UHGV virus genome: UHGV-0249966
Source of the DNA: a virus
Length of the DNA: 15,833 bases
Strand: one strand, 5' to 3'
Part shown: positions 1-15,833 of the stretch, piece by piece
How positions within the stretch are numbered: position 1 is the first letter of the stretch
Layout of the letters: every line of letters begins with the position of its first letter
The notes under the pieces: generated by a model
What the model saw: only the letters and a program-made list of their open reading frames with translations
What the model was told of the DNA's origin: nothing
The model's database searches: none
Program-made: the position numbers and the translations under genes

Positions 1-80
1 CGATAATCTGATTCACGCTGCATGGTCTGGTGTGGCAGCGTCTGGCGCATAAAAACAAACATACCTAACGCGAGCATCAT
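1..80 (-). CDS. U: Tail protein gpU, N-terminal fragment (runs off the window edge)
   Basis: Minus-strand ATG at 80-78 preceded by strong RBS AAGGAGG that overlaps the T stop codon (95-97); the frame stays open to position 1 (MMLALGMFVFMRQTLPHQTMQRESDY...). In P2 the gene after T is U. Confidence 0.6.
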   Translation of the reverse strand, partial: MMLALGMFVFMRQTLPHQTMQRESDY

Positions 81-94
81 TTTTCGTCACCTCC

Positions 95-2542
95 TTAACC
101 GTCATGCATCATGCTGGCACGGGCGCGCGCACGTTTATCCCGCTCGTATTTTTCGAGCGCATCCTGTAACTGGCGGTCAAGCTGTGTCCCCGGCGCAGTA
201 CCGCCCGTCAGGTTGATGTGATATTCGTTTTTACTCTGGTCCACATAAGAGCGGCCAGCCGGTGCCGTGACCGGCTGATAAGCCTGATAGCCTGCATAAG
301 AGCTGGTCGCCGGAATATAACCACCGGTGCCATACGTGGCGGCATGAGTTCTGGCGGCGGTCTGGTCAAGTGTGTCTGACTCTTTGTTGATGACCCCGAG
401 CTTTTCCAGTACCCAGTCAATGCCGCTGCGTAATTTGTTGAACGCATTAAGCGGCAGCATCAGCGCGTCAGCCAGTGCCTGCCCGAACATGACGCCCGTG
501 TCACGGCAACGGTTCAGGGTGTCCTGGGTGGCTTTAACCGGGGCAATCAGGTTTTTAAACCACTGCCACGCGGCCTGTAACTTTTCACCCAGCCAGTCAA
601 ACACCGGTTTCAGTGGCGTGAACAGCTCCCCCACCGGCGCAAATGCCGCTTTCAGCCCTTCCACCACACCGCCAAAAAATGCGCTGACAGGCTCCCAGTA
701 TTTACGGATAAGTAACGCCCCGGCGACAATGGCGGCCACCACGGCCACAACCGGCCAGCTAATAGCCCCGATGGCGGTCATAACAGCACTGCCAACCGTC
801 GTGAAGACTGCCCCCATTGCGCCTGCTGCCGCGATGATGGCATTGATGCCGGTGATAACCGGCCAGGTTACAAGACCAATTGCACCGATGATGCCAGTCA
901 GCGCCAGCGCGCCACCGGCAATGATGCCGATGGTTGACGCCAGTGATTTGTTTTTCTGGATCCAGCCATCGAGTTTTAACACATACTTTGTGGCCGTCTG
1001 CGTGAGCTTACGCAGCGCGCCTTCCTGCTGGTCAAACAGGTCAGTCCCCACCGCCTCATAAGCGGACTGAAACTCTTTAAAGTCACCGCCTAGGTTGTCC
1101 TGCATGATATTTACCAGCTCGGCGGTCTTCCCGTCTGAGGCTTTAAACGCAGCGGTCAGTTTGTCCAGCTTTCCGGTTGAGGCGGCAGTCATCAGCACGG
1201 CGGCGGCTGAGCTGGCCTCCTCCCCGAAAATGGTTTTCATGTATTCAGCCTGCTGGGCAGTACCGAGCCGGTTTTTCTCAAAACTGGCCTGCATTTCTTT
1301 CAGAATGGTAAATACTGGTCGGGTATTCCCTTTACTGTCTGAGGTTTTCACGCCAAGCTCTTTCAGTGCATCCCATGCTTTTCCCGTCGGTGCCTGCAGG
1401 CGGCTTAACACGGCACGGCTTCCCGTCCCCGCCATTGAACCGGTAATTTTTGCATCATGCAGTGCCCCGACCATTGCGGCGGTTTCTTCAATGCTGACAC
1501 CGGCATTTTTTGCCACAGGTGCGGCATAGGTCAGCGCATCGCTCATGCCATCAAAATCGGCGGCGGTTTTGTTCATCGTCATGGAGAGAACATCCCCGAT
1601 ATGAGCGACCTTATCGTTTGAAAGCTGAAAGGCGGATTTCATCCCCATCAGCAGGGCGGCGTTTTCTTCCATCGTGCGGCGGTTCGCCAGCGCCATATTC
1701 AGCGTGACCGGCGTTGCCGCCTGAATGGCATCAACATCCCCACCGGCTTTCGCAATGATAATCTGCGCACCGGCTGCATCATCTGCCGAGGCGGCGGTGT
1801 TGTCGCCGAGCTGGCGCGCCTGCTTGCGTAGTGCAGCCATTTCGGCGGAGTCTTTTGCCACACCGAGCACGGCCTGCAATTCTGAGTTTTTCTGCGCAAA
1901 CTCATAACCTGGCATCAGCAGCTTAACACCGGCCATCGTTCCCGCCGCCGCAATCCCCACACCGGCAGCGCCCACTGAGGCCATATTTCCGGCCAGTTCC
2001 TTTCCGGCCTGATAACGCTGTTTTACTGCGTTAAGTTTTGCCTGTTGCGCACTGACACGCGCCAGCGCGTCGCGCTGACGGTTAAGCTGTGCGGTGGTTT
2101 CACTGATACGTTTTTTCAGTCCCTGCTCATCATGTGCAAGATTGCGGGTATTAATTCCCACAGCGGCCAGCTCCCGCTGCTGGCGTTTAACGGAATCCGT
2201 CAGGCGGTTATATTTCGCCTGTAAGTCCTCCGCCGCACGCTTTGCGGATTCCAGCACTTTCGCCTGAGCACGGGTCGGACGTTCGGTATTTTTAAACTGT
2301 GTGGCAAGGGCTTCAGCTTCCTGCCGTGCCTTTTCAAGTGCATGACCAGTCACGGCGAGCTGTGCACTGGTCTTGCGGAATCCCTCAATACGGGATGCGT
2401 GACCGTTCAGCTCGCGCAGTGATTTTTGTGTTTCCCGGATATCCCCCGACAGCGACTTACTCGCTGTGCGGATGGATTTAAACGGGCGGGATGCCTGGTC
2501 AACAGCCCTGAGCAATACCTGTAATTTTACATTGTTACTCAT
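95..2542 (-). CDS. T: Tail tape measure protein gpT
   Basis: 815-aa ORF, same length as P2 gpT; long Ala/Gln-rich coiled-coil N-terminal half, hydrophobic Gly/Ala-rich central segment, position after E/E'. Start ATG overlaps the E' stop. Confidence 0.93.
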   Translation of the reverse strand: MSNNVKLQVLLRAVDQASRPFKSIRTASKSLSGDIRETQKSLRELNGHASRIEGFRKTSAQLAVTGHALEKARQEAEALATQFKNTERPTRAQAKVLESAKRAAEDLQAKYNRLTDSVKRQQRELAAVGINTRNLAHDEQGLKKRISETTAQLNRQRDALARVSAQQAKLNAVKQRYQAGKELAGNMASVGAAGVGIAAAGTMAGVKLLMPGYEFAQKNSELQAVLGVAKDSAEMAALRKQARQLGDNTAASADDAAGAQIIIAKAGGDVDAIQAATPVTLNMALANRRTMEENAALLMGMKSAFQLSNDKVAHIGDVLSMTMNKTAADFDGMSDALTYAAPVAKNAGVSIEETAAMVGALHDAKITGSMAGTGSRAVLSRLQAPTGKAWDALKELGVKTSDSKGNTRPVFTILKEMQASFEKNRLGTAQQAEYMKTIFGEEASSAAAVLMTAASTGKLDKLTAAFKASDGKTAELVNIMQDNLGGDFKEFQSAYEAVGTDLFDQQEGALRKLTQTATKYVLKLDGWIQKNKSLASTIGIIAGGALALTGIIGAIGLVTWPVITGINAIIAAAGAMGAVFTTVGSAVMTAIGAISWPVVAVVAAIVAGALLIRKYWEPVSAFFGGVVEGLKAAFAPVGELFTPLKPVFDWLGEKLQAAWQWFKNLIAPVKATQDTLNRCRDTGVMFGQALADALMLPLNAFNKLRSGIDWVLEKLGVINKESDTLDQTAARTHAATYGTGGYIPATSSYAGYQAYQPVTAPAGRSYVDQSKNEYHINLTGGTAPGTQLDRQLQDALEKYERDKRARARASMMHDG

Positions 2543-2714
2543 TCGTGTTTCCGCTTCGCCGGAGCGCCTTTTCGCGCCATGTGATGAGTTCGGTCAGGCT
2601 CATGGGATACAGTTCTGATGGCGGCCAGTGAAATATCACTGCCACATCCGCCATCAGGTCATCGACCGACAGATTTTTCGGAAACGTCACTGCACCGAGT
2701 TCGGCGACAAAAAA
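2535..2714 (-). CDS. E+E': E' extension of the E+E' frameshift product (-1 programmed frameshift from E)
   Basis: Hand translation of the -1 frame from the slippery site gives an open frame VAELGAVTFPKNLSVDDLMADVAVIFHWPPSELYPMSLTELITWREKALRRSGNTNE ending at TAA 2537-2535, overlapping the T start. Predicted fusion is about 142 aa, the length I recall for P2 gpE+E'. Confidence 0.8.
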   Translation of the reverse strand, partial: FFVAELGAVTFPKNLSVDDLMADVAVIFHWPPSELYPMSLTELITWREKALRRSGNTNE

Positions 2715-2962
2715 CCGACCACCTTACCGGCCAGCGCCACAAGGTCAGGCAGTTCCAGTGCGGCGACTTCCTGCTCGGTCAGCATCGGTGCAGTCATGCG
2801 CGGCAGCACCTTAATCAGTGCATCGACTTCGGAGTTCGCGACCGCAGCCAGACTGACACCGCGCAGCGTCCCGGCGTTAGGTTTCATCAGCGTGACCTGT
2901 TCGATAACCTGCTCACCACGTTTGACCGGATTGTCCAGGGTAATGACGTTTTCTTTGTTCAT
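2687..2962 (-). CDS. E: Tail assembly chaperone gpE
   Basis: 91-aa ORF (MNKENVITLDNPVKRGEQVIEQ...) between FII and T, same size and position as P2 gpE; contains the T6G slippery site near its 3' end. Confidence 0.9.
   Translation of the reverse strand: MNKENVITLDNPVKRGEQVIEQVTLMKPNAGTLRGVSLAAVANSEVDALIKVLPRMTAPMLTEQEVAALELPDLVALAGKVVGFLSPNSVQ
2708..2714 (-). promoter_or_regulatory. Programmed -1 ribosomal frameshift slippery heptamer T-TTT-TTG
   Basis: Minus strand reads GGT TTT TTG in the E frame (plus strand 2708-2715 = caaaaaac). This matches the known P2 E/E' and lambda G/GT-type tail chaperone frameshift site. Confidence 0.8.
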
Positions 2963-3018
2963 GGTTTTCTCACTTCTGAATCGGGGTTAACCGGTCAGCC
3001 AGGCTGACCGGATGACAA

Positions 3019-3537
3019 TTACAGGCCGATATTGCGGCGGTGTTGCTCCAGCCGGTCGACGCCGTTCACCTTCTCAATCATGTTGATGGTGTCGATTTCG
3101 ACCAGCTCCTTACCGTCCATCGTCAGCCGGAAATAGGTGCAGACCACGGAGATTTTCGACTCGGTGTCTTCTCCCTGTTTACCCTCGCCGGTGTCGATTT
3201 CTTTCTGACGTCCACGCATGACCACCTCGACGGCCACCGTTTCGCCGGTATCGTCGCGCTGGTAAGAGCCTGCAAAACGAATCGGCACAGCATCCACACC
3301 GGTTGCGGCGTAAAGCTCCCAGATAACCGAATCCGGGAAGCCCCCGAGCGACCACTCCATTGACAGCGCATCGTCATCAAGGCCGAGGTCTACCGGTGCG
3401 CTGCCGTTCATCCCCGCACCGCGATAGTTTTCGAGCTTACGGGTCAGTTTTGGCAGCGTGACGGACTTTGCAACGCCCTGATAGCTGTAGCCGTTCAGAA
3501 AGACGTTCATTAACTTGAGTTTGCGCGGCATTGCCAT
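3019..3537 (-). CDS. FII: Major tail tube protein gpFII
   Basis: 172-aa ORF directly after the sheath gene; size and order as in P2. Confidence 0.92.
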   Translation of the reverse strand: MAMPRKLKLMNVFLNGYSYQGVAKSVTLPKLTRKLENYRGAGMNGSAPVDLGLDDDALSMEWSLGGFPDSVIWELYAATGVDAVPIRFAGSYQRDDTGETVAVEVVMRGRQKEIDTGEGKQGEDTESKISVVCTYFRLTMDGKELVEIDTINMIEKVNGVDRLEQHRRNIGL

Positions 3538-3549
3538 CGGTCAGGCTCC

Positions 3550-4740
3550 TTAATTGCTGTTAACCGAAGTGACCAGATTTGCCAGGTATTTATCGGTAAT
3601 ACGCTGGCGCAGGGTCAGGTTTTCGAGAGGAGGCACCGGGGTATAGTCGTAGTCGATATACAGTTTTCCGGCCTTGAGGGTTTCCGCATCGTTGGATTCT
3701 TCGCTGAACCAGCAGGTCGCATCCACGATATAGCCGTTTGTTTTCAGCTCACGGAATTTGGCATTGATGCCGTCAACGATGTCGCGAATCAGCGTTGCGG
3801 TGATGGGCTTGTCCACCGCCCACATGTGCGCCTCAGCCATCGTGTCGGCCAGCACCTGCGCGGTGCGGGTGTAGTTTTCAAAGAGGAACAGCGGGTCATC
3901 AGAGCAGGTACGGTTACCCCAGAAGCGGAAACCGTCACGGCGAATCAGCGTTGTGACGCCTGACTCGTTAAGCAGGTCAGCATCGGTGCCGGACTCCTGC
4001 AAATCCCAGAATACAGAGGCGCTGATGCCGGTAACACCGTTCACCCCAACGTTGGACAGCGTTTTATGCCAGCCCTGCTCCTGGTCGATTTTAGCGCGCA
4101 GACCCAGCGCACGGGCGGTGGCATACGCGGTGGCGGTGGTACTGGTGACCGTATCCCATGCGAGGAAATCCGGCCAGATGACCATCAGCTCACGCTGGCT
4201 GAAATTCTGACGGTAGGCTTTCACCTCGGAAATGGTTTTACAGCCCCATGCGCTGATATACCCGAAAGCGCGCAGCTTCTGACAGACGGATGCCAGTGCA
4301 ACAGCCACCTCTTTGGTATCCAGTCCCGGCACACCGAGAATACGCGGTTTAACACCGGTTACCGACTCCGCCGCCAGCAGGGCTTTTAGTCCGGTGTACT
4401 GACCGTTTTCGTCGGTGGTGCCGATGATATTGGAAACGGTCTGCGCGAGTTTCGTTTCCTCGTCGTCGCCGGTGCCGTCTTCCACACGCACGACAACGGT
4501 GACCGGTTTTGACTGGTCAGCGATGGCCTGCAACGATGCCGCCAGCGTGCCTTTTTTACCGGCCTTTGCAATTGCGCTCTGCACATTGGTAATCAGCACC
4601 GGTTTATTGAGGGGGAAGGTTTCCGCATCCGCATCGCTGGCCGTGCAGACCATGCCGACAATGGCCGTGGATACGGTGGAAATGACACGGGTGCCGTCGT
4701 TAATCTCCAGCACCTGCACGCCGTGATGATAGTCTCTCAT
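3550..4740 (-). CDS. FI: Tail sheath protein gpFI
   Basis: 396-aa ORF (MRDYHHGVQVLEINDGTRVISTVSTAIVGMVCTASDADAETFPLNKPVLITNVQSAI...), same length as P2 gpFI and recognisably the contractile sheath N-terminus. Confidence 0.95.
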   Translation of the reverse strand: MRDYHHGVQVLEINDGTRVISTVSTAIVGMVCTASDADAETFPLNKPVLITNVQSAIAKAGKKGTLAASLQAIADQSKPVTVVVRVEDGTGDDEETKLAQTVSNIIGTTDENGQYTGLKALLAAESVTGVKPRILGVPGLDTKEVAVALASVCQKLRAFGYISAWGCKTISEVKAYRQNFSQRELMVIWPDFLAWDTVTSTTATAYATARALGLRAKIDQEQGWHKTLSNVGVNGVTGISASVFWDLQESGTDADLLNESGVTTLIRRDGFRFWGNRTCSDDPLFLFENYTRTAQVLADTMAEAHMWAVDKPITATLIRDIVDGINAKFRELKTNGYIVDATCWFSEESNDAETLKAGKLYIDYDYTPVPPLENLTLRQRITDKYLANLVTSVNSN

Positions 4741-4835
4741 CCGTTTAACTCCGTGGTTAATGGGTGCAACTATTTTCTGTTGTGCAGAGCATGAGACGCT
4801 ATTTGACCTGGCTGGTCAGGGGATGAAACAACAGA

Positions 4836-4859
4836 CAAAGAAAAGGCGGGTAATCCGCC
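4836..4859 (-). terminator. Candidate intrinsic terminator after the 278-aa accessory gene
   Basis: On the minus strand: GGCGG-ATTAC-CCGCC (5-bp all-GC stem, 4845-4859) followed immediately by TTTTCTTTG (4844-4836). It lies between the stop of ORF 4984-5820 and the FI start. Confidence 0.45.
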
Positions 4860-4983
4860 AGCCTGCCATGATTTGCACTCACTCATTTTCCAACTGACAA
4901 TTTACATAGCCCAAACGCTATCAAATCTGACAGTCTGCTTTGAGCGAAATGCGGACATGCGGGAGCATGGTTTATGTATGAAA

Positions 4984-5820
4984 CTAATGATGATAAATAC
5001 CATCGTCTAAAGGGGGACCTTCAGCCGTAACCCCCGTGATACTACTTGGCGGTTCAAAGATGGCCCGACCAAATATTGCATCAAACTCTGCTTTTGTGAC
5101 TGATAAGTATTGCAAGATGAGCTCTAGCAGCTCTCTGTACGTATCACAATGCCATTCAATGTGAGGACATATTCGGGAGAGAACTCTGTTCTTAAAATCA
5201 TCCAGATTATTTGGGACTTCCAGCAAGTTACCAGTGTTTAATGCTTTCGACATAAACTTGTAATTGAGCATAGAGAGAACCACTACTGATACACCTTTCT
5301 CTTGCCTTAACTGATCGAACTTCTCTTGTGCTTGAAGGCTTAGCTTGGCGTATTCGCGATCTCGTTTAGAGTTGATTGGTTCGACGTACTGAAGCGGTTC
5401 GTCTGCAGCATCACCGATACGTGGACAAAAGTATCTATTCCACCAAGCCTCAAAATACCTTTTTTGGAACTCAAGGTATGTCATCCCAATAATATTGGTG
5501 TTTTGAGTGTACTGTTTAGCACCCTGCTGAAGCCCGTGCTTTGAAATAATAAATCCAATATTAGCCCCGGTTTCATGCATTACCGTGGTGAACGAATGGA
5601 CCACCGTCTGTGGTATAGAACTACCCCAGTTTTTGCATTCCACAATGTATCTGATTTTGTCCACGCTCCTAACATCTGTAGCAAGAACATCCACATTCAC
5701 CGAGCCACGCGGGGTTTCTAAATCGACCTCGACTTCTGCAAACAAGCCAACATTACGGAATATACGTTGGACCCCTGTCTGGAGGTCTTGCCAGTTTTCT
5801 GGTAGTGGGTCATCGATCAC
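4984..5820 (-). CDS. Accessory protein with N-terminal PD-(D/E)xK (Mrr/restriction-endonuclease-like) nuclease core and an unassigned C-terminal region; candidate defence nuclease
   Basis: 278-aa ORF. Motif ...VNVDVLATDV...IRYIVECKNW... (D44, E61-x-K63) fits the D...(D/E)xK pattern of the restriction endonuclease fold. Start is GTG at 5820 (in-frame TAG at 5839-5841 prevents extension), with AGGA 9 nt upstream. GC looks intermediate, lower than the phage genes. Not part of the canonical P2 late operon. Confidence 0.6.
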   Translation of the reverse strand: MIDDPLPENWQDLQTGVQRIFRNVGLFAEVEVDLETPRGSVNVDVLATDVRSVDKIRYIVECKNWGSSIPQTVVHSFTTVMHETGANIGFIISKHGLQQGAKQYTQNTNIIGMTYLEFQKRYFEAWWNRYFCPRIGDAADEPLQYVEPINSKRDREYAKLSLQAQEKFDQLRQEKGVSVVVLSMLNYKFMSKALNTGNLLEVPNNLDDFKNRVLSRICPHIEWHCDTYRELLELILQYLSVTKAEFDAIFGRAIFEPPSSITGVTAEGPPLDDGIYHH

Positions 5821-5940
5821 TTCTGCTTTTCCTATGCACTATCCGCATGCTTTTAAGACTACTTGAAGACACAAACGTCGTCATCCACTAAAAGGTTCAA
5901 ATTTGAGATAAAAGTTCGTTTCTGGTACGAAGCGGATCGT

Positions 5941-6104
5941 TTGAAGAACCGTGTGATCTGCTAAGAGCGAGGAGTGGACGTTCTCAAGGGATTGCTTACA
6001 TCGAGGATGTATGAATCAACGGGGTGCAGGTCACAATATATGCTATCACTTGGTTGTTGAAACGAATGCCAAAGCCTGTGACGAGCGAGGAGTAGACTTT
6101 GGCA
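5941..6104. repeat. Two copies of a 15-nt motif GAGCGAGGAGT(G/A)GAC, each within an imperfect hairpin, in the inter-ORF spacer
   Basis: Copy 1 at 5965-5979 (gagcgaggagtggac) lies in the loop of hairpin 5941-5987 (5-bp stem, one bulge, 3 more bp). Copy 2 at 6083-6097 (gagcgaggagtagac) lies in hairpin 6067-6104 (perfect 8-bp stem tgccaaag/ctttggca, last motif base in the stem). Both are preceded by TGTGA; direct orientation, 118 bp apart. Confidence 0.6.
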
Positions 6105-6114
6105 CAAAAAAAAT

Positions 6115-7068
6115 TTAAGTGTCCGATGACTTTGTTTCAGCCGCTTTATCCTCAACCAATACCCAATCTCCGGAGCTAACCTTTGTCATAAGACAAAATG
6201 GAAAGTTGTTAAAAAAATGTTCAATATCACTTGAGGGTATTTTCTCAATTTTATTTAAACAACCATCAGCTATTTGTAGGGAAATCATTTCTCTTGTAAT
6301 TTTCATAAATTGATCAACATCAGATAACAACCATGTTTCATGATGAGCACCAAACAATTTGTGCGGTATATCATCAAGAATAAGATTGTCTAAATCATGT
6401 GATTTATCTTTGTTTAGCTCAAGAAGTACAAAATCAAAAAAATCAAAAAGATATGAATAGAGAAGATGAGTATAAAAGGTAAAATAGTAATCAGCAAAAT
6501 TAATATTGTTATTGAATCTATTTGAATACATCATATGAGGTTGAATCAGATCGTTTAGATCAGAGTCATATGCTTGGAAACAAATCTTTGTTTTAATATT
6601 ATCATCGTTGACATAATAAGGATTTACTGTTATCCCTCCATGAACTATCTTATTTCTTATTTTATTAAAGTCCTTATACCATTTTAAATTCAAATCTGGA
6701 AATTCCTGTGCATATTGCTGGAAATGATTTTCAAGGTAATCATATTTGTTGCCATTTTTTTTAGTTGGAAAAATTAATTTATCAGCTATCTGATATGCAA
6801 TATCCCATATCGTGCTGATTTTATAATAGCAATACTCAATAGCACTAATGCTGACAATTGATGTTGCATCATGTTTTCTGATGAACTCAGCATCTTTTTG
6901 AATTTTATTAATGTAAGTAATCATATAAAACAGTTTCTTGAAATGAGTTTTTAAATTTTTTAAAAGAAACTGAAGTTTTATGTCTTCCAGTGTATCTTCT
7001 TCATACTTATTTAAGTACATAATAATTTTATAAAGTGGACTGCCAACTCTTTTTGCATGTACATCCAT
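6115..7068 (-). CDS. AT-rich accessory protein with R-x4-H (HEPN-like) motif; candidate abortive-infection / RNase-type defence protein occupying the P2 Z/fun position
   Basis: 317-aa ORF with strongly AT-rich codon usage, unlike the flanking phage genes. ATG at 7068 preceded by GGAG (GGAGTAAATA-ATG). Motif KIRNKIVHGG = R138-N-K-I-V-H143, encoded at 6640-6657, matches the HEPN R-x4-6-H signature (R-N-x3-H as in many Abi-type HEPN proteins). Assignment rests on the motif alone. Confidence 0.55.
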   Translation of the reverse strand: MDVHAKRVGSPLYKIIMYLNKYEEDTLEDIKLQFLLKNLKTHFKKLFYMITYINKIQKDAEFIRKHDATSIVSISAIEYCYYKISTIWDIAYQIADKLIFPTKKNGNKYDYLENHFQQYAQEFPDLNLKWYKDFNKIRNKIVHGGITVNPYYVNDDNIKTKICFQAYDSDLNDLIQPHMMYSNRFNNNINFADYYFTFYTHLLYSYLFDFFDFVLLELNKDKSHDLDNLILDDIPHKLFGAHHETWLLSDVDQFMKITREMISLQIADGCLNKIEKIPSSDIEHFFNNFPFCLMTKVSSGDWVLVEDKAAETKSSDT

Positions 7069-7108
7069 TATTTACTCCAATAAATTAATGCGAACATTTT
7101 AATTGAAA

Positions 7109-7137
7109 ATTTAATGCCAAAAACTTTAGTTAGTCAA
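7109..7137 (-). promoter_or_regulatory. Candidate sigma70-type promoter for the accessory cassette
   Basis: Minus strand TTGACT (7137-7132), 17-nt spacer, TTAAAT (7114-7109), about 40 nt upstream of the ATG at 7068, in an AT-rich 168-bp intergenic region after G. Confidence 0.35.
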
Positions 7138-7236
7138 TAATTTATTCAAACGTCCGCTACTGGCACAGAACGGACTGTCAGATTAGGCTTTACTCTGTGC
7201 CATAGATATGTAAGCTCACACCAGAGCTCATACAAC

Positions 7237-7764
7237 TTATTGCGGCATTTCCGGCCATTCAGGATTTGCAGGATCCACACGACTGACCAGAACACTATAG
7301 CGTTCCCATGCCTCCAGTCGACTACGCTCCTCATCTGTTGCCATATTCAGCCTGACCGCGCGCTCCAGCGGCAAAATCACGGATTCAGCTTCGGAAAGCA
7401 AAGCTGCCTTATGTAATTCCGCCAGTTGCTGCTGTTCGTCTGCCGTATAAATCCGCTTAATCACGGCACCATCCTTAAACATCCATTTACCAGAGTCATC
7501 AGCACGCCGGTTGGCAGTAATATCAGGAACCTCAACGACGCTAAAACCTTCAGGATTAAGCGTTGAAGCATCTCTGGTGATGGCGACAATAATATTATTT
7601 TCATCGTAAACAATCTTTATTGTGTCTTCCTGAAAATTACTTACTTCTTCATACCAGTTTTTTCCGTCTTCGGACCATAACCAGATAACATCAAAATTCT
7701 TTGTTAGCTGATATTGCTCTTTTGTTTTTGGATTACCTGACTTAATGTTCTTTAAATGCTGCAT
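7237..7764 (-). CDS. G: Tail fiber assembly chaperone gpG
   Basis: 175-aa ORF directly after the tail fiber gene, same length and position as P2 gpG. Confidence 0.88.
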
Positions 7765-7767
7765 AAT

Positions 7768-9813
7768 TTACACCTGCGCAACGTTATACCATGTGCCATT
7801 GATGTATTTTTGTATTGGTCTGAATACTGCCGGATCATCACCATCGACTTCACCGACAATACCAAGCCCGGTAATTACGTGCCCTGCTTTCTCATACATC
7901 ACGCCTTTCTGCATGGTCTGCACAACACGTGTACCAAGTCTGATATCTCTCACATAGCGGGAATCAAAGTTACCGTAATCCGAGGGATTAACACGCCCCG
8001 TAATATTTATGGTCTTATTACTTTGAATGCTTCCGGAAACAAAGCGCATAACATGGACGTTATTAGCATAAACATCCAGATTACCATCGCCATTTTGTTT
8101 AAATCCGGTGTCGTTATCACCAAGAACAATAGAGTTCCCACCCAACGCGTTATTCGTGCCAAGTGCCAGCCCGCCATCAATCCTGGCACCATTACCAACA
8201 GACACAACTCCTGTTCTTAAGTTGATGCCGAATGGCCTTAATGGCCCAATATCTCCATTTTCACCCTCATTTTCTCGTGTAGGAATGATATACAGGTTTT
8301 CTTCAGAACGGCGAAAAATAGCCCCAAAAGATGAATTAAATATCCTCAGTGCATTGACTGTAGATATTTTTACTTCACTGCTGAAAAGGGCTTTAACAAG
8401 AACATACAGAGCATCCCATTTAAGATTCATCAGGTCTTTTGTTGTGGTGCTCTGGCGACTTCTCCATTTGAAATATTCATTGCCGTTGTCACCTGTTTCA
8501 AACCACATATATGAATCAGTATCGCTGTCGGCATCATTTTTAAATCCAATCTTTGCCCAGTCAGTATTTCGAATCCAGGCAAGGATTGAGTCGTTTTCAA
8601 AAGTAAGCCCACCGGACAAGGTATCGCCATTCTTTTGCACCGCGTTCCTGGCCCTGTTTACCGTTTCCTGCAAACCGAGGTATTCGATAACGGCAGTAAC
8701 GGTCGCTTTAGCCAGAATATCCCGTCCGACTTTTGTCAGGGTTGCCAGGCTGGCAACATCATTCCCCGTAAAATACGGAAACCTGTCTGCCGCAGTAGCA
8801 AGCCCCGCCAGCGCCGTCAAAGTGGCATCTTTCGGTTGCTTACCCGCAAGCGCATTAGTCATGGTGGTAGCAAAATTCGGGTCATTGCCCAGCGCCGCCG
8901 CCAGCTCGTTCAGCGTATTCAGTGCGTCAGGCGACGAGTCTACAAGGGCGGCAATCGCGGCCATAACGAAAGCCGTGTTTGCGATCTGAGTATTATTCGT
9001 TCCCTGTCGCGCAGTTGGCGTCGTTGGCGTTCCGGTCAGTGCAGGGCTGTTTAATGGCGCTTTCTTGTTCGTTTCATCCATTACCGTCTTAACGGCTTTT
9101 GGTGTTGCGGCGAGCGTCTCAGACATGCTGTTGGTCGCACTACTTAGCTGGACAAGACCTTTTCGCGCTGTGGTAGCGTCCTGTGCGGTATATTTCCCGT
9201 TAGCAAGGTCATATGCGGCCTTAACCGCTTTCGGCGTTGCGGCCAGTGTTTCAGACGTGCTGTTGGTCGCATTGCTTAACTGAGTAAAACCTTTTGCGGT
9301 CAGCGAGGCGTCCGGGTGACGTCGTGACTGTTCATGCTCTGCAATTTTGTCATCAACGTAATCCTGCGTCGCCATCACCGTTGTGGTGTCAATGGTCAGC
9401 TCCACTGAGGCCACACTGCTGACGATGATGACCATGCGGCAGGTCTGCGAACGCCCTGAGCCTTCGGCAAGGGTAGGTTTATAACTTTCGGCCATGTTCG
9501 CCACGGCAATTAACGTTCCCGCATCATCGTACAGGCCAAGCTCTCGCATCCAGAAACCGCCCACCTCCGGCGGAATAACCAGCTCTGCGATAATATAATT
9601 ACTGTTTCGTTTGTCCTGGCTGATTTTGTTCAGCGCATGTCGCCAGACTTCGTGGATAAGCCCGGTCTGTCCGGCATCCGGGACAGGCAATTTACCACCG
9701 CCATCCCCGACGGCCATCGTGGTAATGTTGACCTTCCGCCCTCCCGGCGCGGTTGCCGCTGCCAGCTTTGCTGCACCGGCAGTGGTGATAACGGTTTTGA
9801 ATTTTGTGCTCAT
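7768..9813 (-). CDS. H: Tail fiber protein gpH
   Basis: 681-aa ORF after baseplate gene I; conserved N-terminus MSTKFKTVITTAGAAKLAAAT...; internal duplicated motif ...SETLAATPKAVK... typical of phage tail fibers; Gly/Asn-rich C-terminal receptor-binding region. Slightly longer than the ~669 aa I recall for P2 gpH. Confidence 0.92.
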   Translation of the reverse strand: MSTKFKTVITTAGAAKLAAATAPGGRKVNITTMAVGDGGGKLPVPDAGQTGLIHEVWRHALNKISQDKRNSNYIIAELVIPPEVGGFWMRELGLYDDAGTLIAVANMAESYKPTLAEGSGRSQTCRMVIIVSSVASVELTIDTTTVMATQDYVDDKIAEHEQSRRHPDASLTAKGFTQLSNATNSTSETLAATPKAVKAAYDLANGKYTAQDATTARKGLVQLSSATNSMSETLAATPKAVKTVMDETNKKAPLNSPALTGTPTTPTARQGTNNTQIANTAFVMAAIAALVDSSPDALNTLNELAAALGNDPNFATTMTNALAGKQPKDATLTALAGLATAADRFPYFTGNDVASLATLTKVGRDILAKATVTAVIEYLGLQETVNRARNAVQKNGDTLSGGLTFENDSILAWIRNTDWAKIGFKNDADSDTDSYMWFETGDNGNEYFKWRSRQSTTTKDLMNLKWDALYVLVKALFSSEVKISTVNALRIFNSSFGAIFRRSEENLYIIPTRENEGENGDIGPLRPFGINLRTGVVSVGNGARIDGGLALGTNNALGGNSIVLGDNDTGFKQNGDGNLDVYANNVHVMRFVSGSIQSNKTINITGRVNPSDYGNFDSRYVRDIRLGTRVVQTMQKGVMYEKAGHVITGLGIVGEVDGDDPAVFRPIQKYINGTWYNVAQV
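9089..9317. repeat. Imperfect tandem direct repeat (period 132 bp, about 95 nt conserved per copy) inside H, encoding a duplicated 44-aa tail-fiber repeat
   Basis: Copy A from 9089 (cttaacggcttttggtgttgcggcgagcgtctcagacatgctgttggtcgc...) and copy B from 9221 (cttaaccgctttcggcgttgcggccagtgtttcagacgtgctgttggtcgc...). Protein level: QLSNATNSTSETLAATPKAVKAAYD / QLSSATNSMSETLAATPKAVKTVMD. Confidence 0.8.
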
Positions 9814-9823
9814 TATTCCTCAC

Positions 9824-10354
9824 TTATCCGGGGTAAACCGTAATTACATCGCCGTCATAAGCCACACCACCGGCGAACAGGTAGCCGGGAATGTCCCGGG
9901 TAATGTTCAGGCCAATAAGGTGGCGGCTTGCAGGTTTGGCATCAGCAATCAGCCGTTCCATTTCCTGATACATTGCCTCTGTGATACCGCTTTCCAGTAC
10001 ACCAATATCAAGCCGGAAGGTGCCTGGCGGGTCACTGTTTTCCCACCACTCCGTCACGTTAATGAGATAGCCGAGCGGCTCCACCACACGCCGGATTGCG
10101 CCGATAGTGCCTTTATGACAGTGGATGAAATAGGCATCGCGGATAACGGCACGTTTGGTCGCTTCCGGCCACTTTTCATCCCACCTGTCGACCGAAAACG
10201 CCCACGCCAGCCACGGCAGCAGATTTGCCGGGCAGGTGTCCGGGTTCCACAGTTCACGAATCCTGACCGGCGTTTTTTCAATTTCCGCACAGGCTTTTGC
10301 GGCGGCAACTTCAAGCGGTGATGAGCCGGTCGGCAGCAGTCGCGAATCACTCAT
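9824..10354 (-). CDS. I: Baseplate assembly protein gpI
   Basis: 176-aa ORF, same length and position as P2 gpI; its start overlaps the J stop by 8 nt. Confidence 0.9.
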   Translation of the reverse strand: MSDSRLLPTGSSPLEVAAAKACAEIEKTPVRIRELWNPDTCPANLLPWLAWAFSVDRWDEKWPEATKRAVIRDAYFIHCHKGTIGAIRRVVEPLGYLINVTEWWENSDPPGTFRLDIGVLESGITEAMYQEMERLIADAKPASRHLIGLNITRDIPGYLFAGGVAYDGDVITVYPG

Positions 10355-11255
10355 CCGAGCCTCCGGTCACGACGCGGTATTCAGTACAGAAAGACGCCTG
10401 CGTACTGTTGAGCACAATGTCGGCCAGTGGTGCGGCCAGCTCGACACGCTGCACGCCTTCCACATGCAAAGCGGCATAAATGGCAGACAGACGGATGTCG
10501 CGCCCCAGCCGGTGCTGTGCCGTGATATACGCTTCCAGCTTTTTCACAGCGGCAGCGCGAATGGGTTCGCTTTCGGGACCAGGGTAAAGGTAAAGCGTGG
10601 CGTTTATCTGATATTCAACGATGGCGGCAGACTGCACGGTCACGCGGTCGGCCACCGGCCTGACGTCCTCACCATTAAGGGCGTTACGCACCACAGCCAG
10701 CAGGTCTTCGGATGCGACGCCGTTATTTTCACGTGACAGCACAGAGATGGTGACACAGGCAGGAGACGGACTGGTGACAGAAATATCGGCGACACGCCCG
10801 TCAGCACTGCGACCATGATACTGATAGGCTCCCACTGACCCGGCGACGCTTAAGCCCTCAAAAGCCTGCTGAATACGCAGACGATAATCGGTGTCAGATT
10901 CCATCACTGCCGGTGTCGGCGGAATGGTCGAATCATCTGCCGGGGTGATAATCAGGCGCGTGGTGTTGTAATTGGCACCAATTACATCAAGGTCATTACC
11001 GGCAGCACAGGCCAGCATCACCGCCCGTGCGGCCTCATTCACACGCTGACGCCAGATAAGCTCACGATAAGCATTTTCCTCCAGCAGTTTGACGAGAGGC
11101 TCAGATTCCAGCGTCAGGGTACGGGCGACCGCCTCCTGCTGGTCTTCCGGGTAAAGGGAAATCAGTGTCGCCTTGCGTTCAGCGAGAATGGTTTCAAAGT
11201 CCAGCTCCTCGACCACATCCGGTGCGGGTAGCTGGTTCAGGTCGATAATCGGCAT
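10347..11255 (-). CDS. J: Baseplate assembly protein gpJ (baseplate wedge)
   Basis: 302-aa ORF, same length and position as P2 gpJ. Confidence 0.9.
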   Translation of the reverse strand: MPIIDLNQLPAPDVVEELDFETILAERKATLISLYPEDQQEAVARTLTLESEPLVKLLEENAYRELIWRQRVNEAARAVMLACAAGNDLDVIGANYNTTRLIITPADDSTIPPTPAVMESDTDYRLRIQQAFEGLSVAGSVGAYQYHGRSADGRVADISVTSPSPACVTISVLSRENNGVASEDLLAVVRNALNGEDVRPVADRVTVQSAAIVEYQINATLYLYPGPESEPIRAAAVKKLEAYITAQHRLGRDIRLSAIYAALHVEGVQRVELAAPLADIVLNSTQASFCTEYRVVTGGSDE

Positions 11256-11259
11256 GGTT

Positions 11260-11607
11260 TCAACTCACAGGGATGGTTAACGAAAGTGGCTGGCCGGTGT
11301 CGTTGTGCTGGCCGGTTAACGTGACCGTCATTCGCCCGTCAAAACTGCGCGCCGTAGTGACGGATGACAGGGTGACGCGGGGTTCCCATTTCAGCACCGC
11401 CATGTAACAGGCGACCTTAATCTGCAACTCAAGCGCCGGGGTCTGCGGCTGGTCAATCATTGATGCCAGCAACGAGCCGTAATCACGACGCATCACCCGT
11501 GAGCCGACCGGTGTGCGCAGGATATCGCCGATACTCTGGCTGATATGCTCAAGGTCAGTGACAGTCAGGCCATCACTGCGATTCATTCCGAGATAACGCG
11601 CTGTCAT
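11260..11607 (-). CDS. W: Baseplate assembly protein gpW
   Basis: 115-aa ORF, same length and position as P2 gpW; overlaps the V stop. Confidence 0.9.
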   Translation of the reverse strand: MTARYLGMNRSDGLTVTDLEHISQSIGDILRTPVGSRVMRRDYGSLLASMIDQPQTPALELQIKVACYMAVLKWEPRVTLSSVTTARSFDGRMTVTLTGQHNDTGQPLSLTIPVS

Positions 11608-12239
11608 AAAGGACTCCCGGTTGTGCCGCCGCTGTCGCCGGGGTGTTTATGGGTATGCAGTACCTTACCGTTTGATGAGAGTTCACCGCCGGTGTGTTCA
11701 ATGTTGCCGCGCATCGTCCCGCCCTTCTGCACTTCCAGCGTGCCGGTAGTCAGTTTGTTGGTGCAGACCACTTCCGGTGTGTCCAGGGTGATGCGGGTTG
11801 ATGCTTTCACCATAACCACCGGCACCGTGGCAGTAACAGAATCAGAAGCCATCACGCTGGCCGTTTTAACTCCGCTTACCGTGAGCGCACTGGTTTCAGG
11901 TTCATACTCAATCACCGCCCCGTCAGGGAAACGGATATGCAGGGCATCCGCCGACGCAGACGGCGCGGGGTTATCGCCGGAATAAATCCCCGGCAGAACG
12001 AACGCCGTGTCGAGTTCACCGCCCACGGCCAGAATCAGCACCTGTTCCCCCACGGAAGGTGCCCACCATGTGCGCGAACGTCCGGCGCGATGGGTCAGCC
12101 ACTGAAGCCAGTCGGTGCACATGCCGCCGGTCTGCACACGGCAGCGACCGGCGTTAAGGTCGGTTTCGACGACAAGGCCGGTGCGAATCATGTTGCGCAG
12201 TGCGCGCGCGAGTTCCTGAATATTTGCGAGAGTGTTCAT
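11604..12239 (-). CDS. V: Baseplate central spike/hub protein gpV
   Basis: 211-aa ORF (MNTLANIQELARALRNMIRTG...HTHKHPGDSGGTTGSPL), same length as P2 gpV with recognisable N- and C-termini. Confidence 0.92.
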   Translation of the reverse strand: MNTLANIQELARALRNMIRTGLVVETDLNAGRCRVQTGGMCTDWLQWLTHRAGRSRTWWAPSVGEQVLILAVGGELDTAFVLPGIYSGDNPAPSASADALHIRFPDGAVIEYEPETSALTVSGVKTASVMASDSVTATVPVVMVKASTRITLDTPEVVCTNKLTTGTLEVQKGGTMRGNIEHTGGELSSNGKVLHTHKHPGDSGGTTGSPL

Positions 12240-12251
12240 AACGGGAAGGAT

Positions 12252-12273
12252 GCCGCCGGGTCATACCGGCGGC
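12252..12273 (-). promoter_or_regulatory. GC-rich hairpin in the 66-bp S-V intergenic region
   Basis: Perfect 8-bp inverted repeat GCCGCCGG-(6 nt)-CCGGCGGC at 12252-12273, 12 nt upstream of the V start codon. No U-tract follows on either strand and no clear SD precedes V. Confidence 0.4.
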
Positions 12274-12305
12274 AATGTAACGATGAGGTGTCGGGAATGG
12301 CACAA

Positions 12306-12758
12306 CTAACGGTCGAGGTGAGCCAGGATAATCTCTTCAATCATCTGCACATCCTCACCGGTAAAGCCGAGCAGAGGACGTGCCGGATAATCAATTTTCT
12401 TACCGTCTTTCCGGTTTTCTTCCGACAGACCAAACTGATGCACACTGGCGATTTTCGGTGACTTCCCGCCGTAAAACTCCATTGATGCCTGTTCAGGGCT
12501 GGCGCGGATATGCAAAAAACGACTGGTGATAAGTTTCGCAAACATTTTTCGCTTAACACGACCGGTCTTTTTTCTGGCGCTCTGCTGCTGGCGTGGCGCG
12601 TAGGGTGTGCCGTCCGGGGCTTTCTGTGCCATCACCCGACGCTGCTGACTCTGCCGCAGACGTTTCGCCAGTTCGGCACTCAGTCGCCGACGCCCTGACG
12701 GTGACAGCGACTCAATCAGTCCGGTCAGCCGGTCTTCAAAACGCTTAAACTCATTCAT
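12306..12758 (-). CDS. S: Tail completion protein gpS
   Basis: 150-aa ORF, same length and position as P2 gpS; overlaps the R stop by 8 nt. Confidence 0.9.
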   Translation of the reverse strand: MNEFKRFEDRLTGLIESLSPSGRRRLSAELAKRLRQSQQRRVMAQKAPDGTPYAPRQQQSARKKTGRVKRKMFAKLITSRFLHIRASPEQASMEFYGGKSPKIASVHQFGLSEENRKDGKKIDYPARPLLGFTGEDVQMIEEIILAHLDR

Positions 12759-13218
12759 CCCACTTGCTCACCAGTTCGCCATTGATATAAAGCTCCATCG
12801 GGCGGGTGACCGGCTCCGGCGGCGTGGGTTCCGGGATATTCTTCACATGCAGCGCGCCGTCCACCTCACTGACCAGCGTGCGCTCGGTCAGCATCAGGCT
12901 GATGCTGATATCAAAGCTGCTGTCATTGTTGATGTCTGCATAAAACGTGAAGCCCTTTTTCTGGCCTTCGTCAGTGGTCATGATGTCGGGCTGATTTTCC
13001 CGCAGCCACGCCAGCACCGGCACGATGAGCAGGTCAAAATCACCGGTAAAGTCGGTCACAATCACATTGAGCGTGTAACGCTTTTCGAATGACAGCGACG
13101 TCGCCAGTGTGGAGGCAATACTCCCGTTATCCACGAATATCCGCAGCATATCGGGGTTAGTTTTCAGCACCGTGACGGCATCAGTCAGCGCCCTGCGCAG
13201 GCTGTCGGGTTTGAGCAT
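12751..13218 (-). CDS. R: Tail completion protein gpR
   Basis: 155-aa ORF, same length and position as P2 gpR. Confidence 0.9.
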   Translation of the reverse strand: MLKPDSLRRALTDAVTVLKTNPDMLRIFVDNGSIASTLATSLSFEKRYTLNVIVTDFTGDFDLLIVPVLAWLRENQPDIMTTDEGQKKGFTFYADINNDSSFDISISLMLTERTLVSEVDGALHVKNIPEPTPPEPVTRPMELYINGELVSKWDE

Positions 13219-13471
13219 CGTTTTCGTCCTGACAGTGTTTAATCATTTTTACCTGGCTGGCACAGCGCGCCAGCGCGTTCTCAAGCTGCCGGATATCGGC
13301 ACTTAAATCACCGTTCGTCTCCGGGTCACTGCCCGGCATCGGGCAAAGGCTCACTTTCGGGCAGGCGTTGTGGACAATCACTGGCGTCGGTGCAGGCCGG
13401 GCGCTGGTGCAACCGGCGCACAGCATCAGGCAGGTCAGCACCGTACCAGCGGCGAAAATCTTCGTTTTCAT
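13181..13471 (-). CDS. lysC: Outer-membrane lipoprotein spanin LysC (Rz1-like), embedded out of frame in lysB and overlapping R
   Basis: Internal ATG at 13471 preceded by GAGG; product MKTKIFAAGTVLTCLMLCAGCTSARPAPTPV... has a signal peptide with a Cys-containing lipobox-like segment and a Pro-rich mature region, as expected for an o-spanin nested in an i-spanin gene. Confidence 0.7.
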   Translation of the reverse strand: MKTKIFAAGTVLTCLMLCAGCTSARPAPTPVIVHNACPKVSLCPMPGSDPETNGDLSADIRQLENALARCASQVKMIKHCQDENDAQTRQPAQGAD

Positions 13472-13751
13472 TGAGTAACCTCGTGATGGTTTTCTCGCGC
13501 TGTGCTTCACGCTTCGCGGCGTTCTCCAGTTCCTGACGCAGTGCCACCTGCGCCAGCTCGTTTTTGTCTGCCCTGGTGAGCGCAACATGAAGCTGATTTT
13601 TCAGCATGGTGATGGTCGTCTGCTGCCCGCTGGCGACGCTGTTCGCCCTGTCCAGTGAGGTGCGCAGGCTGGCGTTTTCATGCTTCGCCAGAAACAGCCC
13701 CGCCACCGCCAGTGATAACAACACAACCAGCACAATCATCAGCTTTGACAT
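13326..13751 (-). CDS. lysB: Inner-membrane spanin LysB (Rz-like)
   Basis: 141-aa ORF with N-terminal transmembrane segment (MSKLMIVLVVLLSLAVAGLFLA) followed by coiled-coil-like charged sequence; same length and position as P2 LysB. Confidence 0.88.
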   Translation of the reverse strand: MSKLMIVLVVLLSLAVAGLFLAKHENASLRTSLDRANSVASGQQTTITMLKNQLHVALTRADKNELAQVALRQELENAAKREAQREKTITRLLNENEDFRRWYGADLPDAVRRLHQRPACTDASDCPQRLPESEPLPDAGQ

Positions 13752-14164
13752 GGTTCCCGCCCCTCAAAACGCTGACGACAGGCCGTACGTATCAGCCGGA
13801 AGAACACCGACACCACGAGGTAAATCAGCGCGGTAAAAATCCACCCGGCAGCGACCAGCGAGATAAACGTCGCCACCATCACCACCAGAGCCGCCGCCCG
13901 TCTGCGCCACGGCACCGGCTGCAAAAACAGCGACGTGACAATCTTCACGGCCAGCGATTCCGGCGGCAGCTCCCGCCCGTAGCGTTCCAGCACATACTCA
14001 GTGGCATACACGCCGACACCACCGGCAACCACACAGATAACCGTCGCCAGAATCGCCCAGGCAGCGACAAAATTGACGGCCACGCTCTGCGGGTAAATCA
14101 GGGACAGTGCCAGCATCAGCGCCAGCGACACGTTCAGCATCAGTGAAAGGGATAAATTCTTCAT
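13739..14164 (-). CDS. lysA: Lysis timing/accessory membrane protein LysA
   Basis: 141-aa ORF with multiple predicted transmembrane segments, located between K and lysB as in P2. Confidence 0.85.
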   Translation of the reverse strand: MKNLSLSLMLNVSLALMLALSLIYPQSVAVNFVAAWAILATVICVVAGGVGVYATEYVLERYGRELPPESLAVKIVTSLFLQPVPWRRRAAALVVMVATFISLVAAGWIFTALIYLVVSVFFRLIRTACRQRFEGREPCQS

Positions 14165-14178
14165 GGTGTTTACTCCGT

Positions 14179-14676
14179 TTAAGCCGGTACGCCGCCAGCG
14201 GTACGCCAGACGGTGACCAGTTTTTCCAGTGAATGCTCACGCTGACCGTAACCGGCACCCGGCAGGGACGCCCAGATATTGCGACAGCGTGAAATGGCGC
14301 GCTCAATGCGTCCCGCCCGGATGTCATCCAGTGCACCGCGTTCGCGGATCAACTGAATGGCGAGTCTGTCCTGTGACAACGGACTGAAATCAGGCAGGGC
14401 AAGCTGTTTACGGTAGTGCGGCCAGAACAGGTAAAGCTGCTGATAGCGACCGGAGGCCGTGGATTTTTCACCGCGACGGTTAAACACCTTCGCTGGTCGG
14501 CCATGTGCGAACGGGTGGTCACTGTAGTCGGTGAAAATTTCCGGCTTTCCGTCCAGTCCGGTGACTATCACGTCATAGCCCCGGTTTTTCGTCAGCGGAT
14601 GATTCGCCGTCCCTTCGGACACGGCCAGCATGTCGAGAAAGGCGGCGATATTCTGATGCGTGTTAATTACCGGCAT
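14179..14676 (-). CDS. K: Endolysin gpK (phage lysozyme)
   Basis: 165-aa ORF (MPVINTHQNIAAFLDMLAVSEGT...), same length and position as P2 gpK; the AFLDMLA-SEGT motif is typical of lambda-R/P2-K type lysozymes. Confidence 0.9.
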   Translation of the reverse strand: MPVINTHQNIAAFLDMLAVSEGTANHPLTKNRGYDVIVTGLDGKPEIFTDYSDHPFAHGRPAKVFNRRGEKSTASGRYQQLYLFWPHYRKQLALPDFSPLSQDRLAIQLIRERGALDDIRAGRIERAISRCRNIWASLPGAGYGQREHSLEKLVTVWRTAGGVPA

Positions 14677-14957
14677 TACGGTTTCCCCCTGCCCTTAAAA
14701 CGGCGCTGAATGGCAATCTCAATCACCTGATAGCCGGCGATACCCAGCATGGAGCCGATGCCGCACACCGCAGGCAGTGACAGGTCAGGAAACTGCACCA
14801 GAACAACACCGGCAACCATCGAGACAAAACCACCGAGCAACATGCGCCCGATAAACAGACGCGGGGTGATGGGTTCACCACCGGCAAGCACCTTGCCGAC
14901 AACAATCAGCACCCCGATCATGAAAAGCGACAGGACGCTTTTTTCTTCTGCTGTCAT
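14676..14957 (-). CDS. Y: Holin gpY
   Basis: 93-aa ORF with hydrophobic transmembrane segments and a charged C-terminus (RRFKGRGKP); same length and position as P2 gpY. Confidence 0.88.
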   Translation of the reverse strand: MTAEEKSVLSLFMIGVLIVVGKVLAGGEPITPRLFIGRMLLGGFVSMVAGVVLVQFPDLSLPAVCGIGSMLGIAGYQVIEIAIQRRFKGRGKP

Positions 14958-14960
14958 GCG

Positions 14961-15164
14961 TTACTCCCACAGATTGACAGTTTCAGCCACGGGCGCGGTC
15001 TGAACGTCGGGCAGTTCGACGGCGGTGCCGTGCGGCAGCACCGCACCCAGTTCAGCCAGTCCCGGATTTGCGGCGAGCACGGCCTCGACCACGCCCTCAG
15101 TGCGCCCGTAATACCGGACACAAATGGCGTCGAGCGTGTCGCCCTGTAGCGCAAAGGCCTTCAT
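14961..15164 (-). CDS. X: Tail protein gpX (LysM-like)
   Basis: 67-aa product MKAFALQGDTLDAICVRYYGRTEGVVEAVLAANPGLAELGAVLPHGTAVELPDVQ... starting at the ATG at 15164, which overlaps the L stop (ATGA); size as P2 gpX. The 90-aa ORF in the track is an N-terminal over-extension. Confidence 0.85.
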   Translation of the reverse strand: MKAFALQGDTLDAICVRYYGRTEGVVEAVLAANPGLAELGAVLPHGTAVELPDVQTAPVAETVNLWE

Positions 15165-15673
15165 CAGATTTGACTCACAATGCAGCGCGGCTTGTCCTGG
15201 ATTCGCGCCACTGCCCAGCGCATATCCCGCCACAGCTCATCAATGGTGCTGTCAATGCTGTCGGCCTTCTTGTCGCCTTTGGCACTGGCATCCACGCCGC
15301 GATAACGCTCATAAAGCGATGCGGTCGCCATCGCACACACGGCGCGCTCGTAGTAAAAAACTTTGATGCTTTCACCGTCGATGTCGTCCGCCGGGACTTC
15401 CGCCAGACGCGTAAAACCGGCGGCAATTTTCTGTTCGCGGTACTCGTACAGCTCCGCATTCGTCTCCGCCATGCCTGACTTGATGGCCTCACGCAGACGG
15501 GCGGGGGCGACGGTCTGCTCAAGGCGCATACGTTCCCGGACGCGCTTCGGGTCGATATCGGGAAAAAAGAACGTGTTTTTAATCACCGGCTCGTCGCCTG
15601 CCGGTTGCGGGATAACCACCGTACCCTCACCGGACACGGGAGCCTCCTTTCGCGGAATAATCAGCGTCATCAT
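15164..15673 (-). CDS. L: Head completion/stabilization protein gpL
   Basis: 169-aa product starting MMTLIIPRKEAPVSGEGTVVIP... at the ATG at 15673 with GAGG RBS upstream; the 189-aa track ORF is over-extended. Length and position as P2 gpL. Confidence 0.85.
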   Translation of the reverse strand: MMTLIIPRKEAPVSGEGTVVIPQPAGDEPVIKNTFFFPDIDPKRVRERMRLEQTVAPARLREAIKSGMAETNAELYEYREQKIAAGFTRLAEVPADDIDGESIKVFYYERAVCAMATASLYERYRGVDASAKGDKKADSIDSTIDELWRDMRWAVARIQDKPRCIVSQI

Positions 15674-15772
15674 GACTACCTCTGAAAAGTCGGGCGGTGG
15701 ACGCCGGTGCAGTGTCAGGTGATTCACCCTCACTGACCGGCGTGCCGCCCTGGCGCGAGGCGCATTCGGTTG

Positions 15773-15833
15773 TTAACTGGCTTTCTTTTTCGGGCGTCCA
15801 CGTTTTGCCGGTGTCACGCTCCGGGTCTTACGC
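15773..15833 (-). CDS. M: C-terminal fragment of the upstream gene, probably terminase small subunit gpM
   Basis: Only one minus-strand frame is open from the window edge; it ends ...RKTRSVTPAKRGRPKKKAS-TAA (stop 15775-15773). Assigned to M from P2 gene order only. Confidence 0.35.
   Translation of the reverse strand, partial: RKTRSVTPAKRGRPKKKAS

Follow-up and report, generated by a model that had tools for sequence, protein, structure and literature searches.

A HEPN-like protein and an Mrr-type nuclease, probably two single-gene cassettes in tandem, in the Z/fun hotspot of a P2-like phage

The window analysed herein is the whole 15,833-nucleotide stretch of DNA from virus genome UHGV-0249966. 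Two open reading frames, orfA and orfB, were found in the interval between the P2 genes G and FI, both on the minus strand. The two genes and their flanks are as follows.

7237-7764, minus strand: P2 gene G, tail fibre assembly, the upstream flank of the hotspot (Pfam Caudo_TAP, 3e-34; annotated in L001)
6115-7068, minus strand: orfA, 317 aa, 28.6% GC, a divergent HEPN-superfamily protein as judged by alignment, profiles and a structure model
4984-5820, minus strand: orfB, 278 aa, GTG start, 44.1% GC, a predicted nuclease as judged by Pfam, alignment and a structure model
3550-4740, minus strand: P2 gene FI, tail sheath, the downstream flank of the hotspot (Pfam Phage_sheath_1, 1e-33; annotated in L001)

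The GC content was measured as 0.286 for orfA, 0.441 for orfB and 0.432 for the spacer, compared with 0.567 for FI, 0.438 for G, 0.498 for H and 0.555 for the window minus the interval. These values bear out the sequence-only reading that the cargo is compositionally foreign. Its claim that the flanks exceed 50% GC held for FI and failed on the side of G and H. When the window was compared with P2 phages holding other cargo, the conserved P2 backbone reached to about 4949-4958 and resumed at about 7149-7164. Because the backbone is conserved on both sides of that span, the foreign insert is about 4957-7151 (about 2.2 kb), which narrows the earlier assignment of the whole of 4741-7236.

The cargo is bounded by an inverted repeat (4924-4956 / 7152-7184), and insertion between G and FI is a feature of the P2 Z/fun hotspot. 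The insertion point, the annotated flanking inverted repeats and the backbone terminator are all the same as in the P2 Z/fun records AJ512683 and AJ512685; two putative cassettes are stacked here, whereas each deposited P2 Z-region record has a single annotated ORF. The flanks alone were matched in 1038 of 5426 complete E. coli genomes with other cargo in between, such as Shedu, SIR2, HNH, SMEK and others, and the orfA/orfB cargo was found in 8 of the 5426. It has been reported that 16% of P2 defence systems sit in the P2 tail-gene hotspot (PMC13586616). The genome search, the Z-region records and the literature all verify that the locus is the Z/fun moron hotspot, as had been proposed. The cargo in this window differs from the other G-FI cargo and has no annotated function (PMC13586616; bioRxiv 10.1101/2024.10.15.618418).

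The orfA protein is arranged as an N-terminal helical HEPN region with R138-N139-x3-H143, a beta-hairpin at residues 147-167 and a C-terminal helical region. R138, N139 and H143 (R138-N-K-I-V-H143) are invariant across 24 homologues of 30-88% identity, which agrees with the earlier reading of one protein as HEPN-like from its R138-x4-H143 motif. By profile search, orfA matched HEPN_Apea of Pfam over residues 106-150 with an E-value of 0.18 and 12.6 bits, below the cutoff of 24.4. Remote family members came nearer over the R-x4-H region, with 26.7 bits for HEPN_Cthe2314 (cutoff 27.1) and an E-value of 0.009 for HEPN_Apea. The scores for the two Pfam families are all below the curated cutoffs, and the orfA family has no model in Pfam, NCBIfam, PHROGs or PADLOC. 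The fold of the structure model appears to resemble HEPN toxins, with the Csm6 type among its best structural neighbours. A Foldseek search of the model against viral structures gave no match at E <= 0.001, and a PDB sequence-profile search with the orfA alignment returned nothing, HepS included. The family is small, as clustering of 1.84 billion proteins at 50% left 46 representatives of it, and its members retain length and motif. From its sequence features, orfA is a divergent HEPN protein and a putative RNase.

Neither in the window nor at 12 homologue loci does an MNT gene or another conserved partner adjoin orfA. With no adjacent MNT gene, orfA does not fit a HEPN-MNT (HepT/MntA) toxin-antitoxin.

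DARNA (PD-T7-3) is a single-protein HEPN anticodon nuclease of E. coli (bioRxiv 10.64898/2026.02.22.705581). Similarly, orfA is one polypeptide with an N-terminal HEPN region carrying R-x4-H (R117/H122 in DARNA, R138/H143 in orfA) and a non-catalytic C-terminal domain, encoded by a gene that stands alone and lacks an antitoxin. For the HEPN domain of DARNA, too, the closest structures are of the Csm6 type. Unlike DARNA, orfA is 317 aa rather than 456 aa long and its C-terminal part is short and includes the beta-hairpin. The two have no detectable sequence relationship, as PADLOC 2.0 returned 0 families for orfA at E-values up to 1, PD-T7-3 included. HepS is a single-HEPN abortive-infection protein of the Gifsy-1 prophage, which senses a siphovirus tail-tip protein and cuts tRNA anticodon loops (PMC13043305). 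orfA has no sequence match to HepS in the PDB profile search, differs from it in size and gave a weak structural match.

The N-terminus of orfB (residues about 9-114) is an Mrr_cat PD-(D/E)xK nuclease domain. PF04471 (Mrr_cat) matched residues 9-111 with 43.4 bits against a cutoff of 21, and it is present in all orfB homologues among the matches listed. D44 lies on the strand 42-48 and E61-C-K63 ends the strand 57-62; D44, E61 and K63 are invariant in the 24-sequence alignment, and the region has a restriction-endonuclease-like alpha/beta fold. The restriction-endonuclease-fold core noticed earlier in this protein is confirmed by these data. Residues 115-278 form a strongly conserved helical domain with no detectable relative, and a PDB sequence-profile search with the orfB alignment gave nothing. 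The homologues are 278 +/- a few residues long with 77% mean column identity across Gammaproteobacteria; the family is widespread, and its only RefSeq label is "restriction endonuclease".

No Mrr_N winged-helix, transmembrane, NTPase or modification-reader domain was found in orfB. The layout of a type IV Mrr restriction enzyme, an N-terminal reader followed by a C-terminal nuclease, does not fit it, and that assignment was rejected. The catalytic domain with D...E-x-K is common to orfB, Mrr type IV restriction enzymes, Epona and Avs/NLR and Lamassu modules, and Mrr_cat is a recurrent defence effector. Unlike in those effectors, the nuclease of orfB is N-terminal and fused to a 160-residue helical domain. 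PADLOC 2.0 matched orfB to the candidate PDC-S02 (E 3e-5; residues 43-107 against profile positions 236-301 of 346), which was rejected because the match covers 65 core residues only and not the full length. orfB is an Mrr_cat PD-(D/E)xK nuclease with a helical C-terminal domain, its activity being predicted. With no PADLOC family for orfA and a partial PDC-S02 match for orfB, no named defence system in PADLOC 2.0 is matched by either protein, as first suspected. Neither protein had a usable match in NCBIfam or PHROGs, and a literature search for their protein accessions and for the boundary-site sequences described below found nothing.

Two candidate signals for expression were located around the cargo.

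7108-7137, minus strand: sigma-70-like promoter candidate for orfA, TTGACT-18-TAAATT (9 of 12 consensus matches)
4845-4859, minus strand: intrinsic-terminator-like hairpin upstream of FI, GGCGG-ATTAC-CCGCC plus a T run, in the P2 backbone

The promoter candidate lies within the block that travels with orfA in L009, L010 and L032. With 13 promoter-like sites in the region against an expected 7.9 +/- 2.8, the pattern by itself carries little weight. Thus, of the earlier claim that the cargo has its own promoter at 7109-7137, the pattern and its travelling with orfA stand, and its weight as a signal is reduced. No convincing promoter for orfB was found in the spacer. The terminator had been taken as brought by the cassette; the hairpin falls in the block 4711-4949 common to P2-EC67, P2-EC58 and P2, and it is a backbone element that serves whatever cargo occupies the hotspot. 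A permissive Rfam search of 4600-7400 detected no RNA family.

Two types of 24-nt sites, T1 and T2, were found at the cargo limits and in the spacer. They have common arms and different 6-bp cores (consensus GTCCGCT-N2-TCGCTC or GTGCCA-N2-AGCGGAC).

7152-7175, minus strand: T2 boundary site on the G side, the upstream cargo limit, GTCCGTT-CTGTGCCAGT-AGCGGAC (homology breakpoints)
6076-6099, minus strand: degenerate T1-like site, the 3' end of the orfA module, GTCTACT-CCTCGCTCGT-CACAGGC (motif match and direct reading)
5956-5979, minus strand: T1 site in the spacer, GTCCACT-CCTCGCTCTT-AGCAGAT (motif match)
5914-5937, minus strand: T2 site, the upstream limit of the orfB module in L015-L022, ATCCGCT-TCGTACCAGA-AACGAAC (homology)
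4933-4956, minus strand: T1 boundary site on the FI side, the downstream cargo limit, GTCCGCA-TTTCGCTCAA-AGCAGAC (homology breakpoints)

The G-side T2 site is one arm of inverted repeat I1. At this site the homology to P2 with other cargo ends, and that to L009 and to L032, a non-P2 island, begins. The T1-like site starts 15 nt after the orfA stop, and the homology to L009 and L010 ends at 6083. Within the 294-bp spacer between the co-oriented genes, the T2 site follows the T1 site by 42 nt start to start, forming a T1-18 nt-T2 junction. A relic like the 3' tail of an orfB-type cassette lies at about 6015-5980, just before this T1 site; the spacer was also compared with the P2 backbone as a possible duplicate, and only this weak relic resulted. 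On the FI side, five non-P2 contexts have their breakpoints at 4929-4943, and three P2 backbones carrying a different cargo have theirs at 4949-4958.

The same sites bracket cassettes in P2-like prophages, lambdoid prophages and islands of Enterobacterales, and relics of their arms are present in Comamonas. In other prophages and islands they separate cassettes of AbiH, SIR2 and HNH, cargos without orfB. The composite of T1 and T2 was found in 2196 of the 5426 complete E. coli genomes and is unannotated in every case. Within this window alone, the palindrome count for the boundary site was 4 compared with 0.9 expected, a number reached by 3 of 200 shuffles and not significant; the case for the sites therefore rests on the breakpoints and on the recurrence elsewhere.

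T1 and T2 were rejected as RNA hairpins or terminators on their sequence-conserved arms, few compensatory changes and absent T run. The scarcity of compensatory arm changes and the lack of a T run favour protein-bound DNA sites. An integron cassette was rejected since the consensus has no R''/R' core (RYYYAAC / GTTRRRY), and the dif, hix/gix, attC and R64 sfx sites were set aside on a by-eye comparison. No integrase ORF is annotated in the matching record, and the 15.8-kb window consists of P2 late genes. PeSL are mobile regulatory cassettes of T4-type phages (PMC2839356). As in integron attC arrays, lox/FRT exchange and PeSL cassettes, short conserved elements stand between consecutive variable genes, and the cargo is swapped with breakpoints inside the elements. 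The common arms with a differing core also resemble engineered heterospecific recombinase sites. Unlike integrons, the T1/T2 sites come with neither an integrase nor the attC core (GTTRRRY), and no recombinase was found. The sequence comparisons suggest that T1 and T2 may be cassette-exchange sites, at which the exchange could be either site-specific or plain short-homology recombination. More tentatively, they are possibly the recombination sites of an undescribed system through which P2-like phages, lambdoid prophages and Enterobacterales islands exchange single defence genes. Each site class would recombine only with its own kind, and a double crossover would swap the cargo without deleting it.

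The co-occurrence of orfA and orfB was measured by tblastn over 56 loci. Loci with both genes are confined to copies in which neither gene falls below 98% identity to its window counterpart, namely P2 prophages of E. coli, island L032 and three IMG/VR contigs. All 12 loci with orfA homologues of up to 88% identity have no orfB, and all 33 loci with orfB homologues of 42-97% identity have no orfA. At the DNA level, 7164-6083 of the window is 92% identical to a locus beside the ter operon without orfB, and 6033-4933 is 96% identical to a lambdoid prophage without orfA; shorter orfB blocks are found in islands and Proteus lambdoid prophages. No neighbour family conserved across the orfB context groups was found. 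Upstream neighbours of orfB elsewhere were checked as orfA-like candidates and rejected: genes of 258, 215 and 111 aa and a 253-aa protein annotated as HEPN in L003 have no similarity to orfA. Each gene also persists where the other is broken. Island L032 has a premature stop in orfB with orfA intact, and orfA is frameshifted in an A8 run with orfB intact in L002-type E. coli copies (verified in L002). Of the 8 complete E. coli genomes with this cargo, 5 have orfA split into two annotated ORFs. Since most E. coli copies carry the frameshift, orfA might be dispensable or impose a cost there; the frameshift could also partly be assembly error or reversible slippage.

These distributions and the separate mobility favour two independently acquired single-gene morons, which the sequence-only reading had held as its fallback. 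On this comparative evidence, orfA and orfB are probably two independent single-gene cassettes in tandem and candidate anti-phage morons. Their joint transmission in this lineage would go back to a single joining event at the T1-T2 junction and not to mutual need. Cassette A would comprise a T2 site, its own promoter, orfA and the T1-like site, and cassette B a T2 site, orfB and a T1 site.

We infer an anti-phage function for both genes, together with expression in the lysogen, substrates and triggers. The orfA homologues adjoin CRISPR I-F, SIR2+DUF87, PRTase/OLD-TOPRIM, YobI NTPase and AAA_21 genes, and the orfB homologues occupy moron slots of lambdoid prophages, either behind replication gene P or between Q and the lysis genes. 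Single-protein defences with an N-terminal HEPN and a C-terminal sensor have been established experimentally in HepS (PMC13043305) and DARNA (bioRxiv 10.64898/2026.02.22.705581). Like the single-protein abortive-infection nucleases HepS, DARNA/PD-T7-3 and ApeA, orfA would form a HEPN dimer with a composite R-x4-H RNase site, which would become active only when the non-HEPN part detects a cue of infection. The protein would then cut tRNA or other RNA and arrest the infected cell. In orfB, the helical domain would gate or target DNA cleavage, and the nuclease would attack invading DNA in a restriction-like or abortive manner.

It is unlikely that one or both genes do not protect the host and act instead as a selfish or addiction element or in another function, such as a toxin restrained by a small antitoxin or RNA that escaped recognition, a homing-type nuclease that spreads its own cassette, or a factor for counter-defence or superinfection during the lytic growth of P2. 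Both genes follow the late-operon direction with read-through from the tail-fibre operon possible, and their defence role is one that we infer. A nuclease aiding cassette movement is also conceivable for orfB, which always lies beside T1/T2 sites. However, orfB is not the enzyme of the sites, since they bracket many unrelated cargos without it. The neighbourhoods are moreover defence islands and prophage moron slots, and an MNT or other conserved partner is absent from all contexts of both genes.

A single cooperative defence system, in which the HEPN protein senses or cuts RNA and licenses the Mrr-type DNase, or the reverse, is improbable. The genes are adjacent and co-oriented with a fixed spacer, and the block 4937-7175 (2.2 kb) recurs as a whole at 99.2% identity in the non-P2 island L032 as well as in the three IMG/VR contigs. 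In Comamonas, an orfA homologue follows an unrelated Mrr_cat gene of 474 aa at a distance of 82 nt, so the two kinds of gene may have a loose functional affinity. Nevertheless, the order in Comamonas is reversed and that nuclease is non-homologous to orfB outside the catalytic core. A T1-like site, a cassette relic and the T1-18 nt-T2 junction intervene between orfA and orfB, as between unrelated cassettes elsewhere. The RNase-plus-DNase module proposed at first is not upheld, as pairing is limited to near-identical copies and each gene moves alone and persists with the other broken.

It is very improbable that the cargo is merely passenger DNA in decay that no longer functions in this prophage, as the broken orfA and orfB copies elsewhere might suggest; both ORFs are full length here with all invariant residues kept, purifying selection is indicated by the conserved length and column identity of orfB and the retained length and motif of orfA, and the A8 frameshift could be partly artefactual or reversible.

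The recombination that swaps defence genes between P2/P4 phages and unrelated elements is still to be elucidated (PMC13586616). For this cargo in five unrelated contexts, and for P2 backbones carrying a different cargo, every homology breakpoint lies within a short conserved site. The swapping question therefore becomes testable, namely whether T1 and T2 are recombination sites and what acts on them. orfA represents a rare HEPN family without a model in any library searched. If the proposed roles are true, orfA and orfB would add two uncharacterised families to the candidates for prophage-borne single-gene immunity. If the exchange system is true, this window would capture an array of two cassettes in mid-exchange, with orfA and orfB as two new immunity proteins, each encoded by a single gene, that the system carries.

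The window carries the late region of a P2-like prophage with its genes on the minus strand. The following genes define the interval; the tube, E/E' and tape measure genes follow FI in the gene direction.

7768-9813 (-), tail fibre gene H, upstream of G
7237-7764 (-), tail fibre assembly gene G, upstream hotspot flank
6115-7068 (-), orfA, 317 aa, between G and FI
4984-5820 (-), orfB, 278 aa, GTG start, between G and FI
3550-4740 (-), sheath gene FI, downstream hotspot flank

By measurement, orfA has a GC of 0.286, orfB of 0.441 and the 294-bp spacer between them of 0.432; FI reaches 0.567 and the rest of the window 0.555. GC stays under 50% even in G (0.438) and H (0.498). When 300-nt windows were used, G and the 3' part of H (within 7237-9813) ranged from 0.36 to 0.47, and the sheath and other late genes were clearly higher. 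This low GC is in keeping with a tail-fibre module known to be mosaic and exchanged horizontally.

The limits of the insert were determined by alignment to P2-EC67, P2-EC58 and one P2 genome, all with other cargo. On the FI side the conserved backbone ends at 4949-4958, and on the G side it resumes at 7149-7164, so the foreign DNA spans about 4957-7151. The sequence-only reading had placed a foreign two-gene interval at 4741-7236; the interval is confirmed, and its limits are corrected. The terminator-like hairpin at 4845-4859 is backbone, common to all compared P2 phages. The promoter-like TTGACT-18-TAAATT at 7137-7108 is cargo and travels with orfA. Among the sequenced P2-like phages, the match was confined to the interval ends. 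Only the two ends were matched in 1038 of 5426 complete E. coli genomes, with other cargo in between; Shedu, SIR2, HNH and FlxA-like genes, among others, were found at G-FI in E. coli. The orfA-orfB cargo was present at 99% identity or more in 8 of the 5426. The G-FI interval is the classical Z/fun hotspot. The Z/fun tail-gene locus has been described as a P2 defence hotspot in recent surveys (PMC13586616; bioRxiv 10.1101/2024.10.15.618418).

The two genes had been proposed to form a novel two-gene system. This was not borne out, and among the loci compared orfA and orfB co-occur only in copies at least 98% identical to the window. The 4937-7175 block is 99.2% identical in a non-P2 contig with integrase, DUF5677 and RelA_SpoT neighbours, indicating that the genes move together there, and both are also present on three IMG/VR contigs. 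Among the 56 loci fetched for the co-occurrence test, 12 carried orfA homologues (46-88% identity) without orfB, and 33 carried orfB homologues (42-97% identity) without orfA. The segment 7164-6083, which extends 96 bp upstream and 32 bp downstream of orfA, has 92% DNA identity to a locus adjoining a ter operon, where the orfA-type block is followed by a PRTase/OLD-TOPRIM gene. The segment 6033-4933, which includes orfB and the 213 bp ahead of it, recurs at 96% identity in E. coli and Enterobacter lambdoid prophages; there, orfB comes after replication gene P. A shorter block (5936-4930) is found in islands behind an unrelated 258-aa gene, and another (5839-4929) separates Q from the lysis genes in lambdoid prophages of Proteus. 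The orfB neighbours in these other loci are unrelated to orfA, and no neighbour family recurred across the orfB context groups.

Broken alleles were also compared. In the allele typified by L002, an E. coli copy, a 1-nt deletion in the A8 run of orfA (6755-6762) shifts the frame at about codon 103, before the catalytic motif, and orfB is intact. The frameshift was checked in the sequence of L002 (3001-5511), and a split orfA is annotated in 5 of 8 E. coli genomes. In L032, a non-P2 island, codon 199 of orfB is a premature stop and orfA is intact. Each gene stays intact where the other is broken, so either one is tolerated without an intact partner. The single contrary observation, favoring a two-gene system, is from Comamonas sp. 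(L004 4486-6927), where an unrelated Mrr_cat gene (474 aa) is followed, after 82 nt, by an orfA homologue of 64% identity. This adjacency is treated as chance co-location in a defence island. The evidence says that orfA and orfB are not a pair. The fallback of the sequence-only reading, two independent single-gene morons, is supported, at an already known hotspot.

The earlier domain calls, HEPN-like for orfA and PD-(D/E)xK-type for orfB, proved right. In the profile scans, orfA was assigned to no Pfam, NCBIfam, PHROG or PADLOC family, and the sole hint was HEPN_Apea (E 0.18, residues 106-150). Its 70 homologues, nearly all 300-320 aa, come from Aeromonas, Vibrio, Pantoea, Klebsiella, Dickeya, Pseudomonas, Aliarcobacter and others. 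In an alignment of 24 of these homologues, R138, N139 and H143 (IRNKIVHGG) are invariant, as is the helix E78-Y-x3-K-I-S-T-x2-D-I. The confident AF2 model (pLDDT 87.5, pTM 0.88) has N-terminal helices closing with the motif helix 129-142, then a beta-hairpin at 147-167 and more helices. The family is small: an exhaustive profile search of 1.84 billion cluster representatives recovered no more than 46 members. Two remote members fall just below the HEPN_Cthe2314 threshold (26.7 vs 27.1 bits), and one has a weak HEPN_Apea score. We therefore place orfA in the HEPN superfamily as a divergent member, and it is presumably an RNase.

The orfB protein matches Pfam Mrr_cat (4e-11, residues 9-111); PADLOC gave a core match only, to the candidate PDC-S02. 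More than 360 homologues, nearly all 270-280 aa, were found in Enterobacterales, Pseudomonas, Vibrio, Kangiella, Psychrobacter and others. The mean column identity of their alignment is 77%, with D44, E61 and K63 invariant and an invariant block in the C-terminal half around R121-Y-F-x2-W-W-x-R-Y-F-C-P. The AF2 model (pLDDT 76) shows a nuclease alpha/beta core followed by a helical domain. Given the Mrr_cat match, the invariant residues and this modelled architecture, orfB is a small nuclease of the Mrr type that carries a novel accessory domain but no recognisable DNA-modification reader.

Both genes have features that suggest prophage immunity effectors of the single-gene kind. Each is short and AT-rich, and a promoter-like site of its own precedes at least orfA. 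They occupy moron slots in prophages of several types, or lie in islands beside CRISPR I-F, SIR2+DUF87, YobI NTPase, AAA_21 and PRTase/OLD genes. Two solitary HEPN nucleases, HepS (PMC13043305) and DARNA/PD-T7-3 (bioRxiv 10.64898/2026.02.22.705581), serve as the closest working models for orfA. In these proteins, the HEPN dimer is inactive until the rest of the protein senses a cue, either a phage protein or phage SSB-bound ssDNA; the activated nucleases cut tRNA anticodon loops and the infection aborts (same sources). By analogy, orfA may act in a similar way. Esos is a further HEPN-like system, from a Vibrio integron. The orfB protein would likely cleave DNA, gated or targeted by its helical domain. 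An open-access literature search found neither protein accession.

The homology breakpoints are not scattered. They are located in 24-nt sites of two types, T1 (GTCCGCT-NN-TCGCTC-AN-AGCGGAC) and T2 (GTCCGCT-NN-GTGCCA-NN-AGCGGA(C/A)), with identical inverted arms and different cores. The sites in the window are:

7175-7152 (-), T2, ahead of the promoter and orfA
6099-6076 (-), degenerate T1, after orfA
5979-5956 (-), T1 in the spacer, behind a cassette-tail relic
5937-5914 (-), T2, 18 nt after the spacer T1 and ahead of orfB
4956-4933 (-), T1, after orfB on the FI side

Within the spacer, about 6015-5957 (-) is a weak copy of the sequence behind the orfB stop (TTCATACAT ... T1), and resembles a 3' tail left behind by a previous cassette. 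The T1-18 nt-T2 junction (42-43 nt start to start) also separates cassettes in L017, L032 and L177. In L177, a lambdoid prophage, such junctions bracket a hypothetical gene, AbiH, a second hypothetical gene and SIR2. Sites were further noted in loci L003, L023 and L029-L031. In L015, L016 and L019-L022 (5886-7046), an IS (HTH_38 + rve transposase) lies in the central region of the T1 downstream of orfB, with the site halves flanking it; the same T1 is unbroken in L018. The L002-type allele has a 16-bp insertion, two extra ATGCGGAC copies, inside the FI-side T1 (vs window 4948).

Three side observations concern other loci. The 258-aa gene ahead of orfB in L015-L022 (3984-4760, with 4841-4906) is conserved and recurs in island settings of two or three kinds. 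It has no Pfam domain, and because T1 and T2 sites of its own come after it, it resembles a further single-gene cassette. Three more uncharacterised genes adjoin the solitary orfB of E. coli and Enterobacter lambdoid prophages (L003 7224-11462, L033 428-4666). They encode a SEC-C-motif protein of 487 aa, a protein of 253 aa annotated as HEPN-domain (RHDCIH motif, unrelated to orfA) and a 414-aa protein, and look like another stack of candidate defence cassettes. In the Comamonas intergenic DNA, AGCGGAC and GTCCGCT half-sites occur 22 nt apart and resemble relics of a T1-T2 junction, beyond Enterobacterales.

FI-side breaks fall at 4929-4943 in five non-P2 orfB contexts and at 4949-4958 in three P2 backbones with other cargo. 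Variation in the cargo-proximal arm tracks the cargo, and variation in the distal arm tracks the backbone, the pattern expected of crossovers inside the site. The exact T1 pattern (20 specified bases) was scanned against IMG/VR and occurred in more than 120 stretches among the matches listed. At least 98 unique contexts were obtained, and the flanks on either side share essentially no information. In the T1-fetched loci, 70 T2-type sites had 6 or more of the 7 arm pairs, vs 2-9 for three control hexamers; T2 played no part in fetching these loci. The 79-nt T1+T2 composite is present in 2196 of 5426 complete E. coli genomes, in every case in unannotated DNA. The sites look more like protein-bound DNA than RNA hairpins, because the arm sequence is conserved with few compensatory changes and no Rfam family matched within 4600-7400.

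Nilsson and co-workers reportedly proposed site-specific recombination at the P2 Z region in 2004. The "left" and "right" inverted repeats annotated in P2 Z-region records (AJ512683, AJ512685; Nilsson and co-workers) cover these sites. The exchange mechanism of P2/P4 hotspots was still listed as unknown in a 2026 survey (PMC13586616). The sites could instead merely supply short homology for general or phage-encoded recombination, as already proposed for conserved regulatory cassettes of T4-type phages (PMC2839356). T1 and T2 are candidate cassette-exchange sites, and these boundary sites could be the part of wider importance.

Follow-up and report, generated by a model that had tools for sequence, protein, structure and literature searches.

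A duplicated motif in the Z/fun locus of a P2-like prophage belongs to two decayed copies of a dispersed Enterobacterales repeat with a probable role at cassette junctions

The stretch of DNA analyzed here, the whole 15,833 nucleotides of the viral genome UHGV-0249966 and hereafter the window, is a P2-like prophage whose minus strand carries the tail genes, namely those for the tape measure, the tube, sheath FI, tail-fibre assembly G and fibre H. The interval between the tail-fibre assembly gene G (7237-7764, minus strand) and the sheath gene FI (3550-4740, minus strand) is the variable Z/fun locus of the P2-like phages, and by megablast the flanks are common to about 1000 genomes, with the 2.5 kb between G and FI found in only 8 of them. 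Read along the minus strand, the order is G, E1, cargo gene 1, E2, E3, cargo gene 2, E4, a terminator-like site and FI, where E1 to E4 are the four pieces of a repeat described below. It is in the 294-bp spacer between the two cargo genes that a pair of short motifs, first pointed out in a sequence-only reading of this DNA, is located.

Cargo gene 1 (6115..7068, minus strand, from the list of open reading frames) encodes a 317-aa protein with no match in Pfam, PADLOC, NCBIfam or PHROG. Among Gammaproteobacteria there are 70 homologues, each standing alone in an island-like context, with neighbours that include TerBCD plus PRTase/OLD-TOPRIM, RelA_SpoT and a relaxase, and we regard the protein as a candidate for a one-gene cassette with a defence or accessory role. 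In five of the eight E. coli genomes with the locus, the annotation splits the gene into two ORFs in a locus longer by about 15 nt, and the gene is therefore probably disrupted in those five. Three promoter-like sites (TTGACT-18-TAAATT, TTCGCA-16-AATAAT and TTGGCA-16-TATTAT) occur at 7067-7137 on the minus strand, in the interval from E1 to the first codons of cargo gene 1, which suggests that this gene carries its own promoter.

Cargo gene 2 (4984..5820, minus strand) encodes a 278-aa protein with an N-terminal Mrr_cat restriction-endonuclease domain (Pfam PF04471, E = 4.3e-11) and a C-terminal half that is uncharacterised. This nuclease-like gene is found alone in three different mobile contexts. 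Besides the Z/fun hotspot of P2, these are a lambdoid prophage, in which replication gene P lies upstream of it, and an IncFIB plasmid of Buttiauxella, where it lies beside tail-fibre genes (our locus L143, 1147-1983). The solitary copy in the lambdoid prophage L001 (4053-4889) has 96% DNA identity to that of the window, and homologues at 92% identity or less have unrelated DNA upstream, for which reason a conserved 5' UTR of the Mrr-like gene was rejected. Cargo genes 1 and 2 are found independently of each other (in L001 and in islands) and, as independent modules, they are unlikely to work as a pair that shares an RNA. A retron, a type III toxin-antitoxin pair and any other system of two genes plus an RNA were also considered and discarded, there being no reverse transcriptase and no tandem repeats, besides the independence of the genes. 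Downstream of E4 and upstream of FI, an intrinsic-terminator-like site on the minus strand (4837..4859; GGCGGATTACCCGCC then TTTTCTTTGT) is kept in other P2-like hotspots and is likely the end of the cargo transcripts.

The motif itself, GAGCGAGGAGTRGAC, is present on the plus strand at 5965-5979 (copy 1) and 6083-6097 (copy 2), in direct orientation and 118 bp apart. The duplication is real, given that 0.04 copies (sd 0.2) were expected and none of 200 shuffles contained two or more, and no third copy appeared when up to 2 mismatches were allowed. The direct repeat around the motif reaches 25 nt with 80% identity (5958-5982 and 6076-6100) at the same spacing of 118. Several details given by the sequence-only reading stood only in part. 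TGTGA is indeed upstream of both copies, but at unequal distances, 8 nt from copy 1 (5952-5956) and 1 nt from copy 2 (6077-6081). Each copy had been placed inside its own inverted repeat, which is correct for copy 2, whose inverted repeat is strong (6067-6077 and 6094-6104, 11 nt, 91%) and whose minus-strand RNA forms a 12-bp stem of -15.6 kcal/mol (z = -4.76), but copy 1 has only a weak AGAAC/GTTCT pairing with a bulge (-7.7 kcal/mol, z = -0.60) that is absent from the repeat-search output. The A/T homopolymer next to the second hairpin is present and was found as A8 (6106-6113) followed by TTT. The statement that the spacer contains no convincing ORF was borne out, with a 64-aa ORF at 5961-6155 (minus strand) matching no family. 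Folding, which had been proposed as a check, did not favour a structured spacer, since the whole 294 nt folds like its shuffles on both strands (z = 0.06 and -0.81) and only the copy 2 stem stands out. A raw scan of viral contigs with the 15-mer gave mostly chance matches and was uninformative.

What the two motif copies are becomes clear from the repeat family to which they belong, an imperfect palindrome of about 150 bp that is dispersed in the accessory DNA of Enterobacterales. From the aligned matches, the consensus element reads IRL - hp1 - CTTCAGCTCAGTTAACTT - hp2 - GTTGCTAAC...AATCAACGGGGAGCAGGTCA (IRR), in which the tip of the left terminal inverted repeat (IRL), TGACCTGCTCCCCGTTGATT..., is of the IS3 family and ISSen4-like. 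On the minus strand, hp1 is GTCCGCT-CCTCGCTCAC-AGCGGAC, while hp2, GTCCGCT-YCGTGCCAGR-AGCGGAC, is an imperfect inverted copy of hp1, and the 15-nt motif consists of the 5' arm of hp1 plus the first 8 bases of its loop. The consensus core folds into a single long hairpin (-42.5 kcal/mol, z = -7.35), in which CTCCTC pairs with CAGGAG of hp2. We built an nhmmer profile of 150 positions from 112 copies, at loci chosen by a perfect hp1, a choice that inflates the apparent conservation of hp1.

In the window, a search with this profile found four pieces, E1 to E4, all on the minus strand and none elsewhere. E3, the most complete, matches from 6033 to 5905 (E = 7e-21, profile positions 1-117, envelope to 5884) and has its closest intact relative in Buttiauxella gaviniae (L234). 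It begins with an IRL (5991..6033, minus strand, TGACCTGCACCCCGTTGATTCATACATCCTCGATGTAAGCAAT, identified by blastn to IS left ends) and continues with a core (5884..5990, minus strand, from the profile) made up of hp1 (5956-5979), a spacer, hp2 (5914-5937) and a decayed right end. Copy 1 of the motif lies within this hp1 and fits the whole 24-mer pattern of hp1, GTCYRCTCCTCGCTCWYAGYRGAY, as GTCCACTCCTCGCTCTTAGCAGAT, with arms GTCCACT/AGCAGAT that no longer pair. Inside the E3 IRL, at 5991-6019 on the minus strand, there is also an inward TTGATT-17 nt-AGCAAT, weakly promoter-like, below the promoter-scan threshold and directed toward the Mrr-like gene. E2 (6045..6106, minus strand; profile match 6083-6104, E = 0.0087) is an internally deleted copy at the 3' end of gene 1 whose intact counterpart, GTGCCAAAGTCTACTCCTCGCTCACAGTGGAT...GTAGAAGTTCGGCATTTGT, follows the homologous gene in L144, an unrelated island. 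Copy 2 of the motif, which keeps only the first 15 nt of the hp1 24-mer, is here the loop of the 12-bp hairpin, and the arms at 6067-6077 and 6094-6104 derive from the inner ends of the palindrome. The strong hairpin noticed earlier is what remains of the palindrome's outer stem, its loop now occupied by the motif. A 21-nt inverted repeat (5937-5957 and 6045-6065, 81% complementary, 87 nt apart), with one arm in the E3 spacer and the other in the E2 tail, encloses the E3 IRL and hp1. E1 (7145..7189, minus strand, E = 1.5e-7, profile positions 71-115) is an hp2 fragment (GTCCGTTCTGTGCCAGTAGCGGAC, 7152-7175) between G and the 317-aa gene and forms the G-side border of the hotspot, and E4 (4904..4981, minus strand, profile E = 1.4e-4) is an hp1-type hairpin (GTCCGCATTTCGCTCAAAGCAGAC, 4933-4956) followed by TGTCAGATTTGATAGCG, which forms the FI-side border, with the conserved P2 flank starting at 4956. 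The two motif copies are thus the same internal hp1 segment, the best-preserved part, of two separate, co-oriented and decayed repeat copies, both internal copies being degraded and the arms being damaged in both. The earlier suggestion that they might be the remnant ends of a small inserted element came near the truth as far as remnants of small elements are concerned, but copies 1 and 2 do not represent opposite ends of a single element.

The family is large. The strict hp1 24-mer pattern GTCYRCTCCTCGCTCWYAGYRGAY, for which by our own estimate fewer than one match is expected by chance, was found in 29 viral contigs and 94 genome stretches of about 90 Enterobacterales species, in genera that include Erwinia, Pantoea, Klebsiella, Citrobacter, Kluyvera, Buttiauxella, Rahnella and Serratia. 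The 89-nt core is present at 3781 places in 2361 of 5426 complete E. coli genomes (44%) and in 625 plasmids, and among the core matches listed almost all have no annotated feature beneath them. Its copy number is low, with a median of 1 and a maximum of 5 places per E. coli genome having any, and in accessory DNA only. Complete copies of 145-150 bp do exist, with both tips present in L152 and L177, and most copies are missing one or both tips. Copies of hp1 recur 100-500 nt from umuD/umuC-like genes (L151, L174, L267, L173 and L207), and in one viral contig (L175) the 3'-end fragment of a tmRNA (...GGTTCAACTCCCGCCAGCTCCACCA) is found about 140 nt from a copy, which places this copy beside the attachment site of an island or prophage. 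Neither the window nor an intact copy matched Rfam, with nothing near threshold, and our literature search found no paper describing the element or printing its sequences.

The outer pieces of the window connect this family with repeats already annotated in P2-like phages. E1 and E4 overlap the "left/right inverted repeat" annotations around Z/fun (AJ512683, AJ512685), their sequences are present in every P2-like hotspot examined, and they are the same as the Z/fun ("TO") inverted repeats of P2-like coliphages (Nilsson, Karlsson & Haggard-Ljungquist 2004). Relative to these Z/fun repeats, the two motif copies are extra internal members situated between two cargo genes, and the family extends also to lambdoid prophages, plasmids, islands and about 90 species, with IS-like tips and arrays. 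A later paper says that the inverted repeats flanking the fun gene enable site-specific recombination (PMC8987985, citing Nilsson 2004), and another describes the route of cargo exchange in P2-like hotspots as open (PMC9122126); we found little follow-up of the Z/fun repeats since 2004 in the literature.

We compared the borders of nine P2-like hotspots, the window and eight with other cargo (Shedu, SIR2, HNH, FlxA-like, P2 itself and others). On the G side, the flank stays the same up to ...AATCTGACA-GTCCGCTCTGTGCCA, and the 3' arm of hp2 then varies with the cargo, while the FI-side flank is constant from TCGCTCAAAGCAGAC-TGTCAGATT, with the 5' arm of hp1 being variable. Between the window and L144, a block of 1083 bp at 92% identity runs from 7164, in the hp2 loop of E1, to 6083, the end of motif copy 2, and two borders in this comparison coincide with small deletions. 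The Mrr block in common with the lambdoid prophage L001 extends from the IRL tip, where the homology ends exactly (6033), to about 50 nt past the Mrr stop codon and includes the hp1-type hairpin of E4, and the E3 core accompanies the Mrr gene both in L001 and, more decayed, in the plasmid locus L143. Beyond these cargo genes, cassette borders fall at hairpins in the comparisons of L193 with L223 and of L155 with L165. Two Dryocola arrays have 718 bp in common at 99.6%, a block that starts in the hp2 loop and stops where hp1 ends, and two related phages differ by a swap of cargo, the exchanged segment beginning after hp2 and stopping before hp1. Each repeat copy travels with its own cargo gene, and the homology ends at or inside the hairpins.

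The copies also form arrays. At least two are present in 79 of 119 loci that were chosen only by a perfect hp1, and adjacent copies are on the same strand in 127 cases versus 3 on opposite strands, with the strand of half-copies of such an imperfect palindrome resting on few asymmetric positions. The gaps between copies have a median of about 1 kb, of which the longest ORF fills a median of 67%, and the typical pattern is hp2-IRR / gene / IRL-hp1. The cargo genes are diverse and lie in either orientation to the repeat (56 same, 50 opposite), and clustering of the ORFs within 3 kb of 121 copies gave no recurring protein family, whether recombinase, transposase, regulator or any other.

We consider it probable that the motif pair, as a segment of two decayed repeat copies, marks cassette junctions at which these repeats act as recombination handles, the handle role being the part that we infer. 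The repeats most likely function as DNA, serving as portable handles for single-gene cassettes. Each repeat copy would have arrived at the locus with its own cargo gene, and exchange between copies would proceed either by a Campbell-type insertion or excision of a gene plus one repeat or, alternatively, by a double crossover at hp2 and hp1, moving single-gene cassettes between phage and island hotspots and leaving repeat-gene-repeat arrays. The exchange could be driven by short-homology recombination, general or phage, at the best-conserved 24-mers, or else by a site-specific recombinase; breakpoints at hairpins could also arise simply because the hairpins are the best-conserved segments. Any present-day effect of the pieces at this locus, be it of the E2 hairpin or of the promoter-like site in the IRL, would be a side effect.

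The best-surviving of the rival explanations, which we nevertheless hold to be unlikely, is that these repeats are inert relics of a selfish MITE, a non-autonomous ISSen4-like derivative mobilized by a transposase in trans and having no part in moving genes, whose arrays would be due to transposases favouring insertion next to existing ends, as in the targeted insertion of IS911 next to ends of its own type. The terminal repeats do match IS ends. In the window, 5991-6033 of the minus strand (TGACCTGCACCCCGTTGATT...AGCAAT) resembles the left end of the IS3-family ISSen4, with the match sitting just upstream of ISSen4 orfA; by blastn the E3 IRL is 83-87% identical to many E. coli IS left ends, and it also matches 1745 plasmids. 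The right tip of E3 is decayed; in the family, the right end of the element matches the ISSen4 right end. In a Pantoea plasmid, the same tip is followed directly by GTCCGCTCCTCGCTCATAGCGGAC, the motif in a perfect 7-bp hairpin, without a transposase. Moreover, the ISSen4 hairpin GTCTTCAT...ATGAGGAC is 43 nt from the tip, the same distance as hp1, and includes a Shine-Dalgarno-like GAGGA just upstream of the orfA start, and this leader hairpin may mask the ribosome-binding site. A related IS left end reads GCTCCTCCTGAC, with GGAGG upstream of an apparent degenerate orfA. No parent IS with the exact hp1 in its leader was found, the connection consisting of the positional analogy with ISSen4 and an intermediate-looking left end (L141). 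The anti-Shine-Dalgarno character that had been remarked in the motif has here a plausible historical basis; in the repeat itself CTCCTC has its partner in hp2.

The complete copies with both tips are also in line with a MITE, as is the one locus (L225, Enterobacter sp. Bisph1) in which a complete IS3-family element, with orfA and orfB 42-50% identical to those of ISSen4, stops about 150 nt short of a co-oriented hp1-hp2-IRR copy, an arrangement that may represent insertion next to a like end. Features that recall MITEs, ERIC/IRU-type palindromic repeats and IS3-family elements such as ISSen4 are a size of about 150 bp, an imperfect palindrome, terminal inverted repeats TG...CA that match an IS family, an intergenic location and the lack of coding capacity; its sequence is presumably not ERIC, going by the ERIC primers. 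In contrast to these elements, its copy number is low and confined to accessory DNA, and adjacent copies are co-oriented and one gene apart. Neither of the two complete copies (L152 and L177) is flanked by a target-site duplication, which gives no hint of recent transposition, and E3 shows none either. Against inert relics we also weigh the absence of one or both tips from most copies, the ending of common gene blocks at hairpins and not only at tips, and the pattern hp2-IRR / gene / IRL-hp1, which puts genes between the copies.

An improbable alternative places the function in RNA, with the repeat as a cis element, namely a 3'-end stabilizer, a weak terminator or a processing site, or with CUCCUC masking a ribosome-binding site. 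The E2 hairpin begins 10 nt past the stop codon of gene 1, has the outlying z-score given above and is followed by UUCGUUUC, the consensus core is the very stable hairpin already described, and ERIC-type repeats have been reported to modulate mRNA stability. As a possible intrinsic terminator E2 is ambiguous: it has the 12-bp stem, its loop spans 16 nt, UUCGUUUC is all that follows in place of the typical U-tract, and the terminator scan calls none. Copy 1 at present folds no better than its shuffles. Covariation, also suggested earlier as a check, is absent from both stems across the family: the variable pair of hp1 is CG in 62 copies, CA in 32, TG in 11 and TA in 7 (Fisher p = 0.79), and hp2 pairs at 82.3% versus 80.9% in arm shuffles, the observed value being reached by 98 of 2000 shuffles. 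In addition, the orientation to flanking genes is random and Rfam gives no match, and the structured regulatory RNA, antitoxin-like RNA or processing sites proposed by the sequence-only reading find no support. The E2 hairpin may still stabilize or weakly terminate the mRNA of gene 1, as a side effect.

We give even less weight to the repeats being protein-binding operators, in which a dimeric regulator or a nucleoid protein would bind GTCCGCT-N10-AGCGGAC to control or silence the cargo. What is conserved in the arms is their sequence and not their pairing, as with protein half-sites, and each element has two sites with identical arms; yet no regulator is encoded in the locus or recurs near the copies, the sites are 3' of genes as often as 5', and the arms are damaged in both copies of the window. 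An operator pair specific to this locus, as once suggested, is unlikely because the palindrome accompanies hundreds of unrelated genes across about 90 species, and because the locus has no regulator gene. Finally, a small RNA or type III antitoxin-like RNA in the spacer, controlling one of the two proteins, would agree with repeats upstream of a nuclease-like gene and with an anti-SD-like loop, but it is scarcely credible when each gene is found without the other, the repeats are not in tandem, the region is missing from Mrr homologues at 92% identity or below, and there is neither an Rfam match nor a promoter/terminator pair.

Returning to recombination handles at cassette junctions, two known systems invite comparison. 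Like integron attC arrays, these arrays consist mostly of single-gene units with palindromic repeats in constant orientation, and their cargo is diverse and often defence-like. Unlike integrons, there is no integrase beside the arrays, the hotspot of the window holds only two cargo genes, neither of them a recombinase, and the genes lie in either orientation. The attC core pair RYYYAAC...GTTRRRY is absent, the element having GTTAGCA on its 5' side and TGCTAAC on its 3' side, that is, in the reverse order, and the GTTAGCA of the consensus does not fit GTTRRRY; furthermore, what is conserved is sequence rather than structure, with arms that vary independently, also unlike attC. The arrays resemble as well the translocatable units and pseudo-compound transposon arrays of the IS26 type, in which direct repeats alternate with single genes, as would be expected if a circle of one gene plus one repeat integrates at another copy of the repeat. 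Unlike IS26, the repeat has 150 bp and encodes no transposase. Tentatively, and with considerable doubt, we put forward the bolder possibility that hp1 and hp2 are the sites of an integron-like cassette exchange in Enterobacterales, in which a putative recombinase would cut the hairpin loops and single accessory or defence genes bounded by hp2 and hp1 would be swapped among P2-like and lambdoid phages, plasmids and islands.

In summary, for the narrow question raised by the motif pair the outcome is deflationary, since the pair is a junction scar and not a riboregulator. The analysis brings out the presence of the same repeat between cargo genes, the existence of a large unannotated family, and the co-oriented arrays with blocks that end at hairpins. 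The repeat is also a practical marker to delimit cassettes and to find candidates for single-gene defence, the 317-aa protein being one. Anti-phage genes are among the contents of the variable loci of P2-like phages, and the repeats are testable candidate sites for the shuffling of accessory genes; if the integron-like exchange were true, it would supply a mechanism for the turnover of cargo in phage defence hotspots.

Follow-up and report, generated by a model that had tools for sequence, protein, structure and literature searches.

A rare one-gene cargo of the P2 Z/fun site encodes a predicted HEPN-like protein that may act as an abortive-infection RNase

The DNA analysed here (the window, 15,833 nucleotides of UHGV virus genome UHGV-0249966) corresponds to the late genes of a P2-like (Peduovirus) prophage, carried on the minus strand. 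In order of position there are genes for the tape measure (95-2542), E/E', FII for the tube (3019-3537), FI for the sheath (3550-4740), a pair of cargo genes, G for tail-fibre assembly (7237-7764), H for the fibre (7768-9813) and genes of the baseplate; every feature given with a range is on the minus strand. The second cargo gene, ORF317, encodes 317 residues from an ATG start (6115-7068, minus strand) and occupies the P2 Z/fun site of this P2-like Escherichia coli prophage, between G and FI. The GC content of ORF317 is 28.6%, compared with 55.5% for the phage backbone, and values of 21-36% were observed for its family in every host, irrespective of the GC content of the flanking DNA. A ribosome-binding site, GGAG (7075-7078, minus strand), lies six nucleotides ahead of the ATG, and a promoter-like sequence, TTGACT-18-TAAATT (7108-7137, minus strand; a consensus match only), is present in the DNA that travels with the gene. 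The copy in E. coli LD93-1 is 99.9% identical to ORF317, with a single V3I difference, and its product (RefSeq WP_032259603.1) is annotated as 'hypothetical protein'; a literature search with this accession for the intact protein returned no paper. An earlier, sequence-only reading had described an AT-rich 317-residue protein at the Z/fun position, with a strong ribosome-binding site and the motif KIRNKIVHGG containing R138 and H143 at 6640-6657. The coordinates, GC content, G/FI flanks, GGAG element and residue numbering obtained here agree with that description. In the same region, the 3' part of H together with G (about 7400-8600) has a GC content of 39-46%, against ∼55% for the backbone, pointing to a host-range segment that is mosaic and has been exchanged.

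Homology to the P2 backbone ends at 4947-4949 and restarts at 7152-7160. A 33-nucleotide imperfect inverted repeat (4924-4956 and 7152-7184) bounds the whole of the Z/fun cargo, and GenBank records of other P2 Z regions (AJ512683) label these flanks as left and right inverted repeats. The cargo is composed of two independent modules, one with a gene for an Mrr_cat nuclease (4933-6033) and one with ORF317 (6083-7164). The latter moves as a single unit consisting of ORF317, 96 bp of upstream sequence and 32 bp of downstream sequence; it is 92% identical in nucleotide sequence to an island next to a ter operon in another genome (L017), where there is no Mrr_cat gene. The Mrr_cat module, in turn, has a 96%-identical counterpart in a lambdoid prophage without ORF317. 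At the downstream edge of the ORF317 module lies a boundary repeat with the core GAGCGAGGAGTAGAC (6076-6100, plus strand), and at its upstream edge an inverted boundary repeat (7152-7184, minus strand) that is also the right arm of the 33-nucleotide inverted repeat. The repeat core GAGCGAGGAGT(G/A)GAC was found at 5965-5979 and 6083-6097, with degenerate copies at about 4942-4956 and, inverted, at 7152-7166.

Short repeats with the GAGCGAGGAGTRGAC core, three of them direct (4935-4959, 5958-5982 and 6076-6100) and one inverted (7152-7184), mark the edges of both cargo modules. The breakpoints of homology to P2, to the lambdoid prophage and to the chromosomal island fall on or next to these repeats, and a related copy is present at the left junction in P2 itself (L015 943-957). 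The GAGCGAGGAGTRGAC repeats may be recombination sites for cassette exchange.

The first cargo gene, which the sequence-only reading did not mention, encodes a 278-residue Mrr_cat nuclease of the PD-(D/E)xK type (4984-5820, minus strand; Pfam E 4e-11). The protein is annotated as a 'restriction endonuclease', is encoded without a methyltransferase partner and gives a weak match to the PADLOC model PDC-S02; its gene is probably a separate single-gene defence candidate. The Mrr_cat family contains at least 360 clusters and that of ORF317 about 95. Given that the former is far larger, the two genes are best regarded as neighbours rather than partners. In a lambdoid prophage of E. coli 210205630 (L003 6053-11462), a lone Mrr_cat gene adjoins a gene for a 487-residue SEC-C-motif protein, and a 253-residue protein annotated as HEPN domain-containing and a 414-residue hypothetical protein are also encoded there, beside replication genes; this group resembles a further small set of defence-type cargo genes. 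The annotated HEPN protein of that group was considered as a relative of ORF317 and rejected, the two being unrelated.

Among 825 complete E. coli genomes with matches to the flanks of the site, only 8 carry the cassette comprising ORF317 and Mrr_cat. In other E. coli P2-like prophages the same site carries genes for Shedu, SIR2, SMEK, a protein kinase, an S1 peptidase or a restriction endonuclease, and in P2-like phages a 2026 survey counted two main hotspots for defence (PMC13586616). In P2, the open reading frame between G and FI encodes 299 residues. The suggestion that ORF317 might be a homologue of this protein, Fun(Z), was not upheld: the best BLASTP match between them had an E value of 4.1, and hhalign returned a probability of 0.2%. 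Fun(Z) and ORF317 share the G/FI slot, and expression in the lysogen would be expected for both, but a sequence relationship between them is undetectable. As the proteins are unrelated, ORF317 cannot explain the block of T5 by P2 Fun; the alternative put forward in the same reading, that ORF317 is a replacement moron, proved correct. The P2 Z/fun open reading frame (L015 1061-1960) and ORF1 of P2-EC58 (L016 976-1674) lie at the same site. Neither of their products matched any family in Pfam, and Fun remains without a domain assignment.

Within ORF317, KIRNKIVHGG corresponds to residues 136-145. The candidate catalytic Rx4H motif, R138-N-K-I-V-H143 (6640-6657, minus strand), is encoded from R138 (AGA, 6655-6657) to H143 (CAT, 6640-6642). 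When the sequence was shuffled, R-x4-6-H appeared in 44% of the shuffles and the stricter R-[NDH]-x3-H in 3.8%. Occurrence of the bare R-x4-6-H motif is therefore not remarkable and is weak evidence on its own, and it is conservation across homologues that marks the motif of ORF317 as more than a product of chance. A word-indexed search of 5.8 billion proteins yielded 70 homologue clusters with 37-99% identity, all of them unannotated; the cluster formed at 99% around ORF317 holds 116 member sequences. In an alignment of 31 homologues (A1), R138, H143, G144 and G145 are invariant, as is the block E78-Y-x3-K83-I-S-T-x2-D. When 1.84 billion representatives were searched exhaustively with an HMM, only 50 proteins were recovered, and once remote members at 15-30% identity were included (alignment A2), R138, H143 and F164 were the only invariant positions, with G145 nearly so. 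Taken over ∼95 homologue clusters and down to 15% identity, R138 and H143 do not vary, an outcome that answers the question of conservation raised by the sequence-only reading in the affirmative. N139 is conserved in at least 90% of sequences. The acidic/basic pair of helix 2, E78...K83 (E-x4-K; 6820-6837, minus strand), is part of the block that is invariant in A1, and in A2 the E78 position is mostly, but not always, E or D. Comparison of ORF317 with the 88%-identical copy from L017 gave a dN/dS of 0.30; with more distant copies, pN was about 0.2 and pS about 0.78, at which synonymous sites are saturated. ORF317 is an intact gene under purifying selection.

The relationship of this family to HEPN proteins was examined by profile comparison. 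ORF317 itself gave nothing significant in Pfam, PADLOC, NCBIfam or PHROGs, and its Pfam match to HEPN_Apea is weak (E 0.18, residues 106-150). When 29 diverse members of the family were scanned, the recurring sub-threshold Pfam matches were to families of the HEPN clan. HEPN_Cthe2314 was matched by three members (P0084, E 6.5e-6; P0107, E 3e-4; P0104, E 1e-3), HEPN_Apea by four members below threshold and HEPN_Swt1 by one. The match of P0084 covers residues 34-160, including the motif, and scores 26.7 bits, compared with a gathering cut-off of 27.1 bits for HEPN_Cthe2314. Given that P0084 also matches the ORF317 family profile with an E value of 8e-21, it provides a transitive link from ORF317 to HEPN_Cthe2314 that, in profile terms, narrowly misses formal significance. 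The weak NCBIfam matches across the family include Csm6 and Cas13e, none of which amounted to a match for any member, and PADLOC returned 0 matches among the 29 members with models that include ApeA, PD-T7-3, PD-T4-2 and the Abi families. When A1 and A2 were used as profiles against the sequences in PDB, nothing relevant emerged. A more diverse profile added further members to the family, none of them Pfam-annotated and hence none forming a direct bridge to a HEPN family.

To the extent that a predicted structure can be compared with a published definition, the position of the motif agrees with that of HEPN domains (PMC3710099). According to that definition, the residue after the R of Rx4-6H is usually N, D or H, and a conserved acidic residue lies in helix 2 as E-x3-[KR] (Anantharaman et al. 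2013, PMC3710099); inserts between helices 2 and 3 are common among HEPN families (PMC3710099). The model and alignment of ORF317 fit the four features described there, including Rx4-6H with the polar N139 after R, but the fit is partial for the helix 2 pair, whose spacing is E-x4-K rather than E-x3-[KR]. The model, calculated with AlphaFold2 from the family alignment, is confident, with a pLDDT of 88 and a pTM of 0.88, and contains a four-helix bundle with the motif at the end of helix 3. The predicted HEPN-like core spans residues from about 28 to 220 (6409-6987, minus strand). Its helix 1 is modelled at residues 30-57, helix 2 at 71-98, an inserted helix at 108-119, helix 3 at 129-142, ending exactly at the motif, and helix 4 at 192-218. 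Between the motif and helix 4 lies a β-hairpin insert (residues 147-167; 6568-6630, minus strand) that bears the family signature C-F164-Q-A-Y, of which F164 is invariant even in remote members. A small C-terminal α/β domain is predicted for residues from about 225 to 300 (6169-6396, minus strand). In remote members this domain is variable or missing, with alignments stopping at approximately profile position 220-260; judged from the model, it is a candidate sensor or oligomerisation part.

Comparison of the model with solved structures placed HEPN proteins in 7 of the top 10 positions and in ∼26 of the top 60. These included HI0074, three HepT-type toxins, YutE, Csm6 (twice) and MtlR/YggD, together with AF0298, LsoA, RnlA, sacsin, HepS, AbiA, an integron-cassette HEPN protein, Csx1-Crn2 and Las1L. 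Generic helical bundles, namely p130Cas, catenin and designed proteins, scored in the same range as the HEPN matches, and a Foldseek search of the model against PDB and BFVD gave no significant match. The structural evidence for a HEPN fold is thus supportive rather than conclusive. Considered together with the alignments, the N-terminal part of ORF317 is probably a genuine HEPN domain with R138 and H143 as its active site. The sequence-only interpretation hence stands as regards HEPN-like character and fails as regards homology to Fun.

Among annotated families, the ORF317 family probably forms a separate, unannotated HEPN branch closest to the Cthe_2314 and ApeA-like families (PF18730 and PF18739). 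In common with these it has a four-helix bundle in which helix 3 ends in R-[N]-x3-H and an insert separates helices 2 and 3, and helix 2 bears a residue that is acidic in most members. It differs from them in the β-hairpin with an invariant F-Q-x-Y between motif and helix 4, in a C-terminal domain of ∼90 residues for which relatives are undetectable, and in that no HEPN model is matched significantly. ApeA (Gao et al. 2020; 10.64898/2026.01.26.701840), a tRNA-cutting HEPN defence system encoded by one gene, offers an analogy, and the profile of HEPN_Apea shows weak similarity around the motif of ORF317. By contrast, ApeA has an N-terminal β-rich domain of ∼300 residues followed by a C-terminal HEPN domain, whereas in ORF317 the order is reversed and the β-rich domain is absent. 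Membership of ApeA was rejected given the N-terminal position of the HEPN-like part in the model, the missing β-rich domain and the unmatched PADLOC model. DARNA/PD-T7-3 and PD-T4-2 were likewise rejected, the PADLOC models being unmatched in the 29 members, with a C-terminal part of ∼90 residues in ORF317; the C-terminal domain of DARNA consists of ∼300 residues of helical repeats that bind single-stranded DNA (10.64898/2026.02.22.705581) and is unrelated, and the PADLOC PD-T7-3 model is unmatched by ORF317 itself. HepS from the Gifsy-1 prophage of Salmonella, a protein of 218 residues whose tetramer is autoinhibited until the siphophage J tail tip triggers it, has no sequence similarity to ORF317 (PMC13043305). 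A HepT/MNT assignment was rejected since no nucleotidyltransferase gene neighbours ORF317 in the window or its relatives at 16 homologue loci. Neither an Abi_2 (AbiD/AbiF) nor a type III toxin-antitoxin assignment was retained, there being no Pfam match, tandem array or Rfam match; comparison with Abi_2 had also been proposed in the sequence-only reading, and the Pfam Abi_2 family was not matched.

All-against-all BLAST of neighbouring gene products revealed no conserved neighbour across the 16 homologue loci. Vibrio homologues lie in islands, one beside a type I-F CRISPR system and another beside SIR2/DUF87. The Klebsiella homologue is part of a conjugative element and is adjoined by a gene with a RelA/SpoT domain, the Pantoea homologue adjoins a relaxase gene and the Dickeya homologue adjoins IS110. 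An Aliarcobacter homologue is located in a prophage, between the portal and terminase genes. Homologues were further observed beside SIR2 and a YobI-type ATPase (Pseudomonas), beside AAA_21 and DUF4276 (Methylobacter) and, in the ter-operon island L017, beside PRTase-CE/OLD-TOPRIM. The family is rare, with 5 loci among 185,579 species representatives. At the locus of one remote homologue (L022), the gene upstream was considered as a paralogue and rejected, as it is not paralogous.

The codons for T102-N105 of ORF317 contain a homopolymer of eight adenines (6755-6762, minus strand), and this tract has only seven (A7) in five of the eight E. coli copies from complete genomes. The A7 allele divides ORF317 into open reading frames of 125 and 192 residues, with the break before the motif. 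Since the five hosts with A7 are varied, having been isolated from humans, cattle, chicken and yak, A7 is an allele in circulation and not an artefact of assembly, and its occurrence means that loss of ORF317 is tolerated. The allele could reflect pseudogenisation or a slippage switch. The 192-residue downstream product of A7, which corresponds to residues 126-317 of ORF317, is WP_139566663.1. This protein is listed as a 'putative novel defense gene' in Table S10 of DefensePredictor (PMC13092281), with a mean log-odds of 7.96 against a strict cut-off of 4 (PMC13092281). Its top HHblits match in the same source is to Csx1 (HEPN), with a probability of 59 at 10% coverage (PMC13092281).

The reading of ORF317 that we lean towards, with moderate confidence that extends to the defence role, is that of a stand-alone abortive-infection RNase representing a new HEPN family. 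ORF317 would be a self-contained, horizontally mobile, one-gene anti-phage module residing in the hypervariable Z/fun site. Its N-terminal two-thirds would constitute a divergent HEPN domain in which R138 and H143 form a metal-independent RNase site, completed, by analogy with other HEPN enzymes, upon dimerisation. Expression in the lysogen would be driven by the gene's own promoter, and the protein would stay inactive until a cue from another, infecting phage is sensed, possibly via the C-terminal domain or the β-hairpin. Once activated, ORF317 would cut cellular RNA, most likely in tRNA anticodon loops, and the products would end in 2',3'-cyclic phosphates; arrest of translation would follow, and the infection would be aborted. 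Precedents are provided by HepS (PMC13043305), DARNA/PD-T7-3 (10.64898/2026.02.22.705581) and ApeA (10.64898/2026.01.26.701840), which are single-protein HEPN anticodon nucleases held as inactive oligomers until a phage cue elicits cutting of tRNA anticodon loops. If confirmed, this reading would add a new, rare family to these single-protein HEPN defence nucleases, comprising ∼95 clusters among 5.8 billion proteins and equipped with a different sensor part that is small enough to dissect.

Other explanations of the same data have to be weighed against this one. ORF317 could be a non-catalytic helical protein with a ligand-binding, regulatory, superinfection-exclusion or anti-defence role, in which R138 and H143 serve binding or structure. 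That is doubtful, as HEPN families of this kind typically lose Rx4-6H (PMC3710099), whereas here the motif is the only strictly invariant element besides F164; the contexts of homologues are also mostly defence islands, and the DefensePredictor score is that of a defensive protein. An unlikely alternative in terms of purpose is that ORF317 acts as a toxin or growth-arrest effector of an addiction module, its antidote being a small protein or RNA encoded within the ∼1.1-kb module, so that the element is stabilised and phage defence is not involved. Many HEPN proteins are indeed toxins (HepT/MNT, and AbiF with its RNA antitoxin), a 54-residue open reading frame lies 4 nucleotides upstream of the homologue in L024, and the frequent frameshift allele suggests a cost. 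No MNT or other conserved partner was found in the 16 contexts, though, the module has no second conserved open reading frame, and a search for an RNA antitoxin or riboswitch near ORF317 yielded neither an Rfam match nor a tandem repeat array.

The frameshift allele, present in five of eight complete genomes, and the frequency of truncated forms in public data (P0138, 79 member sequences) would also be expected of a decaying passenger that is now functionless in E. coli. This is very improbable given that the window copy and three others are intact, that the 99% cluster numbers 116 sequences and that strong purifying selection is evident family-wide. Improbable too is a single two-gene system in which an RNase (ORF317) and a DNase (Mrr_cat, 4984-5820) are both needed. 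All eight complete E. coli copies have the two genes side by side and in the same orientation, and a homologue in Comamonas has a different Mrr_cat protein directly upstream. Each module nevertheless occurs alone, that of Mrr_cat (4933-6033) in the lambdoid prophage and that of ORF317 (6083-7164) in L017, and the genes are separated by 294 bp of spacer with boundary repeats; the disparity in family size (at least 360 clusters versus about 95) and the Comamonas protein, which is unrelated to the window Mrr_cat outside the domain, count against joint function as well. The protein in question, from Comamonas sp. (L026 4486-5910), has 474 residues with Mrr_cat at the N terminus, and its adjacency may be a coincidence of defence-island crowding. 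On the preferred reading, that of a stand-alone HEPN RNase, the locus would also record at base-pair resolution how two one-gene defence modules of no mutual relationship came to be stacked in the P2 Z/fun hotspot, each junction carrying short repeats.

One homologue, with 46% identity, lies 27 nucleotides downstream of rtcB in JGI metagenome 3300062289 (L020 4708-9026). This RNA-repair locus reads rtcR-rsr(Ro60)-rtcB-X-SDR-rtcA, where X is the homologue and SDR is a short-chain dehydrogenase gene of opposite orientation, and the arrangement is seen on 9 contigs. RtcB ligates 2',3'-cyclic-phosphate and 5'-OH ends. The association is confined to a single lineage and is suggestive; as this homologue is apparently co-transcribed with rtcB, cuts made by such proteins might be reversed, or sensed, by the cell or the phage. 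Ends of the same chemistry are left by HEPN RNases (PMC3710099). A hitherto undescribed HEPN branch tied to Rtc RNA repair, with on/off switching by slippage in the A8 tract and integron-like exchange at the GAGCGAGGAGTRGAC repeats, makes an unlikely combination when all three parts are taken jointly, and use of the A8 tract as a slippage switch is in itself speculation. Were the tie to Rtc real, arrest in that branch would be reversible rather than suicidal; slippage would make the A8 tract a contingency locus on a prophage, and exchange at the repeats would move cassettes among P2-like phages, lambdoid phages and chromosomal islands.

Follow-up and report, generated by a model that had tools for sequence, protein, structure and literature searches.

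The accessory locus between genes G and FI

The window, by which we mean the whole stretch of DNA analyzed here (UHGV-0249966, 15,833 nt), is a P2-like prophage, and the interval under study, at 7069–7236, lies within its known G/FI (Z/fun) accessory hotspot, which is named in PMC13586616 and in bioRxiv 10.1101/2024.10.15.618418. One border of the hotspot is gene G (7237–7764, minus strand), which encodes a tail fibre assembly protein of 175 aa (Pfam Caudo_TAP, E=3e-34), is the final gene of the P2-type V late operon and closes with a TAA stop codon at 7239–7237; the G region is 98% identical to P2-type phages at the nucleotide level. The second border is gene FI (3550–4740, minus strand), a tail sheath gene (Pfam Phage_sheath_1, Phage_sheath_1C and Gp18_domIII_N) that opens the next late operon according to the P2 annotation of the F operon. 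Between these genes lies a cassette co-oriented with G, whose cargo has a GC content of 0.36 (0.29 in the first gene) compared with 0.57 for FI. The preliminary description had treated this cassette as a moron-like insert, and in outline we agree, the cassette being a low-GC insertion at this hotspot.

The first cargo gene (6115–7068, minus strand) encodes a protein of 317 aa that belongs to no assigned family and whose 70 homologue clusters occur solo in island-like contexts. Its residues R138-N139-x3-H143 are invariant in 24 homologues and fit the HEPN-like Rx4H (Rx4-6H) motif, and HEPN_Apea matches were obtained for 4 of the 24, all below threshold (best E=0.004). The AF2 model (pLDDT 87) is largely helical around the R138–H143 motif; compared with the PDB by Foldseek, it matched no structure at E<=0.001, and its best local matches were the HEPN toxins 8yuf and 8xdj (TM 0.5 on target). 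PADLOC gave no match for this protein, and a sequence search of the PDB with the family profile returned nothing meaningful. The second cargo gene (4984–5820, minus strand) encodes a restriction-endonuclease-like protein of 278 aa (Pfam Mrr_cat, E=4e-11). Together with its own upstream region (to ~6033), it is a separate module, and the segment at 4933–6033 is found by itself in a lambdoid prophage (H39/L004) at 96% identity.

On the coding strand, no terminator-like site was found within the cargo, and the first one reached is the intrinsic terminator of the phage backbone (4859–4835, minus strand; GGCGGATTACCCGCC then TTTTCTTTGT), which a terminator scan places just upstream of the FI late-promoter region and downstream of the entire cassette. 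This terminator likely stops the transcripts of both the V operon and the cassette. In relatives with an empty hotspot, a homologous terminator follows immediately 3' of the G stop codon, giving the order G stop codon, terminator and FI (loci L042, L045, L049 and L050).

The 168-nt interval between G and the first cargo gene is the junction of two unrelated pieces, an element end and a cargo leader. It had been described as AT-rich throughout, which is true of the 83 nt at 7069–7151 (GC 0.205) and not of the 85 nt at 7152–7236 (GC 0.48). Each sequence that the preliminary description had singled out is present, and its interpretation is only half right.

Cargo leader and candidate promoter

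The cargo-specific 5' leader occupies 7069–7151 on the minus strand, and it is here that a sigma-70-like promoter, able to express the cassette from a repressed prophage, had been proposed. The minus-strand TTGACT (7137–7132) and TTAAAT (7114–7109) are in place with their 17-nt spacer, as is a Shine-Dalgarno GGAG at 7078–7075, 6 nt ahead of the ATG at 7068–7066. TTAAAT has T at position 2 (-11) of the -10 hexamer, where A is nearly invariant, and a shift by one base does better, giving a hexamer with A at -11 and T at -7: in our weight matrix, TTGACT followed after 18 nt by TAAATT (7113–7108) scores 12.6, compared with 10.1 for the 17-nt register. In the shifted register, the candidate promoter is the top-scoring site on both strands of the whole 15.8-kb window, a score that 2.5–3.6% of segment shuffles reach. 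It sits 39 nt upstream of the ATG, at a suitable spacing from both the Shine-Dalgarno sequence and the start codon, with transcription expected to start near 7104–7100. Judged from sequence, the leader probably carries the sigma-70 promoter of the first cargo gene, starting near 7102.

An alternative is that the cargo has no promoter here. Transcripts of the cassette would then come only from the V operon, extended at its 3' side, or start at some other promoter, and TTGACT and TAAATT would be chance occurrences in DNA of 20% GC. The cassette is co-oriented with G and nothing terminator-like separates them, so read-through from the V operon during lytic growth probably crosses the cassette. 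Promoter-like sites also occur at chance density in the region, as a plain consensus scan of 4500–8000 found 13 compared with 10.4 +/- 3.9 in shuffled sequence, and among co-oriented cargo leaders in the hotspot, 12 of 13 had no site above shuffles, with no general enrichment.

In another genome, the 317-aa gene and its leader follow a related end and lie downstream of terD. At the non-P2 site L087, the leader has moved with the gene at 83% identity, which is less than at synonymous codon positions (90%). In this closest homologous leader the hexamers are not conserved: the -35 reads TTAACT, the -10 reads GAAATT and the spacer is one base longer. The best promoter-like site of the L087 leader instead lies 15 nt upstream, an alternative good site that suggests promoter turnover rather than absence.

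Against a cargo without a promoter stand this alternative site, the rank of the candidate in the window, its correct distance to the Shine-Dalgarno sequence and ATG, and the orientation of cargos in the hotspot. Across P2-like loci, about half of the cargos point against G and the late operon; these, and likewise fun(Z) of P2 itself, cannot use late read-through, so that cargos as a class must carry their own promoters. In the P2 record, fun(Z), old and tin are marked as lysogenic-conversion genes, and transcript starts of old-tin have been mapped; PMC7067206 describes high expression in lysogens as common for accessory loci of prophages. A cargo-borne promoter is plausible and would be ordinary: an accessory gene in a prophage hotspot can be expected to arrive with a promoter of its own. 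We retain the candidate promoter, good in rank and geometry and altered in the closest homologue, and regard a cassette with no promoter of its own as the less likely case, although one deserving of serious weight.

Terminal inverted repeats and their family

The remainder of the interval, at 7152–7234 on the minus strand, is an 83-nt left ('class 1') terminal inverted repeat that matches model positions 1–83 of our end profile (nhmmer, E=1e-10). It comprises a terminus (TGTATGAGCTC, 7234–7224), a core (ATCTGACAGTC, 7183–7173) and a hairpin (GTCCGT-TCTGTGCCAGTA-GCGGAC, 7175–7152). The right ('class 2') terminal inverted repeat reads inward on the plus strand at 4889–4956, matches model positions 16–83 (E=2e-11) and has the form ...AACTGACAAT...ATCTGACAGTCTGC-TTTGAGCGAAAT-GCGGAC, with its outermost ~15 nt degenerate. 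A 33-nt inverted repeat joins the right end and 7152–7184 at 76% complementarity, and the arms align with a score of 38, above all 500 shuffles (20.5 +/- 3.8). The profile was built from 17 ends, all from non-P2 loci, and was seeded with a pattern from the core motif of the window, so that matches at model positions ~52–83 arise partly by construction; model positions 1–51 and the target duplications described below are independent of that seed.

These ends coincide with the borders of the hotspot. Among 84 P2-like loci, the left end directly follows G in 73, both ends are present in 58 and the site is empty in 4; P2-like phages thus show presence/absence polymorphism, with both occupied and empty G/FI junctions. 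The left end is common to P2-like phages that bear more than 20 different cargos, and the cargos begin exactly at its inner edge: homology to differently loaded phages extends ~85–88 nt from the G stop, breaks right after GCGGAC(R)TT and restarts at the right end with (AT)GTCCGC on the FI side. Matches to the interval occur in 1038 of 5426 E. coli genomes, 8 of which hold the whole cassette; among the matches listed, the remaining genomes align only at the two ends of the cassette. E. coli LD93-1 (NZ_CP047662) carries the cassette at 99.9% identity. P2 itself carries the end only at the G/FI hotspot and not at tin-old.

Beyond P2, convergent pairs of such ends enclose elements of 0.7–7.5 kb on plasmids, in genomic islands and in other prophages. 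Perfect 7-bp direct target duplications flank 33 of 49 end pairs; by source, these are 20 of the 33 pairs from genomes, metagenomes or plasmids and 13 of the 16 from viral contigs. The duplicated sequences are AT-rich and vary, with at least 15 distinct ones. Each end spans 83 nt, opens with TGT and contains two direct CTGACAGT repeats and an inner hairpin, the loop of which differs systematically between the two end classes. Their cargo is diverse and includes type II CBASS, an OLD-like ATPase, a reverse transcriptase, SIR2 and metabolic genes; a single target site, GATAAAG beside a P4-like integrase, holds cargos of 1.4, 3.4 and 6.7 kb. Copies are found almost exclusively on mobile elements, typically a few bases past a stop codon, and at one to four per E. 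coli genome. The 11-mer GAGCTTACATA, which we take to be part of the ERIC primers, had raised the idea of an ERIC/IRU repeat, which we dropped because of this low copy number. The end is absent from canonical P4 (NC_001609).

A Pfam scan of cargo ORFs at 13 loci, among them the longest elements and two one-ended loci, found no transposase. Separately, an IS30-type gene in L103 looks like an independent insertion. With no transposase found in any copy, only the target duplications and the empty sites point to mobility. No target duplication was found at the copy in the window, and this, together with the degenerate right terminus, makes that copy look immobilized.

Both inverted repeats of the preliminary description are real, slightly longer than had been claimed, and fall inside the left end. 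TGGCACAGA (7202–7194) pairs with TCTGTGCCA (7169–7161) at 9 of 9 positions around a 24-nt loop, and GTCCG(T) (7175–7170) pairs with (G)CGGAC (7157–7152). What we do not uphold is the role proposed for them, namely that the stems could form in late transcripts and dampen read-through out of the V operon, which would leave the cassette insulated and driven by its own promoter only. They do resemble rho-independent terminators or attenuators in being GC-containing stem-loops directly past the last late gene, the position expected of a terminator, and minimum-energy folds of the G 3' region include both. They differ in having no U-tract (the stems are followed by GTAGCGG and GTTTGAAT), in their loops of 12 and 24 nt and in the conservation of the DNA in both orientations. 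A terminator scan called nothing in 7069–7236, and an Rfam scan of 4700–7400 with permissive filters matched no family.

Local folding z-scores of the hairpins are modest (-2.1 and -1.6). Little varies in the six stem pairs across 152 distinct ends, and the sole variable one, pair 4, is equivocal (C-G 47, T-G 46, T-A 15 and C-A 15), with little clean covariation; given the weak z-scores and mostly invariant pairs, we do not claim a structured RNA. The same sequence recurs at both element ends, in both orientations and in places with no late operon upstream, the GGCACAG/CTGTGCC pairing is not preserved in other family members, and a canonical terminator already lies downstream of the cassette, or directly after G where the hotspot is empty. 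Attenuation is thus very improbable, and the likely role of the inverted repeats is recognition by a transposase rather than RNA attenuation. The GTCCGY-N12-GCGGAC hairpin lies at the inner edge of the end, and the other repeat is a subfamily-specific pairing with the hairpin loop.

The arms could instead be sites for a site-specific recombinase, as in integron-, Xer- or dif-module-like cassettes. The cargo does have a short unit with a palindrome at either side, in inverted orientation, one island (L094) has a right-type and a left-type unit back to back between its cargo genes, and several copies adjoin tyrosine or serine recombinase genes. Those genes, however, lie outside the elements, which are located immediately after their stop codons. 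When neighbouring ORFs were clustered all against all, the only genes recovered were outside the elements, namely P4-like integrases, serine recombinases and gpD. The length of the ends, their TGT start and their direct repeats also speak against recombinase sites. What decides the question is that the flanking 7-bp repeats vary from insertion to insertion, which indicates staggered cuts by a transposase rather than a fixed crossover core; on this basis the integron attC and Xer/dif-module idea was ruled out, and we hold recombinase sites of any such kind to be highly improbable.

That the arms are simply untranslated flanks of the P2 backbone that serve as homology anchors, their resemblance incidental and not of transposon origin, is hardly credible: although they are about as conserved as G among close relatives and lack a target duplication in the window, both are missing from P2-like phages with an empty site, both are detected by a profile built outside P2, homologous ends delimit elements flanked by target duplications on plasmids and in islands, as well as in lambdoid prophages and other myovirus prophages, and in some P2-like phages (L073 type) the canonical family terminus is nested within the hotspot. 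The non-P2 matches are not fragments of P2, as they adjoin integrases, resolvases, terD and lysis genes, and 38 nt of the left end recur, 97% identical, at cargo boundaries in non-P2 islands.

Origin of the hotspot frame and comparison with known systems

Taken together, we read the interval as an element end joined to a cargo leader with a probable promoter, and we give this full composite explanation a probability of about 0.8. An ancestor of these P2-like phages would have acquired a cargo-carrying member of a non-autonomous DNA transposon family in the gap that separates the G stop codon from the late-operon terminator; 7234–7152 would be one of its 83-nt ends and 4889–4956 the partner, both persisting as the fixed frame of the hotspot. 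Cargo would since have been exchanged within it, and the most likely route is that conserved ends of different family members recombined. The first cargo gene would be transcribed from its own sigma-70 promoter and translated from the GGAG ribosome-binding site, and so could be made in the lysogen, with transcripts running through or past the second module to the terminator at 4859–4835. Direct observation covers the anatomy of the locus, the family of related ends with its target duplications, the existence of empty sites and the sharpness of the cargo boundaries.

Published work on the hotspot has approached it from another side. The hotspot papers define it by its flanking genes, and the surveys of P2/P4 hotspots describe very fast swapping of defence genes, with the mechanism left open, and transposable elements as almost absent (PMC13586616). 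Inverted repeats are not mentioned in the text of PMC13586616, PMC9122126 or bioRxiv 10.1101/2024.10.15.618418. Searches of full texts for the motif strings returned nothing relevant, and a keyword search of the literature on cargo-bearing non-autonomous transposons returned no description of the 83-nt-end family; the transposon-like frame of the G/FI hotspot appears to be undescribed.

More broadly, it is possible, at somewhat short of even odds in our view, that an undescribed transposon family with 83-bp ends, 7-bp duplications and no transposase of its own, which inserts past stop codons and leaves its ends in place as cargo is swapped, builds the G/FI hotspot and a share of the accessory sites in other Enterobacterales prophages, plasmids and integrase-borne islands. 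If so, it would provide a concrete mechanism for the arrival and replacement of morons at exact positions in compact phage genomes. The borders of this textbook hotspot are sharp to the nucleotide and fall on the inner edges of transposon ends, and on plasmids, in islands and in unrelated prophages these ends likewise enclose defence systems and other cargo. Having such a pair of 83-nt ends in common would offer both an entry route, by transposition to sites just after stop codons, and portable homology for later exchange of cargo. If confirmed, the end profile could become a cheap delimiter of cargo in Enterobacterales mobile elements and a finder of candidate defence genes.

The closest biological parallel is the Z/fun morons of P2, in the sense of the moron concept of Juhala and Hendrix. 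There, too, low-GC genes separate two late genes that are direct neighbours in relatives, and the cargo is likely expressed from the prophage; the position of fun(Z) is the same, and cargo varies between near-identical phages. A classical moron carries its own terminator, whereas the cassette described here appears to rely on that of the backbone. In architecture, the family resembles MICs and other cargo-bearing MITE-like transposons, which share terminal inverted repeats, target-site duplications, passenger genes without a transposase, a size of a few hundred bases to several kb and presumed mobilization in trans. It differs from them in its long, composite ends (83 nt, with the TGT terminus, the two direct repeats and the inner hairpin), its 7-bp duplication, its asymmetric hairpin loops and its low copy number.

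We know of no parent insertion sequence for the 83-nt-end family, and none of TnsB, TniA, MuA or IstA was found with these ends among the loci analyzed. Tn552, Tn5053/Tn402, Tn7, Mu and IS21-type elements combine a DDE transposase with an ATPase, and their ends carry terminal TG...CA, are asymmetric between left and right, and are long, with several subterminal direct repeats that bind the transposase. Target duplications are 6–7 bp for Tn552 and 5 bp for Tn7, Mu and Tn5053. To our knowledge, there is no recognized sequence similarity between the 83-nt ends and those of these elements. The likeness is instead one of layout, in the terminal TG...CA, the direct repeats and the asymmetry, and the family departs from the Tn7/Mu/Tn5053 type in making duplications of 7 bp rather than 5 bp.

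The frame around the hotspot

The stretch corresponds to the late region of a Peduovirus (P2-like) prophage; on the minus strand, H (7768–9813) lies upstream of G (7237–7764), the last late gene before a low-GC insert, and FI (3550–4740) lies beyond it. The insert holds two minus-strand genes, the first for a 317-aa protein of unknown family (6115–7068) and the second for a 278-aa Mrr_cat endonuclease-like protein (4984–5820). P2-type phages from Escherichia and Yersinia share 93–98% identity with G and its surroundings; in P2 itself the G–FI interval carries the non-essential fun(Z), labelled a lysogenic-conversion gene in the GenBank record, and recent surveys treat the interval as an accessory and defence hotspot (PMC13586616; bioRxiv 10.1101/2024.10.15.618418). 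Among 5,426 complete E. coli genomes the interval was matched in 1,038 and the full cassette in 8, and the other listed genomes match at both interval ends only, with Shedu, SIR2, HNH or other genes between.

We gathered 80 related loci via the G protein and lined up the sequence downstream of the G stop. Loci with differing cargo are alike for ~85–88 nt, and their similarity breaks off sharply just behind GCGGAC(R)TT (window ~7149–7152); on the FI side, similarity restarts at (AT)GTCCGC, near 4956. Because divergence begins at ~7149–7152, the two inverted repeats listed in the preliminary description fall within a segment common to all cargo types, and its promoter-like site falls within the cargo-specific part. 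Four relatives with an empty G/FI interval run from the G stop directly into GGCGGGCGGATTGCCCGCC-TTTTCTTT and then the FI promoter region; the homologue of this empty-site terminator lies downstream of the cassette (4859–4835), and the coding strand has no other terminator-like site from G to FI. A terminator-like hairpin on the opposite strand (4956–4969, +), CATGCGGGAGCATG then GTTTATGTAT, sits exactly where the cargo meets the right end, and its motif is kept in a lambdoid copy of the endonuclease module.

The two borders belong to one repeated unit. Positions 7152–7184 and 4924–4956 form a 33-nt inverted repeat (76% complementary), and local alignment of arm against arm scores 38, compared with 20.5 ± 3.8 (maximum 34) in 500 shuffles. 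The cargo-side edge of each arm reads ATCTGACA, then GTCYGY-N12-GCGGAC. When one genome per species was scanned for the pattern, this core turned up in Enterobacter, Morganella, Pantoea, Klebsiella plasmids, Rouxiella, Buttiauxella, Yersinia and Xenorhabdus, mostly as part of a longer conserved unit starting TGTATTAGCTCAGA. In E. coli genomic islands a 38-nt core, 92–97% identical, adjoins a YeeP-like GTPase gene and likewise borders variable AT-rich genes, and in one island (L094) the first cargo gene is followed by a right-type and a left-type copy placed back to back. These YeeP-side islands carry the 33–38-nt inner unit alone, beside variable genes (DUF2971, ETEC_3214 family), at 4003–4035, 5038–5070 and 5071–5103 in L094 and at 4003–4035 in a second island, L093; the TGT terminus in L094 is a degenerate trace at most, and its back-to-back units between cargo genes resemble a cassette array.

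Scanning was extended to metagenomes and viral contigs, which yielded 49 and 40 loci. A profile of 17 ends, none from P2-like phages, has the 83-nt consensus TGTATTAGCTCAGACTTGATCTGACAGTTTTCACTGGCAGCACACAATCAAATCTGACAGTCTGC-TTTGAGCGAAAA-GCGGAC and matches the left arm of the window (7234–7152) at full length (E=1e-10), the right arm (4889–4956) from position 16 (E=2e-11) and P2 on both sides of fun(Z). Facing end pairs, enclosing 0.7–7.5 kb, occur at 49 loci, and 33 of these pairs have identical 7-base direct repeats just outside the termini. The repeats differ in sequence and are rich in AT (for example, CTTAATA, AATGATA, GATTAAG, TATTAGC and CATCACC), which is the mark of a staggered transposase cut rather than of a constant recombination core. 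In four elements compared (the window, P2 and two others, L096 and L100), one end has a TCYGTGCCAG-type loop and the other a TTTGAGCGA-type loop; the two ends are therefore unlike, as in many transposons.

Cargos include type II CBASS with an Mrr-like gene, an OLD-like ATPase, a reverse transcriptase, SIR2 with adenosine deaminase, a TIR-like protein and plain metabolic genes; no transposase was found among the scanned cargo ORFs. Mobile elements are where the copies lie, mostly within a few bases of the end of a gene; examples are genes for P4-like integrases, serine recombinases and gpD, a tail-fibre-associated gene of another myovirus prophage, and the lysis region of a lambdoid prophage. 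Just past the stop of a P4-like integrase gene, the target GATAAAG is occupied in three samples by cargos of 1.4 kb (L122, 867–2266), 3.4 kb (L118, 250–3638) and 6.7 kb (L121, 4447–11154, type II CBASS), so the cargo changes and the ends and duplication stay. Copy number in E. coli is low, at 1–4 places per genome, and the family also occurs on 163 plasmids, mostly conjugative. Two complete small elements occupy classical 'moron' positions: one directly after the last tail gene, for a DUF4376-domain protein, of another myovirus-type prophage (L159, 8001–8862), and one in a lambdoid prophage, flanked by the holin gene essD and a TolA-C-like gene (L160, 6001–6609).

On this sequence comparison, we assign 7234–7152 to the left end of such an element, which entered after the G stop and ahead of the late terminator. 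The window copy looks fossilised; it is without target duplication, its right terminus is degenerate and its left terminus reads TGTATGAGCTCTGG rather than TGTATTAGCTCAGA. Some P2-like phages have a second canonical terminus nested within the hotspot, which indicates that family members entered it more than once. In L073, one such phage locus (172–242; also L063, L071 and similar loci), this second end has an intact terminus, TCTGAGCTAATACA, 86 nt inside the left end of the hotspot.

The cargo leader and its genes

The preliminary description called the 168 bp between G and the cassette (7069–7236) an AT-rich leader with a sigma70-like promoter, and every promoter hexamer, GGAG and inverted repeat it listed is present where it was placed. 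Low GC holds for the 83 nt beside the cargo gene (0.205) but not for the 85 nt beside G (0.48). The proposed −10, TTAAAT after a 17-nt spacer, lacks the near-invariant A at position 2; one base on, TAAATT with an 18-nt spacer is better. TTGACT-18-TAAATT (7137–7108) outscores every other site on either strand of the window, with 12.6 in a position-weight scan using approximate published base frequencies, a value reached by 2.5–3.6% of segment shuffles. The ATG lies 39 nt beyond the end of the −10 and 6 nt beyond GGAG, and an A/T-rich stretch lies upstream of the −35. A limiting result is that, among 13 co-oriented cargo leaders, only that of the window beats its own shuffles.

The leader also travels with its gene. 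Outside P2, the 317-aa gene has its closest homologue (88% amino-acid identity) behind terD; there, a related arm begins directly at the terD stop and is followed by the 83-nt leader and then the gene. This locus also limits the promoter reading: identity to the window is only 83% in the leader, compared with 93% in the coding sequence and 90% at third codon positions. The terD copy has altered hexamers (TTAACT and GAAATT) and one extra spacer base, and its best promoter-like site is elsewhere, 15 nt upstream. In favor of a promoter, 8 of 21 real cargo types are oriented with G, 7 against and the rest mixed, and thus hotspot cargos as a class cannot rely on late-operon transcription. Weighing these, we consider a leader promoter a reasonable prediction rather than an established feature, with odds slightly in its favor, and the promoter reading as a whole plausible and ordinary. 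With no terminator between G and the cassette, read-through from the late genes probably contributes to cassette expression in lytic growth.

The 317-aa family is small (70 clusters among 5.8 billion proteins), and each member stands alone in an island-like setting, in Aeromonas, Vibrio, Klebsiella, Pantoea, Dickeya and others. R138-N139-x3-H143 is invariant, HEPN_Apea matches below threshold in 4 of 24 homologues, and the AlphaFold model is confident (pLDDT 87), with HEPN toxins as its best compact local matches and no significant PDB neighbour; a HEPN-type nuclease is at most a fair guess. RefSeq splits the gene into two ORFs in five of the eight cassette-bearing E. coli genomes (L003, 2891–3843, NZ_CP099752, and four others, H35–H38), where the cassettes are 14–15 nt longer (2,510–2,511 nt); in another, H33, the cassette is equally long but the gene is one ORF. 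Most carriers may thus have an inactivated first cargo gene.

The Mrr_cat gene and ~210 nt upstream form a self-contained 1.1-kb module (4933–6033), found alone at 96% identity right after replication gene P of a lambdoid prophage (L004, 3001–4102), where it adjoins a degenerate end-hairpin copy (GGTCAGCTATGAGCAAAGTGCGGCC). Since the module occurs separately, the window cargo is a composite of two modules. The terD locus (L087, 3845–3916 and 5832–8481), from another enterobacterial genome, lies downstream of a ter (tellurite-resistance) operon and carries the 317-aa homologue, then genes for a PRTase-CE/OLD-like TOPRIM protein and a DUF3800 protein. The neighbourhood is defence-island-like and is reached through the same kind of end.

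Inverted repeats of the left end

The overlapping repeats beside G had been proposed to attenuate read-through from the late operon. In the GTCCG/CGGAC repeat, 7175–7170 pairs with 7157–7152 (6 bp including one G-T, 12-nt loop), forming the hairpin on the end's inner margin; in the GGCACAG/CTGTGCC repeat, an upstream stretch pairs with the loop of that hairpin (7202–7194 with 7169–7161, 9/9, 24-nt loop). The latter pairing is kept in a Yersinia copy with one G-T pair and lost in Enterobacter, Buttiauxella and island copies. Across 152 distinct ends the hairpin stem is conserved mainly as sequence, with no clean compensatory signal at its one variable pair. Attenuation is not supported: the repeats have no U-tract, terminator-scan call or Rfam match and lie within a recurrent transposon end, so with the stem kept as sequence they are better described as DNA features of that end, where they probably bind protein. 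A third small hairpin, which had not been listed (7224–7233 and 7213–7221; minus-strand stem UGAGCUC/GAGCUUA at 7230–7207), follows the G stop directly, within the terminal part of the end, and some P2-like phages have a 12-nt deletion there.

Comparison with known systems

We interpret the G-proximal half of the region as one terminus of the transposon-like frame by which the hotspot is defined, and this frame, just outside the earlier interpretation, is more interesting than the promoter. One recent survey reports transposable elements to be almost absent from these hotspots (PMC13586616), and we found no description of the ends in the accessible part of the literature or by motif-string text search. 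The 7-bp duplication excludes the 5-bp families, and the scanned ORFs held no cognate transposase. Leader and promoter agree with the classical moron picture and with what is known of the Z/fun hotspot. The frame matches TIR transposons of the non-autonomous kind that carry passenger genes (MICs and MITE-like elements), and the layout of its ends, with a TG terminus, subterminal repeats and asymmetry, recalls those of Tn552, Tn5053, Tn7, Mu and IS21-type elements.

Follow-up and report, generated by a model that had tools for sequence, protein, structure and literature searches.

The window analysed here, a stretch of DNA of 15,833 nucleotides in all, carries on its minus strand the adjacent genes H and G, for a tail fibre and its assembly protein, flanked by the baseplate gene I and by a cargo slot (Table 1). 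The start of G lies 3 nt past the stop codon of H. An earlier note, made from the sequence alone, had placed a host-range module of these two genes at 7237-9813; the outer coordinates are exact, and the assignment is in agreement with the domain families PF12571, PF03406, and PF02413 and with the P2 gene order. The minus-strand order in the window (T, E, FII, FI, cargo, G, H, I, J, W, V, S, R) is as in P2, and with W and V upstream of J the layout V-W-J-I-H-G is that of P2. The tail genes adjoining the module are intact. Downstream of G come two cargo ORFs, one of 317 aa and one an Mrr_cat ORF, and then the sheath gene FI; profile searches gave no family match for the 317-aa ORF, and NCBIfam yielded nothing for H, G, or the cargo ORFs. 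A simple scan detected no terminator-like site just downstream of G; the annotated terminator of P2 is located further downstream, past the P2 cargo gene. Plus-strand ORFs over H (e.g., 8108-8989, 293 aa) were dismissed as shadow ORFs, the minus-strand gene being well supported. The inverted repeat I1 (7526-7544 and 9015-9033, 84% complementary) was put down to chance, because its 19-nt arms fall in coding sequence 1.5 kb apart and have no supporting feature.

Table 1. Genes and features of the fibre module and its upstream neighbours (positions in the window; aa, residues of H unless a gene is described)
Feature	Position	Strand	Description	Basis or remark
Gene H	7768-9813	-	Tail fibre protein, 681 aa	ORF and translation; PF12571, two PF03406, PF21446
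Gene G	7237-7764	-	Tail fibre assembly protein (chaperone), 175 aa	ORF and translation; PF02413 Caudo_TAP
Gene I	9824-10354	-	Directly precedes H in the late operon	PF09684
Gene J	10347-11255	-		P2 layout
N-terminal tail-collar/baseplate attachment domain	9361-9813	-	aa 1-151	PF12571, E=2.6e-58, profile 1-150/150
Repeat unit 1	9181-9312	-	aa 168-211, conserved core 9220-9312	PF03406 at aa 170-210; direct repeat D1
Repeat unit 2	9049-9180	-	aa 212-255, conserved core 9088-9180	Second PF03406 stretch; direct repeat D1
Relic Mu-type (gix-like) inversion crossover site	8665-8690	-	aa ~375-383, VIEYLGLQE	Within H
Block shared with the variable part of Mu S	8383-8691	-	aa 375-477	95/103 aa identical to Mu S 166-268
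68-aa block	8182-8385	-	aa 477-544	Absent from P2 and Wphi gpH; in pro147, P2_AC1, P88
Hypervariable tip	7978-8229	-	aa 529-612	Equivalent to HR1 of Chen et al.; without 56 aa of P2 gpH
HR2 equivalent	7825-7917	-	aa 633-663 = P88 716-746	pro147 allele; ~10 substitutions vs P2
Conserved C-terminal end	7771-7977	-	aa 613-681 (NFDSRYV...INGTWYNVAQV)	Common to P2 H, Mu S, P88

In sequence and gene position H has the features of a P2 gpH-type fibre (Peduoviridae H): the PF12571 domain, the PF03406 repeats, the operon position, and homology from end to end. The N-terminal domain is nearly invariant in comparison with P2, Wphi, and pro147. It is followed by the two shaft repeats (aa 168-255) and by a shaft segment, aa 256-374, which is found in the P2-type fibres of P2, Wphi, pro147, and P88 and for which neither Mu S nor 186 K has an equivalent. 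From the relic gix site at aa 375 on, the distal half is homologous to Mu S (5YVQ_A, E=2.6e-93 for aa 375-680): residues 166-503 of Mu S (gp49) align with this part of H and the first 103 aa are 92% identical, whereas conservation is poor in the tip (H aa 545-612). Mu S further differs in having a single PF03406-type repeat and a short, different N-terminal part. The distal half of H also contains a complete T4 gp34-type trimerisation domain (aa 419-529). It is the 68-aa block, with a diverged counterpart in Mu S, that completes this domain, the PF21446 profile being matched over positions 1-115 of 116 in H and only over 1-57 in P2 gpH. The boundaries of HR1 were placed by pairwise alignment to P88 residues 576-695 and with reference to PMC5285337. 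The conserved C-terminal end, which contains the HR2 segment, corresponds in the alignment to the distal end of Mu S; this Mu protein was crystallised in complex with its chaperone U (5YVQ).

The repeat region consists of two tandem 44-aa (132-nt) units, that is, two copies of the Pfam family PF03406, "phage tail fibre repeat" (E=4.7e-40). The imperfect tandem duplication with a 132-bp period that had been claimed at 9089-9317 is essentially right, the conserved cores lying as given in Table 1. A direct-repeat search matched 9088-9163 with 9220-9295, 132 nt start to start, at 82% identity over 76 nt. An amino-acid offset scan, by which the repeat was likewise recovered, paired aa 168-198 with aa 212-242 at an offset of 44 (22 identities of 30 in the best window), the string SETLAATPKAV being exact in both units. 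When the codons of H were shuffled 100 times, the best 76-nt self-match averaged 38 identities and never exceeded 43; in H itself it reaches 62. Tandem Repeats Finder, run with a minimum score of 30, did not report the 132-nt repeat, because there are only two, diverged copies. Indeed, the 93-nt cores retain 74% DNA identity, no exact run shared by the copies is longer than 14 nt, and differences in the 21 best-conserved codons are mainly synonymous (eight, against two non-synonymous). This divergence marks the duplication as old and ill suited to unequal crossing-over of the RecA type, and the two copies are probably maintained by selection on the peptide.

The repeat could nevertheless be taken for a recent or unstable change of copy number that separates H from P2 gpH and accounts for its extra length. 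Repeat number does vary among relatives, from one to five and always with a 44-aa period, even between fibres 96% identical over the first 251 aa, and the one extra copy in P88 appears as an exact gap of 44 aa in the alignment. At H itself, however, the repeat region is gap-free in the alignment to P2 and Wphi, and the count of two is common to P2, Wphi, pro147, P2_AC1, and 186, P2 gpH matching PF03406 the same number of times. The repeat does not set H apart from P2, Wphi, and 186. Moreover, a 44-aa unit cannot yield a 12-aa difference, and the copies show the divergence of an old duplication. With equal repeat number and diverged copies, a recent duplication at this locus was rejected as extremely improbable.

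The difference in length itself is real: H has 681 aa and P2 gpH (NC_001895) 669, the excess of about 12 aa given in the earlier note. The repeat is not its cause, since the copy number is likewise two in P2, Wphi, and 186. It is explained in full by a mosaic replacement in the C-terminal third (aa 477-612), where H gains the 68-aa block and lacks 56 aa of the P2 tip, in gaps of 6, 12, and 38 aa. Thus the C-terminus is variable as had been proposed, and the end-to-end alignment with P2 gpH contains indels while the repeat number is equal. The comparison with P2 rests on the alignment of H, on blastn of P2, and on windowed identity. Both ends of H are colinear with P2 gpH and 91% of aligned columns are identical (~97% in aa 1-476); P2 gpH shares the operon position, N-terminal domain, two PF03406 repeats, shaft, gix relic, Mu S-like block, and C-terminal end. 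In contrast, it is devoid of aa 477-544, which form the latter half of the gp34-type domain; its tip contains 56 aa that H lacks, and its HR2 departs from that of H at ~10 positions. At the DNA level, identity to P2 is 87-100% over 8400-9900, 30-47% over 8000-8399, and 63-73% over 7800-7999, and blastn of P2 gave no match for 8182-8388. Over 8000-8299 column identity is 30-33% to P2 versus 99-100% to pro147, and identity to pro147 is 97-100% along the whole of H. Judged by sequence, the aa 477-612 mosaic is an allelic variant, present also in pro147 and P2_AC1. Homologous or illegitimate recombination replacing roughly aa 477-663 would be all that separates H from P2 gpH.

Among 61 complete H homologues from IMG/VR, the repeat is present in one copy in nine, two in 25, three in 14, four in ten, and five in three. 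Homology breaks, mapped by a blastp comparison from which the 669-aa P2-type loci (L007, L010, L011, and L013) were left out, cluster after the repeats (aa 251) and at aa ~383-406, at the gix relic. The suggestion that repeat number and the C-terminal region are sites of recombination is thereby borne out as regards recombination, as distinct from receptor specificity. In the gene K product of 186 (NC_001317; 462 aa in total), aa 1-251, comprising the N-terminal domain and two repeats, are 82% identical to H without gaps, whereas the shaft segment aa 256-374 is absent and the distal half is essentially unrelated. The P88 fibre (NC_026014) is 70% identical overall and shares the 68-aa block absent from P2, but it differs in its N-terminal allele, in having a third repeat, and in a longer, Mu-like tip.

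The H protein is identical to the pro147 tail fibre (YP_009207632) over 681 of 681 aa, and all ten nucleotide differences are synonymous, which argues for purifying selection on H. The pro147 gene (NC_028896, ORF11; Chen et al. 2017, PMC5285337) occupies the same position and has the same HR1 and HR2 alleles. H is thus a protein already published as the pro147 tail fibre, and the module is a textbook one with nothing new in it. An IMG/VR contig also carries an N-terminal part (aa 1-400) identical to that of H together with a 681-aa ORF, and at least 80% of the 2.8-kb module is found in 160 of 5426 complete E. coli genomes. Some related modules are damaged: two close relatives, both at 98% identity, are shortened (L012 to 519 aa, L045 to 487 aa), and E. 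coli genome H43 has an IS2 within the module. The possibility that H likewise belongs to a decayed or non-functional prophage remnant is nonetheless very small, as its ORF is of full length and encodes the same protein as in plaque-forming pro147, the neighbouring tail genes are intact, and ten of ten nucleotide differences are silent.

The relic crossover site raises the question of inversion. It matches the annotated left G-segment boundary sequence of Mu at 23 of 26 positions, a level reached in none of 200 shuffles, and its position coincides exactly with the start of homology to the Mu S variable part; gene K of 186 bears an annotated 'Mu-like inversion crossover site' at the corresponding place. 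In Mu, the distal half of S is on the invertible G segment with an alternative S'/U' pair and the Gin invertase, and in the related P88 the region downstream of H and G holds a second fibre-end and chaperone pair, in inverted orientation, and a DNA invertase, so that its invertible segment looks functional. By analogy, H and G might form half of a switch of the Mu G-segment or P1 C-segment type, in which an invertase flips fibre C-termini together with chaperones. Yet no second gix-like copy was found in the 15.8-kb window in either orientation with up to three mismatches, and neither an invertase nor an inverted alternative fibre-end or chaperone pair was found there; G is followed by the two unrelated cargo ORFs and FI, and the same relic occurs in P2 and 186, where there is no inversion. 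Given the lack of a partner site, an invertase, and an alternative fibre in the window, this interpretation was rejected, and we consider its probability negligible.

The G protein matches PF02413 (Caudo_TAP) from aa 40 to aa 175 (E=3.2e-34, profile 2-131 of 131), including the conserved C-terminal part. Alignment with its counterparts gives 94% identity to P2 gpG and, over the full length, 90% to Mu U (gp50). Its residues 1-175 align with residues 1-175 of Mu U in PDB 5YVQ chain B (E=1.1e-104), solved in complex with Mu S, and G lies directly downstream of a fibre gene that has its C-terminal end in common with P2 H and Mu S. G is accordingly classified as a tail fibre assembly protein of the Caudo_TAP/Tfa kind, and the P2 and Mu literature suggests that it would act as a chaperone on H. 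In contrast to H, G is only 94% identical to the assembly protein of pro147 (ORF10), and DNA identity to pro147 falls to 84-90% over 7200-7799. At the DNA level G is mosaic: set against P2, Wphi, and pro147, some stretches come nearer to P2 or Wphi. G is not the pro147 allele, and the pairing of H and G differs from that of pro147; the cargo downstream also differs, being a metal-binding-domain protein in pro147 versus the 317-aa and Mrr_cat proteins in the window.

The relic and the pairing of H with G suggest two more speculative proposals: that the gix-like relic is still live for invertases acting in trans, and that joining a pro147-type H to a mosaic G of P2/Wphi-like character affects fibre assembly or receptor range. 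Invertases could be supplied by co-resident e14 (Pin), P1 (Cin), Mu (Gin), or P88-like prophages, and if the relic were live, prophages could exchange fibre distal halves and chaperones by site-specific rather than homologous recombination. The one observation pointing to invertases in trans is that many relatives lose homology to H at aa ~383-406, near the relic, and we regard these proposals as very improbable.

H and G are almost certainly the ordinary host-recognition module of a P2-like (Peduovirus) E. coli prophage, in an allele known from pro147. In P2, gpH mediates adsorption to LPS and gpG is required for assembly (PMC9594776), and in Mu the Tfa protein remains on the fibre tip (PMC9608196, PMC10579305). 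By analogy with P2 and Mu, H and G would be co-transcribed, H would trimerise and dock with its N-terminus onto the I/J baseplate wedge, and G would bind the distal end of H, drive its correct trimeric folding, and probably stay attached. The tip would bind the LPS core of rough E. coli, a receptor suggested by P2, Mu, and the rough laboratory strains that pro147 infects. Phage pro147 forms plaques on DE048, DH5alpha, BL21, and MC1061, and moving its HR2, the host-range-determining segment, into P88 transferred the pro147 host range (PMC5285337).

The pro147-type allele therefore predicts a pro147-like host range, comprising rough K-12 and B strains and APEC DE048. In practice the module is useful solely as a map of natural chimera junctions, at aa 251, ~380, and ~476, for the engineering of fibres. 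Overall, the module is a clean example of the known modular build of such fibres, and H and G need no new explanation.

The window covers the late (tail) genes of a P2-like prophage; all of them lie on the minus strand, and their order agrees with the annotations of P2, Wphi, pro147 and P2_AC1. The module formed by the tail fibre gene H and its chaperone gene G is already known, to the point of an identical published protein: H is the same as the pro147 tail fibre at 681 of 681 residues, and all 10 of the differences between the two genes (2046 nt) are synonymous. By megablast, the region 7100-9900 matches 118 phage records, nearly all from Peduoviridae, and is found in 2230 of 5426 complete E. 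coli genomes, in 160 of them over at least 80% of the query. Phage pro147, obtained by induction of an E. coli strain, forms plaques on DE048, DH5alpha, BL21 and MC1061 (Chen et al. 2017, PMC5285337). In the same study, residues 423-546 of its fibre were modelled on T4 gp34, and of two fibre segments transplanted into phage P88, HR2 conferred the pro147 host range, whereas HR1 left host range unchanged.

Features of the window (genes from the ORF list and Pfam scans), segments of H, and DNA identity to P2
Feature	Position	Strand	Remarks
Tape measure	95-2542	-	
E	2687-2962	-	
Tube FII	3019-3537	-	
Sheath FI	3550-4740	-	
Cargo ORF, 278 aa	4984-5820	-	between FI and G; N-terminal Mrr_cat restriction-endonuclease domain, E=4e-11
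Cargo ORF, 317 aa	6115-7068	-	between FI and G; no family match
G	7237-7764	-	
H	7768-9813	-	
I	9824-10354	-	
J	10347-11255	-	
W, V, S, R	after J, in that order	-	
HR2 equivalent in H	7825-7917		aa 633-663, via pairwise P88 alignment
HR1 equivalent in H	7978-8229		aa 529-612, via pairwise P88 alignment
68-aa block of H	8182-8385		aa 477-544
Crossover-like sequence in H	8665-8690	-	26 nt
Repeat copies in H	9088-9163 and 9220-9295		82% identical
Segment of DNA compared with P2	7800-7999		63-73% identity
Segment of DNA compared with P2	8000-8399		30-47% identity
Segment of DNA compared with P2	8400-9900		87-100% identity

The repeat of 132-nt period that the earlier note had described in H is recovered by a direct-repeat search. 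At the protein level residues 168-198 pair with 212-242 at an offset of 44, and SETLAATPKAV is present in both units. Compared with itself, H reaches 62 identities over 76 nt, whereas none of 100 codon shuffles exceeds 43, and Pfam assigns both units to PF03406, "phage tail fibre repeat" (E=4.7e-40). Tandem Repeats Finder does not report the repeat in H, because there are just two, diverged copies. The same two units are present in the fibres of P2, Wphi, pro147 and P2_AC1, which align with H without gaps across residues 1-476; P2 gpH has the same two PF03406 stretches, and 186 gene K aligns gap-free with residues 1-251. The difference between H and P2 gpH does not lie in the repeat. The duplication itself is old. 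Its cores of 93 nt agree at 74% of positions, exact runs shared by the copies reach 14 nt at most, and the 21 best-conserved codons contain eight synonymous but only two non-synonymous differences, a pattern which indicates that the peptide is under selection and that the copies are now a poor substrate for unequal homologous crossing-over.

The excess of about 12 residues over P2 gpH (681 versus 669) was noted correctly, and of the indel or repeat-number difference anticipated between the two proteins, indels are present and a repeat-number difference is absent. The alignment places in H a 68-aa block that is not in P2 or Wphi, and H is without 6, 12 and 38 residues (56 in all) of the P2/Wphi tip, resulting in the net gain of 12. 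DNA identity to pro147 is 97-100% across all of H. The PF21446 profile is covered at positions 1-57 in P2 gpH and 1-115 of 116 in H; the match to the T4 gp34 trimerisation domain, which is only half in P2, is thus made complete by the block. The block is nearly unaltered in P88, and a diverged form occurs in Mu S.

In a search of solved structures, residues 375-680 of H match the Mu tail fibre S (5YVQ chain A, E=2.6e-93), and G matches Mu U over its full length (5YVQ chain B, E=1e-104); 95 of 103 residues are identical between H 375-477 and Mu S 166-268. The homology starts at the 26-nt crossover-like (gix) sequence, which agrees at 23 of 26 positions with the sequence at the annotated left boundary of the invertible Mu G segment; in 186 gene K the corresponding position bears the annotation "Mu-like inversion crossover site". 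In the window this sequence is a relic, since a search of both orientations with up to three mismatches gave no further copy of it there, and the window has no invertase and no inverted alternative fibre and chaperone pair. In contrast, P88, whose fibre has in common with H the 68-aa block and the tip-proximal part, has a second site, an invertase and an inverted alternative pair. Its full invertible arrangement (22562-27564) comprises H and Tfa, an inverted Tfa' with a fibre C-terminus, and a DNA invertase, and offers a picture of the H locus if the relic were active.

The earlier note regarded repeat copy number and the C-terminal region as recombination hot spots. This holds for the fibre family, but not as a mark of the H locus. 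The IMG/VR scan with residues 1-400 of H covered the best 80 of at least 598 confirmed relatives. Among the 61 complete homologues from this set, repeat spacing is always 44 aa, and one, two, three, four and five copies occur in 9, 25, 14, 10 and 3 proteins, respectively; the number varies even where the first 251 residues are 96% identical to H, and would be expected to alter shaft length. Homology to H breaks off in three places among the relatives: about 20 loci lose it at residue 251, where the repeat array ends, about 25 at about 383-406, adjoining the gix relic, and a few at about 455-502. Among close relatives, the IMG/VR loci L012 and L045 encode shortened proteins (519 and 487 aa, 98% identical), and the complete E. 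coli genome TW10573 carries IS2 inside the module; these are cases of fibre-gene decay in resident prophages.

The chaperone G carries PF02413; its identity is 94% with P2 gpG, 90% with Mu U, and 91-94% with its counterparts in Wphi, pro147 and P2_AC1. Across G and the H/G junction (7237-7799), the DNA of G is only 84-90% identical to pro147 and locally 95-99% to P2 or Wphi: 7700-7799, for example, shows 99% identity with P2 and 85% with pro147, and 7500-7599 shows 99% with Wphi. This patchwork indicates that recombination has affected H and G partly independently. H is conserved at its C-terminal end, the part that corresponds in alignment to the distal portion of Mu S crystallised with U, which is consistent with the conservation of G.

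The observed domain architecture, homologies, mosaic boundaries and identity with the fibre of a plaque-forming phage can be read with the P2 and Mu literature (PMC9594776, PMC9608196, PMC11915804, PMC10579305), from which we infer the mechanism. H would form trimers and dock by its N-terminus on the baseplate wedge; G would bind the distal end, promote correct trimeric folding and probably stay attached; and the tip would recognise the LPS core. In the laboratory, pro147 grows on rough K-12 and B strains, and such hosts would fit an LPS-core receptor for this allele. The earlier observation is confirmed, and the interpretation of the module was essentially right, though unremarkable.

Further study would more likely be rewarded by the cassette in the slot between G and FI than by H and G. 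This slot is the P2 Z/fun accessory and defence hotspot (PMC13586616). The 278-aa ORF has a weak PADLOC match to PDC-S02, and the 317-aa ORF has none in Pfam, NCBIfam, PHROGs or PADLOC. In a consensus scan of 6900-7400, the stretch directly downstream of G showed no hairpin resembling an intrinsic terminator, and six sigma-70-like promoter matches, versus 1.4 expected, fell in the AT-rich spacer that separates G from the cargo ORF; the cargo may have its own promoter. Only 8 of 5426 complete E. coli genomes contain 80% or more of the 2.5-kb cassette query (4741-7236) at 99% identity or higher, and there it is annotated 'hypothetical protein | restriction endonuclease'. The two-gene cassette 4984-7068 is a candidate for an uncharacterised anti-phage system in a known defence hotspot.
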